Below are positions 1 to 64,000 of a stretch of DNA of 64,000 nucleotides, piece after piece. The stretch is taken from positions 145,402-209,401 of the forward strand of contig JAQURD010000002.1 of the NCBI GenBank assembly GCA_028749115.1, given 5' to 3'. Position numbers and translations under genes: made by a program. Under the pieces are notes generated by a model. The model was not told where the DNA came from, made no database searches, and was given only the letters and a program-made list of their open reading frames with translations. The first letter of the stretch is position 1, and each line of letters opens with the position of its first letter. This stretch comes from Acidobacteriota bacterium (lineage in GTDB: Bacteria > Acidobacteriota > Aminicenantia > Aminicenantales > Saccharicenantaceae).

Positions 1-153
1 ACCTGGCACGGGCACTTCAAATGCTTGCTATGTGGGCAGGTCTATGATGTCGAGATAGAAAGCCTCGAGCTTAGTGGGCTGGACAATTATCAAGTGCTGG
101 AAAAGCATCTTGACCTGAAGGGCCTCTGCCCTTCCTGCAGTCATAAAAAATAA
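1..153 (+). CDS. Fur/PerR-family metalloregulator, C-terminal fragment (5' end outside window)
   Basis: Frame 1 reads ...TWHGHFKCLLCGQVYDVEIESLELSGLDNYQVLEKHLDLKGLCPSCSHKK*; the HxH plus two CxxC pairs are typical of Fur/PerR C-termini; sits just upstream of dfx and prx. Confidence 0.5.
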   Translation, partial: TWHGHFKCLLCGQVYDVEIESLELSGLDNYQVLEKHLDLKGLCPSCSHKK

Positions 154-175
154 TCTAAAGGAATGGGAGGTATAA

Positions 176-586
176 ATGGCTAAAAAGTACGGTATTTACA
201 AATGTCTGAAGTGCGGGAATATCGTTGAAGTCCTGCACGAAGGTCCGGGCACCCTGGTTTGTTGCGGCCAGGAGATGGCTTTGATGGAAGCCAGGACGGC
301 TGACACCACCCAGGAAAAACATGTACCATATATTGAAAAAGTGGCTGGCGGCTATCTGGTTAAGGTCGGCCAGATGGTAGATCATCCCATGGAAGAAAAG
401 CATTACATCGAATGGATCGAGCTTATAGCTGATGGGAAAATTTACCGCCAGGAACTCAAGCCAGGAGACAAGCCGGAGGCTTTCTTCCCGCTGGAAGCTG
501 CTCATGTCTGGGCTCGTGAATACTGCAATATTCACCTGTTGTGGGAAAATAAAAACGAGACAAACGAAAACCGACCTGGAAAATAG
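176..586 (+). CDS. dfx: desulfoferrodoxin (superoxide reductase, 2Fe class)
   Basis: N-terminal desulforedoxin-like CxxC...CC ([11 protein letters not shown]...LVCCGQEM) followed by a neelaredoxin domain; RBS GGGAGG upstream. Confidence 0.85.
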
Positions 587-895
587 ATGAAAGAATATGT
601 CGCAGGTGTTACTGAGGCCTTCCCTCGCTCCATCGCAGATAGATGGCCGAATAATAGCCCCGGCATGGATTCCAGGTTCCTTCCCAGCATTCGCTCCGCT
701 CACTGCCAGCCCTTTCCAACCTTTGGTTTTCAACCAGCGGAGCCAGCCCTCTGGATTCCATTCCAGAAACTTCTTTTACCAATAGGTAGAAATGGCAGAA
801 CTTGTTCCATGTACCGGGTACCAAGGGAAGCCTCAGTGCCAGCACCAGGCGGCATCTTATTGTTAAATTAAATTATCAAAGTAAGGAGATAACTT

Positions 896-1549
896 ATGGA
901 AAACAATGAATCAAAAGGTATGCTTTTAATCGGCGACAGATTTCCCGAAATGGAAGTTCAAACAACTCACGGGAAAAAGTTGCTGCCCAAGGACTATGCC
1001 GGCAAATGGGTGGTGTTATTCAGTCACCCCGGTGATTTTACGCCGGTCTGTACGACTGAATTTGTGTCCTTCGCTAAGAACTACGATAAGTTCAAAAAGC
1101 TTAATGCTGAACTTCTTGGCCTGTCCGTTGACCAGGTTTTTTGCCACATCAAATGGGTGGAATGGATCGAGAATGAACTCAAAGTGGAAATTCCTTTCCC
1201 TATCATTGCTGACGATCTGGGCAAAATTTCGATGAAAATTGGTATGATCCATCCAGGCGGTGGCGCCAAGACGGTCAGAGCTGTTTTCATCATTGACCCG
1301 GAAGCTACTGTCCGGTTGATTCTCTACTACCCGGCCGAAGTTGGCCGCAATATGTCAGAAATTCTCAGAATCCTCGAAGCCTTCCAGGTTTCTGACCAGC
1401 ATGATGTGGCCATGCCAGCCAACTGGCCCAACAATGAGCTGATTCAGGATCATGTTATCATTCCGGCTCCAACCGATGTCAAAGGAGCTAAAGAGCGTAA
1501 AAAACAAGCCAATTGCTTTGACTGGTGGCTCTGCCATAAAAAGGTCTGA
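896..1549 (+). CDS. peroxiredoxin (1-Cys/Prx6-type, AhpC/TSA family)
   Basis: Peroxidatic-Cys motif FTPVCTTE and thioredoxin-fold layout; RBS AAGGAG upstream. Confidence 0.85.
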
Positions 1550-1582
1550 CCGGGTCAAAGGAATTTAAAGGACTCAATTTAT

Positions 1583-1609
1583 GGGGGCGGTTTACCGCCC
1601 CTTTTTTTG
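1583..1609 (+). terminator. rho-independent terminator after the peroxiredoxin gene
   Basis: GGGGGCGG-TTTA-CCGCCCC hairpin followed by TTTTTTT. Confidence 0.6.
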
Positions 1610-1724
1610 TCTTCCCGGGTTCACTTCGGAACTTTAAATAGCCACGCAACTTTCTTCAGTTGAAATATTTTATTATTGTAATAAATATAGATATATAATC
1701 TGAAATAACAAAGGAGGAAACAAA

Positions 1725-2498
1725 ATGGATAAATCAATGACTATTAAAATTATGGTCTTTCTTTTAGTTTCTTTGCTGCTAACACCCTTATTCCTCACTG
1801 CTCAGAATCCAAAGACGAGTAAACTTAACGAGCCTAATAAAAAACGCGGCTTGCCGGTTATGGAAGCTCTGGCAGTAAGAGCTTCGGCTACCGAGTGGTC
1901 AACCCAGGATCTAAGCGCTCAGGATCTATCCGATTTGTTGTGGGCAGCTAACGGAATTAATCGCCCCGATAGCGGGAAACGCACAGCCCCCTCAGCCATG
2001 AATGCTCAGGACGTTGATATTTATGTCTTCTTGAAAGACGGAGCTTATCTCTATGAGGCCAAAACCCACAGCCTGATTGAGGTCGTTTGCGGCGACCAGC
2101 GGTCGCTGTTCTTCCAGCCAAGACCACCCAGGCCAGCTTCGCCTGAACAACCCGGCCAACCAGGTCAGCAACCACCAATTCCAGGGCAGTCCGGCCAGCA
2201 GCCGCCTCCACCACCTGCCAGTGGTCCTGGCCCTCAGCAACAACCGACCATGGCGCCGGTCGTTCTTCTGCTGGTTTCCGATGTCTCCAGATTCCGGGCA
2301 GGCAGCGATGATTTAAAGAAGGAATGGGCCGCTCTTGATACCGGCCTAGTTTCGCAGAATATCTCTATCTTCTGCGCTGCTGTTGAACTAAGCACCAGAC
2401 CAAGAGCCGGCATGGACAGGGATAAAATCCGCACCTTACTCAATCTCAAAGAGACACAGTTCCCGCTCCTCAATCATCCGGTAGGTTACAAAAAATAA
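1725..2498 (+). CDS. nitroreductase-fold (SagB/ThcOx-like) protein with signal peptide and internal Pro/Gln-rich linker
   Basis: Signal-like N-terminus (IKIMVFLLVSLLLTPLFLTAQ); LSDLLWAANGINR nitroreductase-like motif; about 45-aa P/Q low-complexity insert; RBS AAGGAGG. Confidence 0.55.
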   Translation: MDKSMTIKIMVFLLVSLLLTPLFLTAQNPKTSKLNEPNKKRGLPVMEALAVRASATEWSTQDLSAQDLSDLLWAANGINRPDSGKRTAPSAMNAQDVDIYVFLKDGAYLYEAKTHSLIEVVCGDQRSLFFQPRPPRPASPEQPGQPGQQPPIPGQSGQQPPPPPASGPGPQQQPTMAPVVLLLVSDVSRFRAGSDDLKKEWAALDTGLVSQNISIFCAAVELSTRPRAGMDRDKIRTLLNLKETQFPLLNHPVGYKK

Positions 2499-3101
2499 GA
2501 AAAGCTAATAAATAATTCTTTTTAGTAATTTATCAATTGATTAGAACTACAGAAAAAGAATTTCTTTGCTGGCAAAATTTAAAAAATAAATTGTTTTCCG
2601 GCCTAAAATTGAACTCTCTGGCCTCTGCTAACAGGAAGGCAGAAATGCAAGTTTGCCCGTAGTTGCTAACTGCTCAGCCTTTACCTCTGGCCATTAGATG
2701 GTTGTTTAGTCGGCTAGTTACTAAAAGACTGGCGAACCTGTTCGATGTATTCCTCCCATAGATGGGAGGCCTCATCAACAGTTCGTTTTTTGAGCTTAAA
2801 TAGCCCCCTTTTCAAGCTTGAATAACACTTCGAATTCCATGCCCTTGACTTAGCAAATAAGCCTTCCTGTCCTTTATTCCAATCGCCATTTTCCACCCCC
2901 CTCTTTATTCATGACATTCCTGGTTGAAGAGCCGCAGCCCTTTTGACATAACTTACACTATCGTTTATACTTATTTAACTTATAGGCTAACCCCGGACGT
3001 TATCCCTTTGACCCGGGAGGAGGCTAAAACTAACCTGATGTAATAGGCATTTTGAGGTTTTTGATTAAGAATCAAACTGCCAGGCCGGTAGTGACAATCT
3101 A

Positions 3102-4145
3102 ATGGACAAGAATAATAGCAACAATACAACCAATAATAGAAAGAAGAAGTTAGCCAGAATAATTTTAACTGCTTTTGGCCTTATGCTGCTGGCTGTCCTC
3201 ATCTGGCGGGCCGGGCCAAAGGTCGTCTGGGAAAATATCGTTAAAGCCGGTTACTATCTTCCTTTAGTCTGCTTGATTGCCCTCACCTGGATGTTTCTGC
3301 AGGCCATAGCCTGGTCCATTGTCCAGAGCGCATTTCAAAAAGTCCCGCTTATGACTCTCTTCCGGGCGAAGATTATGGCAGACGGGCTTGGCACTCTCGT
3401 GCCCATAGCCGCCAATATTGGCGGAGAAGCCGCCAGGGCAGTTATTATCAAGCCTCATTCTCCGCTGAATGAAGGCATTCCTGGCATCGTTTTTGATAAA
3501 ACCATTGAATATTTTGCCTCTCTCGCCTATTTAGCCGCTGGACTTTTACTTTCTTTAATTTACCTTAAGATTCCTCAGAAGCTAGAAGTTTCCTCCCTGG
3601 TTGCCCTGGGCATCATCACTATTGTCCTGGTAATTATGGTCATCCTGCAGTTGAAGGGTGTTTACCCGATTGTTGAGCGACTGGCCGGCATTTCGCATCA
3701 TCTTCGCCGCTGGTTCGAACAAAAAGAAGCCAGCCTGAAAGATTTTGACAGGAATATGCGACTGATGTTCAGCCATTCAAAGACAGGCTTATTGCTGGTC
3801 TTCCTGCTGCACTTTACTGCCCGCTGTCTTGGAGCTCTGGAAATATACGTCATTATCAGAGCGATGGGCTGGCCGGCCAGCCTGGTCAAAGTTGTTTTTA
3901 TTTCGGTCTTTACAGTCATTATAAACACGGCCTTTTTTGTTATTCCCGGGCAATGGGGTGCGGCGGAAGGCGGAAGTTTGCTGGCCGCAGCAACTGTCGG
4001 TTATCCCGTGACGATTGGTCTGAGTGTCGGGCTGATCAGACGGCTGCGTAAAATTTTCTTTGCTGTTCTAACCGTGATTTTAACCGCAGCCGGTAAACAT
4101 AAGCAAAACGAAAAATTAGCAACGGAGAATGCCAATGGTAGATAA
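3102..4145 (+). CDS. flippase-like / lysylphosphatidylglycerol-synthase TM-domain family membrane protein
   Basis: Multi-pass membrane protein with a basic N-terminus and hydrophobicity layout resembling the UPF0104/LPG_synthase_TM family. Confidence 0.55.
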   Translation: MDKNNSNNTTNNRKKKLARIILTAFGLMLLAVLIWRAGPKVVWENIVKAGYYLPLVCLIALTWMFLQAIAWSIVQSAFQKVPLMTLFRAKIMADGLGTLVPIAANIGGEAARAVIIKPHSPLNEGIPGIVFDKTIEYFASLAYLAAGLLLSLIYLKIPQKLEVSSLVALGIITIVLVIMVILQLKGVYPIVERLAGISHHLRRWFEQKEASLKDFDRNMRLMFSHSKTGLLLVFLLHFTARCLGALEIYVIIRAMGWPASLVKVVFISVFTVIINTAFFVIPGQWGAAEGGSLLAAATVGYPVTIGLSVGLIRRLRKIFFAVLTVILTAAGKHKQNEKLATENANGR

Positions 4146-5457
4146 GGCTGTCATCCTGCTCCGCCCCGGATCAGGCAAAAAGATACTTGGCCTGCCACTC
4201 TTTTTAAGGGGTATTCTGGCTTGCTGCCAGGCTGGTTTTAAATCTTTTTATTTAATAGGCCAGGGAAACCAAGAAGAACTTGATCTGATAGAATCGATAA
4301 AAAATGACCGGCGAATCTTAGCAGCTACCCCGGTTATAAACTATTTGCTGGCTAAAGACTTTTTCTTGCCAGGTAAAACAAGCAGCTATGAATTATTTGA
4401 TTCACCAGGCGGATTTCTCCTTCTTGAGGGTAATGTGGTTTTTGATCCGCTAATTCTGGAAGAAGCAAAACTTCTTGAGCCCCAGTACCATGAAATGATA
4501 ATTTTTAAAGCCAGCAGGCAAGATGACTCTGGTTCAAACTGGACAGGGCTGGCAGTTATTTCAAAAGAGCTCCTGCCAGATATACTCAGTCAATTGCCTG
4601 CCAATTATGGTAAAGGTTATAAACTCTTAGCTACTCTGCCCAGAACGGCGGTGGTCAGATACTTGAGTCTGCCGGCGGGGCGGTTTCTCCTGAGTGTAAA
4701 TTCCAGAGCAGCCGGGAAAGAAGCAACCAGAGCCCTGTTAGCCACGGCCCGCAAGCCGCAGGATGGTTTTATCGCCAAGTATATTAACCGGCCTATTTCG
4801 CTTTTTTTCAGCCGGATATTGATCAGGCTGGGAGCCAACCCAAGTTTACTATCCTTTATAAATTTTCTAATCGGCCTGGGCGGTGCCTGGCTGGCTGCTC
4901 TCGGTACCGGCTACTGGAGTTTTCTCCTGGCAGGCTTATTTTTTGAGCTGGCCAGCATTTTTGATGGCTGTGATGGCGAGGTCGCTCGTCTGACTTACAC
5001 CACCTCCGATAAGGGGGCTCTGTCGGATGTAATCCTTGATGCCTCGAGCTACATTATCTTCTTTAGCTGTCTCGATCTGGGGCTTTATCGTTTAAAACAA
5101 GATACCAGCTATCTGACTCTCATGGTCATATTCCTTTTTGCCGCTGCCTGGTATTATTACAACCTGGCTCGCTATACGCGCACTTCTGGCATTGGCAAAA
5201 AGATATTTCTCGTAGCCAAAGAGATAGAAGCCAGACCTGAAAAAGAAAAAAAGCTGGCTATCATAGATAAAGTGGCGTCCAGGCTGGCCTTTACTGTGCG
5301 GCGCGATTTTTTTGCTACTTTTATTTTTGCTCTGTTGGCTCTGGGGCAGGCCACTGTTATGGCTTACATAATAAGTTTCGCCTGGCTAATTCAATCAACT
5401 TATTTCCATTTTTATGTGCAAAAGAAATTCGTACAGCAGTCGGCCGAAATAAATTAA
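4129..5457 (+). CDS. CDP-alcohol phosphatidyltransferase with N-terminal degenerate nucleotidyltransferase-like domain
   Basis: Intact D-G-x2-A-R-x8-G-x3-D-x3-D motif (DGCDGEVARLTYTTSDKGALSDVILD) inside a TM region; N-terminal roughly 200 aa is soluble and resembles an NTP-transferase fold lacking the GxGTR signature; probable start is the 2nd Met (4135). Confidence 0.7.
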   Translation: MPMVDKAVILLRPGSGKKILGLPLFLRGILACCQAGFKSFYLIGQGNQEELDLIESIKNDRRILAATPVINYLLAKDFFLPGKTSSYELFDSPGGFLLLEGNVVFDPLILEEAKLLEPQYHEMIIFKASRQDDSGSNWTGLAVISKELLPDILSQLPANYGKGYKLLATLPRTAVVRYLSLPAGRFLLSVNSRAAGKEATRALLATARKPQDGFIAKYINRPISLFFSRILIRLGANPSLLSFINFLIGLGGAWLAALGTGYWSFLLAGLFFELASIFDGCDGEVARLTYTTSDKGALSDVILDASSYIIFFSCLDLGLYRLKQDTSYLTLMVIFLFAAAWYYYNLARYTRTSGIGKKIFLVAKEIEARPEKEKKLAIIDKVASRLAFTVRRDFFATFIFALLALGQATVMAYIISFAWLIQSTYFHFYVQKKFVQQSAEIN

Positions 5458-5518
5458 ATGGCCAGTTCGTACCAACTTATGTTAATAAGCTAATAATAAT
5501 TAAGGACAGTTTAAGCCA

Positions 5519-6745
5519 ATGAAGATACTTCATGTCTTGACTTCTTTCGAACCAGCCTGGGCTGTAGGCGGTTCGATCACCGCTCATGGTAATCTCTGCC
5601 GGGCTTTGCACCGGCTGGGCCATGAGGTGACCGTTTATGCCAGTAATGTTGATGGTCTGGGCGGCCGTCTGGATGTTCCTACCAAACAGCCAGTTAATCT
5701 GGATGGCCTGGAAGTCTGGTATTTTCGTCAAGAGCTGGGCAGAGTCCGGGCTTTCTATTCAAGTGGCCTGCTTCGCCATCTGAAAAAGACAGCCAAAAAC
5801 TTCGATGTCATTCATTTAGCCGGCCTGTGGCAATATCTATGTGTGGCCGCTACCTCAATTGTAAAAAAGCAGGGTCTTCCTTCCATCATCACCCCACATT
5901 CCAGCCTGATGACGGCTTCGTTTTATGGAGTTGGCTCTCTCCCCGTAAAAAAATTTTACTGGAATCTATTTGGGAAAAAAGCCATCAAAAATGCTACTGC
6001 CGTTCATTTTCTAAGCGAGGGAGAAAGGCAGGATTCCGAGGATTTTACCAGAGGCGAGGCCAGCTTTATAGTTCCTAATGGCATTTTTACCGACCGTTAT
6101 GAGAGAAATGATAATCTCAGGGCAGAACTCAGAAAAAAATTAAATCTGCCTGAAGAGGCTCTGGTTCTCCTTTTTCTGGGCAGGCTTCATCCCAAAAAAC
6201 AAATTGACCTGATTATTAAAGCTCTGCCCGCCGTTTTAAAGCACCGGCCGGACGTTTTTCTAGTGATTGTCGGCCCGCCCGGCAAGGAAGACTATGTCAA
6301 TAATCTTAAAAATCTGACAGCCAGCCTGGGATTAGAAAAACACGTCATCTGGGTAGGTCTTATTGATCATCATGAGACACCCGCCTATTATTCAGCTTCC
6401 GATCTCATGGTCTTGCCCAGCTTAGCTGAAGGAGTCAGTATGGCCCTGACCGAGGCTATGGCGGCTTCCCTGCCCCTTCTTATCACCAACCGGGTCGCTA
6501 ATTGGGTAGAGATAGAGCAGGACGGAGCAGGATTGGTAGTCGAACCGGTGGCCTTCGATGTAGAAAAATCTCTGGTCAGGCTGGCCACTGACCCGACTCT
6601 TCTGGCCACACTGTCCAGACAGGCTAAAGAATCAGCCAGAAAACGATACGACATTAGCCAGGTTGCACCTCTTATGCTCAGGGCTTACCAGGATGTTATC
6701 ACCGGAGAAAGAAGTCCCGAGCTTCACTGGCAGCAAAAAAGCTGA
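5519..6745 (+). CDS. glycosyltransferase family 4 (GT-B, group 1)
   Basis: MKILHVLTSFEP...GG N-terminus and C-terminal EGVSMALTEAMAASLPLLIT motif typical of GT4. Confidence 0.8.
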   Translation: MKILHVLTSFEPAWAVGGSITAHGNLCRALHRLGHEVTVYASNVDGLGGRLDVPTKQPVNLDGLEVWYFRQELGRVRAFYSSGLLRHLKKTAKNFDVIHLAGLWQYLCVAATSIVKKQGLPSIITPHSSLMTASFYGVGSLPVKKFYWNLFGKKAIKNATAVHFLSEGERQDSEDFTRGEASFIVPNGIFTDRYERNDNLRAELRKKLNLPEEALVLLFLGRLHPKKQIDLIIKALPAVLKHRPDVFLVIVGPPGKEDYVNNLKNLTASLGLEKHVIWVGLIDHHETPAYYSASDLMVLPSLAEGVSMALTEAMAASLPLLITNRVANWVEIEQDGAGLVVEPVAFDVEKSLVRLATDPTLLATLSRQAKESARKRYDISQVAPLMLRAYQDVITGERSPELHWQQKS

Positions 6746-6814
6746 GATTGACTGCGCTACGCCTGTTAACCGACCCCGCTAAAAAATATAGCGACCGTTT
6801 TTTAGATTAATCAC

Positions 6815-7402
6815 TTAAGGTTCAATTCTGGTGCCCAGTACTTCCAGGAACTTCCGCATCCACTCTGGATGTCCAGGCCAGGCGGCAGCAGTCACCAGAT
6901 TGCCGTCCACATGAGCGTTGGACAGGCTGTCATTTAGCTCGCCCCATTTAGCTCCGGCTCTAATCACATCTGGTTTTAGGGCCGGATAAGCTGTGCAAAG
7001 TTTACCCTTAAGGACATCGGCCGCGACCAGCACCTGCGGGCCATGACAGATGGCAGCTATAGGCTTGTTATTTTCGTCAAAGTGCCTGACGATAGAAATT
7101 ACTTTTTCATTCAAACGGATGTACTCCGGGGCACGTCCGCCCGGAATAACCAGGGCATCATAATTTTTTGGATCAATCTCTTCAAAGGTCGCAGTCAGGG
7201 CAAAATTGTGGCCTGGTTTTTCACTGTAGGTTTGATCGCCGACAAAATCATGAACAGCAGTTTTGACCGCCTCCCCTATTTTCTTGCCAGGGCAGACGGC
7301 ATCAACCTGATGGCCGACCATGGTCAGCATCTGGAAAGGAATCATGGCTTCATAATCCTCAACATAGTCTCCAACCAGCATCAGAATCTTTTTGACACTC
7401 AT
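6815..7402 (-). CDS. DJ-1/PfpI-family intracellular protease/amidase
   Basis: Nucleophile elbow [10 protein letters not shown], class-I glutamine-amidotransferase-like fold, strong RBS GGAGG. Confidence 0.8.
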
Positions 7403-7522
7403 TTTTACCTCCTCTTTATGTTATTGGACATCAATAATTTAAACCTATTTGGTTAAAACAGGCAAGGCCAGGATCAATGTTTAACTTCCGGCGGTTTTGG
7501 GGATTGATTATAAAAAATTTAA

Positions 7523-7598
7523 TGGTGGAGCTGACCGGGCTCGAACCGGCGACCCCGTGACTGCCAGTCACGTACTCTCCCAACTGAGCTACAGCCCC
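7523..7598 (-). tRNA. tRNA-Ala (anticodon GGC)
   Basis: Reverse complement is GGGGCTGTAGCTCAGTTGGGAGAGTACGTGACTGGCAGTCACGGGGTCGCCGGTTCGAGCCCGGTCAGCTCCACCA (76 nt); cloverleaf folds, G3:U70 Ala identity pair, anticodon loop CTGGCAG, encoded CCA. Confidence 0.9.
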
Positions 7599-7611
7599 AC
7601 CGGGTGAATTT

Positions 7612-7640
7612 ATGATACAGAAAACCTCCTTTCCCGTCAA
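7612..7640 (-). promoter_or_regulatory. putative sigma70-type promoter for tRNA-Ala (TTGACG-17nt-TATCAT)
   Basis: Minus strand reads cTTGACGggaaaggaggttttctgTATCATaaattcacccggt then the tRNA 5' end. Confidence 0.4.
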
Positions 7641-7644
7641 GAAG

Positions 7645-7689
7645 CCGGAAACAGGGGACACCATCTATATTTCCTATTCTTTCTTGGCC
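7645..7689. repeat. conserved intergenic motif copy 1 (CCGGAAAcaGGGGACACcATCTATATTTCCTATTcTTTCTTGGCC)
   Basis: About 90% identical over roughly 40 nt to 17598-17644. Confidence 0.6.
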
Positions 7690-8302
7690 TTTCCTTTTCT
7701 GCCTATGTATTTTGTGAATTACTGCCAAGAGTGGCGGTAAGGCGTTGACCTGCCTCCCGATTTCCTCATCGACCGTAATAGCCAGGACAGATTTAGCAAG
7801 ATAGTAGGGTTAGAAACGGGCTGAGCAATTTTGGACAAAACCTATTTGGTGTCCTCACTTAAAATCTATAACTATGCTGATCTCTACCGATCTAAGGAGA
7901 TTTAGGCAGAGTTGATTTGTTGTTTGATGAGAAAATCTCAACGAAAAATATTTTGCCGGCCAGCCGCTCTAATAAATATCTGAGCTGATAAAACGACCGG
8001 ATACACTCAGAACCAGGGAGGCATGAACCACAGGTAGTGGCAGGTTGTCTATACATAGCAACATCTATCTTACCTCAAATATCACCAATGTGCCTGACCC
8101 AGCATACCGATCCTGTGATCTAACCAGAATCGGTATTTAAGTTGACAAAAAAACTACTAGATTTAAGATATATTATCTCAAGATTTTTTGTGGTCTCAGT
8201 GGTCACCTTGACTGATACTGGTCGTAACAAAAGAATATTGAATATTAACCACGCCACTATTCATTTAATAAAATCAAAAATCATTCCTTAGAGAGGAGGA
8301 CT

Positions 8303-9640
8303 ATGAATAAACATCTTAAAAAAATCAGTCCGGCATTCAGTAGACCTGTGATCTTGGTTTTTTTATTTATGGTTATGGTGATTCCTTTAGCCAGTTCAGG
8401 CCGGGCCGGCAGCCAGGCAGTCAAACCAGCCTATGCCCTGGTCAACTGCCGGATATTCCCGGTGGCCCAGCCGGTTATAAAAAAAGGAACAATCGTTGTC
8501 CGCGATGGTTTGATTGAAGCTGTTGGGCCGACCGCCAGCATTCAAATTCCAGATGACGCCGAAATTATCGAGGCCAGCGGCTTAACCGCTTATCCTGGTT
8601 TGATTTCTGCTCACACCAACCTGTTCTTTGAAACAAAAGAACAGGCCCAACCAGCCACACCTGAAGATTATTTAGCTGCTTACAGCCAGCCGGCAGAACC
8701 AAAGGAATTTCCCTGGCTTCAAATCATAGAAAAACTTAAACCGAAAAAGCAGACCGTTGAAGCCTATCATCGAACCGGCGTCACCACAGTAGTCGTTGCC
8801 CCCAATGAGGGGATTTTCCAGGGACAGAGTGTTGTTCTCAATCTAAACGGCGACCAGATTAACGAGATGGTCCTTCTCCAGCCCTGGGCACTTAACATCA
8901 ACTTTACCACCGAGAGAGGAGTTTATCCTTCGAGCCCCATGGGCACTTTAGCCTTCCTCCGGCAGAAATTTTATGATACCCAGCATTACAGTCTTCATCT
9001 TCAAAAATACCTCCAATCACCGCTATTTTTAAAAAGACCCGTATATGACCCTTTTCTGGAAGCGCTTCTGCCGTTTGTCATTGACAAAAAACCAATTGTT
9101 TTTGAGTGCCATAATCTCGAGGAAATAAAACGCGCCCTGAAACTCATTAAAGAATTTCAATTAAATGCCGTCCTCTCCGGTTGCAACGAAGCCTGGCGGG
9201 TTAGCGAGGATCTTAAGTCAGCCGCTAATATTCCTCTGCTGGTCACCCTTGATTTTCGACCCCCGACCAGCAGCCATTATGCTCAGGAAGGACAGACTGC
9301 TAAGGAGAAGGCAGAAAAAGAAATTTATCCGGCTAACGCTTCACACCTCTTCCAGGAAAAAATTAATTTCTCACTGACCAGCTTCGGTCTGAATGAATCA
9401 AATTTTATAAAAAATCTCAGATTGGCCATTCAAGTGGGCCTGCCGGCTGACCAGGCTTTGCGGTCTTTGACCATTGAGCCGGCTCGCACTCTTGGCCTGG
9501 AGAAACAACTGGGTTCTCTCGAACCGGGCAAAATTGCCAACCTCATCCTGACCAGAGGAGATCTTTTCGATGAAAAAGCACAGGTGGTCAAAGTCATGGT
9601 TGATGGAACCTTATTCACTTATGAGGAGAAAGGCCAATGA
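8303..9640 (+). CDS. secreted amidohydrolase-superfamily protein (COG1228-like), HxH metal site degenerate
   Basis: Signal peptide; amidohydrolase fold; the strand-1 motif reads PGLISAHTNL instead of DxHxH; stop overlaps the next start (ATGA). Confidence 0.75.
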   Translation: MNKHLKKISPAFSRPVILVFLFMVMVIPLASSGRAGSQAVKPAYALVNCRIFPVAQPVIKKGTIVVRDGLIEAVGPTASIQIPDDAEIIEASGLTAYPGLISAHTNLFFETKEQAQPATPEDYLAAYSQPAEPKEFPWLQIIEKLKPKKQTVEAYHRTGVTTVVVAPNEGIFQGQSVVLNLNGDQINEMVLLQPWALNINFTTERGVYPSSPMGTLAFLRQKFYDTQHYSLHLQKYLQSPLFLKRPVYDPFLEALLPFVIDKKPIVFECHNLEEIKRALKLIKEFQLNAVLSGCNEAWRVSEDLKSAANIPLLVTLDFRPPTSSHYAQEGQTAKEKAEKEIYPANASHLFQEKINFSLTSFGLNESNFIKNLRLAIQVGLPADQALRSLTIEPARTLGLEKQLGSLEPGKIANLILTRGDLFDEKAQVVKVMVDGTLFTYEEKGQ

Positions 9641-10950
9641 GAAAAAAAATAAAGAAAACCGGCTTGCTTATATCTTTTCTAATTCTTTTTCTGTCCTCAG
9701 CCACCTGGCTCTTAGCCAGCGGCAATTTGCTGATTAAAAACGCCACGATTTTGACTGTAACCGGCGGTGTTATCCCCCGCGGTGATGTTCTGGTCATCAA
9801 TGGTTTAATAGAGCAAGTCGGCCAGAACTTAACTGCTCCAGCCGACGTCAGAATTATTGACGCGGCCGGCAAATACTTGATGCCGGGCATCATTGATACC
9901 CATACCCACATCGCTCTCTCTGGCACCAACGAGGGGACGGACGCAGTCACACCAGAAGTTAATATGGCCGAGGTGATTAATGCTGATGATACTTCCATCC
10001 TGACTGCTCTGTCCGGTGGTGTGACCATGGTTCATACCATGCACGGCAGCGCTAATGTCATTGGAGGAACCAACGTTGTTCTGAAGCTTAAATGGGGCCA
10101 ACCTTCTGAGCAGCTCGTTGTCAAAGAAGCTTATCCCACTCTTAAATTTGCTCTGGGTGAAAATGTCAAGCAATCTAATTGGCCTCTTCTCCCCGGGCGA
10201 CCTCAGCGTTATCCAGCCACCCGCCTGGGTGCCAATGCTCTTATCAGAAGCGAATTAATAAAGGCGAAAGATTATATGGCTGCCTGGGATCGCTATGAGC
10301 AGCTTAAAAAATCCGAAAATCCGCCGGCTGACCTCTTGCCTCCAAGAAAAGACCTGAGACTGGAGACACTGGCCGGCCTTCTTCGCGGCCAGCTCATCGC
10401 CCGCTGTCATGCCTATGTCGCCACAGAAATGATCGAGTTTCTAAACCTCTCCAAAGAATTTGGCTTCAAAATAGGGGCTTTTGAACATGCCTGGGAAGCC
10501 TACAAGATAGCTGACGAGCTAAAAGCCGCCGGCGTCGGGATATCAGTTTTTGCTGATTCCTGGGCTTATAAAATGGAAGCAGCAGAAGGCATCGCCTATA
10601 ACGCTGCTTACTGCACCAAAAAAGGTATTCTGGTCTCGATTAATTCCGATAGCGGCGAGCGGATAAGAAGGCTATTTAATGAAGCCGGGAAAACGGTGAA
10701 GTATGGATTAACCCAGGACGAAGCCTTGAGGCTTATTACCATTAATGCTGCTAAACAACTGGGCGTTGACCATCTCGTCGGCAGCATTGAAGCTGGCAAA
10801 CAGGCTGACCTGGCTCTTTTCAGCCGGCATCCAATGAGTGCTTACACCCGTTGTGAGATGACGATTATTGAGGGCGAGGTTTACTTCGACCGGGAGGCAC
10901 TTCTCAAAGAAAGAGCTGCCGCTTCAGCTAAAAAAGGAGGCTTATCATGA
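9637..10950 (+). CDS. secreted amidohydrolase (COG1228-like dipeptidase/prolidase-type), intact metal site
   Basis: Signal peptide; PGIIDTHTHIALSG canonical HxH; 4-nt overlaps with both neighbours. Confidence 0.8.
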   Translation: MRKKIKKTGLLISFLILFLSSATWLLASGNLLIKNATILTVTGGVIPRGDVLVINGLIEQVGQNLTAPADVRIIDAAGKYLMPGIIDTHTHIALSGTNEGTDAVTPEVNMAEVINADDTSILTALSGGVTMVHTMHGSANVIGGTNVVLKLKWGQPSEQLVVKEAYPTLKFALGENVKQSNWPLLPGRPQRYPATRLGANALIRSELIKAKDYMAAWDRYEQLKKSENPPADLLPPRKDLRLETLAGLLRGQLIARCHAYVATEMIEFLNLSKEFGFKIGAFEHAWEAYKIADELKAAGVGISVFADSWAYKMEAAEGIAYNAAYCTKKGILVSINSDSGERIRRLFNEAGKTVKYGLTQDEALRLITINAAKQLGVDHLVGSIEAGKQADLALFSRHPMSAYTRCEMTIIEGEVYFDREALLKERAAASAKKGGLS

Positions 10951-12320
10951 GGCTAATGAGCATGGCTCAAACCGGTCGCCAATTAAAAGATAGAAAGAAC
11001 AGCAATCTGCTTCTGGCCCTGGCTGTCTTACTGAGTGTTATTCTCATCATTCCGCCATTTTCACTGGCCCAAACAGCCGCAGCAGCCGAAAACGGCTCAG
11101 AAATTATAGCTATTGTCGGTGCCAGAATTGTTCCCGTCACCGGCCCGGTTATTGACTCTGGCTCCATCCTGATCAAAGATGGCCGGATTGCTGGTCTCGG
11201 AACCAGCATTTCCATCCCGGCCGGAGCCAGGGTTATCGAGGCTAAAGGCCTCATTGCATATCCGGGAATGATTGACAGTTATTCGTGGCTCGGCCTGGAA
11301 GAAATCAGCGGAGTTCGGGCCACAGTCGATAATCGCGAAACTGGCCGGATTAATCCCCAGGTTAAAGCCATTGAAGCTCTCCATTATGATTCCATGCATA
11401 TCCCGATTGCCCGGGCCAATGGTATTGTGGCGGCAGTAGTTGCCCCTTCCGGTGGCCTTATCTCTGGACAGAGTACTCTGGTAAAATTAGATGGCTGGAC
11501 CAACCGGGAAATGGTTATCAAAGAATCACTGGCCATGGTGATCGAACTCCCAGCTCTCAGGAGAAGCCGCGGAGAGTTTTCTGGTCTCAGCCGTCAGCAG
11601 CCTCAGATCTCTACCGAGAAAGTCCTTGATGAACTGCGGCAAATTTTCGAGAAAACCAGGATGTATGAGAAAAGAAAAGAAGCAGCCCAGAAAAGCATCC
11701 TTCTGCCACCGCCAGATTTTGATGAGGCCAGTTACTTTCTCCTGCCCGTGGTTAAAGGTGAATTGCCGGTCATTTTCTCAGTTCATGCTGATAAAGATAT
11801 CCTCCAGACCATTAAATTTGTACAGGAAGAAAAGATAAGGGCTATTTTTTACGGAGTTGAACAGGGCTTTAAAGTTGCCAGGGAAATCAAGCAAGCCGGC
11901 CTTCCCTGTATTATTGGTTCTCTTTACAGCCTGCCGCCTGTCGGGGAAGATGGCTATGATGCCCTTTTCTTAAATCCGGTCATACTCAACGAGGCTGGCG
12001 TTAAAATTGCTTTTTCCTCCTCAAGTGCCAGCGCTGCTAAAGACCTCCCCTATCATGCTGCCAAAGCGGCAGCCTTTGGGCTCAAACCAGAAGAAGCCCT
12101 CAAAGCTGTGACCATTTATCCAGCAGAAATCTTTGGTGTGGATAAATTGATGGGCAGTCTCAAGCCAGGCAAACTGGCTAATATAGTTCTGACCGACGGT
12201 GATCTGCTTGAGCTTGGAACAAAAATTCAAAAAGTTTTTATCGAAGGTAAAGAGGTTTCACTGGAAAACCGTTATACTGTGCTTCTGGAAAAATTTGAGC
12301 AGAGAGATAAAAGAGAATAA
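10947..12320 (+). CDS. secreted amidohydrolase-superfamily paralog, HxH metal site degenerate
   Basis: Signal/TM N-terminus; motif reads PGMIDSYSWLGL (no HxH); translationally coupled to the upstream gene. Confidence 0.75.
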   Translation: MRLMSMAQTGRQLKDRKNSNLLLALAVLLSVILIIPPFSLAQTAAAAENGSEIIAIVGARIVPVTGPVIDSGSILIKDGRIAGLGTSISIPAGARVIEAKGLIAYPGMIDSYSWLGLEEISGVRATVDNRETGRINPQVKAIEALHYDSMHIPIARANGIVAAVVAPSGGLISGQSTLVKLDGWTNREMVIKESLAMVIELPALRRSRGEFSGLSRQQPQISTEKVLDELRQIFEKTRMYEKRKEAAQKSILLPPPDFDEASYFLLPVVKGELPVIFSVHADKDILQTIKFVQEEKIRAIFYGVEQGFKVAREIKQAGLPCIIGSLYSLPPVGEDGYDALFLNPVILNEAGVKIAFSSSSASAAKDLPYHAAKAAAFGLKPEEALKAVTIYPAEIFGVDKLMGSLKPGKLANIVLTDGDLLELGTKIQKVFIEGKEVSLENRYTVLLEKFEQRDKRE

Positions 12321-12396
12321 TCAGAAAAAAGAAACTCAACCGGGCCGAGAATGCTTGAGCCTATCACTGAGGCTATCTGCCGGGCCGGTCAGAATC

Positions 12397-13092
12397 TCAA
12401 ATAGAGGTCAGAATAACGGCAATTATTCCTGTCAGAAAGACACCATCAAAAGTCCCTGCCCCTCCGATAGAGGCCACCGGGGCTCCCAGTTCAGGTATTT
12501 TTTTAAGATTCATAAAATCAGCTCCAATCAGTGTTCCCAGCGTCCCTGAAACATAAGCTATAACTGAAGCAGAATGTATACCATCAGGCGAGATAAGTGA
12601 AACGAGAAAAGCCACTAAGGCTGCCACCAGCGGCGGGAAAAGGGCTGGAGTAGCTATACCAAGGCCTCTAACCGGGCGGGCAACTCTGTTGACGAGAAAG
12701 GCAACTATCACCATGCTTAAAACAAACTCCCAGAAAAGCACTCCCCAGCGGAAAACCAGGTAAAGGCTTATCAGTGAGGGAATAACCGCACCACCCACAT
12801 TGATGGCCAGAACAGTCGTGTCACTTGAAGCAGCCACCGGCATCTGAAACTTCCAGCCGTAGAAATTTACTACCTGTCGCTCCAATACTGACCCGGAGTG
12901 CAGCTTTTTTATAGGGATATTAATGCCGCTGCCAATTAAAGTCAGAAGAAGGAGGGCAAAAACTGTGTCAGGCGGGATGCCCAGCCTCTGGAAGGCAAAA
13001 GAGATAATTCCCAGCTTTAGAAAAAAGAAAAGCCCACCAAGAAGAATAAAATAGCCAATCAGGAAAAAAAGAAGCACTGGCAAAAAGAACAT
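12397..13092 (-). CDS. integral membrane protein (possibly DUF1614-like)
   Basis: About 6 predicted TM helices; no recognisable catalytic motif. Confidence 0.4.
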   Translation of the reverse strand: MFFLPVLLFFLIGYFILLGGLFFFLKLGIISFAFQRLGIPPDTVFALLLLTLIGSGINIPIKKLHSGSVLERQVVNFYGWKFQMPVAASSDTTVLAINVGGAVIPSLISLYLVFRWGVLFWEFVLSMVIVAFLVNRVARPVRGLGIATPALFPPLVAALVAFLVSLISPDGIHSASVIAYVSGTLGTLIGADFMNLKKIPELGAPVASIGGAGTFDGVFLTGIIAVILTSI

Positions 13093-13461
13093 TGGCTTTT
13101 TCTCCTTACAGTCTATTTATTTCATCTTAATAATACAATGATAAGGGGCTAATGGAAAGAAAACAAATCGCTGTTTTAAGATTAAGGCTAAATTTATTTG
13201 CCCCTTAGCTGACCGGTGCCGGCAAAAATATCATTGGGCCTACCTGCCCTATCTGCCTCAACAGTGATAATCAGATAGCAATAGGGCAAAAATAGAGATT
13301 GACTTTGCCGTTCATTTTTGTTATAGGAGTTGCATCCTTCAAAGGGGAAGGTTAAGCTATTAGAAGCAAAAAAGGTTCTTTATGCTTTTTCAGGGCTCCA
13401 CCGCCCGAAGTGAGGCTAATTGCTATTTAATCTAGGTTTGACAATGCCAAAGGAGGCAAAA

Positions 13462-15201
13462 ATGAACAAAATGAAGAAACTTTATTCAGCGAGGTTTTAT
13501 GTCATCTGTCTTGGGCTGATTATGCTCTTTATCTTTATGGGCCATTCACAATTAATTCAGTCAAGACAACTGCAAAAAATTCCACTGGATAAAATTGCTT
13601 TAGCGCAGCCCAAAATTATTATGGAAAAAACACCACTGGAATCTCCGAAAGGAATGAGGATTTTTGAGACAAAGGTCCTATCTGTGCGTACCGATCTTAT
13701 CCAAAAATTTATTGCAGAAAAAAGTCTTATGAAGACACCTTTAATCATGAAAAATTTGCCTCAGCAGGAAGAAATCTACCAGGAATCAGAAAAAAAATTC
13801 ACCAGAATACTGACCAACACACAGCGAGGGCACATGATCGTGCTCCCTCATCTCGAAAAAATAGCCATGACCAAAGCTCAGCTTTTGAGGCACGACATGG
13901 CCATGAATAAAGCTATGGAACAGGTTAACCTCATGCAGCTTATCCCCAGAGACGAAAGTAAAGTCACGCCAAAGCAAGTTATCACCTTAACCAGAGCTCA
14001 AGTCAAGCAGGGCGAGCCGGCCGTAGTAAGCGATATCCTCCAAACTGTTTTATTCCAGAGAACCCTTGATGATAAACCTGTGGTAGGCAAGGGGTCTCAA
14101 CTTTTTGTTGAACTTGGGAATGAGGGCAAGTTAGAGGGCTACAGCCGAACCTGGAATGAGGTCATACCAAGCAACCTTGTGCCTGAATTCAGAACAGATC
14201 AAGAGATTTATGACGATATCGAAAAAACTTTGACGACTCAAATCAAAGGGAATGTAACTGTGCAGGTCAGAAAACCCAGACTCATCTATTTTGGAGATGA
14301 CAGAAAATTCGTCCAGCCTGCCTATTTCTTCACGGCTGAAATCTCTTCTCCTGAGGCCCTGGGAAAAGCCTATTATGCAGGAATTGTTACAGCTTTGAAA
14401 AATCCTCCCGAACCGGTGCTCCTGCCTCAAGAAGAAAAGATGCGGGCTTTGCCTCTTCAGGTTTCTCCCCTGCCGAAGGGCAAGGCCAGCGGGCCTTTTA
14501 TTCCCCAGGATGACCCGAGTGTAGGCCGTTATGTCGTCCGCAATGATAGCAATGATTGGGTTGATGACGCTAATGACTTTCGTAATGGTCTGTTGCAAGG
14601 CCACAGCAGCAGCAGTCCTGCCATTAGCTTTGGCGATTACTACTGGGATGAGCCCTGGCTCTGGACAACTGATGAAAATTCCTATGTTGATAAATGGCAC
14701 ATTGTTCTTATGGAGGGACATGGAGCGAACTGGCTTTTTACGACTCGAAGCAATTGTTGTGACGTCGTTAACCTGAACGCTGCTAGCCAACCAGGATATG
14801 GAAACCGGGCTGGCGATAGCATGAGATTCCTTATCCTTAAAGGGTGTTCTATCATTCCCGCTCCTCCTGATAGAGCCAATTGGCCAGACCCGTGGTGGAG
14901 AATCTTTAAGGGACTTCGCCAGGCAGTGGGATTTCGCACATCTATGTACATTAACGATAACATTTCTAAACACTTTGGCAAGCATCTTGCCCAGAACTGC
15001 CGGGTCCTTGATTCCTGGTTTCATGCAACCAATGATTGTTCAAGCTATAGCTGGGAACGTTTCTGGGGAAGCTGGGGTGATGAAGTCTATGGATATGGTG
15101 CGGTAGTCATGATCCCGGGACATGAAGGAGACGGCATTTATTCCACAGCAGCCCTGCCAGCCGCAACTTCAACAGGATTGACCATCTGGTGGCAGCACTG
15201 A
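13462..15201 (+). CDS. secreted/anchored protein with C-terminal caspase-like (clan CD) putative cysteine-peptidase domain
   Basis: RBS AGGAGG 6 nt before the ATG at 13462; N-terminal signal/anchor; C-terminal WHIVLMEGHG (His, nt 14719) ... RFLILKGCS (Cys, nt 14845), each preceded by a hydrophobic beta-strand about 42 aa apart, resembles a clan CD His/Cys dyad. Confidence 0.5.
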   Translation: MNKMKKLYSARFYVICLGLIMLFIFMGHSQLIQSRQLQKIPLDKIALAQPKIIMEKTPLESPKGMRIFETKVLSVRTDLIQKFIAEKSLMKTPLIMKNLPQQEEIYQESEKKFTRILTNTQRGHMIVLPHLEKIAMTKAQLLRHDMAMNKAMEQVNLMQLIPRDESKVTPKQVITLTRAQVKQGEPAVVSDILQTVLFQRTLDDKPVVGKGSQLFVELGNEGKLEGYSRTWNEVIPSNLVPEFRTDQEIYDDIEKTLTTQIKGNVTVQVRKPRLIYFGDDRKFVQPAYFFTAEISSPEALGKAYYAGIVTALKNPPEPVLLPQEEKMRALPLQVSPLPKGKASGPFIPQDDPSVGRYVVRNDSNDWVDDANDFRNGLLQGHSSSSPAISFGDYYWDEPWLWTTDENSYVDKWHIVLMEGHGANWLFTTRSNCCDVVNLNAASQPGYGNRAGDSMRFLILKGCSIIPAPPDRANWPDPWWRIFKGLRQAVGFRTSMYINDNISKHFGKHLAQNCRVLDSWFHATNDCSSYSWERFWGSWGDEVYGYGAVVMIPGHEGDGIYSTAALPAATSTGLTIWWQH

Positions 15202-15977
15202 ATAGAAAGCCAAAGAAAGTCTGATAATTCATTCAAAGAAGCTCTTCAGCCTAAAAGGGATTATTTAGGGGCAAGAGGAAAGATTGCTTTAAAATGAAGT
15301 TGCTTTGCACAAAAACCTATATTTTAGGCATTGACCTGTTCCCGATAAGTTTTATTTAAGTATCAGTGGAATCAAAGGATTGAACCTTCGGCTAGTTGAA
15401 TGATTAAATCCTTTAAATTTGAGGGGGTTTCTCTGAGATTTAAGTTCTGGGGGTACCACTGTCAAAGAAAATACAGAACTTCAAGATGAAGACAAAGAAT
15501 TATCTACCTGAATGGGGAGTAAAAAATAATCAGTACAAAGAAAATTTAACAGTCCATAAATAAGACTTAGAGCGAAAGGCTGCCAGCCAGAATTAATAAC
15601 TCTGTCTGGCAGCTCTCATTCATATTTTACCTTGAATCGTTCATCTATATCCGAAAGAATTTCAAATTCGTAATTATCAAGTCAATTTTTAGGTTCGACC
15701 TGATAAAGAAAAGCCACATTTATAATTCCATAAAGTAAATAATACCACCGAGACAGAAGGGCTAAGAAGCAAAATATCTGACTTTGATGATAATCGTTTC
15801 AGAACTTTAATTTACTACCTGGTTTTAAATAGATAGTGATTTACTATTTGGAAGTTTTCATATTGTCATTTGCCATAAGAGAAAATGCACAACTAGAAAG
15901 TTAACCTGGCGACTATGAACTCAGTTCATTAAGGAATAAAATCTATCCTGTTGAAAATTCATAGAAGGTAGTATGAA

Positions 15978-17597
15978 ATGCAGGCCAAGGCTTCAAAAGG
16001 AAAAATTCAGTTAATTCTGGTTACTACTCTTCTGGCTCTTCTTTTTGTTTTTGCTCCGGCCCAGGCAGCCAGCGGGGTTAAAAATGTTATCCTTTTCATT
16101 GGCGATGGCATGAGCATCAGCACGATGAGCCTGGCTCGCTGGTTTAACGGCGGTCAACCTCTGAGCTGGGATCAATATGTCTGTGGGTTGGTCAGGACCT
16201 ATTCAGCGGATGACCCAATTACCGATTCAGCGGCTGCAGCTACCGCCATGGCTACCGGTCACAAAACGAGGAATGGTTTTCTGAGCGTCCTGCCTGATGC
16301 TCTGGACAGAGCCCCGGTAGCCACCATCCTTGAGGGGGCAAAATTAAGCGGTAAATCAACCGGCCTGGTGGTGACCTGTAACCTTCAGCATGCCACGCCT
16401 GCCGCCTTTGCTGCTCACTACCCTGACCGTTCTGACTATGAAGCTATCGGTGAGCAAATGGTTTATACCGGCGTTGATATCCTGCTGGGAGGGGGACTTA
16501 AGTATTTTACCGGGCGAAAAGACGGCGAGGATCTGCTCGCTGTCCTCAAGGAAAAAGGCTATAAAATTATCACCACGCCGGCTGAGTTGAAGTCGGTGGA
16601 AAGTCAGCGACTGGCCGGACTTTTTGCCGATGTGGATTTGTCCTATGACCTTGACCGCGACCCCGCCAAAGAGTCATCGCTGGCTGAAATGACCGGAGCC
16701 GCCATAAATCTTCTATCCAGAAATATAAATGGTTTTTTCCTGATGGTGGAAGGCAGCAAAATAGACTGGGCCAACCATGACCATGACCCTGTGGCCTCAG
16801 TGACAGATATGATGGCTTTTGACCGGGCAGTCAGGGTGGGACTTGATTTTGCTTTTAAGTCACAGGAAACAGCAGTCATTGTCGTCGCTGACCACTCAAC
16901 TGGTGTCCTAACCATCGGCAATGAAAAAACCTCATCAAAATCAGGTCGGGAAAAAGTTGGCGACTTCGTTAATCCGTTAAAAGCAGCCAAAACAACTGGT
17001 GAAGGTCTGGAAAAGCTTCTCCGGCCGGAGATGAGTGCGGCCGAAGTCAAATCTATCGTCAGTGAGCGTTATGGCCTTTGGGATCTGACTGAAGAAGAGC
17101 TTAAGGCAATCATGGATTATCTGGCTGAAGCTGCTAAAAATCCTGAGCTAGCTGGAAAACTCATGTCCGTTGTTGGTCCGATGATGAGTCAAAGGGCCAT
17201 GGTTGGCTGGACAACGGGAGGCCATACAGGAGAGGAAGTTGCCCTGGCTGTTTACCATCCAGAAGGACGGCGGCCGACTGGCGTCATTGAAAATACGGAG
17301 ATAGCTTCCTATATGGCCAGCATGCTGCGGATAAACCTGCAAGCCTTAAACAAAGAATATTTTATTGAAGCGACACAGGCCTTCACAGCCAGCGGCGCAG
17401 AAGTTCAGCTTGATCTCAATACTGACCCGGCCAATCCTGTGCTTAAAGTCAAAAAAGGCAACCGGACTCTCGTCATTCCAGCTAACAAAGATTTTGTCGA
17501 AATGAACGGAACCAGAGTCCAGACCAAGCTGATTAATGTTTATAACGGGAACAATTTCTATGTCTCCCACCAGGTGATTAACCTGCTGTCCAATTAA
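15978..17597 (+). CDS. phoA: alkaline phosphatase (PhoA family) with about 90-aa C-terminal extension
   Basis: Signal peptide; VILFIGDGMSISTMS; active-site Ser in DSAAAATAMATG; metal-binding DH/HD motifs. Confidence 0.85.
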   Translation: MQAKASKGKIQLILVTTLLALLFVFAPAQAASGVKNVILFIGDGMSISTMSLARWFNGGQPLSWDQYVCGLVRTYSADDPITDSAAAATAMATGHKTRNGFLSVLPDALDRAPVATILEGAKLSGKSTGLVVTCNLQHATPAAFAAHYPDRSDYEAIGEQMVYTGVDILLGGGLKYFTGRKDGEDLLAVLKEKGYKIITTPAELKSVESQRLAGLFADVDLSYDLDRDPAKESSLAEMTGAAINLLSRNINGFFLMVEGSKIDWANHDHDPVASVTDMMAFDRAVRVGLDFAFKSQETAVIVVADHSTGVLTIGNEKTSSKSGREKVGDFVNPLKAAKTTGEGLEKLLRPEMSAAEVKSIVSERYGLWDLTEEELKAIMDYLAEAAKNPELAGKLMSVVGPMMSQRAMVGWTTGGHTGEEVALAVYHPEGRRPTGVIENTEIASYMASMLRINLQALNKEYFIEATQAFTASGAEVQLDLNTDPANPVLKVKKGNRTLVIPANKDFVEMNGTRVQTKLINVYNGNNFYVSHQVINLLSN

Positions 17598-17644
17598 CCC
17601 GGAAAACTAGGGACACAATCTATATTTCCTATTTTTTTCTGGCC
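17598..17644. repeat. conserved intergenic motif copy 2 (CCGGAAAactaGGGACACaATCTATATTTCCTATTtTTTTCTGGCC)
   Basis: Matches 7645-7689; lies between the convergent phoA and ADP-ribosylglycohydrolase genes. Confidence 0.6.
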
Positions 17645-17786
17645 AGATCTTGAGAAAAGAAATTACCTTTCCCTGCCCCTTGAGAAGTTTTGAGCCAGCT
17701 TGCCACCGAAATTCTGAACACATAGCAATTTTTTGACTCAAAGCCGCACTCAGAAACCAGACAGAGGAGATCTTTTACCGCTTAAA

Positions 17787-18752
17787 TCAAAAGCAGTAAA
17801 CACATTTACAAAAGCGTTGGGCCAGATCCATGATATCGTCTTTTCTGGCCAGCCTGTTTATCCAGCGCTCCGGGATACCGGCCAGGCCATAATAGAGGCC
17901 AGCTAATCCACCGGCCACGGCCCCCGTCGTATCAGTATCATCTCCCAGATTTACTGCCTTTAAAACTGTTTCCTCGTATGATTTGCTTTTTAAAAAGCAC
18001 CAGAGGCCCGCTTCTAGAGTATCAATTACATACCCGCTGGAGTTTATTGATTCTTCGGGCAGCTCCTGGATATTGGCTTCTAAGATTCTGGCAAAATGAG
18101 GCAACTCGCGCTTGTATGGCAGGCGAGTGTAATATTTTTTTACTTCAGCACCTGTCGTTTTATAAGCATCCGCTGGGTTCTGGCCCTTAAGAAGATTGAT
18201 GGCCAATTGAATATATATTCCGCAGGCCATCTGACTCCGCGGATGACCGTGGGTTAGGCAGGAAACTTGATGGGTCAGTTCAAATTGCTCTGGTCGGCTC
18301 AATTTTTCAACATAATAAGCCAGCGGCAAACTTCTCATCAATGAGCCGTTTCCATTACTGAACTCATCTCTTCCCCCGGCCTCAACTGGATTTACACCCT
18401 CTCTCAAGCGATTAATGGCCAGCCCCGTTGTGCACCCCACATCGAAAGCCTGACCATACGGAGCCCAGTATCCTTCGTCCAACCAGCGGCAGAATTTATG
18501 AGCTATATCATGAAGGTCGAAGCCCTGACAGAGTGATTCAGCCAGACAGAAAGCGAGCGAGCTATCGTCAGACCAGGTTCCAGGCGGCCGGGCGTATGTA
18601 CCATAACCAATCATATCGGTAACAGGTTGCTTTTTCCGCTCACTTCTCTTAGTGAATTCAACCGGCACACCCAGCGCATCGCCGACGGCCAGACCAAACA
18701 GGCCGCCCAGCACCTTTTCTTCCCTCTCGTCTCTTTCCTCTTTGTTTCTCAT
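17787..18752 (-). CDS. ADP-ribosylglycohydrolase family protein (DraG-like)
   Basis: N-terminal LGGLFGLAVGDALGVPVEF signature and C-terminal GDDTDTTGAVAGGLAGLYYG motif of ADP-ribosyl hydrolases. Confidence 0.8.
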   Translation of the reverse strand: MRNKEERDEREEKVLGGLFGLAVGDALGVPVEFTKRSERKKQPVTDMIGYGTYARPPGTWSDDSSLAFCLAESLCQGFDLHDIAHKFCRWLDEGYWAPYGQAFDVGCTTGLAINRLREGVNPVEAGGRDEFSNGNGSLMRSLPLAYYVEKLSRPEQFELTHQVSCLTHGHPRSQMACGIYIQLAINLLKGQNPADAYKTTGAEVKKYYTRLPYKRELPHFARILEANIQELPEESINSSGYVIDTLEAGLWCFLKSKSYEETVLKAVNLGDDTDTTGAVAGGLAGLYYGLAGIPERWINRLARKDDIMDLAQRFCKCVYCF

Positions 18753-18943
18753 AACTAAAGGCTATGCCTCCCGTCTATAAAATTAGTTTAATAGCTGGCA
18801 GGTTGAACGCTCTAGACTGGGATAAGCTGCATTTATTACCTTTCACTCGCCCCGAGTACACCAATTGCTTCTCGCTCAGATGTCAAAAAACAAACTGTTT
18901 TATAAGTTATTTCAAAAAAGCTTTTTTCTCATTACTATTGCCA

Positions 18944-19480
18944 TCAATCGTCTATTTTCAGCAAATTGCTCTTACCACCAATGCCAGGCAACGATAATGA
19001 ATTTTGAGGCGCATAAATTTTCGGTGCCTGGGTAGTATAAGGATTATTCATGCTATAAACAGAGTAGCGGTTGCCATAAGGACTATATGGATTATTAATG
19101 CTGACCGGTGAGTACTTGCTTCCATAGACTCCATAAGGATTGGACACCGATTCGGGATCATACTTGTTCGAATTTAGCCGGCCGAGATACTGACCATCCT
19201 CACCAACAAGAATTGGGGAACTCGATCCAGAGACATAGCGGTTATTAACGCTTGACGGTGAATATGGTGAGCCGTAGGGTGAATATGGATTATTGACACT
19301 ATCAGGTGAAAATTTACTTCCATACTGGCCACAGGGGTTAGAGATGGATTCCGGATCATACTTATTAGCTGAATACTTCCCCAGGTATTTATACTTCTGA
19401 TTTTTCGTATTGCTCGTCTGTCCAAAAACCAGAGAAAACGAAATTAGCGTAACAAACAGAATGGCAAAAGCTTTTTTCAT
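18944..19480 (-). CDS. small secreted Tyr/Pro/Ser-rich protein with internal tandem duplication
   Basis: Signal peptide; two roughly 50-aa repeats NKYDPES(I/V)SNPxGxYGSK(F/Y)SPxS(V/I)NNPYSPYG. Confidence 0.6.
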   Translation of the reverse strand: MKKAFAILFVTLISFSLVFGQTSNTKNQKYKYLGKYSANKYDPESISNPCGQYGSKFSPDSVNNPYSPYGSPYSPSSVNNRYVSGSSSPILVGEDGQYLGRLNSNKYDPESVSNPYGVYGSKYSPVSINNPYSPYGNRYSVYSMNNPYTTQAPKIYAPQNSLSLPGIGGKSNLLKIDD

Positions 19481-19641
19481 GGTTTGCTTCTTTTCCTTTT
19501 ACCTGCTTATATTATAAGGCAAATTGTTTCAATAATTCCACTCTTGACTACTAGACCATCTCACCTTAAGGTATTTGAATTAAAGACTGGTTTTCCTTAG
19601 AATGGAAACACTTCATTTTCAACAGGCATTGAGAAAGCATC

Positions 19642-21981
19642 ATGAATCCTAAAAATTATAAGAAACCAGACTTTAGCTTGAAAGAAATCAGGACTATGGC
19701 GGCTAAGGCTTTTGTCCTCGCACTTAAGGAAATCAGACCTCTACCCGGCGACCGTTCCCAGAATTTTCTGATAACAGACCGTTCAGGCCTGAAATATGTT
19801 TTAAAAATCTCATCTTCATTTGACCACCTGGAGGAACTGGATTTTGAAAATCAGGTCGTCCTGAAGCTGAGCCAGGAGCTTTCTGATTACCATTTTCCGC
19901 TGCCGCAACCTGATATTAATGGCCAGCTAATAAGCTGCTATGAGCGTGGCAATAAGGTCTTCTATCTCCGGCTTTTTGATTACATGGAAGGGCCGAGCCT
20001 GGCCGATTTGCAGTCTGTGCCGTTATCTCTCTGGTCAGAAATTGGCCGTCTGCTGGCTCGAATAGACCTCGTCCTTAAGGATTTTTACCACGCCGGAAGC
20101 AGACGCGAACTGCCCTGGGATGTGAAAAATGTCCTATGGTCAAAAGATAGATTGAAATATGTAACTGACCCGGTCAAAAGGAGGCAGCTTGATTATGTTC
20201 TTCTCCAGATTGAGACTTACCTCCTCCCTGTTTCGACCGGGCTTCGCCGCCAGGTCATTTACGGTGACGGCAATGAGCATAATTTCATTCTCCAGGTAAA
20301 AAAAGAAGCTTATCGCCTGACCGGCCTGATTGATTTTGGCGATATGAGCGACAGCTTTCTGGCCGCTGAGCCAGCTATTGCCCTGACCTATGCCATGATG
20401 AAGACCTCCGCGCCCGAAGAAGCCGTAAAAGTGCTTCTCTCTGCCTATCATAAAATCAACCCGCTGCAGCCGGCCGAACTCGATGTTCTTTATTACCTGA
20501 TTCTGTCGCGTCTTGTTATCAGCCTGACCATGGCTGCCTGGAGACGGCAGACTGAGCCGCAGAATGAGTATATGACGGTATCAGAAGAACCGGGCTGGAA
20601 ACTGCTTGATTCTCTGTTTACCTCCAACCCGGAAAAATGGCGAAGCCTTTTTTATAAAAGCTGTAAACTCGAGCTGTCTTCTCTCTGGCTCGAAAGCGAG
20701 AAACTCCTCGGATTCAGGAGTGAGCATATCTCTGAGGCCATGAGTCTGACCTACCGCCAGCCATTGCACATAACCAGGGGTGCCGGCCAGTATCTTTTTG
20801 ATGACCGCGGTGAATCCTATCTCGACTGTGTCAATAATGTTTGCCACCTGGGACACTGCCATCCGCGCGTAGCCCGGGCTGTCGCCCGCCAGATGGCCAT
20901 ACTCAACACCAATACCCGCTATCTTTACGACGTATTAGCTCTCTACGTGGAAAAACTTTTATCAAAGTTTCCGGCGAAGTTTCAGTACTGCTTTCTGGTT
21001 AACTCCGGCAGCGAAGCCAATGACCTGGCCTTACGTCTGGCCAGAAATTATACCAGGGCGACAGAGATTTTAGTCCTCGATAGAGCCTATCATGGAAATC
21101 TGAGTTCGCTCATTGATATCAGCCCTTATAAATTTGACGGGCCGGGAGGAAAGGGTGCTCCACCCTTCATTCATAAGCTGGCGACTCCTGATCCCTATCG
21201 GGGGCCGTATCGCGGTCGAACCGAGGCGACCAGCCTGAAATACACCGCCGACGCCAGGCAGGTCATTAATGATTTAAAAGCCGCCGGTAAAAAGCTTGTC
21301 GGTCTGATCGCCGAACCAATGATGGGCTGTGCGGGCCAGGTCATCTTTCCACCGCGTTACTTAAAGCATGCTTTTGATCTGGTTCACCGGGCCGGCGGAG
21401 TCTGCATTGCTGATGAAGTTCAGGTTGGCTTCGGACGTCCGGGGCGTTTCTTCTGGGGTTTTGAATCGCAGGAGGCTTCACCGGACATTGTCACGCTAGG
21501 AAAGCCCATCGGCAACGGCCATCCAATTGGGGCGGTCGTCACAACAGAAGAAATCGCCCGCTCGTTTGTCACCGGCATGGAATATTTCAACACTTTTGGC
21601 GGCAATCCGGTAAGCTGTGCTGCCGGTCTGGCTGTCCTCGAGGCGATCGAGGAGGAAAATCTCCAGGAAAATGCTGGCTCGGTTGGAGACTATTTTTTGA
21701 AAAGGCTCAATGAGCTGCAGTCAAAACATGAGTTAATCGGGGACGTCCGCGGGCTGGGATTATTCATAGGAGTTGAGCTGGTCAAAGACAGAGAAACCAG
21801 ACGGCCAGCGACTCGTGAGGCTGAACTCATCGCCGAGAAGATGAAAAGAAATAACATTCTGGTGACAACCGAAGGCCCTTACCACCAGGTGTTAAAGATC
21901 AAGCCCGCTATCATTTTCAACAAAGACAATGTTGATTTATTCGTCGAGACTCTTGATGAGATTCTGAAAGTTTTTGATTAG
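19642..21981 (+). CDS. fusion protein: APH-like kinase domain + class-III aminotransferase-like (AGXT2L/phospho-lyase-type) PLP domain
   Basis: N-terminal about 330 aa carries catalytic-loop GDGNEHN and IDFGDM (DFG-like); C-terminal about 440 aa carries [11 protein letters not shown] and the PLP Lys in TLGKPIG of class-III aminotransferases. Confidence 0.8.
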
Positions 21982-22161
21982 TCCCGCTCTTTTATAAGAA
22001 GTAGCAGCCGACAGCAGTTACCCTGAACGATATAAGAGCTGAAGTCAAATCAATCACGAGTAATCCACAGATCAAAAACTCAGTGAACGATGTTCTGCTC
22101 AGCAGGTCCTGTCCAGAGTTCTATCTTCTTCCCGGGATAAAAATAGTTTAAATTTCTATTT

Positions 22162-22749
22162 TTATTTTTTCGTGTTGTTGGCAATGGCAGCTAAGGCTCT
22201 AAATTGTTCTGCCAGAAACCTGGTAAAGATTACAATCAGATAGCCAATAATGGGCATAAGGAGAATGCCAAGCCAGCCTCTGCCCGGAAAGCGAAGCCCA
22301 ATAAGTCTTAAAAAGCTATAGCCATCATCCCCCACTAAAATCATCGAAATTAAAGCGCCGCCAAATCCGACAATTGCAAATAATGTTCCAAACCATTCGC
22401 CTAAGGTCTGGATAAAATGAGAGAAGATGGGCGTAGCTACAAATTCAGCTCCAGTAGCAGCACTGGCTGCTATTTTCATCATTCTATCCCACCAGATTTG
22501 AAAACCTATCCAGCCGGCAAAAGCAATAACTACCCAAATCAGCAAAAAAACGAGAACAAACTTGAACGGCCCTTTAAAAATATCAGTTTTAGAAAATAAG
22601 ATATACAAAGGAAATATCAGGTTGAGTATGGCTAACAGGCCATAGAGCCAGCTAAATGGCTGGCGAAAGAAATGTCCCTGGTCAATAAATGACAGGTAGG
22701 GCTTAACGAAACCAAAAAACTTGTTTTCCATTTTTTCCTCCTCCTCCAA
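22162..22749 (-). CDS. hypothetical integral membrane protein
   Basis: 4-5 TM helices, RBS GGAGGAGG; no recognisable motif. Confidence 0.45.
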   Translation of the reverse strand: MEEEEKMENKFFGFVKPYLSFIDQGHFFRQPFSWLYGLLAILNLIFPLYILFSKTDIFKGPFKFVLVFLLIWVVIAFAGWIGFQIWWDRMMKIAASAATGAEFVATPIFSHFIQTLGEWFGTLFAIVGFGGALISMILVGDDGYSFLRLIGLRFPGRGWLGILLMPIIGYLIVIFTRFLAEQFRALAAIANNTKK

Positions 22750-22900
22750 TTTTTATGAGATAAAGGCCGCAAAGTAATTTATGCCCGACAAATCTCATCT
22801 TGCTCTTTACCAGAATTAAACTCTTTCACCTGCTATTAGCCATTATAATAAAATTAAGATCAGGTAGGAAGCAACCCGCCTCAGATAAGACGCAATCGAT

Positions 22901-22973
22901 AAAAAAAAACTCCGGCCACCCGTTCTGGAAAATAACTCGGCAATTTGAGCCTTACGCCAGAATGGGTGGCCGG
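22901..22973 (-). terminator. rho-independent terminator: 17-bp near-perfect inverted repeat plus U-run, downstream of the OMP gene
   Basis: CCGGCCACCCGTTCTGG ... CCAGAATGGGTGGCCGG (one mismatch) flanked by A9 on the + strand (U9 on the transcript). Confidence 0.55.
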
Positions 22974-23050
22974 CTTTAACTACTATCCGGCTGGCTTTCT
23001 GGCTAACAGCCGGAAGTAAAGAGTCTTTTATGAAAACTGAAAAAACAGGG

Positions 23051-23623
23051 TTAGAATCTATAAGCAACACCCAGGCTTAGCATATTGGTATCAGACACAA
23101 CATGAAACATGGCTGTTGCCTCAAAGTGCCTGCCTATTGCTACTCCTGCCCCCAGCCTTAATCCAATATTTGTTTCATTAGTTGTACTGGATTCAACCGC
23201 TTGAATAACAGCATATTCATCCATCATCAATTCAGGATATTCCGCCGTGAGTTTTGCATGCCGAAAATAGGTTCCCAATCCTCCGATGAAAAATAATTTT
23301 ACTTTCTCCAGGGGGAGATTGTATCTTCCGTCAACCGAAATAACGATATTTGATACCTTAAGATCATAATAACTCTCGCCACCGGTATTATAAAAAAAGC
23401 CGATTCCGCCCTGGATATCTATCATTTTATAAACCGGATAGAGGACTCCGCCCTGAACATTGAAACCTATGTCCGCTGCATCTGACCAATCGCCTAATGG
23501 TAACTGAAGCCCGGCCCCTGCATAAAAGTTAAGTTTCTTCTGACTCTGCGCAGAGAAACCAAAGGTAGCCAGCACTAAAACCAGACACAAGACACCAGCC
23601 AAAACTTTTAGACTCTTCATCAA
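23051..23623 (-). CDS. outer-membrane beta-barrel protein (OmpW/OmpA-like small porin fold)
   Basis: Signal peptide, alternating amphipathic beta-strands, C-terminal ...GVAYRF with terminal Phe. Confidence 0.6.
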   Translation of the reverse strand: MMKSLKVLAGVLCLVLVLATFGFSAQSQKKLNFYAGAGLQLPLGDWSDAADIGFNVQGGVLYPVYKMIDIQGGIGFFYNTGGESYYDLKVSNIVISVDGRYNLPLEKVKLFFIGGLGTYFRHAKLTAEYPELMMDEYAVIQAVESSTTNETNIGLRLGAGVAIGRHFEATAMFHVVSDTNMLSLGVAYRF

Positions 23624-23722
23624 GACCTCCTTTTAAAAAATACTTCTTATTTTTCTAAAACCATGGCGTTTCCGGCCATAGCTTTTAATTTTTTTTAAAT
23701 CTGGAAAAGCTTTTTATGGCTA

Positions 23723-25354
23723 TTACTTCTCAGCCAGAAATGGATATCTGTAATCCACTGGTGGCACAAACGTCTCACTAATCGTCCTAACACTTGTCCA
23801 CTTTAGCAGATTGATTTTTGTTCCGGCCTTGTCGTTAGTTCCGGAAGCACGGCTGCCACCAAAGGGCTGCTGTCCAACCACTGCTCCGGTCGTCTTGTTG
23901 TTGATATAGAAATTGCCAGCCGCATGACGCAATCTTTTCTCCATCTCGACAATAGCTTTCCTGTCCGTAGCAAAGATCGAGCCGGTCAGACCATAAGGAG
24001 AGGTCTTGTCGCACAACTCTAAAGCTTTTTCCAGTTCACTGTCTTTATAAACATAAATGGTCAGAACAGGTCCAAAGATCTCTTCTTCCATCGTCTTGAA
24101 TTTCGGATTGGTGGTCAGAATGATTGTTGGTTGAATGAAAAAGCCCTGACTATCATCACACTTGCCGCCGCAAATTATTTCAGCTTCAGACGAATTTCGA
24201 GCATAATCAATGTAGGACTTGATGTTATTAAAGGCAGCCTGATCAATGACGGCACCCATGAAATTGGTGAAATCTTCTATATCGCCAACTTTGATAGTCG
24301 CAATTTCCTCCAGCAATCTGGCTTTGACCTGTGGCCAGAGGCTTTCCGGAATATAAGCTCTCGAGGTGGCTGAACACTTCTGTCCCTGGTATTCGAAAGA
24401 ACCCCTGATCAAAGCGGTGGCCAGTGACTCAACTTCGGCTGATGGATGGGCAAAAGCAAAATCCTTGCCACCAGTTTCTCCAACGATTCTCGGATAAGTC
24501 CTGTATTTGCTGATGTTGGAACCAATGGTGGCCCACATGTCGTTAAAGACACTGGTCGAGCCAGTAAAATGAACACCAGCCAGCCATTCACTCTTCATCA
24601 CCGGATCTCCCACACTGCCGCCGCTGCCGGGCAGGAAGTTGATGACGCCATCCGGTAAGCCAGCCGCCTGAAAAAGCTTCATTAAATAGTAGCCGGAAAA
24701 GACAGCAGTTGAAGCTGGTTTCCATAAAACCACATTGCCCATTAAAGCCGGACTGGTCGGCAGGTTAGCGGCAATAGAAGTAAAATTGAAAGGAGTAACA
24801 GCAAAAACAAATCCTTCCAGTGGCCGGTACTCAACTCTGTTCCAGTTATCGAGTGTGTTCAGGGGCTGATCTTTGTAGATCTGGGTCATGAGGTAACTAT
24901 TGAATCTAAAAAAATCTATTACCTCGCAGGCAGCATCAATCTCTGCCTGAAAGACTGTCTTGCTCTGATTAAGCATAGTAGCTGCATTGATAACAGGACG
25001 CCATGGCCCGGCCAGCAGTTGGCCTATTTTCAGAAATATAGCCGCTCTATGCTCCCAGGGCATATTTTCCCAGTCGTGTTTGGCCTGGAGAGCTGCTTCA
25101 ATGGCTGCCTGAACTTCCTTCTCTCCCGCCTTATGGTAAGTGGCCAGGACATGATTCTTGTTATGAGGTTCAATACACCTCCCGGTCTTTCCTGTCCTGA
25201 CTTCTTTTCCCCCAATAATCAAGGGAATTTCGATTTCTGCCGCCTTCATCTTTTTTAGTTGTTCTTTCAGTACCTTCTTCTCTGGACTACCCGGTCCATA
25301 GTTCAGTATGGGTTCATTTTTTGGTTGCTCTAAATTAGCAATACTGTTTGACAT
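23723..25354 (-). CDS. 1-pyrroline-5-carboxylate (L-glutamate gamma-semialdehyde) dehydrogenase, ALDH superfamily
   Basis: VGETGGKDF and EYQGQKCSA (catalytic Cys) motifs; N-terminus MSNSIANLEQP typical of single-domain P5CDH; start taken at the ATG 7 nt after AGGAGG (the track ORF starts earlier). Confidence 0.85.
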   Translation of the reverse strand: MSNSIANLEQPKNEPILNYGPGSPEKKVLKEQLKKMKAAEIEIPLIIGGKEVRTGKTGRCIEPHNKNHVLATYHKAGEKEVQAAIEAALQAKHDWENMPWEHRAAIFLKIGQLLAGPWRPVINAATMLNQSKTVFQAEIDAACEVIDFFRFNSYLMTQIYKDQPLNTLDNWNRVEYRPLEGFVFAVTPFNFTSIAANLPTSPALMGNVVLWKPASTAVFSGYYLMKLFQAAGLPDGVINFLPGSGGSVGDPVMKSEWLAGVHFTGSTSVFNDMWATIGSNISKYRTYPRIVGETGGKDFAFAHPSAEVESLATALIRGSFEYQGQKCSATSRAYIPESLWPQVKARLLEEIATIKVGDIEDFTNFMGAVIDQAAFNNIKSYIDYARNSSEAEIICGGKCDDSQGFFIQPTIILTTNPKFKTMEEEIFGPVLTIYVYKDSELEKALELCDKTSPYGLTGSIFATDRKAIVEMEKRLRHAAGNFYINNKTTGAVVGQQPFGGSRASGTNDKAGTKINLLKWTSVRTISETFVPPVDYRYPFLAEK

Positions 25355-25748
25355 AACATAACCTCCTGCTTTTATTTTATAATGCTTACTTCCCGGCCGG
25401 CTGAGCTCGGTAAAGATAAAACCCACGCCCTAAAAATCACAACTTGCCTCATGAAAATCCACTACTTTAATCTCGCCTGTCAGAGGCAATCATTATCCCT
25501 ACTTGTCTCTTTTCCAAGCCGGGAGGTACAACCATTCTTGCTTATACCCTTTTCGTCTTTAAACCTTCAAAGCCATTCTCAGGTCAAAAGATACAAAAAG
25601 AATTAACCTGATTTTTCAGATAAATATGATAACGGATTCATCATACCTTCGTCAAGCAAAGATCTTAATAATTCGCTAAGACAGGCTCGCTTACCACCCG
25701 AGAAAAAAGTAAATATGTGAATATGTGGACAGCCTGATTTGTGAGCTA

Positions 25749-26588
25749 TTAAGAATCAGTCTCTTTTGTGTTTTCTGCCTGGCTTTTTCGCTCTTCCTTT
25801 ACTACTTTTTCTACCTCTCTATCGACTTTTTCCTTTGGCTCTTTCTTCACGCTTTTCTTCATTTTTGACTTCTTCTCTTTTGGTTTCTCAGGCAGCCTGA
25901 TGACCGTCGTGGTGGCTATTCGGTCGTGCATGGAGAGACCTTGTCTGTCCCACAGAACCTGCCAGAAGCCAAGAGAAGCAAATAGCCCGGAACAGACATA
26001 ACCATGGGCCCGCTCAAAGCACTGATACCAGCCGAGCCGCTGGTTGCCTTCCAGGTCAACGACCTTCAGTCCGAATAACCTCTTCCCCGGCGTTCGGCCA
26101 CCATACCTGAAAAACAGGACAAAATAGAGCAAAGTGATGATGTATTCTTTGATGATGTTATAAGCGTTATCTCTTTCCCGCTGGCTGGTTGTCAATGCCT
26201 CTTTAGCTTTTTCAATACTGGCAGCCGCCAGTTCCTTCGGGTATTTACTGGCAATTTCTTCATCGGTCATGGCGGTTGCTTTCTGATATTGTTCATATGG
26301 TATTCTTCCCTTGAGAAGATCCAGCAAGGCCATCTTTTTCTCCTGCTCTACACTGATTCCAGTTTCAGTACTGATAGTGATATTCCCACCTTTACTTAGA
26401 GTCTTTGCCACCTGACCGGCCGGAGATGTTTCGTGGCGAAGGCGAGCTTTTAATTCGGCATAGCCCGAGTAAACCAGGAGAGAAAGGACAGTTATGATGG
26501 CTGCATCTACGGCAAAAGCCAGACCGCGGCGGATAAATCCCGCCTGATCTGGCTGGATTTTGTTCCTTGGAAACAATTTTGAAAACAT
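25749..26588 (-). CDS. RDD-family membrane protein with Lys/Glu-rich C-terminal tail
   Basis: RRGLAFAVDAAI ... GRTPGKRLFGLKVV RDD signature; about 45-aa KE-rich tail. Confidence 0.6.
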   Translation of the reverse strand: MFSKLFPRNKIQPDQAGFIRRGLAFAVDAAIITVLSLLVYSGYAELKARLRHETSPAGQVAKTLSKGGNITISTETGISVEQEKKMALLDLLKGRIPYEQYQKATAMTDEEIASKYPKELAAASIEKAKEALTTSQRERDNAYNIIKEYIITLLYFVLFFRYGGRTPGKRLFGLKVVDLEGNQRLGWYQCFERAHGYVCSGLFASLGFWQVLWDRQGLSMHDRIATTTVIRLPEKPKEKKSKMKKSVKKEPKEKVDREVEKVVKEERKSQAENTKETDS

Positions 26589-26734
26589 CTGCCCTCCTTT
26601 TTCCAGAGGTCAATCCGGGTATTTCATTTCTCTGGATATTTATTAAGCAACGATAATCCCGGTTATATTTCCAGCCAAAAAAGCGAAAGAAAAATAATTC
26701 TTTGCCTATTTAAAGCCCAGGCTTATTTTGAAGA

Positions 26735-27649
26735 TCACTGCAGATGGCCGTGGCGCAGAAAATCCAGAAGGGAGGCGGAAAACTCCGGCTGAATGAGGGT
26801 GGTAATGTGGTCTCCTCCCGGGATAATTTTGATTTCGCCGTGGCCCAGGAGCTCTCTGGCTGTTTCGATCTTCCCCTTAACATGCTGCGACTCGTTCTCG
26901 CCGCGGATGAAAAGAACTGGAGCCTGGCATTTTTTAAGGTCGGCTACTGTCACTGCCAGCTCTGGAAAACTCTGGCCACAGATGGCGAAGGCTTTAACAT
27001 CTTTCCCTCCATAGAGATACTTGGCCACGGCCTCAGCCTGTTCTCGAGTCGGCTTGGGCCTGTCAGCGGGTGTAATGTCAATTAGATATGAGCCTAAATC
27101 TCCACTCTCGACAGCCCTGGCAAAAGACTCGACCTCGGAGAAATCACCCGGTTTCATCACTTCGGCGATGACCGGTGCCTGGCCGGCGTAAACCACACTC
27201 AGGACACGCTCCGGATAGGTGGCTGCCACTTTACCGGCGATGAAGGCCCCGGATGAATATCCTACCAGGTGGGCTTTATCAATATGAAGATGATCGAGCA
27301 GACGCACCACATCGGCTGCCAGCTCTACCCCATATTGCTTCGGGTCATGCGGTTTATCGCTCTTCCCGTGCCCCCGGCAATCAAGAGCAATAAGCTTAAA
27401 ACCAGTGCTGGCGTCGAGTTTGGTGTTCCCCTGCTGGTCACGTCCCCACATGCTGGAATCAGCCATCCAGCCAGGGATGAGCACCACTGGTTCGCCCTCA
27501 CCTTCGGTGACGTAGTAAATCTTCACTCCGTTCGAATCAAAAAAGCCATCTTCGGCCCTGGCCAATCCGGCCATCGGCCCCAGGATTAACCCCAGAACCA
27601 ACCCGAAGCAGCCAGCCATGATAATCGCTAGAAAACGTTTATTATTCAT
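26735..27649 (-). CDS. secreted alpha/beta-fold hydrolase
   Basis: Signal peptide; nucleophile elbow GYSSG; HGxP-like oxyanion region. Confidence 0.75.
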   Translation of the reverse strand: MNNKRFLAIIMAGCFGLVLGLILGPMAGLARAEDGFFDSNGVKIYYVTEGEGEPVVLIPGWMADSSMWGRDQQGNTKLDASTGFKLIALDCRGHGKSDKPHDPKQYGVELAADVVRLLDHLHIDKAHLVGYSSGAFIAGKVAATYPERVLSVVYAGQAPVIAEVMKPGDFSEVESFARAVESGDLGSYLIDITPADRPKPTREQAEAVAKYLYGGKDVKAFAICGQSFPELAVTVADLKKCQAPVLFIRGENESQHVKGKIETARELLGHGEIKIIPGGDHITTLIQPEFSASLLDFLRHGHLQ

Positions 27650-27741
27650 CTTTAAGCCTTATCCTGATTTATTCTCAATTTAATCATTTATCCTGAGTTT
27701 AGCTGCTATTTTAAGCCATTCACTGGCCATGTCAACTTAAG

Positions 27742-29856
27742 TTAGAGCGACCGCAGAAGGCGGAGGGCTACCACCGGTGAGATTTCGCTGCCGGCGGCGG
27801 CCTCAAACTTCACCGTGATTCTGTCTTTGCCTTTGACCAGCTTATCCGGAAGCACATAGTCCTTTTCGATGAAGCGTGGCGATGGAACGCGGGTTATCTC
27901 TTCTTGAGCCAGCACCTCGCCGTCAATCAATAGCTTAAAGCTCGACGGTCGCAGTCTTTCTTCAGAGTAATAGGTGACATGAAGGACAGGGCTCTTAATT
28001 CCCTTGATAGGCAGCTCGCAGGAAAACCAGGTATTTCCCCGGCGGCTTCCCCGTCCCAGGACCCGTTGAGGGGTAATTCTTTCGCCGGCCTGGAAATTAA
28101 ATCCCTTTTCACTTCTGGGGTTGCCCAGCTCAACCATAACCACCGTAGCGGCCTCGAGCTTCTTGAGCCGGGCCTGTTCGGCCTGATATTCGATCAGCCT
28201 CTTTTCCCATTCTTTTAAATCTATATAATCCCAGTAGCCAGCATAGATTCGCTTGTGAACGGAGTAGAAAGGAAAGAGATCAACCTTAAGGCCTTTATCC
28301 GGCTCGGCTAGACTTCTGGCCACACCTTCGATATAAAAATGTCCGGGGCGATCCCCAGCCGGCTTAACCCAGTCGCTCACCGGACGTGGAGCGGCAACCA
28401 GTAGCGGCACAGATGGACGCTTTAAGGCAGCCTGGGCTTCGGCCTCATCCTCATCTTCAATCCCCCGCCGTCTCCAGTCGATTTCGGGGCCAAGGTCTCC
28501 AGCCAGAACCAGCGGTCCCCACATCAGAGCCACGACTCTCGCCTCGCCGGCAGCCGGTTCGAGATAGAGTGACTTGGGAAGTGTGACCTCCACCGTGTCT
28601 CCTGTCTTCCACTGCCTCTTTATCTCGATATAATAGCCGTTTCGGTCTCTTTCCTTAGCGGCGCGGGCATACTGTGGATTAGCGACAGATGAGGTCGGCT
28701 GAAGGGCTTCCTCGGATAGAGCCTGGCCATTTATCCTGACCGAAAAACCCTGACGGGCCCACCAGGGACGACGCAGGAGCAGCGTAAATTCTTTCGGCTT
28801 ATCAGTTTCAATTCTCAGGGTAGCTTTTTCGCCTTCAGGAAAGTCGGTCTCCATCTTGACCCTGGCTCCGACCCGGTCGGCAGCGGCCGTGGATGGAACA
28901 TAAAGATTCACCCAGAGCCGGCTTGTATCCTCGTAGTAAATCCCCAGACCGTGGAGAGCATGGTTTTCCATACCTGAGCCAACACAGCAGGTGAAACTTC
29001 GGAACATATCCTGATACTCATGCTGGACACCGCGGCCCACCGGAACCATATAACACATCCGGCCGTCTTCGTTGTCTATCGAGGCGAGCACATGGTTGAA
29101 AAGGGCTCTCTCCATAAAATCAGCGTAATGAGCATCGGGCGACAGGGCAAAGATGATGCGCGCCAGCTTGAGCATATTGTAAACGTTGCAGCTTTCGGAA
29201 GTCCGGCCATCAACCTGAAAAGCCAGTTCCTCGGCCGCACCAAAATACTCATTCATCCCGTTGCCGCCGGTGGCGTAGCTATGATGATTGGCCACCGTGT
29301 CCCAGAAAAAGCTCGAGGCCATCAAATCTGCCGACTCGCCGGTATAAAGGTAGCGGACAGTAGCTCCGATCATCTTGGGAATCTGAGTGTTGCCGTGGGT
29401 GCCGGCCAGAATGTCCTCATGATGAGCCAGCGGCCGGTGGAAAATTTCCTGCTCAAACTGGCGGTAGAGCTGGAGCCAGCGGCGGTCGCCGGTATCAGCA
29501 TAGAGGTCAGCTAAGATCTCATTCATCCCGCCGTATTCGCAGTCCAGCATCTGCTGAATCTGCTTGGGACTCAGGCCGGAGAGGATTTTCTCGGCCCAGG
29601 CGGCGAATTTCGTCTCGACTTCGAGGGCGCTGAGATAGCCATCGCCGTTTTTATCCTGAACTTCCTTTAGCTCTTTAACTATATAGTCGGCGCGGTCCTT
29701 AAATCGGGTGTCGCCGGTAGCGGCATACATCAGGCTAACAGCCGAGAGATAATGGCCGGCAATGTGGCCGGTCAGATTGCGGCCCGGGCCATCCCAGCCG
29801 TCATAGGGCTCAGCTTTGGGCTGGAGGCCGGCGTTTTTCCGATAGAGAGCCAGCAT
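27742..29856 (-). CDS. glycoside hydrolase family 127 (beta-L-arabinofuranosidase-like, DUF1680) protein
   Basis: GHYLSA N-terminal motif plus ESC and TCCVGSG motifs matching the GH127 Glu/Cys/Cys-Cys zinc-catalytic site; reading frame stays open 73 codons upstream with no start codon. Confidence 0.65.
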   Translation of the reverse strand: MLALYRKNAGLQPKAEPYDGWDGPGRNLTGHIAGHYLSAVSLMYAATGDTRFKDRADYIVKELKEVQDKNGDGYLSALEVETKFAAWAEKILSGLSPKQIQQMLDCEYGGMNEILADLYADTGDRRWLQLYRQFEQEIFHRPLAHHEDILAGTHGNTQIPKMIGATVRYLYTGESADLMASSFFWDTVANHHSYATGGNGMNEYFGAAEELAFQVDGRTSESCNVYNMLKLARIIFALSPDAHYADFMERALFNHVLASIDNEDGRMCYMVPVGRGVQHEYQDMFRSFTCCVGSGMENHALHGLGIYYEDTSRLWVNLYVPSTAAADRVGARVKMETDFPEGEKATLRIETDKPKEFTLLLRRPWWARQGFSVRINGQALSEEALQPTSSVANPQYARAAKERDRNGYYIEIKRQWKTGDTVEVTLPKSLYLEPAAGEARVVALMWGPLVLAGDLGPEIDWRRRGIEDEDEAEAQAALKRPSVPLLVAAPRPVSDWVKPAGDRPGHFYIEGVARSLAEPDKGLKVDLFPFYSVHKRIYAGYWDYIDLKEWEKRLIEYQAEQARLKKLEAATVVMVELGNPRSEKGFNFQAGERITPQRVLGRGSRRGNTWFSCELPIKGIKSPVLHVTYYSEERLRPSSFKLLIDGEVLAQEEITRVPSPRFIEKDYVLPDKLVKGKDRITVKFEAAAGSEISPVVALRLLRSL

Positions 29857-30483
29857 CCTATCCGGTTCGAGAGTCAGAAGATATTGTTTGGTCAGCTCTT
29901 GAGCTTTGAGGAGCGGGCCGCCGGTTAACCTGACTTTATTCAGGGGAACGGGGGTAGCGCGAAGCAGTTTCTGCTGAATTGTCCTGGCCTCGGGGTCAAC
30001 CGGCTGGACAAAAGTCTGGGCGAAGAGCGGCGGAAGAGCAAAAAGGCCGATGATGAGGGCAAGCAGAAGCGACGGCTAAGGTAGATGCCGGGAGTCTTCT
30101 GGGCGGCAAAGGCTGGCCCAAGGGCTGACTTTGTTGTGGCATTAAACGGCCCTGCAGTAAGTGGCGAGTTATCTGTAGCAATTTCAATGACTTGAAAGCG
30201 ATAGCCTCCGAAATTCTGGCGATTATACCATCCATCTTTCTTCTCCTGATGTATTTTTTTGTTATCTTATTCTTTTCCTGATGTGTAATATATCTTATTT
30301 CCCGCCGTCCCGGCAAGCCCTTTTTATGCTCTGACCAAACCAAGACCACTTAACACTTTTATGGATTGAATCCATGAATGCCAAAAGCTGTGCATGCATA
30401 TCAAGACTCATAAAGCTATTGACTTTAACTACCATTGACAACCTCTTCATGCTAAAAATATACTGTTCCCGGGGAGGGTAGTT

Positions 30484-30996
30484 ATGATCAAAAGAATAAA
30501 CAAAAGCTCTCTTGAGCGATTCATAAAAAACGATTTACCCAAGAAATTACAAAAAGATCTTCAAGATCTTCGTATCATCAGAGAAGCTGACATTGCCTGC
30601 TGCGTCTATTTCCATCTGAGAAGATTTATAGGTTCAGACAAAAGCCTGAAAGTTTTCGCTGAGAGACCTTCGAAACAGACAAAACATATTGTCGATATGG
30701 TCATTTTTAGAGATTTCCCCAATAAGTCTCCAGATCCGCGTATTGCCTTTGAACTCAAATGGAACCGAAAAAGGATATCGAAAAAGGATAGAGACAGCTT
30801 AGACCAATGCATAAGAAAACTAAACCTGGCAAAGGTTTATTTCATTTCGGTTTGCAAGAAAGACGGAGTAAATAGGGTCATTAAATCGGATTCAGAAAAG
30901 TTTAGGCTTTTCGAGATATATATTTATCCGAATTTATCCCCAGGCAAGTATAAAGAATGGGACGCCAGGCGGGCTAAAGTCAAAGACAAGTTTTAG
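30484..30996 (+). CDS. hypothetical protein (first gene of the AT-rich island)
   Basis: Clean 170-aa ORF in low-GC DNA; no recognisable motif. Confidence 0.4.
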   Translation: MIKRINKSSLERFIKNDLPKKLQKDLQDLRIIREADIACCVYFHLRRFIGSDKSLKVFAERPSKQTKHIVDMVIFRDFPNKSPDPRIAFELKWNRKRISKKDRDSLDQCIRKLNLAKVYFISVCKKDGVNRVIKSDSEKFRLFEIYIYPNLSPGKYKEWDARRAKVKDKF

Positions 30997-31369
30997 TGGA
31001 CTCGATGAAGAGTACCTAATTGGAGGGATGATTCATCGGTCTTTGCTCAAAGATTGACTTGAATTGATACTAAGGCAAGTCAAGTGGCGAGATTACCTTC
31101 AGGAACATAGGTCATAAGAAAAGAGGAAAAAATGACCACCCACAAAAAGCTTATCATGAAGAATTTAAGTTTAGTATAAAAATTTTATGATAGCCAGACA
31201 GCGAACTAAATTTGAAAGGGGGTATACCATTAAAACCAGCAGTATCTACCTGAAATCTATGGAATATATTTCTGACAAAAATAATCGAACGATTTATTTT
31301 TATACTGACCCCATGAGGAGGTGGATACCTCAAAGAGATAGAGTTTATACTGAATAAGGAGGCGTCAGG

Positions 31370-31892
31370 ATGAAGCCTAGGCAATGGAGTTCAGAGGAGA
31401 AGATGGCCATAGTGCTGGAGGGGTTAAAGGGGGAAAAATCGGTAGCTGAGATCTGTCGGGAACACCAGATAAGCCAGGCATTGTATTATCGGTGGCGGGA
31501 CAGGTTTTTGGAGGCAGGTCAGAAGGGATTAAGCAAGGGGGGCAGTGAGGATGAAACGAAGGCGCTTCAAGCCCAGATAGAGAAGCTGGAGAAGTTCATA
31601 GGGCGGCAGACGATGGCGATTGAGGCTTTAAAAAAACTCAAGAGTTAATCTCAGGGAAGTAGTCGAGCTGATGAGGGAGAGAGGGATGAGCCTGAAATCG
31701 GTCTGTGAGACTCTCAGGATAAGCCGGAGCGGGCAGTATCGGAAGGAGAGCCAAAGGCCTGGCTCAAATAGGGATGAGGTTCTGCTCGTTTGAGGAAGCT
31801 GAGGCCAGAGTCGGTGTCAGGATAGAAGATTATAACCGGCTCTATGTGCACTCAGCTTTGGACTATCTAAGTCCTGAAGAGCTCGCTCAGTA
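31370..31892 (+). mobile_element. IS3-family insertion-sequence remnant: intact orfA (HTH/leucine-zipper, 92 aa) plus two orfB fragments missing the DDE core
   Basis: orfA MKPRQWSSEEKMAIVLEGL...EICREHQISQALYYRWR...; downstream frames give LREVVELMRERGMSLKSVCETLRISRSGQY (orfB N-terminus) and EEAEARVGVRIEDYNRLYVHSALDYLSPEELAQ* (orfB C-terminus). Confidence 0.7.
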
Positions 31893-32064
31893 ATGGGTTC
31901 AAACACAGGAAGCTACATCGCAGGGAGCTCAAATATGAACCGGGTTAAAGCCACAGCCTGTAATCCAAACAATATGGACTATTTTTTTAAAAAGAACTCT
32001 ATCTCTCAAAGCGAGAAAAAGTGTCTTGCTTTTCGGGGTTCACTACATAAGGGGAAACCTCCTA

Positions 32065-32838
32065 TTATCTATCATTGCCTTTCTTAGCCTGCTCCTTCAT
32101 ATAATTTCCTGTAAATGATAGATAGTCCACTATATTAAATATTAAATCCAAGGGGTTTACAACCTTATGTTCATCCGTTCCCAAATTTCCAGGGTCATCC
32201 GTTGCAGAAGTAAACAACAACATCTCCATTTCACTAAAACCATATTTAGGCCACCCATAGAATCTTTGAAAAGGTTTATTTCGGTGAACAATAAACTTGT
32301 CTCTAACTAATTTCAAACTTGAGGTAAACCATCCCGTTTGCTCACGAACATATTTTGCATACGTTTCATGGTTACTATAAGGTATATTTTCAGTCCTCAA
32401 GAAAAATTCGCGATGCTTCGTAAAAGAAGTAAAACTTGGCTGTGTGGGTTGATTTTTCAAAAATATCTTTGTTATGGCACTAGCTCTATCTAAAAGAATG
32501 CGACTGTGGATCAGCAAATTATCGAAATCCAGGCCGAGAAAGCGTCCAGTTTCATTTCTTTTAGCAGCAAGCCACCTTTCATGCTTGGTAAACGGTATAC
32601 CCACCTTTCTAGACCAATAAGGACCGTTCCTATATCGGCGCTCTATTGACATGGCTTTCAACAACCTTTCACAACAAAGAATAAAGAAAATATATTGTTC
32701 CAGATAAGAATTTATGGGATCTGCATACCCTAAGTAAGGCGTACGATCGTCTAGGGTGACCAAGTAATTTGATAATGGGTCGTTCTTAATTTTCTTAAGG
32801 ATCTTTATAATATTCATTGGATCCCAAAAAGGAGACAC
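32065..32838 (-). CDS. hypothetical protein (island cargo)
   Basis: 257-aa ORF in AT-rich DNA; no recognisable motif. Confidence 0.4.
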   Translation of the reverse strand: MSPFWDPMNIIKILKKIKNDPLSNYLVTLDDRTPYLGYADPINSYLEQYIFFILCCERLLKAMSIERRYRNGPYWSRKVGIPFTKHERWLAAKRNETGRFLGLDFDNLLIHSRILLDRASAITKIFLKNQPTQPSFTSFTKHREFFLRTENIPYSNHETYAKYVREQTGWFTSSLKLVRDKFIVHRNKPFQRFYGWPKYGFSEMEMLLFTSATDDPGNLGTDEHKVVNPLDLIFNIVDYLSFTGNYMKEQAKKGNDR

Positions 32839-33004
32839 ATACTCCCTCTGAACAGTGCAGCTCCTTATATAGTCTTGTTATATATATAAGGTCGCCTCCA
32901 TAACTATTCTCTAGATCTAAAGATAATATACACCATTATTTGTTTGTGCTGATAACTATTCTTATAGGCCCATTGAAGGCCGGTGGCTAGTGTACAAAAT
33001 AAAA

Positions 33005-33697
33005 TCATATATCTAACAGATACCCGTTCTTTTTAAGCCAGTCTTTATGTTTTTCATAATCTGGCAGCATTAGCTTGATTTTTGCCCAAAACTCCTTAGT
33101 ATGGTTTTTCTCTACCAAGTGAATTAATTCATGCACTACTGCATAATCAATAACTCCCAATGGGGCCATGATAAGACGCCAAGAAAAATTTAAATTTCCA
33201 GAGGGAGAACAAGAAGCCAGCCTTTTTCTTGAATCAGTAATGTTTACCTTATTAAAACTTAATCTCCTTTTTTGGGCATACCACCTGACTCTTTCTGGTA
33301 TCTTCAAACGGGCTGCATCTTTGTACCAGTTAATGATCAATTCTCTTGCCTCCGGTAGCGCTTTGTTAGATATAAAAAAACCTCTGTCAAACTTAATCGG
33401 AAGGTCCTGCTTACCGACAACCTTAAGTTTGTAATAAGCTCCAAGATAAGGGAATCCTTCTCCGTTGACATATTCTTTTGCCCTGAATAATTGGCGCTCT
33501 TTAGCTAATTCATCACTTTTTTTATTAATCCAGGCACTATTTTTTGCCAAAATTTTCCTTATAGTCCCGTCGTCGGTATTGGCGGGAACACGAAAGATTA
33601 GCTTCCCGCCCGAGCCAATCTTCAAAGACATAGACTTTCTGTTAGTTCTTACAATTTCTATTTCAGGCATTCTTCTTTCCATATATATGATAGGCAA
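33005..33697 (-). CDS. DUF45/YgjP-like (M48/WLM-type) zinc metallopeptidase, hsdR-associated
   Basis: HExxH motif in VVHELIHLVEKNH; this family is typically encoded directly downstream of type I hsdR. Confidence 0.7.
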   Translation of the reverse strand: MPIIYMERRMPEIEIVRTNRKSMSLKIGSGGKLIFRVPANTDDGTIRKILAKNSAWINKKSDELAKERQLFRAKEYVNGEGFPYLGAYYKLKVVGKQDLPIKFDRGFFISNKALPEARELIINWYKDAARLKIPERVRWYAQKRRLSFNKVNITDSRKRLASCSPSGNLNFSWRLIMAPLGVIDYAVVHELIHLVEKNHTKEFWAKIKLMLPDYEKHKDWLKKNGYLLDI

Positions 33698-36600
33698 GCT
33701 CTAATAGTTTCTGAGCAATTTCATTCCTTTTGGTGTGGATCTTGCCTCCCCATCCCGGCTCGTTTCCTTCTGCACTTCCTGATCGTTCAAGATGCTTGGC
33801 CTTTAAATTCAGCAAATGCGATATTAGATATGATTTTAACCGTTTTTGTTTTGTATAATTTTCCCAAAAATCGACAGACCTTATTTCTTTTTTAACCATT
33901 TCAATAATATCCCTGGTTATATCTATAAGAAAACTCAAATCCTCTTGTGATAGTTGGTCTATGGAATCCTTCCCATATATTTCTTGCTTCAGGAGGCCAA
34001 AAAATGGCATCTCTTTTTTAGGATCAAAACCAAATGTTTGCTCGGCTTCCCTGCCCTTCTTTAGCTTATCCCTTATTATTTCCAGTCCAGCTGCCAGCTC
34101 CTCCCAATTATTTTTATATTGTTCTAAAATTGAGTTTAATTTATCAGAAAATCTTTGATAGAACTCCGGGTCTTCCTCGAAGTGCTTTTCTATATAGTCT
34201 TTAGTAGCAAATTCTAGTTCCAGTGCTCTAGCTTTTGCTGTCCTCGCCTTTACTTGTTTTATAAAAGCGTCATCAAGGAGAGGCAATGGGGCAACTTTTG
34301 GGTTCACTCCTTTGGAAATAAGAAATTCTTCCACTATCTCCCTTATCTTTTTGCTGGCATCCTTTAGGCTAAGCTTATCATCTCGAAATCTGTTGCGAGC
34401 TGATTCTTTTATGAACTCAATGATTTTTAAATCAGTAACATATTTTAAAGCCTGGGGATCCGGCAAGACCGCATCCATTAATTTTTCAAAATTCCTTACC
34501 AGAGATATAAATTCGTTTCTTGTCTCTTCATCTACCAACAAGTCAATACACTCTTCTAAATTGTTTCTCCAGTCACTTACTCCGTAACTTCCAAAAAAAC
34601 TTTCAATTTGATTGTGAACATATTCAAGCTGATCAAAACCTTTCGCCTTGTTTATGATAACTTGAGAAATTTCCTCTATATCTTCGTCAGCATAAATAGC
34701 CAGTGCTTCCTTCAAATGTTTAAGAACACCGACATAGTCAACTACAAAGCCGCAGCTCTTATTTTCATAGACCCTGTTGACCCTAGCTATTGCCTGAAGC
34801 AAATTGTGTTCTTTGATTACATTATCCAAATACATAACCTGCTCCAATGGCGCATCAAAGCCAGTAATCAACATGCTTTGGACGACAATTATCCCTGTAT
34901 CCCCATTTATCCCACCTTCTGCAGTCTTACCAAATGGCAATTTAAAGCTCTTAATTAAACGCTCATGAAGATTGGGGTCGGTATAATCATGGTATTCTGG
35001 TGGGTCGTTAGGGAGACCAGAAATTATGACAGCCACCTTAAGCCTTTCCAGCTGTGCTATGTCCATTCCCAGAGAGCTTTCCCGGCATAATTTCTCGATC
35101 TTTCCCCTTAGAGCTTCTTCTAAAGCTTGTTTATATCTGATAGCCGCAAGCCGTGATACAGCTACAACCTGGGCTTTAAATCCGTTTGGAAAAACATGCT
35201 CAACATAGTGATCGATCATGTCCCTGGCTTTATCTCTAATTACTTTCTGATCTTCAAGATAAGCCCTCCACGTATAGCGGCCTAAGAGTCTTTCTTTTTC
35301 ATCTGGACCGACCTGAGCAAAGACATCTTCAAATTTGGCATTAGCTGCCCCTTCATTTGTAAGCTCAGCAGAGTGGACTCTCCCCTCATAGACAATTTCA
35401 ACTGTCACCCCATCCTCAACCGATTGCTTAATCCCATAGCGGTCAATATAGTCGCCAAAAGTCATTTTAGTTTTTTCTATTGGCGTTCCGGTATAGGCGA
35501 TTCTTATGGCGTTGGGCAATGCCCTATTTAAATTGGCACCCAAAAGGCTATACTCAGTCCTGTGAGCTTCATCAATCATTATTAGGATATTCGATGAGAT
35601 ATTTAAAATGGGAAACTGAGTTTCTAAGTCTCTTTCCTGAACTTTGTGAATCATTCCCATAACTAAATCTGGTGTATTTGTCTTTAAAAGTTCCTTAAAT
35701 TGGCTAATGCTATTGGCGAGGTTGACCGTGAAGCCTACACTTTTTGAGGTCTCTTTCAGCTGTCTTTCCAGGTCTTTTCTATCAGTGATAAAAATAATCT
35801 TATACTTGGCCAGTTCCGGATCATGATACATGGCTCTTACAGTAAACATCATAGTCAGGGACTTTCCTGAGCCCTGGGTGTGCCAGATAATACCCCCCTT
35901 ATCCTTTGGATCGGTTTTTTCTTTAAGACGCTTTATAATTTTTTTGACAGCTCTAAACTGCTGGTACCTTGGTGTAAGCTTTATAATCTCGCCTTTGTGA
36001 TCTTCTCTGAAAATCGTGAAATTATAAAGGATGTCTAACAAGTTATCTTGGGAAAGCATACCCTGCACAAGCACTTGTTGACTGGTGAGATTTCCAGCGG
36101 CTCCAATATCCGAGAGGGCAAAAGGATAAGGGTCTTTCCATTCGACAAAATGCTCGTGCTCGCCAGTGATCGTGCTATATTTAGCTGTTTGATTAGATGT
36201 TGCAATCATAAAAAGGTTATACCAGAAGAGCTTTTCATTGCCTTCCTTTTCGCCCCTTTTATTGGCGTACCTCCAAAGTTGGGTAATTGCTTCAGAAACA
36301 GGATCGGCTATGGCCGGAGACTTACATTCAATAACGACCAGTGGCAATCCATTTACAAAAAGCACGATGTCCGGGATGATATGTTTTTCAGTACCTGGGA
36401 TATTAACCTTAAATTGTGAAATTGCCAGAAAAGAATTGTTCTCAGGTCTTTTAAAATCTATATACCTGACAGTAGGACTCTTTTCACCAGTCTTTCTGTT
36501 TTCTGAAACGGACATATTTTCTATTAAGAGGTCATGAATCTCTCTATTGGCCTCCAGGAGAGAATGTCCCTGAGGGATCGTAATTCGCCTAACAACCTGG

Positions 36601-36860
36601 GTTATCTGATCTTCTTCAATCCATGCGTTTATTCTTTTTAGAGACTTTTTTAGCTCGTCTTCGAGAATAATCTCTATGAATGCCTCCCGAAGTTTAACCA
36701 CCTCACCATATCTAGGTTCATTCTGGTCGTTAAACGATAATATCGGCCAGACCTGCTCAGGATCATCTTTATTTTGCCTATAAATTCCCCACCCGAGTCT
36801 CTGCAGCTGGGCTAAGAGCGCGTTTTCTACATAAAATTCTTCGTCTAATTTCTTATACAT
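33663..36860 (-). CDS. hsdR: type I restriction enzyme R subunit
   Basis: N-terminal PD-(D/E)xK (IPDIVLFVNGLPLVVIECKSP); SF2 helicase motifs GSGKSLTM (I) and DEAHR (II); 1065 aa. Confidence 0.9.
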   Translation of the reverse strand: MYKKLDEEFYVENALLAQLQRLGWGIYRQNKDDPEQVWPILSFNDQNEPRYGEVVKLREAFIEIILEDELKKSLKRINAWIEEDQITQVVRRITIPQGHSLLEANREIHDLLIENMSVSENRKTGEKSPTVRYIDFKRPENNSFLAISQFKVNIPGTEKHIIPDIVLFVNGLPLVVIECKSPAIADPVSEAITQLWRYANKRGEKEGNEKLFWYNLFMIATSNQTAKYSTITGEHEHFVEWKDPYPFALSDIGAAGNLTSQQVLVQGMLSQDNLLDILYNFTIFREDHKGEIIKLTPRYQQFRAVKKIIKRLKEKTDPKDKGGIIWHTQGSGKSLTMMFTVRAMYHDPELAKYKIIFITDRKDLERQLKETSKSVGFTVNLANSISQFKELLKTNTPDLVMGMIHKVQERDLETQFPILNISSNILIMIDEAHRTEYSLLGANLNRALPNAIRIAYTGTPIEKTKMTFGDYIDRYGIKQSVEDGVTVEIVYEGRVHSAELTNEGAANAKFEDVFAQVGPDEKERLLGRYTWRAYLEDQKVIRDKARDMIDHYVEHVFPNGFKAQVVAVSRLAAIRYKQALEEALRGKIEKLCRESSLGMDIAQLERLKVAVIISGLPNDPPEYHDYTDPNLHERLIKSFKLPFGKTAEGGINGDTGIIVVQSMLITGFDAPLEQVMYLDNVIKEHNLLQAIARVNRVYENKSCGFVVDYVGVLKHLKEALAIYADEDIEEISQVIINKAKGFDQLEYVHNQIESFFGSYGVSDWRNNLEECIDLLVDEETRNEFISLVRNFEKLMDAVLPDPQALKYVTDLKIIEFIKESARNRFRDDKLSLKDASKKIREIVEEFLISKGVNPKVAPLPLLDDAFIKQVKARTAKARALELEFATKDYIEKHFEEDPEFYQRFSDKLNSILEQYKNNWEELAAGLEIIRDKLKKGREAEQTFGFDPKKEMPFFGLLKQEIYGKDSIDQLSQEDLSFLIDITRDIIEMVKKEIRSVDFWENYTKQKRLKSYLISHLLNLKAKHLERSGSAEGNEPGWGGKIHTKRNEIAQKLLELAYHIYGKKNA

Positions 36861-36877
36861 TTTTCGTCATTTTTTTA

Positions 36878-39208
36878 TCATTTTAATTGAGCCTTTGGGG
36901 CATCATCGACAACTTCATCTAAAATTTCTTGGACTTTAGACAAAGCCTTTTTTGTAAGATTCTGCCCCCTTTTAATTAAAAAGCTATCTTTATCAGCTCT
37001 TATTTCTATTATCTCATTACCCCGTTTGATCTCAATATAGGGCTCCTCAAGGTCAGTGGAATATATATAATCAGCTCTGTCTTGAAGTCCCTCTCTCCCT
37101 TTTAAGTGACGATTAAATAGGTCGTATGTATATAGCTCAGCATGCCTGCCACTTAGTTTTTCTTTCATTAAGAGGTATATCTTAGGAAAGTTTTCATGGT
37201 TAAGTTCGTCTCTATCAGCTCTGATTTTCCTATTTTTACAATAGGCCAAATTGTTAGGATTTTTTATAAAATACTTACGCCAATCGTCTTCCCCAAACTT
37301 CTCGATTATTCTGTTCAGATCCTCCTCGATATTCTTAGAAGTTAGCTCATCCAAAAGATTTTTTAAATACTGACTTTTAATATCATCATTAAACACCTTC
37401 CTCCAGTTGTCCATCTTAGCTCTAAGACCTCCTTCAAAATTGCAAAAGGTATAGTTCATACCATCCTTGACCAGATAATTGCCTTTGGCCAATAATGCTC
37501 TCTCAAAAAGGTCATTTTTCCCGCGATCACCATTACTAAATAATTCATTATTACTAAATAATTCCTTCAGCCTTTCTCCATAATATCTGAATTTCTTTTG
37601 GTCATATCCCCCCTGTCGATCTTTGGAATATTCCAAGATAAAGCCGATCTGTCCGTTAAAATAGCTATGGGTTTCAACATCAACAATTAGTTCTTCCCAA
37701 TTCGGATCTTCCATAATTAACTTTACTTTTTTCTTTTCCTCATCTGTCTGTATCCCTAAAAAGAAGTCAACTTTGGAGTCACCGCTTAGGAGATATTCAT
37801 AAATGTCGTTTATATGATTACTAAGCTCTTTTAACGAGCGGATAGCCCTATAAAAATCCATAGGCTCATCGATTCTGGTATTGTTGATTAAATTCAGAGC
37901 TATTCTCGCCCACCTCTTGAACATCTCCTTATTATTCTCGTTTAAGGCATGATCCCTTATAAAATATTTATACAGTGCATAAAATCTGCACCTTTCCTGG
38001 TAATTGATGGTGCTCCCGCTGTCGTCACCCCTATGAGGTTTAAGAAAGTCTAAAAATATATTCTTAAATGGCTCAATTAGCCTTCGCAATACTTTATGTT
38101 TTCCAAATAAATTGCTAACACTTTCACTATAATGCGTTAAACAATCCAAGCATAAAACGATATTCCTTATATTTTCTTCTGTAAATGTAGAGACTTTTAG
38201 ATCAGACTGGCCATCTCTAGTTTTTTTTTCGTCATCCCACATTTTAAATATTTCATATGAGTCCATAATATCTTTTTCCTCTGATATAAGATTTTCATGA
38301 TGAGCCTCAACATTTAAAAGGAAGACCAGGTTTTCAAGAAAGCTGAAATACTTCTTGTCAACGAATTGCGGACTTATCTTCTGACTTTGCATTTTTTCTA
38401 TTTTCCAGAAAATTTCTAACCATTCATTATCAAATTTCTTTTTTTCATCATTAGTTAGATCTTTAGAAAATAACGCTTTAAAATGTTCCAAAAAAGTCAA
38501 TGGCTTCCCCCTGGCATTCATTTTGATATAAAGCTCGTCAGTAAGAGCAAACTCTTCAAGCGGAAGGAAGTAAAATTCAATCACTGATTGTCCGCCAATC
38601 AGCTTATCCAACAATTCATTTTCCTCTTTTCCAAAGTTTTCTTGAATGATATCCAACATATTTAGCATGTTTGAAACTGTTGGATCTCTCTCCCAAGACA
38701 GAAAGAACCATTTGCAATTTTTTATCGCCTTGCTTATCTCTTTTCCCTTTTCATACTGGACACCCTCGTTTATTAACTTTTTACAAAAATCCTGGGAACT
38801 TAATCTAGTCTCATAACTGAATCGTGATAGACGATCCTTTAGATCCTTATTAAGTCTGTCTTCTTTCAAGGCAAGATACCAATGAAGAAGCCAGAGAGTG
38901 GTGAGCCGCTGCTGGCCATCAATAGGTATCAGTTTTCCTTGATCTATTTTTCCATAAATAAAGTCTAAACTCAGCTTCTTGCCATTTTTGATGCTATCGT
39001 ATATGGCATTTATAAAAGCATCGGCAATTCTTCTCTCTAGAGGTCTCCCTTGGGCATAATCCCTTTGAATTATAGGGATTTCAATTTGATATTCAGCAAT
39101 TAAAGACCAAAAATTGGTTTTCATTTTGGCCCTCTCTATTAGATTCTTTGCCTTTTTCATCTTTAAAATATTCTTCCAATGTTTCGACCATTGACTCAAG
39201 ATAAGCAT
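36878..39208 (-). CDS. DUF262 (ParB-like/GmrS-type) domain protein, type IV-restriction-like
   Basis: IPIIQRDYAQG ... IDGQQRLTTLWLL DGQQR motif; likely true start is the Met at about 39124 (MKTNFWSL...); inserted between hsdS and hsdR. Confidence 0.75.
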   Translation of the reverse strand: MLILSQWSKHWKNILKMKKAKNLIERAKMKTNFWSLIAEYQIEIPIIQRDYAQGRPLERRIADAFINAIYDSIKNGKKLSLDFIYGKIDQGKLIPIDGQQRLTTLWLLHWYLALKEDRLNKDLKDRLSRFSYETRLSSQDFCKKLINEGVQYEKGKEISKAIKNCKWFFLSWERDPTVSNMLNMLDIIQENFGKEENELLDKLIGGQSVIEFYFLPLEEFALTDELYIKMNARGKPLTFLEHFKALFSKDLTNDEKKKFDNEWLEIFWKIEKMQSQKISPQFVDKKYFSFLENLVFLLNVEAHHENLISEEKDIMDSYEIFKMWDDEKKTRDGQSDLKVSTFTEENIRNIVLCLDCLTHYSESVSNLFGKHKVLRRLIEPFKNIFLDFLKPHRGDDSGSTINYQERCRFYALYKYFIRDHALNENNKEMFKRWARIALNLINNTRIDEPMDFYRAIRSLKELSNHINDIYEYLLSGDSKVDFFLGIQTDEEKKKVKLIMEDPNWEELIVDVETHSYFNGQIGFILEYSKDRQGGYDQKKFRYYGERLKELFSNNELFSNGDRGKNDLFERALLAKGNYLVKDGMNYTFCNFEGGLRAKMDNWRKVFNDDIKSQYLKNLLDELTSKNIEEDLNRIIEKFGEDDWRKYFIKNPNNLAYCKNRKIRADRDELNHENFPKIYLLMKEKLSGRHAELYTYDLFNRHLKGREGLQDRADYIYSTDLEEPYIEIKRGNEIIEIRADKDSFLIKRGQNLTKKALSKVQEILDEVVDDAPKAQLK

Positions 39209-40958
39209 CCCTATCTTGTTTTTCCCATTTAACTGTTTGTTCGGAATTCTTAGAAAAATATTTTAAAAAGACATTTTTCGTGCCTATGGGAACAAAGCCA
39301 CCCTTTTTATCTATTTCTATAATCTTTTCCCTTTTGATGGGGAATATATTGTTACTTAGAGCAGAGTTATCATGACTAGAGAGGAGAGTCAAATTATCTA
39401 TTGAATGAATATTGATTTCATCAGAAAATAATTTGTATATTGTATCTTGTATTTTTTTAAATGTATTTTCGTCTATTATTTTCTCCTTTAATAAATCTTC
39501 AATATCTTTGGCCGCTACCAGATATCCATTGTTTTCTAAATATTTCAGTTGATCAGCAAGAAGAAGTTTTCTTTGATTGCTATTTTTTATAGTTTCTGAA
39601 TTTTGGGCATGAATGTGCTCTAGAGTCCATTTTTGTTCGACAAACTTATTAAAAGAGAACCTTGTTTCGTGGCTATCTTTTGCGATTAATATGTTAAATA
39701 ATAAAAGAACTTTCCTTATATCTTTATAATCTCTATCATATTCAAGCTCTCTTAAATAGTTACCGACACTATTTTTGTCCTGGAATTGGATACTTTTCTT
39801 AATTTCGTTTCTTATCCAGTCTTTAAATTCAACTTTGTCATAACTTTGACAGCATTTTATAATTTCCTTAATTTGAGTATCCGAATGGATTAGATAACCA
39901 ATTAGATGATAATATTCATCGTTATAAAACCATTCATCAAACATTCTATGATATGTCTTAACTTCATCCCATAGGCTATCCCGGGCTAAACCTTCTGATG
40001 CAATAATTTGGCCGTTAATAACGTCTATCTTTTTGGATATAAGTTCATTGAATATATAGAACGTATAATAAGGATCGATTAACTTATTTACTTCAATATC
40101 CACCAGCTTTTCATATTTATTAGCAATTAGGTCAAAGATAAATTCAATCCTAGTAGGAATATCATGTTTTTGCCTGTTTAGGAAATACCAAAATTTATCT
40201 GCCCGTAACGCACTTTCTATACTTTCCCATTCGTAGGCTCTTTTGAATTGGTGGTTCTCTCTATCTTCCTCAGATTCTTTAATAAATAAGATTGCCTTTA
40301 TTAGTTCGGCACTGGTCAGTGGTATTTTTCCCATATTTATTCTAGTGAATATTTCTGCTGGATCTTTGACCGCTTCATCATCTTCCGCCTCATACCAAAT
40401 AAATCGCACATTATTCGCTAAATCCCGGCCATTTTTTCTGTCAACCTTTATAAGAGCATTTGCAAAATCAGCCTTTGTAATCCTTTTTTGTTTTATATTT
40501 TCTTCAAACCAGTTCTTAATACATAAAAAGGCTTTGCTGATATAATAATAATCTATATTGTCTTTATCTTCTGTTATGATATCTGAGATCTTTCTTAAGT
40601 AATCTTCACTGCCCGGCCTGGTTTCATATTTTAATTGATAAATATTTTCAATATAGTAATCCTCCTTCAATCTATCCTTTAGAAAGGTTAAAACCAGAAA
40701 TATCGTTGTTAGCCTCTGCTGCCCGTCTATAACCTCATATTCATTCTGATTATTATTGTGCTTTTTGACGACGAGAGGCTGAAGGCAATAAAATTCTCCG
40801 GGTTTCTTATTATATCTACTTTGAAATTCTAAAATATCGTTTAATAGGTCAAGCACCTGCCTTTCATCCCATCTGTAACCCCGCTGATAAGACCCAATGA
40901 TGAATGTCTTGTTGAACAATTCGGGAATTGATATTAATTTAATTTGCGTCTGTGTCAT
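39093..40958 (-). CDS. GmrSD-like fused DUF262-DUF1524 type IV restriction endonuclease
   Basis: N-terminal SYQRGYRWDE ... IDGQQRLTTIFLVL (DUF262); C-terminal WTLEHIHAQN ... NLTLLSSHDNSALSN (DUF1524 His-Me finger-like). Confidence 0.75.
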   Translation of the reverse strand: MTQTQIKLISIPELFNKTFIIGSYQRGYRWDERQVLDLLNDILEFQSRYNKKPGEFYCLQPLVVKKHNNNQNEYEVIDGQQRLTTIFLVLTFLKDRLKEDYYIENIYQLKYETRPGSEDYLRKISDIITEDKDNIDYYYISKAFLCIKNWFEENIKQKRITKADFANALIKVDRKNGRDLANNVRFIWYEAEDDEAVKDPAEIFTRINMGKIPLTSAELIKAILFIKESEEDRENHQFKRAYEWESIESALRADKFWYFLNRQKHDIPTRIEFIFDLIANKYEKLVDIEVNKLIDPYYTFYIFNELISKKIDVINGQIIASEGLARDSLWDEVKTYHRMFDEWFYNDEYYHLIGYLIHSDTQIKEIIKCCQSYDKVEFKDWIRNEIKKSIQFQDKNSVGNYLRELEYDRDYKDIRKVLLLFNILIAKDSHETRFSFNKFVEQKWTLEHIHAQNSETIKNSNQRKLLLADQLKYLENNGYLVAAKDIEDLLKEKIIDENTFKKIQDTIYKLFSDEINIHSIDNLTLLSSHDNSALSNNIFPIKREKIIEIDKKGGFVPIGTKNVFLKYFSKNSEQTVKWEKQDRDAYLESMVETLEEYFKDEKGKESNREGQNENQFLVFNC

Positions 40959-40979
40959 TAATTTCTCCTTATTTGCTCT

Positions 40980-42176
40980 CTAAAGATCATTAACTCTCAC
41001 CCTGCCAGTCAATAAGTCTTCCATCAGCCCTCTTTTTATCCGCTCTAATTTTGCTTTATAAGCCTCTTCCTTTTCAATAACTTCATCTGCCTGAGAAAGA
41101 ATTCTAGCGATATGTCGTTGCTCATACGCAGAAGGGACAGAAATTTCTAGGTTAGAAAACTCTGAAATCCAGAAACGCTTATGTTCACTACCTGGATTAT
41201 AATTCAACAACTGTATCATATTATAAAGGAAAAACAAGCTGTTCCTATCATCTTTTAACCTCAATAGCTTTAATGCTGATGATTTCACTTTGAATACAAA
41301 AGAGATATATCTGCTACCTGTAGTAAAATCATCAAAGATAATAACTGGAATATTTTTAAAAACGCCGTCTTCTTCATTCGTATATCCCAGAATAAATGTC
41401 TTTCCTGCTGTTAAAACTGGAACGCCGAAACGTTCATCATAGTTTTCAGTTTTTACAATATATTTAGTTGGCTGTTCATACTGCAAAAGCTCTCCTAACT
41501 TTTTTATCTTCCACTCCTCTGGAATTCTGCCGAGGGGGGAATCTTTGAATTTGTGCGTTTTTTCACTTCTTATATGTCCATTTTCATCAATGCCTTTTGT
41601 CAACAATTCTTGCATTAAGCCTTGTTTTAGGCGATTATACTTCTCAATAAGGGCATCGGTTTTATCTATTGCATTATCAACCGTTTCAAGAATTTCAGCT
41701 ATTTTGCGCTGCTCAGAGCTGGATGGAAGAGCGATATATAAATTAGAGAATTCTGAAATCCAGAAACGCTTATGCTCACTACCCGGTCTAAAATTCAGAA
41801 ATTGCATTGTGGCATAAAGGCAATATAAATTATTCTTATTGTTCCTTAGCCTCAAGATTTTTAAGGCCGATGATTTCACTTTGAAAGGAAAGGTGATATA
41901 TCTACTTTCTGTAGTAAAATCGTCAAAAATAATAACAGGGATGTCTTTAAAAACCGATTTATCTTCATCTGTATATCCTAAGATAAATGTTTTCCCCGCG
42001 GTTAAGACTGGAATGCCAAACTGTTCATCGTAATTTTCACTTTTGACGATATAATTGGTCGCCTGCTCATATTTTATGACTTCGCTCAACTTTACTTTCT
42101 GCCACCCTTCTGGCAAGTAATTCATTTCTTCATTCTTAAATATCGTGATTTGTTTCATATGAAAATAACTTATCAC
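40980..42176 (-). CDS. hsdS: type I restriction-modification specificity subunit with two near-identical target-recognition domains
   Basis: Two roughly 170-aa TRDs (KLSEVIKYEQATNYIVKSENYDEQFGIPVLTAGKTFILGYT... vs KLGELLQYEQPTKYIVKTENYDERFGVPVLTAGKTFILGYT...) separated and followed by the conserved coiled-coil spacers. Confidence 0.85.
   Translation of the reverse strand: MISYFHMKQITIFKNEEMNYLPEGWQKVKLSEVIKYEQATNYIVKSENYDEQFGIPVLTAGKTFILGYTDEDKSVFKDIPVIIFDDFTTESRYITFPFKVKSSALKILRLRNNKNNLYCLYATMQFLNFRPGSEHKRFWISEFSNLYIALPSSSEQRKIAEILETVDNAIDKTDALIEKYNRLKQGLMQELLTKGIDENGHIRSEKTHKFKDSPLGRIPEEWKIKKLGELLQYEQPTKYIVKTENYDERFGVPVLTAGKTFILGYTNEEDGVFKNIPVIIFDDFTTGSRYISFVFKVKSSALKLLRLKDDRNSLFFLYNMIQLLNYNPGSEHKRFWISEFSNLEISVPSAYEQRHIARILSQADEVIEKEEAYKAKLERIKRGLMEDLLTGRVRVNDL
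41021..42101. repeat. internal direct duplication (about 500 bp x2, roughly 75% nt identity) encoding the two TRDs of hsdS
   Basis: Protein-level near-identity of the two halves; DNA copies at about 41606-42101 and 41021-41531. Confidence 0.6.
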
Positions 42177-42187
42177 CCCTCCCCACG

Positions 42188-44740
42188 TTAAAACTCTTGA
42201 TAAAAGCCTAACTTTTTTAAAAACTCGTCGAGCTTTCCTACTTCTTCATCCCTTGCAGCTCTTAGCTCAAGCAAAGATATTTTATATTTGTCCCACAGGT
42301 TTTCAAAAATCTTAATTATTCCTTTTTTCTCTGCGTTTAAATATCTATGGAGTTGATCAGCCAGAAGTTTGTAAAATTTTTCAAGAATCAAAGTTTCCGC
42401 TTCTTCATCTGTCAGCGAATTTCTTTTTTGATCAATCTTGCCTTCTTTTATCTTAATTAATTCTTTAGTGTCCTTATCTTGTTTATAAATACCTTCTAAT
42501 TCTTGGGTCTTTTGTTTAAGTTTCTTTTTCCAATCGTTTAAAGTCTTATTTTTGCTGCTTATCTTTTCGTGCAGTTCCCACAACTCATTTATCGTTTTCC
42601 TTGCTAAATCCGATATCGGATCGCCGTTGAACTTGGTTACTGAAGAAACTAAAGATTTGTTCCATTTTTGCTTTGACGGTACAAGAAGGATATCTTTTAT
42701 CTGCTCTTCCAAATAATCCATAACTCTATTAGCAGTTTTATCTCCTTGGCTCTCTTCATCCCAGTCATCTATCTCTTCTAAAAGTTCGCCTAGTTCCTCT
42801 TCAATTTTAGCTATCTTTGTTTCCAGGCCATCTATTTCTTCAGCTTCTTCTTTAAAATAATTTTGCTTGATCATGTCATCATCTATCAAGTTTTTGCTCC
42901 AACCGGCAGAGGTAATGGTTTTAAAGTCATATTTTAAATTTTCCCACCAGTTAGCAAACAAGCCAGAAACCTTGAACTCATCGAGTGCACCGAGCTGGAT
43001 CATTTTGTCCTTAAGAAGGTTCATGGCCATGTCTCTAAAGGCCCAAAGGTTATTGTTACCCTGACACTTTTCAATTTCAGGCTTAATTTCGTTCCAGAAT
43101 TCAGATAGGCAATTTAAATACTTGTTAAATGTGTCCTTTAGGCCTTCTGAAGACTCAACAACATCTCTTATCTTGTTCTTATCATCAATCTCAGACTTGA
43201 ATCGCCACCTACCTTGCGATACTGGTTCAAGAATAAGTTCGGGTGATATAGAAAGCTTTTTAAAGCTTTCAGCTTGACTATATACTTCTTCTTCCGGTAC
43301 CCAGCCCTCAATATGGGCTTTAACATTTTCTGGCTCAGGATCTGGGGAATTGTCTACATATCGTCGAATGTTAAGATTAAAATCGTTTTCTTCAATCTCC
43401 TTAATATCCACAAGTTTTGAATACTTTTCTATTTCTTTTTTCCCCTCGAAAACAGTTACAATCTTCTCAATATCTTCAGGTCTAAGAAAGTTCTGGTTTC
43501 TGCCTTCACCATACTCTCTATCAGCATTGATAAAAAGAATTTTATTTCTTAGATTCTCTGGTTTATTTTTGTTGATAACAATTATGCAAGCTGGAATGCC
43601 CACATTGTAGAAAAGCTTGGCTGGTAAACCAATAATAGCTTCGATGAGGTCATCCCTAACTATGCCCTCCCTTATGACCTTTTCGTGACCTCCCCTGAAA
43701 AGAACTCCATGAGGCATAACACTGGCCATGATTCCTTTTTCTTTCAAACTGGCTATCATGTGCTGAAGGAACATCAGATCCGCTTTTTTCCCTTTTTCAG
43801 GTGTAAATCCATATTTAAATCTGCTTTCATATTCCATATTGGCCCTGGAATAATTCAAAGAGAAAGGAGGGTTCGCCAGCACTCTGTCGAACTGTTTTAT
43901 ATATCCATTTTCTATAAAACGCGGATTGACCAGTGTATCTTCGTTCTCGATGTGGGCATCGGGAATGTCATGCAGAATCATATTCATCTTGCAAATTGAC
44001 CAGGTCACTGGATTTGATTCCTGCCCATATAATGCTATGTTCCTTGGATTTTGCCCTTGGCCTTCTACATATTGTCTAGATTCGATAAGAAAGCCGCCTG
44101 AACCTACCGTTGGGTCATATATGGTCATCCCTTCCTCTGGTTTAATCAGTCTAACCATTAATCTTTTCACCTGCGGGGGAGTGTAGAATTCGCCTCCCTT
44201 TTTTCCGGCAGAGTCAGCAAAATCCTTCAGTAGATATTCGTAAGCAGCTCCTAAGAGGTCAGGAAACTCAAAATCATCATTAGTAAGTCTATACTTATTA
44301 AAATGATGGATTAGGTCAATAAGCTGCTGGTCTTTGAGCTTGGTTCTTCCCTTTTTTACATTGAAATCTATATGCTTTAAAACTCCGTCGAGCTCTGGGT
44401 TGACCTCTTCGACTGCAGCGAGGGCTTTGTTTAGCTCGTTGCCGACATCCACCTTAAGGTTAAGTATTGTTTCCCATCTTGCACGTTGCGGCACAAAGAA
44501 TGCATCGCCATAAATATTTTGGTCTTCAATAATTTCTTCGAGCTCTTTGCCAGCATAGCCTTTTGACTCATATTCTTGTTTAAGTTCCTGTTGCTTTACA
44601 GTAAATACGTCTGAGACTCGCTTTAAGAATAACATGCCAAAGATGTATTCCTTATATTCGGAGGCATCCATCTTGCCCCTGAGAATGTCAGCTGCTTTAA
44701 ATAGATGTGTTTCTAACTGGCGGAGTGTCAGCTTAGGCAT
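42188..44740 (-). CDS. hsdM: type I restriction-modification DNA methyltransferase subunit (N6-adenine) with long C-terminal coiled-coil extension
   Basis: HsdM N-terminal domain; SAM-binding [10 protein letters not shown]; catalytic NPPF ([10 protein letters not shown]); 850 aa including roughly 330 extra K/E-rich residues. Confidence 0.9.
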
Positions 44741-44795
44741 AGGTCTCTTCTCCCTCTATATTTATGCATTTATATTTATGATTATATAATAATCG

Positions 44796-44990
44796 CTATT
44801 TAATCTCTCCATCTGATGAAAACATATTTTTCTTAACTAAAAATTCAGATAAAGACTCAGGAGATTCCAAAAGAATCGGCTCTCCAAATTCTGTATTCTT
44901 GCTATGATAAATCGGAAAAAGCACTTTGATACCTTTATTGCATTCAATGTTTTCTACCACTTGGGATTGATGGCCTTTTAGAGTGTCCAT
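44796..44990 (-). CDS. small hypothetical protein (64 aa) between the upstream module and hsdM
   Basis: ORF co-oriented and tightly spaced with its neighbours; no motif. Confidence 0.3.
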   Translation of the reverse strand: MDTLKGHQSQVVENIECNKGIKVLFPIYHSKNTEFGEPILLESPESLSEFLVKKNMFSSDGEIK

Positions 44991-45029
44991 ATTTTGCCCC
45001 TTCGCAAAAAGATATTACCGTTATCCTAT

Positions 45030-45695
45030 TCAACCCTCGAGGACCCGCCCTCCTTTATCAACCCAATAAATTTTAAAGGGCAATAACTTTTTTCTGAACC
45101 ACTCCACTTTCATTAATAGATTTTTGTAGGTGGTAAATCCAGCAGGAAGGGCAATACCAAAATCTACTTCTTGAGACCTGTCACCCCAGAAAATCAGGTC
45201 GAATATCGCTTCTGCGAAATAATGCCTAGCCTGAGCATGCCTGCCCGTCTCTGGATATCCTTTCACGCTAATCCATATGTTCCTTCCCCTTGGATCCTGG
45301 GCGATAACATCTATTCCTTGAGAGCGGGTGGCCGTATCAGAAAAGCTTATTATTTTATATCCCTCTCTTTTTAGCCAGTTGGTCAATTTCACTTGAATAT
45401 TTCCTTCCCAAAACCATGGCTTAGCAAAAGCGTTTTTTTCTCGCTCTGTAGAAATTTTATTTTTCGGCTCAACAAGATAAGAGGAGCCCAGATTTAATTT
45501 GTTTACCTTCTTATTCTTCAGGCAACTACAGCAAAGAGCTTTAGGCCGTAAAATCTTACCTTTCATAGCCAGAGAACGGCATACGGAATTTACTTGCTGT
45601 CTTGGGCCAATTCCGCTTTCTCTTGAAAGACAATCATCACAATAGCCTTCATTATTTTGGCTCAAAAATTCAAGTATTTTTTCTATATTGGTCAT
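45030..45695 (-). CDS. hypothetical protein (221 aa), Cys-rich N-terminus, possible nuclease-like C-terminus
   Basis: 13-bp gap to the upstream gene; N-terminal CDDC ... CCSC cluster; C-terminal GIDVIAQD ... WISVKG weakly reminiscent of Mrr/PD-(D/E)xK folds. Confidence 0.45.
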   Translation of the reverse strand: MTNIEKILEFLSQNNEGYCDDCLSRESGIGPRQQVNSVCRSLAMKGKILRPKALCCSCLKNKKVNKLNLGSSYLVEPKNKISTEREKNAFAKPWFWEGNIQVKLTNWLKREGYKIISFSDTATRSQGIDVIAQDPRGRNIWISVKGYPETGRHAQARHYFAEAIFDLIFWGDRSQEVDFGIALPAGFTTYKNLLMKVEWFRKKLLPFKIYWVDKGGRVLEG

Positions 45696-45708
45696 GTGTC
45701 ATAGCTTC

Positions 45709-46935
45709 TTATTCAAGTATTTTTTTTAAGATCTCAAAAACTTGATTTTCTCTGTTCCTGGTTACCCTTATAGAAACATCCTGGCTGTGACAAACCTTTC
45801 CGGGCCCAATAATTCTTGCACTTATATATCCGCACCCCTCAACAGGCACTAGAAGACGGAAGCGAAATTTTGAAGAACTGCTCCCTTCTAACATTCTCTT
45901 TTCAAAAAACACTTCTAGGACATCGGGACATCGGCTGAATTCTCTTATAACCTGTCTCATTTCAGGCGGGAGATCATTAATGTTTTCGATCCGCCTCTCA
46001 AATATCGTATTGTCCCCCTTTGAAGTGATTCTTATATCCCTGGGATAATCTAGAAGAACTATTTCCTGTGATTTAATTAAAGGTTCTTTTTGGAATTCCT
46101 GAGACCTTTTATTCTCGCTCAGCTCATTTTTTTTCTTTTTTGGCTCATCCTTAGGATACCCCGCAGGCGGGAAAGGCTTATTAGTAAGTAATACCTTATC
46201 ACGCTCTAAAAAAAACACCTTTTCTGGCTCTATAAGTCTAATTTTTGACTCTTCATTTCCAAGAATATGATCACGGGCCAGTTCACCCAGAGTAGAGAGT
46301 ATTGTGGCTCCTGCATACTGTTCTCCGAACACATGAAGCACCTCAACCTTAGAAGAAATGCGATCCCAGTTTAGAAGGCTGCGGTAGGCTTCCTGGCCGG
46401 TTAAATCAAATAACCTGACAATCTCAAATTGTCCTATATAAGAAAGCATTATTGACGTTAAGAACTCATCTTTAGCCCATATCGCCGTTATATCAGGATG
46501 ATCTTCAATATCACAACTATAAACCTGAATAAGCTCTTCAGGTAAAAGCATTCCATAAAGTGCTGAAATTATCAGAATATGGTGTGGTGCCTCTTCAAGA
46601 ATCCGATCATTTTTCTCCTTGACCGCGGTATAAAATCTTCCAGCATAACGGCTGGCCGCAGACATATAAATTCCGGGCTTTGCTGATCTGCCTCCAAAAT
46701 CCGGGCCTGGAAAAAGTCTCGCATTGAATTGCATCTCCTTGAGATTCAGACCATCCCGACTCAAGGAACCGCTTTTAATAATCTCGAGAACTCTCAATCT
46801 TCTTCTTATGAGTTCACCAGCTATATTAAATGAGATGACCTTCGATATCGAAGGCGCTTCCTTATCATAATCATATTCCCCTTGAACTTTCTGATTTGAA
46901 CAAACCGTGACAATGAGTATATGGCTTTTATTCAT
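45709..46935 (-). CDS. YaaA/DUF328-like domain protein with about 200-aa C-terminal extension
   Basis: N-terminal 170 aa aligns with E. coli YaaA signature blocks: ILIVTVCSNQK ~ LILISPAKT; YAGRFYTAV ~ FKGDVYTGL; HILIISALYGMLLPEELIQVYSCDIE ~ [25 protein letters not shown]. Confidence 0.5.
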   Translation of the reverse strand: MNKSHILIVTVCSNQKVQGEYDYDKEAPSISKVISFNIAGELIRRRLRVLEIIKSGSLSRDGLNLKEMQFNARLFPGPDFGGRSAKPGIYMSAASRYAGRFYTAVKEKNDRILEEAPHHILIISALYGMLLPEELIQVYSCDIEDHPDITAIWAKDEFLTSIMLSYIGQFEIVRLFDLTGQEAYRSLLNWDRISSKVEVLHVFGEQYAGATILSTLGELARDHILGNEESKIRLIEPEKVFFLERDKVLLTNKPFPPAGYPKDEPKKKKNELSENKRSQEFQKEPLIKSQEIVLLDYPRDIRITSKGDNTIFERRIENINDLPPEMRQVIREFSRCPDVLEVFFEKRMLEGSSSSKFRFRLLVPVEGCGYISARIIGPGKVCHSQDVSIRVTRNRENQVFEILKKILE

Positions 46936-47386
46936 ATGTTATCGATCCATTAATTGACCTAAGCTTTCATGCTTCTTTTAATAATTAGGCAAAGAAATCA
47001 GGTCCCGGCACCACCGCCTTTATATAAAATAATTTTTCTCGACCCGAAAATCCTCTTCTGAGGTGATTTTTGGGGCGAAAGTTAACCTTTCTTGTTGCCA
47101 TTACTTTCCTAAAAACGGGCCTTTTTTCTTCCTTGAAGAGTAAAACCTCGAACTCAATTGCCCTTCCATTTATCATTAAGATAATAGGATAGAAAACCGA
47201 TTTTAGTCAACCAGGACCATTTTTATCCAATTTGAGATATAGTAACCAAGAAACACCGGCTATTGATAGGGAACGCCTTCGTTCTGTTGCCAGCTATCAA
47301 TAAGAATAGAAATCTATGAAGTTAAGAGATTTGTAATTCGAAAGATGACTTTAGTATGGAATAGCCTTTTATGTTTTGATCTATTT

Positions 47387-47872
47387 TTACATCTCTTTTC
47401 TCTTTAGTGCTTTTTCTATTCCCTTCATTTCTTTACTGTGTTCCCGCATTATTTCTTTAAGTATACGATTAATATCTGCATCCCGAGGCACTTTCCCTTT
47501 TACTCGCGCCCCCGGTACCCTAACCAAATGGGTAACAAGGGTTTCTATATCTCTTAAATAATCGACTCGCTTTATCCTGAAAATGACAAAACTATCCCAT
47601 TTCCCGGCATGGCGATCTTTCAAATGCCAGTTAATACGCCTAAATAGGTCAGTGGTCAATCCAACATAATATAATTTATCCTTGCGATAAAGGGCATAGA
47701 TTTCTGAATATCCTTTCATTATTTCCTTAAGCCGCTTTTTAAATACTGGATTGCCAAAAATACTATAGGGAAGCTTCTTTGACATGCCTTTAATCAAGGC
47801 ACCCTTAGTCGTCTTTTTTTTGCTTTTCGGTATAGTTCCCTTGCCAACTTTTTTCCCATTTCGTTCATTCAT
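47387..47872 (-). CDS. GIY-YIG nuclease family protein with Lys-rich N-terminal tail
   Basis: GYSEIYALYRKDKLYYVGLTTDLFRRINWH matches GIY-(x10)-YVG with downstream Arg/His; alternative start at Met52 (47719) would give a canonical roughly 110-aa GIY-YIG protein. Confidence 0.65.
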   Translation of the reverse strand: MNERNGKKVGKGTIPKSKKKTTKGALIKGMSKKLPYSIFGNPVFKKRLKEIMKGYSEIYALYRKDKLYYVGLTTDLFRRINWHLKDRHAGKWDSFVIFRIKRVDYLRDIETLVTHLVRVPGARVKGKVPRDADINRILKEIMREHSKEMKGIEKALKRKEM

Positions 47873-48611
47873 TTTTGTTCTCCCCCAATAATATTATTTC
47901 TGATGCAGAATAGTTATTCTAAAGAATCTTCAATCAGTCTCGGAACATCCAAACACGTCATGAACGCATTAAACCATAAAGTAGAGAAACTCACGCTCTT
48001 CGCGCCTTTAATATGCAAATTTCTGAATTAGCATGCATTTGAGAATACCCAACTTCGAGTAGCGCCTTAAGATGTTCATCGTTTTGATTTCAAGACTAAC
48101 ACTGACCATCCTTTTTAGGTAGCACACCCATGCCGATCTTTATAAATATTCAATATTCCTGGGGGGCTCTGTCAAGTTTTTTGCATGGTTTGGCTATTGC
48201 AAGCACTTGGTTTTTCATCTTGGTAGATTGCCCAGCCTCATTTTGCTATAATCTCACGACCAGTTTATCTCCATTAAACATAGAATATTTATTGGTCCAA
48301 TTACAGTCTCATTTAATAAAAAGGAATTTCTTAAAAGTTTGCTAAGGCCCGACACTAAGATAATATTTAATAGCGGCATACTCCTGGCTCTCAAATTTGG
48401 AGCAAACTCAAGACAGATTTGAACATCAGCTATGAATTGCATAAGATATTAACCAGAGAAGAAAGGGAAATGGAAGAAAGAAATTTGGCCACCTTTCCTT
48501 ATAACATTGTCAACTCAAGCCAATCTTTAAGCAAAATCGGGTCTTCCTTCTGGCCATCATGACACCCATTTGGGACAAATCTTGACCCTTACTATCCGAC
48601 GCAGCGTCTGT

Positions 48612-51600
48612 TCAAGTTGGATCGTCATCATCTATGTTTGAACACTTTTGAATTTTTTCAATAACAGAGGTTATCAAAGAATTAATATAGCTTTTTATTG
48701 TCCCTGGCGGACATTTATCATACATCCTTTCTAATGATTCTTTTTTATGTGCCAGGTCAGATGAAATTTGCCAAGTTGCAGATGGACTACCAAAGAAAAC
48801 TTGTTGAGCAAGAACATGTTTTATCTCATCGAAGAGGCCAACTTTTTCAGTAGCTATTAAATATTCTAAGTATAAATCAGTTGTACCATTGCTAAAAGGC
48901 ACGCTACATAATGCATTGGCAGCAATTCTTAAATTCCCAACATCTCCTGCTTCTACTTTCTCGCTGATATAGCCCATTAGATAATCTCTTTGTTCATTAT
49001 CAGTGGTGCAAAGATTACTAATTAATAATTCATTTGATAAAGGCGACAAAAGACCTTCGTTGGACCAAGTATTAACTTTTTCCATCAGTTTCACAAAATC
49101 TTCATATGTTCTAATCAGCCCTTTTACCGAACCGAACCCATCAAAGGGCATCGCATCATAGTCTAAAATTTTACCTCTCTTATAATATTCACTTTGCTTT
49201 TTAATGCGATAGTCAACCAGACTAATGAATTTATCTAAATCACTGTTAATCGCGAATCCTAAGAGGTTATCAGTATGGTGATCTATCTTGGGAATTTCTC
49301 TTATTATCTCAACAAGCCTTTTTCGTATCTTTTCCAAATCCTCGTCTCGCAGGTTCCAATTCTTTGCTTCTTGTATCAAAAAATCGCAAGCCTCTAAGAC
49401 TGGATGGCCTACTTCTCCTTGTAAGGATTGTTCAAGAATATAGACTATTTGATCTCTTTCTTTCTGCGGCCTATCTTTAAAAATCTGATAAGAACTGTAG
49501 AGAATACGGCTCCTGACATAATCGTCGGCCCGTTCAATAATTCTCAAAAGCCACGGCATAAATTTTGACTCAGAAACATTATGGCTAATTATAAGGTCCA
49601 ATAAGATACCAACCATTTGTGGCCGCAGGTTTTCCAAATCAGCAAGTATAGATTCAGCATATTTATCAATATATCTTTTGTCCTTATCGGAAGCAGCTTG
49701 GCAAATACCAGGATGAAATCTTTCTGGAATCTTCTCCATAAGTTTTCTGTTAGTTGCTATTTGAATAAATGCTTTTTCGTTAAATTTCGACCATGTCTCA
49801 ATCAATGGGACAGGCCCCAGCCGCGCAATTCCGTTTATTTCATTTTCTAATCTATTTAGATATCCAATTATTTCATCCTGTTGTTTGTTCTTATCAGACA
49901 ACTTTTTTACTAACACATCAAAATCTCTCTGTTGAAATGCGATGCATCGATAATAATTATCAATAAGCCATGTCCTCCTGTCTTTCCCTGGGGTCTCCTC
50001 TTCTAGTTTCTTAAAATCAGAAATAATTAGGTCGTCCACAACAAAGTATCTAAATATTAGATAATCTATTGACCTAGGAAATGCTCTTAGTATGTCTGCT
50101 GCCTTAGCACTTAAATTTGGGTGATCTTCGTTATCTTCCCAATATCTGATCAGAACATCTTCAACTGCACTAAGAAGTTGATGAGAGTCAGTAAAGTTTA
50201 TTAGTTTTTCTAACCATGTAAAGGCTTTTTCGATATCTCGAAGGATTCTATCCCAGAAGTCATCATTCTTGGAAGCCGGACGATATCCAATATAATCGAT
50301 TATTTCTATACCCATCTTTTTAATCTTGTCATTTTGATGGAATAAAAAACATTTAAGCACTTCCATTGCCTTATCTCTATATTGATCTATAGATTTTTTG
50401 AAAGAACCACTATACCGAAGGACTTTTCTCCCAATAATCAGCTGATATTCATAGCCTTCTTGGTACTCATGAGAACCTGATAGGGCTTCTTTTACGCCTT
50501 CGCTAGCTAATTCCGCTTCAAGTTCGGTACAGCTCGCCTTGTTTACCCAGCTTAAAAGTTCATTTAAAGAGTTTGTTGCGGATGTTATATTTTTTTCTAT
50601 AGGAGAGACGATATTTCTTATAAGCGTCGTCGGTTTGTAATTATGACATGTCCCTTTGAGACCTTTTTGAGCAATATAAAGAATCAACTCAAGAGTCACT
50701 TTTTCATATCCGGGAATATGAAGAATGCTATAGATAATCGGTCCATAAGAATCTTGATTAAGTCGATAGCCTTCTTCGGTGCTTGATGAATCTATATAGG
50801 CATAAGTCAAATTAATTGTCTGATCTGGAGCTAAAAAAGCCACATGGCCAGCGAGCTCAAGTCGCTTTGCTTTTTCCCAGTCATTAGTCTGCGATACCTC
50901 ATCAATCCATTTTTTTAACAGGTCCTTGACAGCTTCATTGACCAGAGTTGTTTCTTTGTATAGGGATGCATCTGCTAAATTAGCCATTAGCTGGTCAGGA
51001 CATATAGACAACCAGTTGTCCAACATAGTATGAGCTATATTTTTTTCGCTCTTTTTATCCAGCTCAATAGATAAATAAATGTCACCTTTCATATCAGGAT
51101 TGAATCTTAAAGAAGAACCGGTTTTGCGAAGGATTTTTGACTCGACGAGCCGATCCATGGCTTCATTTATTAAATCAGTTTTCAGATCCAATACAGATGC
51201 TAATTGTTCGATTATTTTATTAGCTTGTTTCTCTTTTGGAAAGGGTAAAATTGCTGATAGCTCTCTTAAGAGATTTTTTGTATCCCGTTCATTCAATAGC
51301 CCCTGGAGAGCGTTTTCGGCCTCACGATCAAGTTCATCTTTAATGCGTGTTTTTATCTCTCTTCCATCGGTTGCTCCATCTTTTATATACTTACCCGTAA
51401 CTACAATTAAGAATAGATTCCCGTTTAATTGTTTAACAATTCTTTCCGGATGATTAATTGTTTTTGAACCTGACGCAATATTCAAGATTTCTATCAAAAT
51501 CTTTTCTGGCAGTTTAGGTAATTCAAAAACCTCATAATTATAAATACTCTGCTTACAAGCTAACTCTTCTACAATTTTCAATCCTGAACTCCGGCAAGAC

Positions 51601-52457
51601 AAAATTATCTTCAACAACCCTGGACAAAAAGTCTTCGTGTGAGCAATTAGTTTTCGTGCTTCATCCTGATATCTATCTGCATCATCCAGAAATACTACTG
51701 TATTTTTCTCGTGATTCAATTCATTAATGGCATTATTGAGATCACTTATTCCCGGCCTACAAAACCAAGCTTGCATATCAGGCTTGATTTTGATCACATT
51801 TTTCCCAGCGTCGATGATAAAATGAGTTTTTCCATATCCACCACAAGCATGAACAATGAATATTTTGCTTCTGGAGTCTTGTAAAAACTTCTCGAAGGTC
51901 TCTAACGAATCTTCTCTTCCTAAGAAATTACTGAGAATGTGCTCTGACTGCGCTTTAGCAAACTTTTGGGGCGGAACAAACATCGGCTCCTGAGTATCGC
52001 CGAAGTAATTGTACCTAAGCCATGGGTACTGGACGATTCTGCTCTCAAGATTTGCACGCGGCCAAATAAATAATTTTTTTACAAACCCTTGACCCTGATT
52101 CAGCCTCTCTAGTTTACCAACATGATCATTTATACCTACTCTAAGATCGGCATTAGTCGCAATTAAAAGATAGTCCACCCGATTTTTCTTAGCCTTTTTC
52201 AATTCGTCTTTTACCTCTTGACGCAATTGCTTATAAGCTTGATTAAGATTATGCTTTGTCCATTTCGACTGAAAATTCCAGACACCGCAATATTCCATAT
52301 ATGGACCGTCATAGCGACCATCCCACCCGCCATCGGCGGCTATTGCTGGGCTACTTGAAAGGTAACCAGGGTTGTTTATCTCCAGCGCAAATAAGTCATT
52401 CACCAAACGCTGGAAATCCCTATCATTATTAATTTTCCCCCAGTCCAGTTCTTTCAT
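48612..52457 (-). CDS. Avs-like antiviral STAND NTPase: N-terminal Mrr-like restriction-endonuclease domain + P-loop NTPase + about 950-aa helical repeat sensor
   Basis: aa 15-100 DFQRLVNDLF ... ADGGWDGRYD ... NFQSKW ... VDYLLIATNADL (Mrr_cat-like D ... QxK); Walker A IFIVHACGGYGKTHF (aa about 200), Walker B VVFLDDADR; rest is predicted alpha-helical repeats. Confidence 0.65.
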   Translation of the reverse strand: MKELDWGKINNDRDFQRLVNDLFALEINNPGYLSSSPAIAADGGWDGRYDGPYMEYCGVWNFQSKWTKHNLNQAYKQLRQEVKDELKKAKKNRVDYLLIATNADLRVGINDHVGKLERLNQGQGFVKKLFIWPRANLESRIVQYPWLRYNYFGDTQEPMFVPPQKFAKAQSEHILSNFLGREDSLETFEKFLQDSRSKIFIVHACGGYGKTHFIIDAGKNVIKIKPDMQAWFCRPGISDLNNAINELNHEKNTVVFLDDADRYQDEARKLIAHTKTFCPGLLKIILSCRSSGLKIVEELACKQSIYNYEVFELPKLPEKILIEILNIASGSKTINHPERIVKQLNGNLFLIVVTGKYIKDGATDGREIKTRIKDELDREAENALQGLLNERDTKNLLRELSAILPFPKEKQANKIIEQLASVLDLKTDLINEAMDRLVESKILRKTGSSLRFNPDMKGDIYLSIELDKKSEKNIAHTMLDNWLSICPDQLMANLADASLYKETTLVNEAVKDLLKKWIDEVSQTNDWEKAKRLELAGHVAFLAPDQTINLTYAYIDSSSTEEGYRLNQDSYGPIIYSILHIPGYEKVTLELILYIAQKGLKGTCHNYKPTTLIRNIVSPIEKNITSATNSLNELLSWVNKASCTELEAELASEGVKEALSGSHEYQEGYEYQLIIGRKVLRYSGSFKKSIDQYRDKAMEVLKCFLFHQNDKIKKMGIEIIDYIGYRPASKNDDFWDRILRDIEKAFTWLEKLINFTDSHQLLSAVEDVLIRYWEDNEDHPNLSAKAADILRAFPRSIDYLIFRYFVVDDLIISDFKKLEEETPGKDRRTWLIDNYYRCIAFQQRDFDVLVKKLSDKNKQQDEIIGYLNRLENEINGIARLGPVPLIETWSKFNEKAFIQIATNRKLMEKIPERFHPGICQAASDKDKRYIDKYAESILADLENLRPQMVGILLDLIISHNVSESKFMPWLLRIIERADDYVRSRILYSSYQIFKDRPQKERDQIVYILEQSLQGEVGHPVLEACDFLIQEAKNWNLRDEDLEKIRKRLVEIIREIPKIDHHTDNLLGFAINSDLDKFISLVDYRIKKQSEYYKRGKILDYDAMPFDGFGSVKGLIRTYEDFVKLMEKVNTWSNEGLLSPLSNELLISNLCTTDNEQRDYLMGYISEKVEAGDVGNLRIAANALCSVPFSNGTTDLYLEYLIATEKVGLFDEIKHVLAQQVFFGSPSATWQISSDLAHKKESLERMYDKCPPGTIKSYINSLITSVIEKIQKCSNIDDDDPT

Positions 52458-53475
52458 AGATAGTCTCTTTTAATCTAAAAAATAAATTTGCTTTTAAGCT
52501 TCATAACAGGAATAAGAATTAATGTTCCAATTTTGCCTTTCTAACCATTATATGAAATATAATGTGCTAAAAAATGGATGTCAACACACTGCCTCATTCA
52601 GTTAAGATGAATTATCGAGGGGGGGACTATAATAGCCAAAAGTAATTGTATTGCCAGCTGCTGACAACAGCTGGAAGATTGGCCGGGCAAGCCAGTTAGT
52701 TTTTGCAATTTGTATGAGCTTTATATAGCCATACGGAATAGTTAAATTAAAATGAGAGTAGCCATGGGAAAGCATACCATATATAAGATTTTTTCTGCCC
52801 AAGTTACAAGGGAAACCTCTGTCTAATAAAGAAGGTTATTAAACACTGAAGATATGATCGGAATTCGCATTAAATGGCTAGCCATTTAATGCTATAATCC
52901 CATGGATTTAGACATATAAAAACAGGGTTTACATTACGCACTCGATGGCAAGAAGAATTTTATGCTAATTTAGAAAAGATTTTAACTGCTTTCAGCTAGG
53001 AATTCATATAACGGTTTGAAGGAGGCGGTAGCACGGATTATTTCGTCCTTGAAACTTTCGTGTTCCATCTCCGGATAATCCTTGAAGAAATATCTGGTTC
53101 TGATCATTAGCTGACCGTTGTAACCTTTCTTGCGGGCAATGGCGCTGCAAGAATTCCAGATAGATATTAGGCAATTTGTTTCTTAGCTCAAAGAGCTGGC
53201 TTTCAAACTCACGGAAAAGATTATCATCCTGGGTCGTGTTTTTTATTCCATTTTTCTTCTTGACAACTGCCCGCCGGCGAATTATTTTTAAAATTGAACG
53301 GTTAGTTAACAGGGGAAAAGCGATGCGCCTCGGGTATAGCTGTCTGATCAGGGGAGAATTATCGGAATTTCTACATTTCCAGCGGGCTTTTTTCTAAATA
53401 TGGCTCTGCCTCGGGGCAATTTTGTTCAATTTAGTTGATCATTTTGCCCTGGGTCAGGCCGCAGGAGGTAAAGGG

Positions 53476-54936
53476 ATGAAAAAAGTTCCAAAAACGGCTG
53501 CCAATCTATTATTAAATTATTTCGTCAGCGATCCCCTGCCACGGTTGCCAAAGCTCTTAACTCTGGCTGAATCTCTTGACCGGGGACACCTGCGGACCAA
53601 CAAAATCCGGCGGCTCCGCGAAATTCTGATGAATGAGAATAGCAACTGGCATCTGTTCGTCAAAAAATTGGCCGAGGAAGTGGATCCAAAGTGTCTGAAA
53701 AAGCTGGTCGAGTGCTTTTTTGTTAACTCAATGCTGGATGGCATTCCGCTGGCACATGACCTGTCGGAAAAGTATGATTGCAATATCCCCTGGGTCATTC
53801 TGATGGACCCAACCAGCGCCTGCAATCTGTCCTGTGTCGGCTGCTGGGCGGCTGAGTATGGCCAAAAATACAATCTCTCTTACGAGCTTCTCGACTCGAT
53901 CATCCGTCAGGGAAAAGAAATCGGCATCCATTTTTATATTTTTTCAGGCGGCGAGCCCCTGGTCAGAAAGAAAGATATACTGCGTTTGTGCCGTGCTCAT
54001 CAGGACTGCTATTTCTTTGCCTTCACCAATGGCACGCTGGTTGACGATGAATTCTGCCAGGAATTGCGGAAACTCGGCAACTTCGCCCTGGCTTTCTCGA
54101 TCGAAGGCGACCGGGAGGCAACTGATTTCCGCCGCGGCGAGGGCGCCTATCAAAAAGTCATAGAGGCTATGGATAGAATGAAGGCCCACAAGCTTTTCTT
54201 TGGCTATTCGGCCTGCTATCACCACTACAACACCGAGAATGTCATATCTGATGAATTTGTTGACAATATGATTGCCCGGGGCTGCCGCTATGCCTGGTAT
54301 TTTACTTATATTCCGATAGGAAAAAGCGCCAGGACCGATTTGCTGGTCACGCCTGAGCAGCGAGCCTATATGTACAGGCGCATCAATGAAGTGCGGGCCA
54401 CCAAGCCTCTCTTTGGCATGGATTTCTGGAATGACGGCCAATATGCTTATGGCTGCGTGGCCGGCGGCAAGCGTTATTTCCATATCAATGCGGCTGGCGA
54501 TGTCGAACCGTGTGCTTTTATCCACTACTCTAACGTCAATATCCATGACGTCAGCCTGCTGGATGCGCTGCGGTCACCGATCTTTATGCAGTACAGACGG
54601 AGGCAGCCATTTAATGAGAACCCGCTCAGGCCCTGTCCGCTCCTTGATAACCCGGAGATACTGGTGGACATGGTGAAGGAGTCGGGAGCCAAATCAACTG
54701 ACATGGAAGCACCGGAAGACGTGGAGGAACTCTGCGCCAAAACACGGGAAGCAGCCAGGCGGTGGGCGCCGGTTGCTGAACAGCTGAGGCCGCGGCCCAA
54801 GGTAGCTCAGGCGGCGCAGGGGGCAGAGACAACGCAGGCAGCACAGGCAGCTGCTCAGGCTACTGAACAGGTGGCTCGACCTTCTGAGCAGGCAGGCCAT
54901 CCTTCCGCTCAGCCGCCGACCTCGCCCTCTGCTTAG
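53476..54936 (+). CDS. radical SAM/SPASM-domain protein with about 100-aa N-terminal extension and Ala/Gln-rich C-terminal tail
   Basis: CNLSCVGCW CxxxCxxC cluster; FSGGEPL SAM motif; C-terminal GCVAGG ... AAGDVEPCAF ... RPCPLL SPASM cysteines; strong RBS AGGAGG before the 2nd Met (53476), whereas the track ORF begins at 53422. Confidence 0.85.
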   Translation: MKKVPKTAANLLLNYFVSDPLPRLPKLLTLAESLDRGHLRTNKIRRLREILMNENSNWHLFVKKLAEEVDPKCLKKLVECFFVNSMLDGIPLAHDLSEKYDCNIPWVILMDPTSACNLSCVGCWAAEYGQKYNLSYELLDSIIRQGKEIGIHFYIFSGGEPLVRKKDILRLCRAHQDCYFFAFTNGTLVDDEFCQELRKLGNFALAFSIEGDREATDFRRGEGAYQKVIEAMDRMKAHKLFFGYSACYHHYNTENVISDEFVDNMIARGCRYAWYFTYIPIGKSARTDLLVTPEQRAYMYRRINEVRATKPLFGMDFWNDGQYAYGCVAGGKRYFHINAAGDVEPCAFIHYSNVNIHDVSLLDALRSPIFMQYRRRQPFNENPLRPCPLLDNPEILVDMVKESGAKSTDMEAPEDVEELCAKTREAARRWAPVAEQLRPRPKVAQAAQGAETTQAAQAAAQATEQVARPSEQAGHPSAQPPTSPSA

Positions 54937-55027
54937 CTGCCTCAGGTCAGTCAGCAATCCATCCATGGGTTTAGCTGACATGCATTAGCCTCAGTAGCAG
55001 ATTAATATCGTCCTGTTCGATCGCAAT

Positions 55028-55294
55028 CTATTTAGCCAGCGTTATCTGCCTGCTTTTTTTCTTTTTTCTGGCCCATTCGATGGCTTCCTCTACATCTTGC
55101 TCGCTTAGACCAAGTTCGGCCATTTTCTTCCTCACTTTTTCTAAGGAACCTTCACCAACAGGGGTCATCTTCACTGGCTCAAGAATTATCTTGCCGTCTT
55201 CGACATGAACTTCAAAATATTCGACATCCTCCAGATTCTCCATTATTTTTTTGGGCAAAGTGATTTGGTTTTTATAGGTCCTTTTGCAAAGCAT
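55028..55294 (-). CDS. AbrB/MazE/SpoVT-family (swapped-hairpin) DNA-binding protein, antitoxin-like
   Basis: YKNQITLPKKIMENL ... GKIILEPV matches the SpoVT-AbrB looped-hinge fold; acidic/basic C-terminal tail. Confidence 0.5.
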   Translation of the reverse strand: MLCKRTYKNQITLPKKIMENLEDVEYFEVHVEDGKIILEPVKMTPVGEGSLEKVRKKMAELGLSEQDVEEAIEWARKKKKSRQITLAK

Positions 55295-55632
55295 TGGTCA
55301 GCCTCCACAATAATATTAAGCTCTGGTAATGCATCTGTCAAGTAATATTTCCTTACATCCTTCTACGCTTGCTAATTCTTATGAACATAAGGATCACCAA
55401 CTCCGCTTCTATTTATACCAAACTTATAACAAGCCCATTTCAGGCCAGAAGCATCACTCTTAGTTCAATTATTTACCAAGATAGTGGCCCTGGTTAACAT
55501 CCTGAATCAAATTTAACTGTTAAATCTTAGGCCGGCTCCCTGAGAGGCTATGGCCAGTCAAATCAGGCGGCTTAAGAATACTTCAATAGAAAGCTATTTA
55601 TCGATCAGGATAATTGGTGAATTTGGAATCTC

Positions 55633-56277
55633 TTATTTTTGCAAAGTGTCATATAAACTTACTATTTTTTGCTCTAAGAGTTTTATTTCATTTTCTAAGC
55701 CATCTGGTACTTCTAAATACTTTTTTAAGGTTTCCAATCCAACCAGAGCTGCATATTTTATAAACCCTGACAATAGCAAAAGATTAGTTTTAACGACACT
55801 ATCATCTACTATTGGCTCGATATGCCATCTGCCAGTTTCCATATTAACTAGATGGCCTATTGAATCCCAAGAAACCTTCATGTGTGATGCATATTCGTTT
55901 AAATGCTCTCGAAGTTCTTGGAATTTTCCGTCTATTATTTTTGCTATTTCCCCTGCAGAAGGCAATTTGTCATCTAAAAATAGTTGTATCCTCTTTTCGT
56001 CCTCGGTTAAGAATGTTAATGCTTCCAAATACTCTATTGCCAGTCGGAGCAAAGCACCAGATTCTTGTCCTAACCCTTCCCATATCAAAATATATATGGC
56101 TTTAAATAGATATTTACATTTGACAAGTATCAATCCGCATACCCTTACGAATGTGCTGTCATTAACATGCTTGTTAAAAACTCGAATTTCCTTATCTAAG
56201 ATATCAAAGCCACGGGTAACAATTTCTTTATATTGTTCTATCTGCTTTTGAAAATCTTCGTCATTTACTTGAAACAT
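55633..56277 (-). CDS. hypothetical protein (214 aa, helical)
   Basis: Clean AT-rich ORF; no motif. Confidence 0.4.
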   Translation of the reverse strand: MFQVNDEDFQKQIEQYKEIVTRGFDILDKEIRVFNKHVNDSTFVRVCGLILVKCKYLFKAIYILIWEGLGQESGALLRLAIEYLEALTFLTEDEKRIQLFLDDKLPSAGEIAKIIDGKFQELREHLNEYASHMKVSWDSIGHLVNMETGRWHIEPIVDDSVVKTNLLLLSGFIKYAALVGLETLKKYLEVPDGLENEIKLLEQKIVSLYDTLQK

Positions 56278-56349
56278 TTCAATATACCCTATCGGTTCTA
56301 CCGCTAGAACATCTTCTGCCTCTGGCCTTCTGACCTCCTCGCTGCTTTT

Positions 56350-56622
56350 CTACCCTTCCCCTGATATTCTTTTATCATGCAAAATTGCCCAGATATAAGA
56401 AGGCCCGCGGACCTTATTGTTTATAGCTCCAGGCCCATCAACGGGCATAAGATCATAGGCAGTCGCGAAATCGCTTTTTGATAAATTATAATTCGTCCTT
56501 GACACTTTAATACTGGAACCATGTACCCAATAGCAAAACTGCTCTCCGTTTTTCGTATAGAATGTTTCACCCTGATGGCCCAGTACTTTTTGCCAAATAG
56601 CCTCAAAATTTGATTGGCTCAT
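56350..56622 (-). CDS. hypothetical protein (90 aa), second gene of a coupled pair
   Basis: Start overlaps the upstream ORF stop (ATGA). Confidence 0.4.
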   Translation of the reverse strand: MSQSNFEAIWQKVLGHQGETFYTKNGEQFCYWVHGSSIKVSRTNYNLSKSDFATAYDLMPVDGPGAINNKVRGPSYIWAILHDKRISGEG

Positions 56623-57203
56623 ACCTGATCTCCTATTTTATGTTTTGGTTTAGCCAGGTAAATCCTGGCCTCACTTTTGCTATTAAACCTGACAGCATAA
56701 GGCTCTGCGATAACCTCAGCAACATTTACAATACGATTCATATGGATACTATTCCATAAATCGTCTTTTGTCTTGTCTACAGGCATTGGGTAAACGATAA
56801 ACATCACCAGTTGCTCGCAATCCTGGTTGGGACATTTTTTGAGTTTTTTTACATCATCAATCACATGTTGAACCTGATTTGTTATAGGTTTTCCAGGCAG
56901 ATTATAGTTCGTTACGATAACTTCCAGGCCGCACCATATCTCTTTTTCATTTGTTTTAAACCAGATGTCGCAAAAGCCTGCTTTCGGCCCATATACTTCC
57001 TCGAGATTTGCATCGACAACGGTCCCGATTTTCTTACACTCATTAAGATACCAGATAAACTCACCCTGTAACCACTTCTCACAGCTGGCTTGCCTATTTA
57101 AATATGGTATAAAGTAATCTTTTTGTTTGGAGAGAAACTCAAAGAACCCCGAAAATATTTCTATACCTACCCCCTCCCCTGAACAGGCACTGACCGCATC
57201 AGC
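56619..57203 (-). pseudogene. roughly 195-codon open frame lacking any ATG/GTG/TTG in its first 113 codons (possible frameshifted gene)
   Basis: Continuous protein-like frame ADAVSACSGEGVGIEIFSGFFEFLSKQKDYFIPYLNRQ ... QVQHVIDDVKKLKKCPNQDCEQLVMF ... ; the track calls only the last 81 codons from a GTG at 56864. Confidence 0.4.
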
Positions 57204-57441
57204 TTATATTGCTCATTAGATGCCTACAAATAACGGGCAGCGTTGCTCTATCTTTGTACATTAAGGTTAAGATAACTAATAGATTAAAGTCAAATTTGAC
57301 TCTCTTTCCCAGTTGAGCTTGCCAAAGAAGGACAGGAGGCAATTGCACAAAATAGGCCATCTACATCAGATAGACAATAGTATGAGCAGAGCTTGAAAGA
57401 ATGAACAGATCATTAAGCCTGCCCATTACAAGTGAAACCAA

Positions 57442-57924
57442 TTAGCTCTGTTTTTTCTTTTTTTGTGGCGGCTTTTCTTCCTTTTTCCTTGCCTTCAAAA
57501 GAGGAAGTGTAATCGGGGGGATATTCATGCGTGCTGTCGTATTGTAAATAAATTCTCTAAAAAACGGCCAGGTATTGATATGCAAGTTAGCCTTTTTAAA
57601 CTCCTCAAAAAATTCTGGTGAGAAACAGCTGGCGGGAGAATAATTCAAGCAAAAGGCACATTCTATCTTACCAGCCGCTTTAACTTCAGCAGTCTTCAAC
57701 ATCATCTCCACACAATATCGGTGAATTACATCAACTGTATCATCGTCCTTAACTGCCATAGACGGCTCGTCAATAATATTAATCAAGTGTTCTGCTTCCT
57801 TTCCTTGAAAAAAGGCGTCTCTATCTATTTCGCATGAAGAGCTCTTGAGGTACATACCATTCAGTTTAATTTTCCCAATAATTTCTGCATATTTTTCTTC
57901 GCTTATAGCCCTTTTCTTACTCAT
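57442..57924 (-). CDS. hypothetical protein (160 aa) immediately downstream of hicB
   Basis: 8-nt gap after hicB, co-oriented; Lys-rich C-terminus; no motif. Confidence 0.4.
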   Translation of the reverse strand: MSKKRAISEEKYAEIIGKIKLNGMYLKSSSCEIDRDAFFQGKEAEHLINIIDEPSMAVKDDDTVDVIHRYCVEMMLKTAEVKAAGKIECAFCLNYSPASCFSPEFFEEFKKANLHINTWPFFREFIYNTTARMNIPPITLPLLKARKKEEKPPQKKKKQS

Positions 57925-57932
57925 TTTTTCTC

Positions 57933-58502
57933 CTAGCAGAGAGATTTTCTATATATATTTTTATTTTCATTTACCGTTGGTTGTGGAGCAAAGTCAACAT
58001 CCTGCAAATTTATCCGATATGGAGGCTTTCGCCATTCATTAAACACTTGTAACATTGTCTGTGACATTGTTTCGACTTCATTTTCATATTTAAGAGACGC
58101 TAAGCCTCGTTCAATCAGGTGATTCAAGAGCTGGTTGAGGCTGATATCCTGTTCTTTGGCCAGTTTAGATAATTCTTCGTGAAGATAAAATGGAATTCGC
58201 AGCAATATCCGCCCGCTGTACCGTTCTTCGTCCTTTTCAGGCTCAGGAATTTGTACCCCGCCCCGCAGATACATTTCAAAGAGATCTCTCTTGACCACAT
58301 CAAGATGGGCCAGAGCCTCTTCAATGGTGTCGCCATAGCCACGAAAGGCTTCTCTTCCAAGCTGAGGAATCCTGGCTTCATAGCCACCACCATCCTCATC
58401 ATTAAAAGGCACTATTTCTACCTTATATCTGTGATTCAGATAATAACTGAGATCTTTTTCCTGAACTTTTTTTTCAGCTTTCTTTTTCATTGTCCTTTTC
58501 AC
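57933..58502 (-). CDS. hicB: HicB-family antitoxin (RNase H-like N-terminal domain + RHH DNA-binding domain)
   Basis: YKVEIVPFNDEDGGGYEARIPQLGREAFRGYGDTIEEALAHL HicB signature; C-terminal GRILLRIPFYLHEELSKLAKEQDISLNQLLNHLIERGL ribbon-helix-helix. Confidence 0.75.
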   Translation of the reverse strand: MKRTMKKKAEKKVQEKDLSYYLNHRYKVEIVPFNDEDGGGYEARIPQLGREAFRGYGDTIEEALAHLDVVKRDLFEMYLRGGVQIPEPEKDEERYSGRILLRIPFYLHEELSKLAKEQDISLNQLLNHLIERGLASLKYENEVETMSQTMLQVFNEWRKPPYRINLQDVDFAPQPTVNENKNIYRKSLC

Positions 58503-58815
58503 TTTTTCCCTCCATTAGCTCACAGATTTCTATGGCTTCAATAATCTTCTCTACATAACAACGCTTAACGGTTTGTCCGCTTTTAACTGGAATGGTAAAA
58601 ACTCCCTCTAAAGCATACTTCGTGCTTAAAGGATTTTGCTCTTTATATTTACCCAATCTGGGATCTTTAACAATGATATGTGAGCCTCTTTTATGTTCAT
58701 AATATTCAAAAGAATCCTTTATTATGCTTTCGACTTCTTCTACTCTGAGTTCTGGAAGCTTCTCTCCGCGTGCCTGCTTGTCTTTAAGCTGCTGGATACG
58801 CTTTTTAACACTCAT
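58474..58815 (-). CDS. hicA: HicA-family mRNA interferase toxin
   Basis: HKRGSHIIVKDP ... dsRBD-like HicA fold; overlaps hicB by 29 nt. Confidence 0.7.
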   Translation of the reverse strand: MSVKKRIQQLKDKQARGEKLPELRVEEVESIIKDSFEYYEHKRGSHIIVKDPRLGKYKEQNPLSTKYALEGVFTIPVKSGQTVKRCYVEKIIEAIEICELMEGKSEKDNEKES

Positions 58816-59425
58816 GTTATTGCTTTATAATGATATTATAGATGATATCACTTTTGTCAAGTATTTTTTTAGCCCAGAATATGCCAGACAAGACTATGTC
58901 TAAAATTCACCCAGCCGCCAATCTATCTCAAAAGACGGTGCCAGGCTAAGTATTTTCTCATTTTAAGCAGAAGGAAATTTAAGCGAGCCAACCCGATTTA
59001 ATGGAACGAATCTTATTAAAAGAGCGAATCTTCGGGGAACAGCGGAAAAAGGTCGAGGACGGAAGCCTGACCAGACTAAAAAACCAGACTAATAAAACTT
59101 GAATGGAGGCAAGGCGATTGGGTTATAATAGGTGCGAAATCAAATTTCAGGGTTCCAAAAAACATAAATAAAAAATAAACACAAAGCAGATACCCATGAA
59201 TCTCTCAGCCAGCCCATCCAGGCTTTCATCTAAGCCTTTTGGCTGGCTAAACTATGGGAATCACCTTAGACCATACTACTCCTCTATCCACCACCTGGAC
59301 GCTATCTATCAGCCTGAAATAGAGCGTCTCTTCAGACAAAAGTGTGTCAGATAAAAAGGACTTGAATTGTCAGGCACGCTAAAAATATATTATAATATTT
59401 AGTTAAACAATATGAGGGGGTGAAG

Positions 59426-60838
59426 ATGGGCAACGATCTTCTGGGAAAACCGCTTGATCCAAAGTTTCCTGACTACGTTTATGCCGCCAGTCCTCTGGTT
59501 ACAGTCTATGAATCTCCTAAGGGCAGTAAGAGCGTGGCCAAAGTGATGATGGGCGAGTGGATGAAAATACTGAATGAAAAAATTCCAGAGGCAGGCCGAA
59601 TTCATGTCAGATACCGGGGCGGTAATGGCTATGTCAACGTGGCCGACCTCAGTTTCCGACGGTTTCTCGAAATCTACTTCATTGACGTCAACCAGGGTGA
59701 TTCGATCCTGATTCAGACGCCTGATGACCGGCGTATTCTAATTGATGGCGGGAAAGGAGATGAAGCCCTGACTTTTATCCGTCAAAAATATAACTTGTTT
59801 AAAGAAGACAATTACATTGATTTTGATGCAGTCATCGCCACCCATTCAGATGAAGACCACACAGGCGGTTTGATTAAGATTCTTAAGGAGCCCAAAATCG
59901 CCGTCAAACGTTTTTATCATAACGGCCTTTTCCGCCGCCGGGATAAATCAGCTGACCCGGGGCCAGTTAAAGATAATCGTATTTACGGCCTGGCAGATCG
60001 CCCCGGTCTGTCCGACCAGCCAGAATTAACTCCACTGATGAAGAGTCTGCTTAAGGCCATTGATCAGGCTGAGCAGCGCCTGCCAAAAGTTGTTCAAAAA
60101 ATGAATCAATATGAAAGGTGGCAGGGCCGGATCGATCTTCCGGCCAAAGGATTTGTCTGTAAACGTCTGGAAGTCTCAGATGGGTATCTGCCCCCTTTCA
60201 ACCAGTCTGACCGGCCTGATAAACTAAACATCAAAATCCTCTGGCCCAAATCTCAAAAGACTGATGGCCAGCTTTATTATAAGTATTATGGCGACCCGGG
60301 TAAGACCGTCAATGGCAACTCTATTGTTCTGATGATTAATTACGGCTCCCAGAAGATTATCCTCACCGGTGACCTTAACACTAAAGCTATGCAGGATCTG
60401 GTACAGGAATATCATTCGGGCGAACTCGGGGCTAAGGTTTATAAAGCAGCTCATCACGGCAGCCAGGATTTTTTTACCGGGTTTCTGCAAGCTGTCCAGC
60501 CTGATGCCGCCGTGATCTCATCTGGTGATGACAAATATGATGAACATGGACATCCGCGGGCTGTTCTGATTGGCACCATTACCAGATTTTCCAAGTGTGA
60601 ACGGCCAGCAGTTTTCATTACTGAACTGGCGGCCTGTTATACACCTGTGTCTAAAAGCATAAATAAGCAGGAACAAATAGCAGAAGGCAAAATACAGATT
60701 TACGAACGTTCTATTCAGGGTATTGTCCATCTGAGAACAGATGGCGAGGGTCTCTATCTGGGAACAGTTCACGGTAGAAAACCGCCTGAAGATCCTCAGG
60801 CCAACATTCTCTGGAAATGGGATCTCTGGCCAGAATAA
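59426..60838 (+). CDS. MBL-fold metallo-hydrolase (ComEC/Rec2-like beta-lactamase domain) with N-terminal SH3-like region
   Basis: IDVNQGDSILIQTP ... ILIDGG; THSDEDHTGG (HxHxDH); later AAHHGS; RBS GAGGGGG before the ATG at 59426. Confidence 0.75.
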   Translation: MGNDLLGKPLDPKFPDYVYAASPLVTVYESPKGSKSVAKVMMGEWMKILNEKIPEAGRIHVRYRGGNGYVNVADLSFRRFLEIYFIDVNQGDSILIQTPDDRRILIDGGKGDEALTFIRQKYNLFKEDNYIDFDAVIATHSDEDHTGGLIKILKEPKIAVKRFYHNGLFRRRDKSADPGPVKDNRIYGLADRPGLSDQPELTPLMKSLLKAIDQAEQRLPKVVQKMNQYERWQGRIDLPAKGFVCKRLEVSDGYLPPFNQSDRPDKLNIKILWPKSQKTDGQLYYKYYGDPGKTVNGNSIVLMINYGSQKIILTGDLNTKAMQDLVQEYHSGELGAKVYKAAHHGSQDFFTGFLQAVQPDAAVISSGDDKYDEHGHPRAVLIGTITRFSKCERPAVFITELAACYTPVSKSINKQEQIAEGKIQIYERSIQGIVHLRTDGEGLYLGTVHGRKPPEDPQANILWKWDLWPE

Positions 60839-61352
60839 TTGTAGCTGCAAGTTTCGGCACAGCTGACTGCAGGTCCAGGCGGCAGAGGCACCCTTTGTCT
60901 CTCGTCTTTTGCTGCTGGCAGAGTCACTCCCCGACCTGTAACTACCACCGGCAACCTTCAAGCATTATATCTGTCATCAGCTTGCCCCGCATAAGACTTA
61001 AATAACAGGAAAATGTTTTACTCTGCCTCAAAAATATCTGCAGCCGGCTGAAAACTTATGAAATGGCAAGAGTTTATTGAAGATATTTAAGACATATGAT
61101 AAATTCAGCAGGTATTAAAATACCGGTATTAAAATAAAAATTAAAGATGCAGAATCCTGATAACTTATCTTCCGAAAACCTCATCATGACAATTAGAGAC
61201 TTCCCCTATGAATTACCCTAAAGGTTGCACTTTTATCCGGTCAGCTAATGAGCTGGAGGCATTTTTTACCAGGATTAAAGTCCTCAAGCAGAAGGAAGGT
61301 AGCTATTTAACTAATAGATCCGACAGCAGCAATCAGAGCCCTGAGTTGACTG

Positions 61353-62321
61353 ATGAATAACTCAGAAACTTCTAAGCCTGCTTGCAGCCAGAAAGGAGAT
61401 GCAATGAAAAAAAATTTAGCACCAGGAAGAGCTATAGCTCTTGTCCTTCTGTCCAATTTTTTCCTTTTTGCCTTAGTCAGCTGTCATCACACCCAGGTGA
61501 ATTTTGTCAATAATATCCACGAGAAAGATCTTCTCTTTCAGTCTGTTCAGCCGCTTCATCAACCGGCCGAGATTCAGCAAAAAAAGCTGCAGGACCACCT
61601 GGCCATTTTGAAGCAGTTCAATCAAAACCCGGATGAGTTTGCCCGAAAAGTCATCAAAAAGGAAAGGCATTATCTTTTTGATGGAGTGGTTGACCCTGAG
61701 GTTACCATCAGAGTGGGCCATCTCGGTGACGGCGGTAAATGGATCTGTAATCCCCAGCGGCTGGGCGAAAAGCCAGTGATTTACTCAATAGGAGTTGGCG
61801 AGGACATCTCCTTTGATACCGATATGGCTGGTTTGTTTGGAGCTCAAGTCTTTATGTTTGACCCGAATCCTGAGGTCAGCAAAAATTTGCCGCCAAAGGA
61901 TGAGGGCTATGAGTGTGGAGCCGGTAGACTCTTCTACCAGGCTGTGGGTCTCGGGCCAGTCTCAGCCGAAAAAGGTAAAGAATGGGAGCTGACCATAAAT
62001 GGCCAGCGCTGTCCGGCCAAAAGCCTGGCTGATTTAGCTGCCTCCTTAGGTCATCAGTCGGTTGACATTCTCAAGATGGATATTGAGGGTGGGGAATATG
62101 CTGCTCTCCATCAAATTCTTTCCGCCGGTACTCTGAATCAGCTCGGCGTTAAGATGATTCTGGTTGAATTTCATATCTGGGATGACGGGCTTTTTAAGGA
62201 TTTCCTGACTTTAATCAACTCTCTGACTGAACAGGACTATCTGATTTACCGCAAAGAATTTAATGCCACCAATATAAAATGTGCTGAGTATGCTTTTGTC
62301 CATAAATCATTTCTCCAATGA
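61353..62321 (+). CDS. FkbM-family methyltransferase with N-terminal membrane/lipoprotein anchor
   Basis: VIYSIGVGEDISFD ... VFMFDPNP ... DILKMDIEGGEYAAL FkbM motifs; hydrophobic N-terminus ending LVSC. Confidence 0.7.
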   Translation: MNNSETSKPACSQKGDAMKKNLAPGRAIALVLLSNFFLFALVSCHHTQVNFVNNIHEKDLLFQSVQPLHQPAEIQQKKLQDHLAILKQFNQNPDEFARKVIKKERHYLFDGVVDPEVTIRVGHLGDGGKWICNPQRLGEKPVIYSIGVGEDISFDTDMAGLFGAQVFMFDPNPEVSKNLPPKDEGYECGAGRLFYQAVGLGPVSAEKGKEWELTINGQRCPAKSLADLAASLGHQSVDILKMDIEGGEYAALHQILSAGTLNQLGVKMILVEFHIWDDGLFKDFLTLINSLTEQDYLIYRKEFNATNIKCAEYAFVHKSFLQ

Positions 62322-62538
62322 AAAATTCTTTTCTGCCGGCATATTCCTGAGAGATTATCCCCGCCGGCAGAAGCCAGGGCAACTCATATTTGCCTTGAAG
62401 CTGAGAGCCTGATTGGCCTCATTCGAGCTGTTCATGGAAGGAAAAAGGCAAAGGGAGTAAAATAACTTTTCTATTCAAGTCAAAAAGGTTATAAAATAGG
62501 CGTGCTGGCGTTCTAAAAGAACATACAAGGAGTGAACC

Positions 62539-63879
62539 ATGAGGGAGAAAAATCCTGATCTTGAAAAGGGTCATTCCAGGCGGCGTTTTTTTGAGCTGCT
62601 GGGCGGAGGCTTTTTAACAGCTTCCAGTTGGCCCCTTGCCCGCCGGGCTTTCGGCCACAATGGCCTGCCCCAGGAAAAGGAACAGGTGCCCCCTATACCC
62701 AGCGCAGCCGGGGCAGTCGATCCGGCTGATACTAAATTCTGGTTATTTGTGCGGGAGCAATTCCCCATTACCAAAAATAACAACCTGATTTATATGAATA
62801 ACGGCACGATGGGGCCCTCTCCTTACTATATTCAGTGGATGTTTTTTAGTAAAGAACAGGAAGTAAATTTTACCGGCACCTATGGCGGCCATGATGTTGC
62901 CCGGGCAAAAGTAGCTGAATTTATTAACTGCCGCGAAAAAGAGGTGTCTCTCACTCATAATGTGACCGAGGGTATAGATATTATTGCTCAGGGTTTAAAA
63001 CTAAAGCGGGGAGATGAAGTTATTATCACCAATCACGAACATGCTGGCAACGCCATTCCCTGGTATACCCGAGCGAGAAGAGACCGGGTGGTCATCAAAG
63101 TCGCCCCTCTTGGTCAGGATGCCGCTCAGACCCTGGCCAGCGTGGAACGGGCCATCACCAAAAAGACTAAAGTCATCGCTATTCCTCATATGACCTGCAC
63201 CAACGGCCAGATTTTGCCGGTTAAAGAAATTATTGAGCTGGCCCACCGGAAAAGAATCCTGGTGATGCTCGACGGAGCTCACCCGCCAGGCATGTTCAAG
63301 GTTGATGTGCGTGAGCTGGGCTGTGATTTTTATGCGGCCTGCGGGCATAAATTTTTATTAGGGCCAAAGGGGACCGGCTTTTTGTATGTAAAAGAGGAAC
63401 TATTTGACCGGGTCGAGCCGATCATGACCGGTGGCGGCTCGGATTCTGGCTGGGACTATAAAAGAGGCCTCCACGGCTGGGACAAAACTGCCCACCGCTA
63501 TGATTATGGCACACAGAGTTTAGCCCTCTACTACGGGATGATGGCCTGTTTTGATTTTATTAACGGTATTGGCCTGGATAATATCACCAGGCGGGATAAA
63601 ACCCTGGCCACCAAATTGCTGGAAGGGCTAAAAGACATTCCTCAGGTGGAAATTCTAACACCCCTGGAAGAGAAATCCCGTTGTGCCCTGACCGGTTTTC
63701 GCTTGAAAAACATGCCTTACGATCAATTTCAGAACTGGCTGATGGAAAAATACAGAATAAGGATAAGAGGAGTCGGAGAAGGCGGCCTGAATTCTCTACG
63801 GGTTACCACCCATATTTATAACACTTTTGAGGAAGTTGACCTCCTGCTGGAAGCTATCCGTGAAGCAGCCAGAAAATAA
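62539..63879 (+). CDS. Tat-exported class-V aminotransferase-fold PLP enzyme (cysteine-desulfurase/IPN-epimerase-like)
   Basis: Twin-arginine signal SRRRFFELLGGGFLTASSW ... A; HEHAGN and ACGHKFLLGPKGTGFLYV (PLP Lys); RBS AAGGAG. Confidence 0.8.
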   Translation: MREKNPDLEKGHSRRRFFELLGGGFLTASSWPLARRAFGHNGLPQEKEQVPPIPSAAGAVDPADTKFWLFVREQFPITKNNNLIYMNNGTMGPSPYYIQWMFFSKEQEVNFTGTYGGHDVARAKVAEFINCREKEVSLTHNVTEGIDIIAQGLKLKRGDEVIITNHEHAGNAIPWYTRARRDRVVIKVAPLGQDAAQTLASVERAITKKTKVIAIPHMTCTNGQILPVKEIIELAHRKRILVMLDGAHPPGMFKVDVRELGCDFYAACGHKFLLGPKGTGFLYVKEELFDRVEPIMTGGGSDSGWDYKRGLHGWDKTAHRYDYGTQSLALYYGMMACFDFINGIGLDNITRRDKTLATKLLEGLKDIPQVEILTPLEEKSRCALTGFRLKNMPYDQFQNWLMEKYRIRIRGVGEGGLNSLRVTTHIYNTFEEVDLLLEAIREAARK

Positions 63880-64000
63880 AACAGAAAAACGGCCTCTGCT
63901 TGCCCTTGATTTTTCGCCTTTTATCCATGGCTGAGGCCTGGATCCGCTGCCAGCTTAACCTGGCCGGACATTAATTGACAGAAAAAGAAAGGAAGTGTAT

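Follow-up and report, generated by a model that had tools for sequence, protein, structure and literature searches.

The gene at 48612..52457 on the minus strand of the window (the whole 64,000-nucleotide stretch of Acidobacteriota DNA analysed here) likely encodes a single-protein antiviral STAND sensor, similar to Avs and NLR proteins, that would act by abortive infection. The coordinates include the stop codon, and all gene features described below lie on the same strand. The ORF is intact, starts with ATG and specifies 1281 aa in three parts, a nuclease, a STAND NTPase and a helical sensor. This is the tripartite Avs/NLR-like plan proposed in the first-pass annotation, which is supported by the domain anatomy, the conserved residues and a defence-type context; the ORF and every motif quoted there were recovered, at the residues given below. 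The same protein, with 100% identity, is listed at NCBI as MDD8019995.1 ('hypothetical protein', from a MAG of the Acidobacteriota). Homologs align with its N-terminus position by position, which indicates that the start codon has been placed correctly. The ATG follows a purine-rich stretch, and a promoter-like TTGACA-17-TATATT is found ~100 nt 5' of it (52556..52584, minus strand). The site is a consensus match only (11/12 positions, top score in the region), and can be called no more than suggestive, since shuffled sequence contains at least as many such sites in total.

The N-terminal domain (aa 1-165, 51963..52457) is predicted by fold and motifs to work as a Mrr-type nuclease, and is the presumed effector. 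Identification from sequence alone failed, with only noise returned by Pfam, NCBIfam and phmmer/hmmsearch comparisons with PDB sequences, and structure prediction was needed. The Pfam profile that had been suggested as a check, Mrr_cat (PF04471), gave no match to the query and a single weak one (E 0.0028) among 33 family members; the query does not reach the gathering threshold, so that its sequence alone does not place it in Mrr_cat. From 33 sequences of the family, AlphaFold2 produced a model with a pLDDT of 88 and a pTM of 0.83 that is weak only at a loop at aa 40-44. The succession in this model of a helix (12-27), two strands (48-53 and 56-65), a second helix (71-91) and a further strand (96-101) indicates a PD-(D/E)xK core, with the alpha-beta-beta-beta-alpha-beta arrangement, in which strand 2 bears a conserved acidic residue and strand 3 carries (D/E/Q)xK. 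Together with the conserved motifs, the model bears out the restriction-endonuclease layout originally read from the letters. The acidic motif AADGGWDG (aa 40-47, 52317..52340; ADGGWDGRYD is aa 41-50) holds D42 and D46, both unchanged in 56/56 sequences, and is the putative metal-binding 'D' of PD-(D/E)xK. NFQSKW (aa 61-66, 52260..52277) places the (Q/E)xK motif on a beta strand, with Q (54/56) or E (2/56) at position 63 and K at position 65 in 55/56, while YLLIATNA (aa 96-103, 52149..52172) is a hydrophobic core strand ending in T-N-A, in which T101 and A103 are unchanged across the 56 sequences and N102 is present in 54. The catalytic-type residues are thus kept across sequences with 20-86% identity to the query. 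The best structural match of the domain is the Avs4 nuclease, and LlaBIII, AspBHI and MspJI are other close neighbours. Mrr-type restriction nucleases (PF04471; AF1548, 1Y88; the LlaBIII nuclease domain) are part of stand-alone restriction enzymes, whereas the Mrr-like domain of the query is joined to a STAND switch, for which it is the effector.

The central module (aa 195-455) has the nucleotide-binding domain, helical arm and winged helix of a STAND-type NTPase. The P-loop nucleotide-binding domain (aa 195-315, 51513..51875) contains the Walker A motif ACGGYGKT (aa 204-211, 51825..51848; GGYGKT is aa 206-211), with an unvarying G209 and K210 and with S or T at position 211 in all 56 sequences, and the Walker B motif VVFLDD (aa 254-259, 51681..51698; VVFLDDADR is aa 254-262) with an invariant D258. 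In the helical arm and winged-helix domain of the NOD module (aa 316-455, 51093..51512), P405 and R451-F452 of RFNPD are invariant. Across the family alignment, R289 and D455 are likewise invariant or nearly so; R289 may be a sensor-I-like residue, and R451, F452 and D455 appear to sit in the winged helix at the place where STANDs usually contact the nucleotide. The query matches Pfam nSTAND_NTPase5 slightly below the cutoff (E 5e-8, 33.2 bits vs 34), the same match is precomputed for nearly all of the 97 homologs, and more distant relatives sharing the N-terminal domain also match NB-ARC and nSTAND3 above cutoffs. Kaur et al. 2021 defines nSTAND1 and nSTAND2 only, and the term 'nSTAND5' was not found in the literature searched. 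In a model of aa 168-1281 (87 sequences; pLDDT 87, pTM 0.69), a P-loop core of five strands is followed by a helical arm and then by a winged helix, whose beta-hairpin spans aa 443-452, and in structure comparisons NLRP3 and NOD2 align over 350 residues. The Pfam match, the invariant Walker residues and the modelled winged helix agree with the initial call of a central P-loop STAND NTPase. A helicase or translocase was also considered and rejected, since helicase motifs and matches were absent and a winged helix was present.

The remainder of the protein (aa 456-1281, 48615..51092) is modelled as a HEAT/ARM-like alpha-solenoid, the presumed sensor, interrupted by one conserved beta-hairpin (aa ~663-678, SGSHEY...). 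Its Foldseek neighbours are of HEAT/ARM type, and at 826 aa it falls within the range of large C-terminal helical-repeat sensors (at least 400 aa). The helical character first attributed to this region holds in the model, but the length of ~950 aa does not; aa 316-455 are part of the NTPase module, leaving ~826 aa for the sensor. The proposed dissimilarity to Avs1-5 sensors is also upheld, the modelled sensor failing to superpose on those of the solved Avs3, Avs4 and Avs5 in structure comparisons, and the sensor fold is without a solved or modelled counterpart.

The protein carries the fused N-terminal defence effector, here a nuclease, expected of Avs proteins in the broad sense, and it fits the computable parts of that definition. 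It is not a member of Avs1-5, as the query matches none of the PADLOC models for Avs1-Avs5; among its relatives the sole match to a PADLOC Avs model was to Avs2, over the P-loop only (E 9.5e-4). Closest in function is Avs4 (EcAvs4, PDB 8DGF), a Mrr nuclease-STAND-TPR protein whose trigger is the phage portal; the two agree in effector (Mrr nuclease), switch (STAND NTPase) and type of sensor (helical). Nevertheless, Avs4 and the family share no sequence similarity detectable by profile searches of PDB sequences or by the PADLOC Avs4 model, and a global TM-score of 0.17 means that the sensors are not superposable. Avs4 is also longer (~1540 aa), while the 1281-aa query has an NTPase of the Pfam nSTAND5 group. 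Avs5 (AVAST type 5; EfAvs5, PDB 9JAP) is a SIR2-STAND-sensor protein, with a SIR2 effector where the query has a nuclease; the two can be aligned over only 244 residues (12% identity), with no match in the sensor. PADLOC v2 has no model for the family, and two of its candidate families resemble it in part. PDC-S73 is matched by 9/33 members (best E 1e-8) and by the relative P0184 at E 6e-12, and PDC-M58A by 8/33 members, the matches of the query itself to both being weak. The likeness is confined to the first ~90-200 profile positions, that is, the N-terminal domain, and with 752 positions the PDC-S73 profile represents a shorter protein.

Searches retrieved ~97 homologs, nearly all of 1265-1300 aa, that align end to end. 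A word-indexed search with the N-domain profile gave gene fragments only, and the exhaustive HMMER search was the informative one, returning 290 cluster representatives, most of them 1250-1360 aa long, which shows that the domain is essentially tied to one architecture; a few members carry an extra N-terminal XRE-type HTH. Mean pairwise identity is 0.52 in the nuclease, 0.35 in the nucleotide-binding domain, 0.32 in the arm plus winged helix, and 0.31, 0.29 and 0.24 in successive thirds of the sensor. One-genome-per-species data (185,579 species) contain 19 loci, all in MAGs, with bacterial hosts among the Patescibacteria, Omnitrophota, Armatimonadota, Gammaproteobacteria and Bacteroidota, and archaeal hosts among Methanobacterium, Theionarchaea, Halobacteria and Bathyarchaeota. 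The family is thus rare, patchy and common to bacteria and archaea, which implies horizontal transfer, and all known hosts belong to uncultivated MAG lineages. Three traits are mildly unusual: the restriction to uncultivated hosts in Bacteria and Archaea alike, the constancy of the effector and the near-fixed length of the sensor.

In the window, the gene lies in a block of low GC content (0.32-0.41 from ~31 to 53 kb vs 0.45-0.55 in the flanks), so that the AT-rich island described in the first-pass annotation is real. Of the neighbours named there, the type I R-M genes are firmly identified, with hsdR, hsdS and hsdM matches at E 1e-132 or better, and the GIY-YIG gene (47387-47872) is marginal (Pfam E 2e-4, 22.0 bits vs a cutoff of 22.6). 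The block also holds two tandem GmrSD_N/DUF262 genes, and MazE-like and HicAB toxin-antitoxin genes follow past a radical-SAM gene of normal GC. Side features of the region are a YgjP-like peptidase gene that accompanies the type I R-M operon and an uncharacterised two-gene cassette in the same low-GC block as the STAND gene. The island in the window has no att-like direct repeats, adjacent tRNA, Rfam element or flanking recombinase, and 2.9 million IMG/VR viral contigs contained no relative of the protein; a prophage origin was rejected on the viral-contig, repeat, tRNA and Rfam results.

Eleven independent loci, the window included, were annotated by hand, and in this small sample the gene is enriched for defence neighbours, with an adjacent R-M system in 6/11 and defence or mobile-element genes in 9/11. 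Besides the type I R-M and GmrSD-like genes of the window, the neighbours are a PLD-SNF2 helicase with an MmeI-type methyltransferase (L001), a SIR2_2 gene 31 bp upstream and an integrase (L003), a type III R-M system that overlaps the start codon (L004), a ParB-methyltransferase, a terminase-like gene and a reverse transcriptase (L005), AbiEi/AbiEii (L006), a serine recombinase and a DGR (L007), a type I R-M system directly upstream and a DGR (L027), and a type ISP R-M system with patatin, PemK and Panacea (L030). A housekeeping context, which the first-pass annotation had named as telling against its reading if found consistently, was seen in just two loci (L028 and L029, with housekeeping genes only). 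Against the published chance of 0.0153 that a random gene lies within 5 kb of a defence system (PMC13581612), R-M adjacency in 6/11 loci gives a binomial P of ~6e-9, a rough figure given that the annotation method differs from that of PMC13581612. All-against-all BLAST of the flanking ORFs revealed no family-wide partner gene. In a CPR subclade, the gene is directly flanked by two further ORFs, one of 286 aa on the downstream side and one of 185 aa on the upstream side, which the window lacks.

The mechanism we favour is carried over from Avs3, Avs4 and Avs7 (PMC13581612), and by analogy with these proteins the resting state would be an autoinhibited monomer. Binding of some viral protein by the 826-aa HEAT-like solenoid would free the STAND module, which would then bind ATP and oligomerise, probably into a tetramer. 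Oligomerisation would in turn pair the N-terminal Mrr-like PD-(D/E)xK domains into active dimers, and these may cut double-stranded DNA indiscriminately, so that the infection would be aborted.

The same parts could instead form an NTP-dependent restriction-type enzyme, similar to type IV or type ISP systems, whose solenoid binds foreign or modified DNA or RNA, whose NTPase acts as a switch and whose Mrr-like nuclease cuts the recognised nucleic acid, giving direct restriction and not abortive infection. In general, HEAT-like repeats are able to bind DNA; in addition, the structural neighbours LlaBIII, AspBHI and MspJI are modification-dependent or ATPase-coupled nucleases, and the gene often adjoins or overlaps R-M operons. 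We nevertheless consider this explanation unlikely, as the NTPase, with its winged helix, belongs to the STAND type and is neither a helicase nor a translocase, the top nuclease match is Avs4, a protein sensor, the profile search of the query gave no recognisable DNA-binding domain, and protein binding is usual among the characterised large helical STAND sensors (PMC13581612). It is similarly improbable that the protein serves conflicts between mobile elements, in which case integrative elements would carry it and its STAND-nuclease chemistry, unchanged, would exclude rival elements or plasmids or would stabilise the carrier in the manner of an addiction module. In 4 independent loci large serine recombinases are no more than 10 kb away, in 3 loci a cassette of ParB-methyltransferase and terminase-like genes lies next to the gene, and the integrase, DGRs and toxin-antitoxin modules near homologs, like HicAB and the MazE-like gene in the window, point in the same direction; set against this are the negative search of viral contigs and the lack of a recombinase or att-like repeats flanking the gene in the window. 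As defence systems commonly ride mobile elements, such a role would be more a sub-case of the antiviral sensor than an alternative to it. A non-immune STAND protein of signalling or regulation, or a decaying non-functional gene, is highly improbable, since, although defence and non-defence STAND clades are interspersed in phylogeny (PMC13581612) and two homolog loci have housekeeping surroundings, the ORF is intact and full length, the catalytic-type residues are kept in 56 sequences, the output domain is a nuclease and not an HTH, and the context is defence-enriched. The gene is real, well formed and probably functional, and its existence was conceptually expected.

Lee et al. (Nature 2026, PMC13581612) catalogued 589 STAND clades, 198 of them defence-associated, 684 structural clusters of sensors, and at least 90 Avs families that include nSTAND clades and Mrr effectors. 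The query fits this catalogue in its architecture, helical-repeat sensor, Mrr effector and nSTAND clade, the family (e.g. MDD8019995.1, HRZ95530.1) having been compared with it by architecture. The functionally tested STAND families, mostly from Enterobacteriaceae, include none detectably related to the query. A more speculative reading, which we regard as possible but doubtful, is that of a distinct, unnamed Avs family of uncultivated anaerobes that is exchanged between bacteria and archaea and has a trigger new for Avs. Such a family could circulate among Patescibacteria, Omnitrophota, KSB1 and Acidobacteriota on the bacterial side and Methanobacterium, Halobacteria, Bathyarchaeota and Theionarchaea on the archaeal side, and could combine a length-invariant HEAT-like sensor with an unchanging effector and, in the CPR subclade, two small accessory genes. 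Its trigger would be, for example, a fold common to archaeal and bacterial viruses, or would come from viruses of episymbiotic CPR bacteria.

The established concept is unchanged by these findings, as the class of Mrr-STAND-helical-sensor proteins is already well documented: structures have been solved, triggers are known and the families number at least 90. If functional, the family extends nuclease-armed NLR-like immunity to CPR/Patescibacteria, Omnitrophota, methanogens and Bathyarchaeota, about whose virus-host biology hardly anything is known, and the identity of its trigger would reveal a viral target protein conserved in such communities, and whether one sensor spans the divide between bacteria and archaea.

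The sensor of the STAND protein is a HEAT/ARM-like α-solenoid in which the sole β element is a hairpin (amino acids ~657-678, in the region encoded at 48615-50477 of the window). The hairpin bears the near-invariant E657, L659 and H663 within the motif LxGSHEY and, along with the invariant P619, R694, W773, W830 and R1084, counts as one of the most strongly conserved sensor segments. It is a candidate contact site for ligand binding or autoinhibition. At the other end of the protein, some homologues (P0059, P0089, P0142 and P0161) begin with an additional N-terminal extension of ~65 amino acids before the nuclease domain proper. The extensions of P0059 and P0089 match XRE/MqsA-type HTH families (PF01381, PF15731 and PF13560; precomputed Pfam), hinting at autoregulation or DNA tethering within a subclade.

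The type I R-M operon of the low-GC island in the window also contains tandem GmrSD_N/DUF262 genes (36878-39208 and 39093-40958, both on the minus strand), which overlap by 116 bp and sit between hsdR and hsdS. The second has a weak GmrSD_C match and was also matched by the PADLOC models Orf5, HEC-06 and SspE. No PADLOC model matched the first. Between hsdM and the GIY-YIG-like ORF lie two further minus-strand genes, separated by 13 bp, that may represent an uncharacterised defence pair. The product of one (45030-45695, 221 amino acids) has no match in Pfam or PADLOC; its Cys-rich N-terminus is followed by ‘GIDVIAQD...NIWISVKGY’, a D...xK pattern reminiscent of PD-(D/E)xK nucleases. The other product (45709-46935, 408 amino acids) gave sub-threshold matches to YaaA and DUF6884 and nothing else. 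Past a radical-SAM/SPASM gene of normal GC content (53422-54936, plus strand), a further low-GC stretch (55028-58815) encodes, all on the minus strand, a MazE-like antitoxin ORF (55028-55294), a DUF5677 protein (55633-56277) and adjoining HicB (57933-58502) and HicA (58474-58815). Given low-GC stretches on both sides of this core-like gene, the island appears to be split by it or to flank it.

Two function-unassigned ORFs accompany the STAND gene in the Patescibacteria subclade; neither has a recorded Pfam match, and the window lacks both. One, of ~286 amino acids (L004:11862-12731, L009:13862-14731, L011:13831-14655 and L027:11858-12718), begins 3-6 bp past the STAND stop codon and shares 42-48% identity between loci; the other, of 185 amino acids (L001:9431-9988 and L027:7441-7998; 71% identity), lies directly upstream.

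In a Methanobacterium MAG (locus L003), a SIR2_2-domain gene (L003:8587-9969) stops 31 bp ahead of the STAND homologue, which it matches in strand. A phage-type integrase lies ~5 kb upstream, and this arrangement may be an archaeal defence islet. Three distant hosts share a cassette beside the STAND gene (L005:2766-6317, L011:4353-8188 and L013:1971-5183) that comprises a ParB_N-N6_N4 methyltransferase, a small HTH gene and a Terminase_6C-like gene. In four independent loci, large serine recombinases occur no more than 10 kb away. Although IMG/VR viral contigs yielded no relative, this suggests that the STAND gene is carried on an unclassified mobile element.

Follow-up and report, generated by a model that had tools for sequence, protein, structure and literature searches.

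A start-less copy of a probable PD-(D/E)xK nuclease gene and its 90-aa partner in a toxin-antitoxin/defence island of an Acidobacteriota MAG

A long open reading frame that looks like a gene and lacks a codon from which it could begin raises the question of whether it is a regulated switch, a broken gene or a chance frame. Such a case is found in a stretch of 64,000 nucleotides of an Acidobacteriota MAG, which is called the window here. Translation of the window gives a minus-strand frame from 57203 to 56619 (gene 1) that is open for 194 sense codons and a stop, with stop codons just upstream. In the ORF listing, the first ATG, GTG or TTG of this frame is the GTG at 56864, which leaves 113 codons without a canonical start and yields an ORF of 81 amino acids. 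NCBI annotates only this 81-aa remnant, PHU81_02285, on a 298-kb contig of the MAG. The TGA of gene 1 (56621-56619) overlaps the ATG (56622-56620) of a 90-aa ORF (gene 2) by four nucleotides as ATGA, both genes being on the minus strand; a preliminary description had already reported this overlap correctly. The same description ascribed the missing start to a frameshift in a G-rich run and considered a pseudogene, a homopolymer sequencing error or a slippage-controlled, phase-variable switch. The features of the locus are listed in Table 1.

Table 1. Features of the gene pair and its surroundings, in window coordinates
Feature	Position	Strand	Basis
TTGACT in the block TTGACTTTAATCTATTAG..TAACCTTAA, possible -35 or promoter-operator region of the gene pair	57288..57293	-	invariant columns in a DNA alignment of the window and 8 loci at 85-95% identity
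Mini-ORF ATG..TAG (MRSVPVQGRG and stop), start not conserved	57167..57199	-	read in the sequence and compared with related loci
GGGGAGGGGG purine tract, ribosome-binding site of gene 1, core GGAGG at 57177-57173	57170..57179	-	GGAGG/GGAAGG 6-7 nt before GTG in 18/18 related loci
"GT" remnant of the ancestral GTG start	57165..57166	-	1-nt deletion between 57165 and 57164
Gene 1 body (codons 2-182 with TGA) of the start-less copy, putative PD-(D/E)xK nuclease gene of 182 aa	56619..57164	-	homologs, AF2 model, signature
GAC, Asp67, candidate metal-binding Asp in strand beta-2	56967..56969	-	sole invariant residue of the wider family; model strand 65-72
GGC, Gly at position 80, replacing the ExK Glu (GAA in relatives)	56928..56930	-	window-specific
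81-aa ORF from an internal GTG, NCBI hypothetical protein PHU81_02285 (MDD8020000.1), remnant without the catalytic core	56619..56864	-	ORF listing and NCBI annotation
GGAGA, Shine-Dalgarno of gene 2, 6 nt before its ATG	56629..56633	-	read directly in the sequence
Gene 2, intact 90-aa protein PHU81_02280, widespread unannotated family, motif VRGPSYIWAILHDKRI	56350..56622	-	identical protein on 21+ contigs
214-aa DUF5677-like gene, found 72 nt downstream in all related loci, may belong to the same operon	55633..56277	-	related loci

Start region of gene 1 and the G-rich tract

A protein search with the conceptual 194-aa translation revealed 16 homologs of 176-188 aa, which cover 83-93% of the query at E-values of 1e-115 to 7e-35; the frame is thus a real gene rather than a chance one, and its description as protein-like and start-less is borne out by both the translation and the homologs. 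The identity to P0001, P0002 and P0003 is 95, 93 and 86%, respectively. The closest homologs start with M/V-IEIFSGFFEF, and the matching codon of the window is GGT, located right before ATA GAA ATA TTT. Distant homologs begin no more than about 10 residues from this position and carry no N-terminal extension. At the DNA level, the window was compared with 18 related loci of 85-95% identity, which derive from independent ENA, JGI, NCBI and Logan assemblies. In all of them, a conserved GTG located 6 nt after GGAGG starts a protein of 177-182 aa; the start region has the form (A/T)GTGATAGA(A/G)ATA, the GTG is called as start, and GGAGG or GGAAGG is found 6-7 nt upstream. The codons GTG ATA GAR ATA are likewise present in 18/18 loci, whereas the window alone reads GT-ATA: its GGT-ATAGAA aligns with GGTGATAGAA of the related loci, and its AGGT-ATAGAAATA stands against AGGTGATAGA(A/G)ATA or ATGTGATAGAAATA in every one of the 18. 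The minimal difference between the window and these loci is therefore the lack of one base of the GTG, between 57165 and 57164. The deleted G sits between a T and an A, outside any homopolymer, and the next ATG, GTG or TTG lies 101 codons downstream of the lost GTG. With a GTG in 18/18 orthologous loci, GT- in the window and no canonical start nearby, gene 1 has the features of a start-codon-loss pseudogene.

Among the possibilities raised in the preliminary description, it is the pseudogene that accounts for the locus: a genuine gene of about 180 codons cannot start normally in the window, and the intact orthologs that had been called for were found at all 18 related loci. Two findings that would have spoken for a short gene did not materialise. 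The orthologs do not begin at the internal GTG or an ATG to give 81 aa, as they extend over 177-182 aa from the conserved GTG, and no part of the protein is better conserved than the 100 residues upstream of the 81-aa ORF. The deletion allele is known from one assembly only, and when JGI metagenome contigs were scanned for exact matches to either start-region allele, a single, already known contig was retrieved and no second copy of the deletion.

The G-rich tract to which the missing start had been attributed lies at 57179-57170 on the minus strand, one base off the previously given 57171-57180. An ATG in the +1 frame is indeed present before it (57199-57197) and opens the 10-codon MRSVPVQGRG, which ends at the TAG at 57169-57167. 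According to the earlier proposal, a change in the length of the G-run or a -1 ribosomal slip joins this ATG to the main frame, resulting in a slippage-controlled or phase-variable protein of around 200 aa. One G inserted into GGGGAGGGGG would arithmetically fuse both frames to about 193 codons, and in L001-L003, the three closest loci, the upstream ATG and the GTG share a reading frame; however, they do so in no other locus, and a fusion of about 193 aa finds no support, the upstream ATG being no conserved start. In nine loci, an N-terminal extension would be stopped by a TAG directly before the GTG, of which the window has the same T, and in six loci the upstream ATG is an ATA; the distant homologs do without such an extension. 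With a G added to the tract, four positions still differ from the relatives, whereas a deletion within the GTG requires one substitution and one deletion. Phase-variable contingency loci carry an uninterrupted tract of polymorphic length, but here the tract is short and split by an A (GGGG-A-GGGGG), relatives with GGAGGGGGG, GGAAGGG or GGAGGGG differ from it by substitutions, and the indel lies outside. A programmed ribosomal frameshift is needed in 0/18 related loci, since each contains a single ORF from the GTG. A frameshift in the G-run is therefore not what separates the window from its relatives, as 18/18 loci start at the GTG just downstream and the deletion lies inside this codon, and the switch proposed for the locus is extremely improbable. 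The tract is a Shine-Dalgarno sequence with GGAGG 6 nt from the ancestral GTG, which is the canonical distance, and not a slippage tract.

Further upstream, the block TTGACTTTAATCTATTAG..TAACCTTAA around TTGACT is kept in all related loci; a strict sigma-70 consensus scan of the region immediately before gene 1 yielded no convincing promoter, including at this TTGACT.

Codon changes of the window copy were polarised against four relatives. In the core, a single amino-acid replacement is specific to the window, E80G, and it requires two nucleotide changes (GAA to GGC, 56930-56928). Position 80 is a Glu in 16/16 close and 77/86 distant homologs, and a Gly in the window copy alone. The other window-specific changes comprise two synonymous ones and a cluster in the last 12 codons, which is probably a recombination tract because the locus is mosaic. 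Outside E80G and the last 12 codons, the window copy has no excess of non-synonymous changes, which implies that the inactivation is very recent, or not real; in the relatives, gene 1 is under purifying selection with an omega of 0.11-0.20.

Protein families of gene 1 and gene 2

Scans of the 182-aa and 90-aa proteins against Pfam, PADLOC, NCBIfam and PHROGs assigned neither to a family. The gene 1 family is rare: a profile searched exhaustively against 1.84 billion representatives yielded only 293 relatives at E<=0.001, most of which are single-domain proteins of 170-190 aa. An AF2 model of the protein, a predicted rather than a solved structure, has a pLDDT of 91.6 and a pTM of 0.87 and consists of two N-terminal helices, a helix at 30-46, strands at 50-58, 65-72 and 76-85, a helix at 95-110 and a strand at 118-129. 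The predicted core thus has the alpha-beta-beta-beta-alpha-beta order with a mixed sheet that characterises the PD-(D/E)xK fold. Among 86 diverse members, D67 is conserved in 86, E30 in 83, E56 in 78, E80 in 77 and K82 in 76. At the family level, these residues appear to form the catalytic signature E...D...ExK, with the Glu in the first core helix, the Asp in strand 2 and the ExK in strand 3; the window copy itself departs from it at E80 (Gly). The subclade of the window lacks the motif Lys at position 82 and has E or Q there (ELE/ELQ), a substitution also known in active sites of the BamHI/BglII type.

Further hints come from matches below the significance thresholds. The SfsA RE domain of Pfam (PF03749) matches 11/86 members exactly over the core, and single members match CoiA_nuc (PF06054) and Hjc (PF01870). 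In Foldseek searches of the PDB with both models and of BFVD with the 182-aa model, no match reached E<=0.001; the weak matches are enriched in EcoRV, R2 endonuclease, MGME1, SfsA, Cdn1, Cas4 and viral proteins labelled "PD-(D/E)XK", mixed with IF3-C/Alba folds. Sequence-profile searches of the PDB returned only spurious or insignificant matches, namely a de novo TIM barrel repeat, YjcS, SfsA (E 0.65) and DUF1887 (E 0.63). Motif, topology and these sub-threshold matches, none of which is significant, suggest that the gene 1 protein probably represents a new small PD-(D/E)xK family, whose members would be expected to act as nucleases. Neither protein has a match on plasmids, and viral contigs contain no relatives of the 90-aa protein.

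The 90-aa protein belongs to a much more common family, which comprises 756 proteins at E<=0.001 from Bacteria and Archaea, mostly stand-alone and around 90 aa in length. The protein of the window is 100% identical on 21+ contigs, and its gene differs only by one or two synonymous substitutions from that of relatives in which gene 1 shows about 24 differing sites. Its AF2 model has a pLDDT of 92.1 and found no fold match at all in a Foldseek search of the PDB. The recurrent associate of the family is DUF6884 (YaaA-like), which is fused to it at either end (P0182, L038, L046), encoded immediately upstream of a family member in L033 and, as part of a kinase+DUF6884 protein, encoded upstream of P0030. 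The other genes upstream of family members are unrelated. DUF6884 has been proposed to bind DNA lesions or damaged DNA (PMC11701544).

Linkage of the two genes and their neighbourhood

The gene pair lies in a toxin-antitoxin/defence neighbourhood, as had been suspected. HicA, HicB and a 160-aa protein, whose sole PDB match is the SecB-like chaperone Rv1957, are encoded immediately upstream, and the DUF5677-like gene and an orphan MazE follow downstream; a type I HsdM and a STAND NTPase are located further off. The two genes show the adjacency and coupling of type II toxin-antitoxin systems, with the ATGA overlap on one strand, and the same arrangement is present in L001-L004 and L011-L018. Overlaps of 4 nt are described as typical of tightly coupled pairs, which are often subunits of one complex (PMC10666635).

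The pairing is nevertheless loose. In L005-L010, which represent 12 contigs from several JGI samples, gene 2 has a +1 insertion at codon 9-10 and 14 amino-acid changes, including one at the invariant R72 (R72H), with an omega of 0.32, while gene 1 is intact, retains all signature residues and has an omega of 0.11-0.14. A rescue of the frameshifted gene 2 from a TTG in the new frame was considered unlikely, as the distance to the Shine-Dalgarno would be about 22 nt, the invariant R72 is missing and omega is elevated. The reverse situation, a broken gene 1 next to an intact gene 2, is found in the window and, by a different 1-nt deletion, in L048. That either gene can be lost alone speaks against one of them being an indispensable antidote. 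In addition, 0/16 further genome loci carrying the 90-aa family have a gene 1 relative within 3 kb, and the 90-aa family is absent from 3/4 distant gene 1 lineages. The neighbours of distant gene 1 homologs (a 129-aa protein in L022 and a 122-aa protein in L019) were tried as remote relatives of the 90-aa protein and dismissed at an hhalign probability below 1%. In both families, most members are found without one of the other family, and the two co-occur again only in L049, where a 91-aa family member (45% identity, E 2e-32) is encoded divergently, 212 nt upstream of a gene 1 homolog. Linkage of the two families thus takes two forms, tandem overlap and divergent, and is not obligatory. A strict toxin-antitoxin pair was rejected, since gene 2 decays while gene 1 stays intact in L005-L010 and the pairing is not conserved; a dispensable, cooperative accessory module fits better than an indispensable antidote.

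One tentative reading goes further and sees the 182-aa nuclease-like protein and the DUF6884-associated 90-aa protein as an undescribed two-component module for DNA targeting, in defence or repair, in which the 90-aa protein would provide recognition or regulation and the PD-(D/E)xK protein cleavage. This idea draws on the co-occurrence of the families in two unrelated arrangements, here and in L049, which is not easily explained by chance adjacency. If it is true, the repeated independent knock-outs in the window, L048 and L005-L010 would point to a fitness cost, e.g., self-damage.

Origin of the start-less copy and comparison with known systems

Gene 1 of the window is most probably the recently inactivated gene of a 182-aa probable PD-(D/E)xK nuclease, which belongs to an accessory module with the 90-aa protein in a toxin-antitoxin/defence island of an Acidobacteriota MAG. 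In the intact relatives, ribosomes would bind to GGAGG and start at the GTG 6 nt downstream, and through the overlap of the nuclease-gene stop with the partner ATG, both proteins would be translated as a pair. In this genome, deletion of a GTG base (GGTGATA to GGTATA) leaves no canonical start over the 113 codons. At most trace initiation would be expected at the adjacent ATA, which is 8 nt from GGAGG and the sole in-frame candidate near the Shine-Dalgarno, and any gene 1 product would also lack the metal-binding Glu of the ExK motif. Gene 2, whose protein sequence is unchanged, would probably still be made from its own ribosome-binding site; due to the GGAGA before its ATG, it need not depend on the coupling.

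That the deletion is biological and not an assembly error is something we infer from its context. The organism could in fact possess the GTG (GGTGATAG instead of GGTATAG) and an intact 182-aa gene, in which case the missing G would be a consensus error; the deletion is seen in one assembly only, rare indels can occur in MAG consensus sequences, and, apart from E80G, gene 1 is as conserved as in its relatives. However, the deletion does not lie in a homopolymer, and the window is free of general gene fragmentation, with ORFs of at least 80 aa covering 82.5% of it at a median of 304 aa. Furthermore, a single indel error does not explain the two-nucleotide E80G change in the same copy. The combination of start deletion and Glu80 loss favours a real inactivation over a consensus error, and the non-homopolymer context, E80G and the otherwise intact assembly lend a real lesion indirect support, so that an artefact is unlikely. 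A slim chance is left for a gene that is attenuated rather than dead and in which translation starts at the near-cognate ATA (57164-57162), giving low levels of a weakened E80G protein, which might, for instance, be tolerated as what is left of a toxic nuclease or bind to the 90-aa protein without a catalytic role. The Shine-Dalgarno is intact and the ATA at a workable distance, the frame behind it is fully open and otherwise conserved, and in E. coli reporters, AUA supports initiation at 1-2% of the AUG level and GUG at 10-100% (bioRxiv 10.1101/063800); on the other hand, GTG is the sole start used among the relatives, and an open frame is expected anyway soon after an inactivating event. It is very improbable that the ORF from GTG 56864, the only canonical one in the frame and the one annotated by NCBI, encodes a functional product consisting of the C-terminal half: this would lack E30, E56, D67, E80/K82 and half of the central sheet, no homolog is as short except another broken copy (L048), and no good Shine-Dalgarno precedes the GTG. 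Recent inactivation of a nuclease gene thus remains the preferred explanation.

The inactivated copy is an ordinary recent pseudogene, and the modest interest of the locus lies in two unannotated families and their recurrent, facultative linkage. For annotation, it illustrates that a one-base deletion in a start codon can give rise to a "start-less" frame that is annotated as an 81-aa hypothetical protein, and that a Shine-Dalgarno tract might be taken for a slippery run. Of the two uncharacterised families, the one of about 180 aa is rare and PD-(D/E)xK-like, and the much commoner one of 90 aa is tied to DUF6884/YaaA-like proteins; linked in a toxin-antitoxin/defence island, both are reasonable candidates for experimental defence-system screens. 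The window copy is most probably dead and would be uninformative in experiments, for which the intact relatives P0002 and P0290 are suited instead.

With the PD-(D/E)xK superfamily, in which SfsA RE, Hjc and CoiA_nuc come nearest, the gene 1 family shares the predicted helix-strand-strand-strand-helix-strand order, the acidic residue in the first core helix, the Asp in strand 2 and the E-x-K in strand 3; it differs in having no significant sequence or fold match to described members and in additional invariant TNY and PITN motifs, for which no counterpart was identified. DUF6884/YaaA-like proteins (PF21818, PF03883) are the usual partners of the 90-aa domain, and the pairing with a putative nuclease in the window also ties this domain to nucleic-acid enzymes; here, however, the partner is PD-(D/E)xK-like, and the YaaA-like gene is 10 kb away (45709-46935) and not adjacent. 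The locus resembles toxin-first type II toxin-antitoxin systems such as HicAB, HigBA and MqsRA in its two small co-oriented genes with ATGA overlap, its toxin-antitoxin-rich island (HicA/HicB/SecB-like, MazE) and the loss-of-function alleles of the putative effector in the window and L048. In contrast to these systems, gene 2 has no recognisable antitoxin DNA-binding domain, the 90-aa family mostly occurs without the gene 1 family, and in L005-L010 it is the frameshifted gene 2 that decays, with gene 1 intact and under purifying selection. Poly-G phase variation, as in the contingency loci of Neisseria and Haemophilus, has in common with the window a G-rich tract near the 5' end of a defence-type gene, but the tract described here is broken into 4+5 G, precedes the conserved start, for which it serves as the Shine-Dalgarno, and does not contain the indel. 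A further parallel is provided by start-codon-loss pseudogenes and mis-annotated truncated ORFs of MAGs, in which a conserved start is destroyed, the pipeline picks an internal start downstream and the remnant is annotated as hypothetical; nothing is unusual about the window copy in this respect, except that the indel lies inside the start codon itself, whereby the downstream frame stays open and the locus takes on the look of a start-less gene.

Toxin-antitoxin and defence genes around the putative nuclease gene

The gene for the putative PD-(D/E)xK nuclease (gene 1) and its 90-aa partner gene (gene 2) are surrounded by several toxin-antitoxin (TA) and defence genes. Upstream of gene 1, the window region 58815-57442 probably encodes a tripartite toxin-antitoxin-chaperone (TAC) system composed of the HicA-like protein, HicB and a 160-aa protein, and this gene order is kept in related loci. 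By sequence, the PDB matches the 160-aa protein only with Rv1957, a SecB-like chaperone from M. tuberculosis (E 0.007); the PADLOC model PD-T4-9_C matches this protein as well (2e-5).

All related loci have a DUF5677-like gene 72 nt after gene 2, and the two genes may share an operon. In a preprint (PMC12632615), DUF5677 was enriched near recombinase-marked defence islands, but the five ORFs with antiphage activity reported there do not include it. The MazE/AbrB-type antitoxin gene of the window is not adjoined by a toxin gene. In five related loci (L011, L013-L015, L018), this position is occupied by an antitoxin gene of 61-78 aa, which has a weak Pfam MazE match in four of the five. A PIN-domain toxin gene, or its 5' fragment at a contig end, comes next in these loci; the toxin gene is absent from the window and the related locus L001. 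With the MazE/AbrB-type antitoxin, the island of gene 1 contains one more TA module that is partly decayed. The HsdM methylase and the STAND NTPase (42188-52457, minus strand) form a wider defence-island context.

Features of the island (window coordinates) and of locus L049
Feature	Position	Strand
Type I R-M HsdM methylase, 850 aa	42188-44740	-
408-aa protein with YaaA-like region (PF03883, E 8e-7)	45709-46935	-
1281-aa protein with novel STAND NTPase domain	48612-52457	-
MazE/AbrB-type antitoxin, 88 aa	55028-55294	-
DUF5677-like, 214 aa	55633-56277	-
160-aa protein	57924-57442	-
HicB, 189 aa	58502-57933	-
HicA-like, 113 aa	58815-58474	-
Gene-2 family protein, 91 aa, 45% identity	L049:203-478	-
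P0034, distant gene-1 homolog, 36% identity	L049:691-1260	+

Along window 59500-54000, identity to the related loci L001, L011, L012 and L005 varies in a mosaic fashion. It reaches 99-100% with some relatives in gene 2 and the DUF5677 gene and falls to 73-90% in flanking segments, and eight changes are clustered within the final 12 codons of gene 1. This pattern is suggestive of recombination among variants of the island.

Co-occurrence of the two families and the DUF6884 link

L049 is a second locus in which both families co-occur, in an arrangement other than that of the window, since P0034 and the adjoining 91-aa protein are transcribed divergently. No Pfam model describes the 90-aa family itself. 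Its members repeatedly occur as fusions with, or next to, DUF6884, a YaaA-like putative DNA-lesion binder (L033, L038, L046, family member P0182), and in L032 the 90-aa domain lies within an 896-aa protein that also has a protein kinase domain. Around 10 kb from the 90-aa gene, the window encodes the 408-aa protein with the YaaA-like region; the usual partners of the family are the YaaA-like DUF6884 domains.

Start codon loss and broken copies in relatives

Even in intact orthologs, the first ~100 codons past the gene-1 start (window 57164-56865, minus strand) lack Met, GTG and TTG codons, and the loss of a single start codon therefore creates an unusually long start-less frame.

Gene 1 is also broken in L048:1-471 (Logan SRR11235434), where a 1-nt deletion near codon 55 leads to a stop; the called remnant is again 81 aa, and gene 2 is intact. 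This deletion is independent of the window lesion; however, it may be a read error, as it is known from one short contig only. Gene 2 is decaying in the sister lineage L005-L010, where it carries a +1 T insertion at codon 9-10 (ATTTGG to ATTTTGG; e.g., L005:3516-3790) and 14 amino acid changes, including R72H at an invariant position, with an omega of 0.32. The situation of the window is thereby reversed: in L005-L010, gene 2 is damaged, whereas gene 1 (177 aa) is intact.
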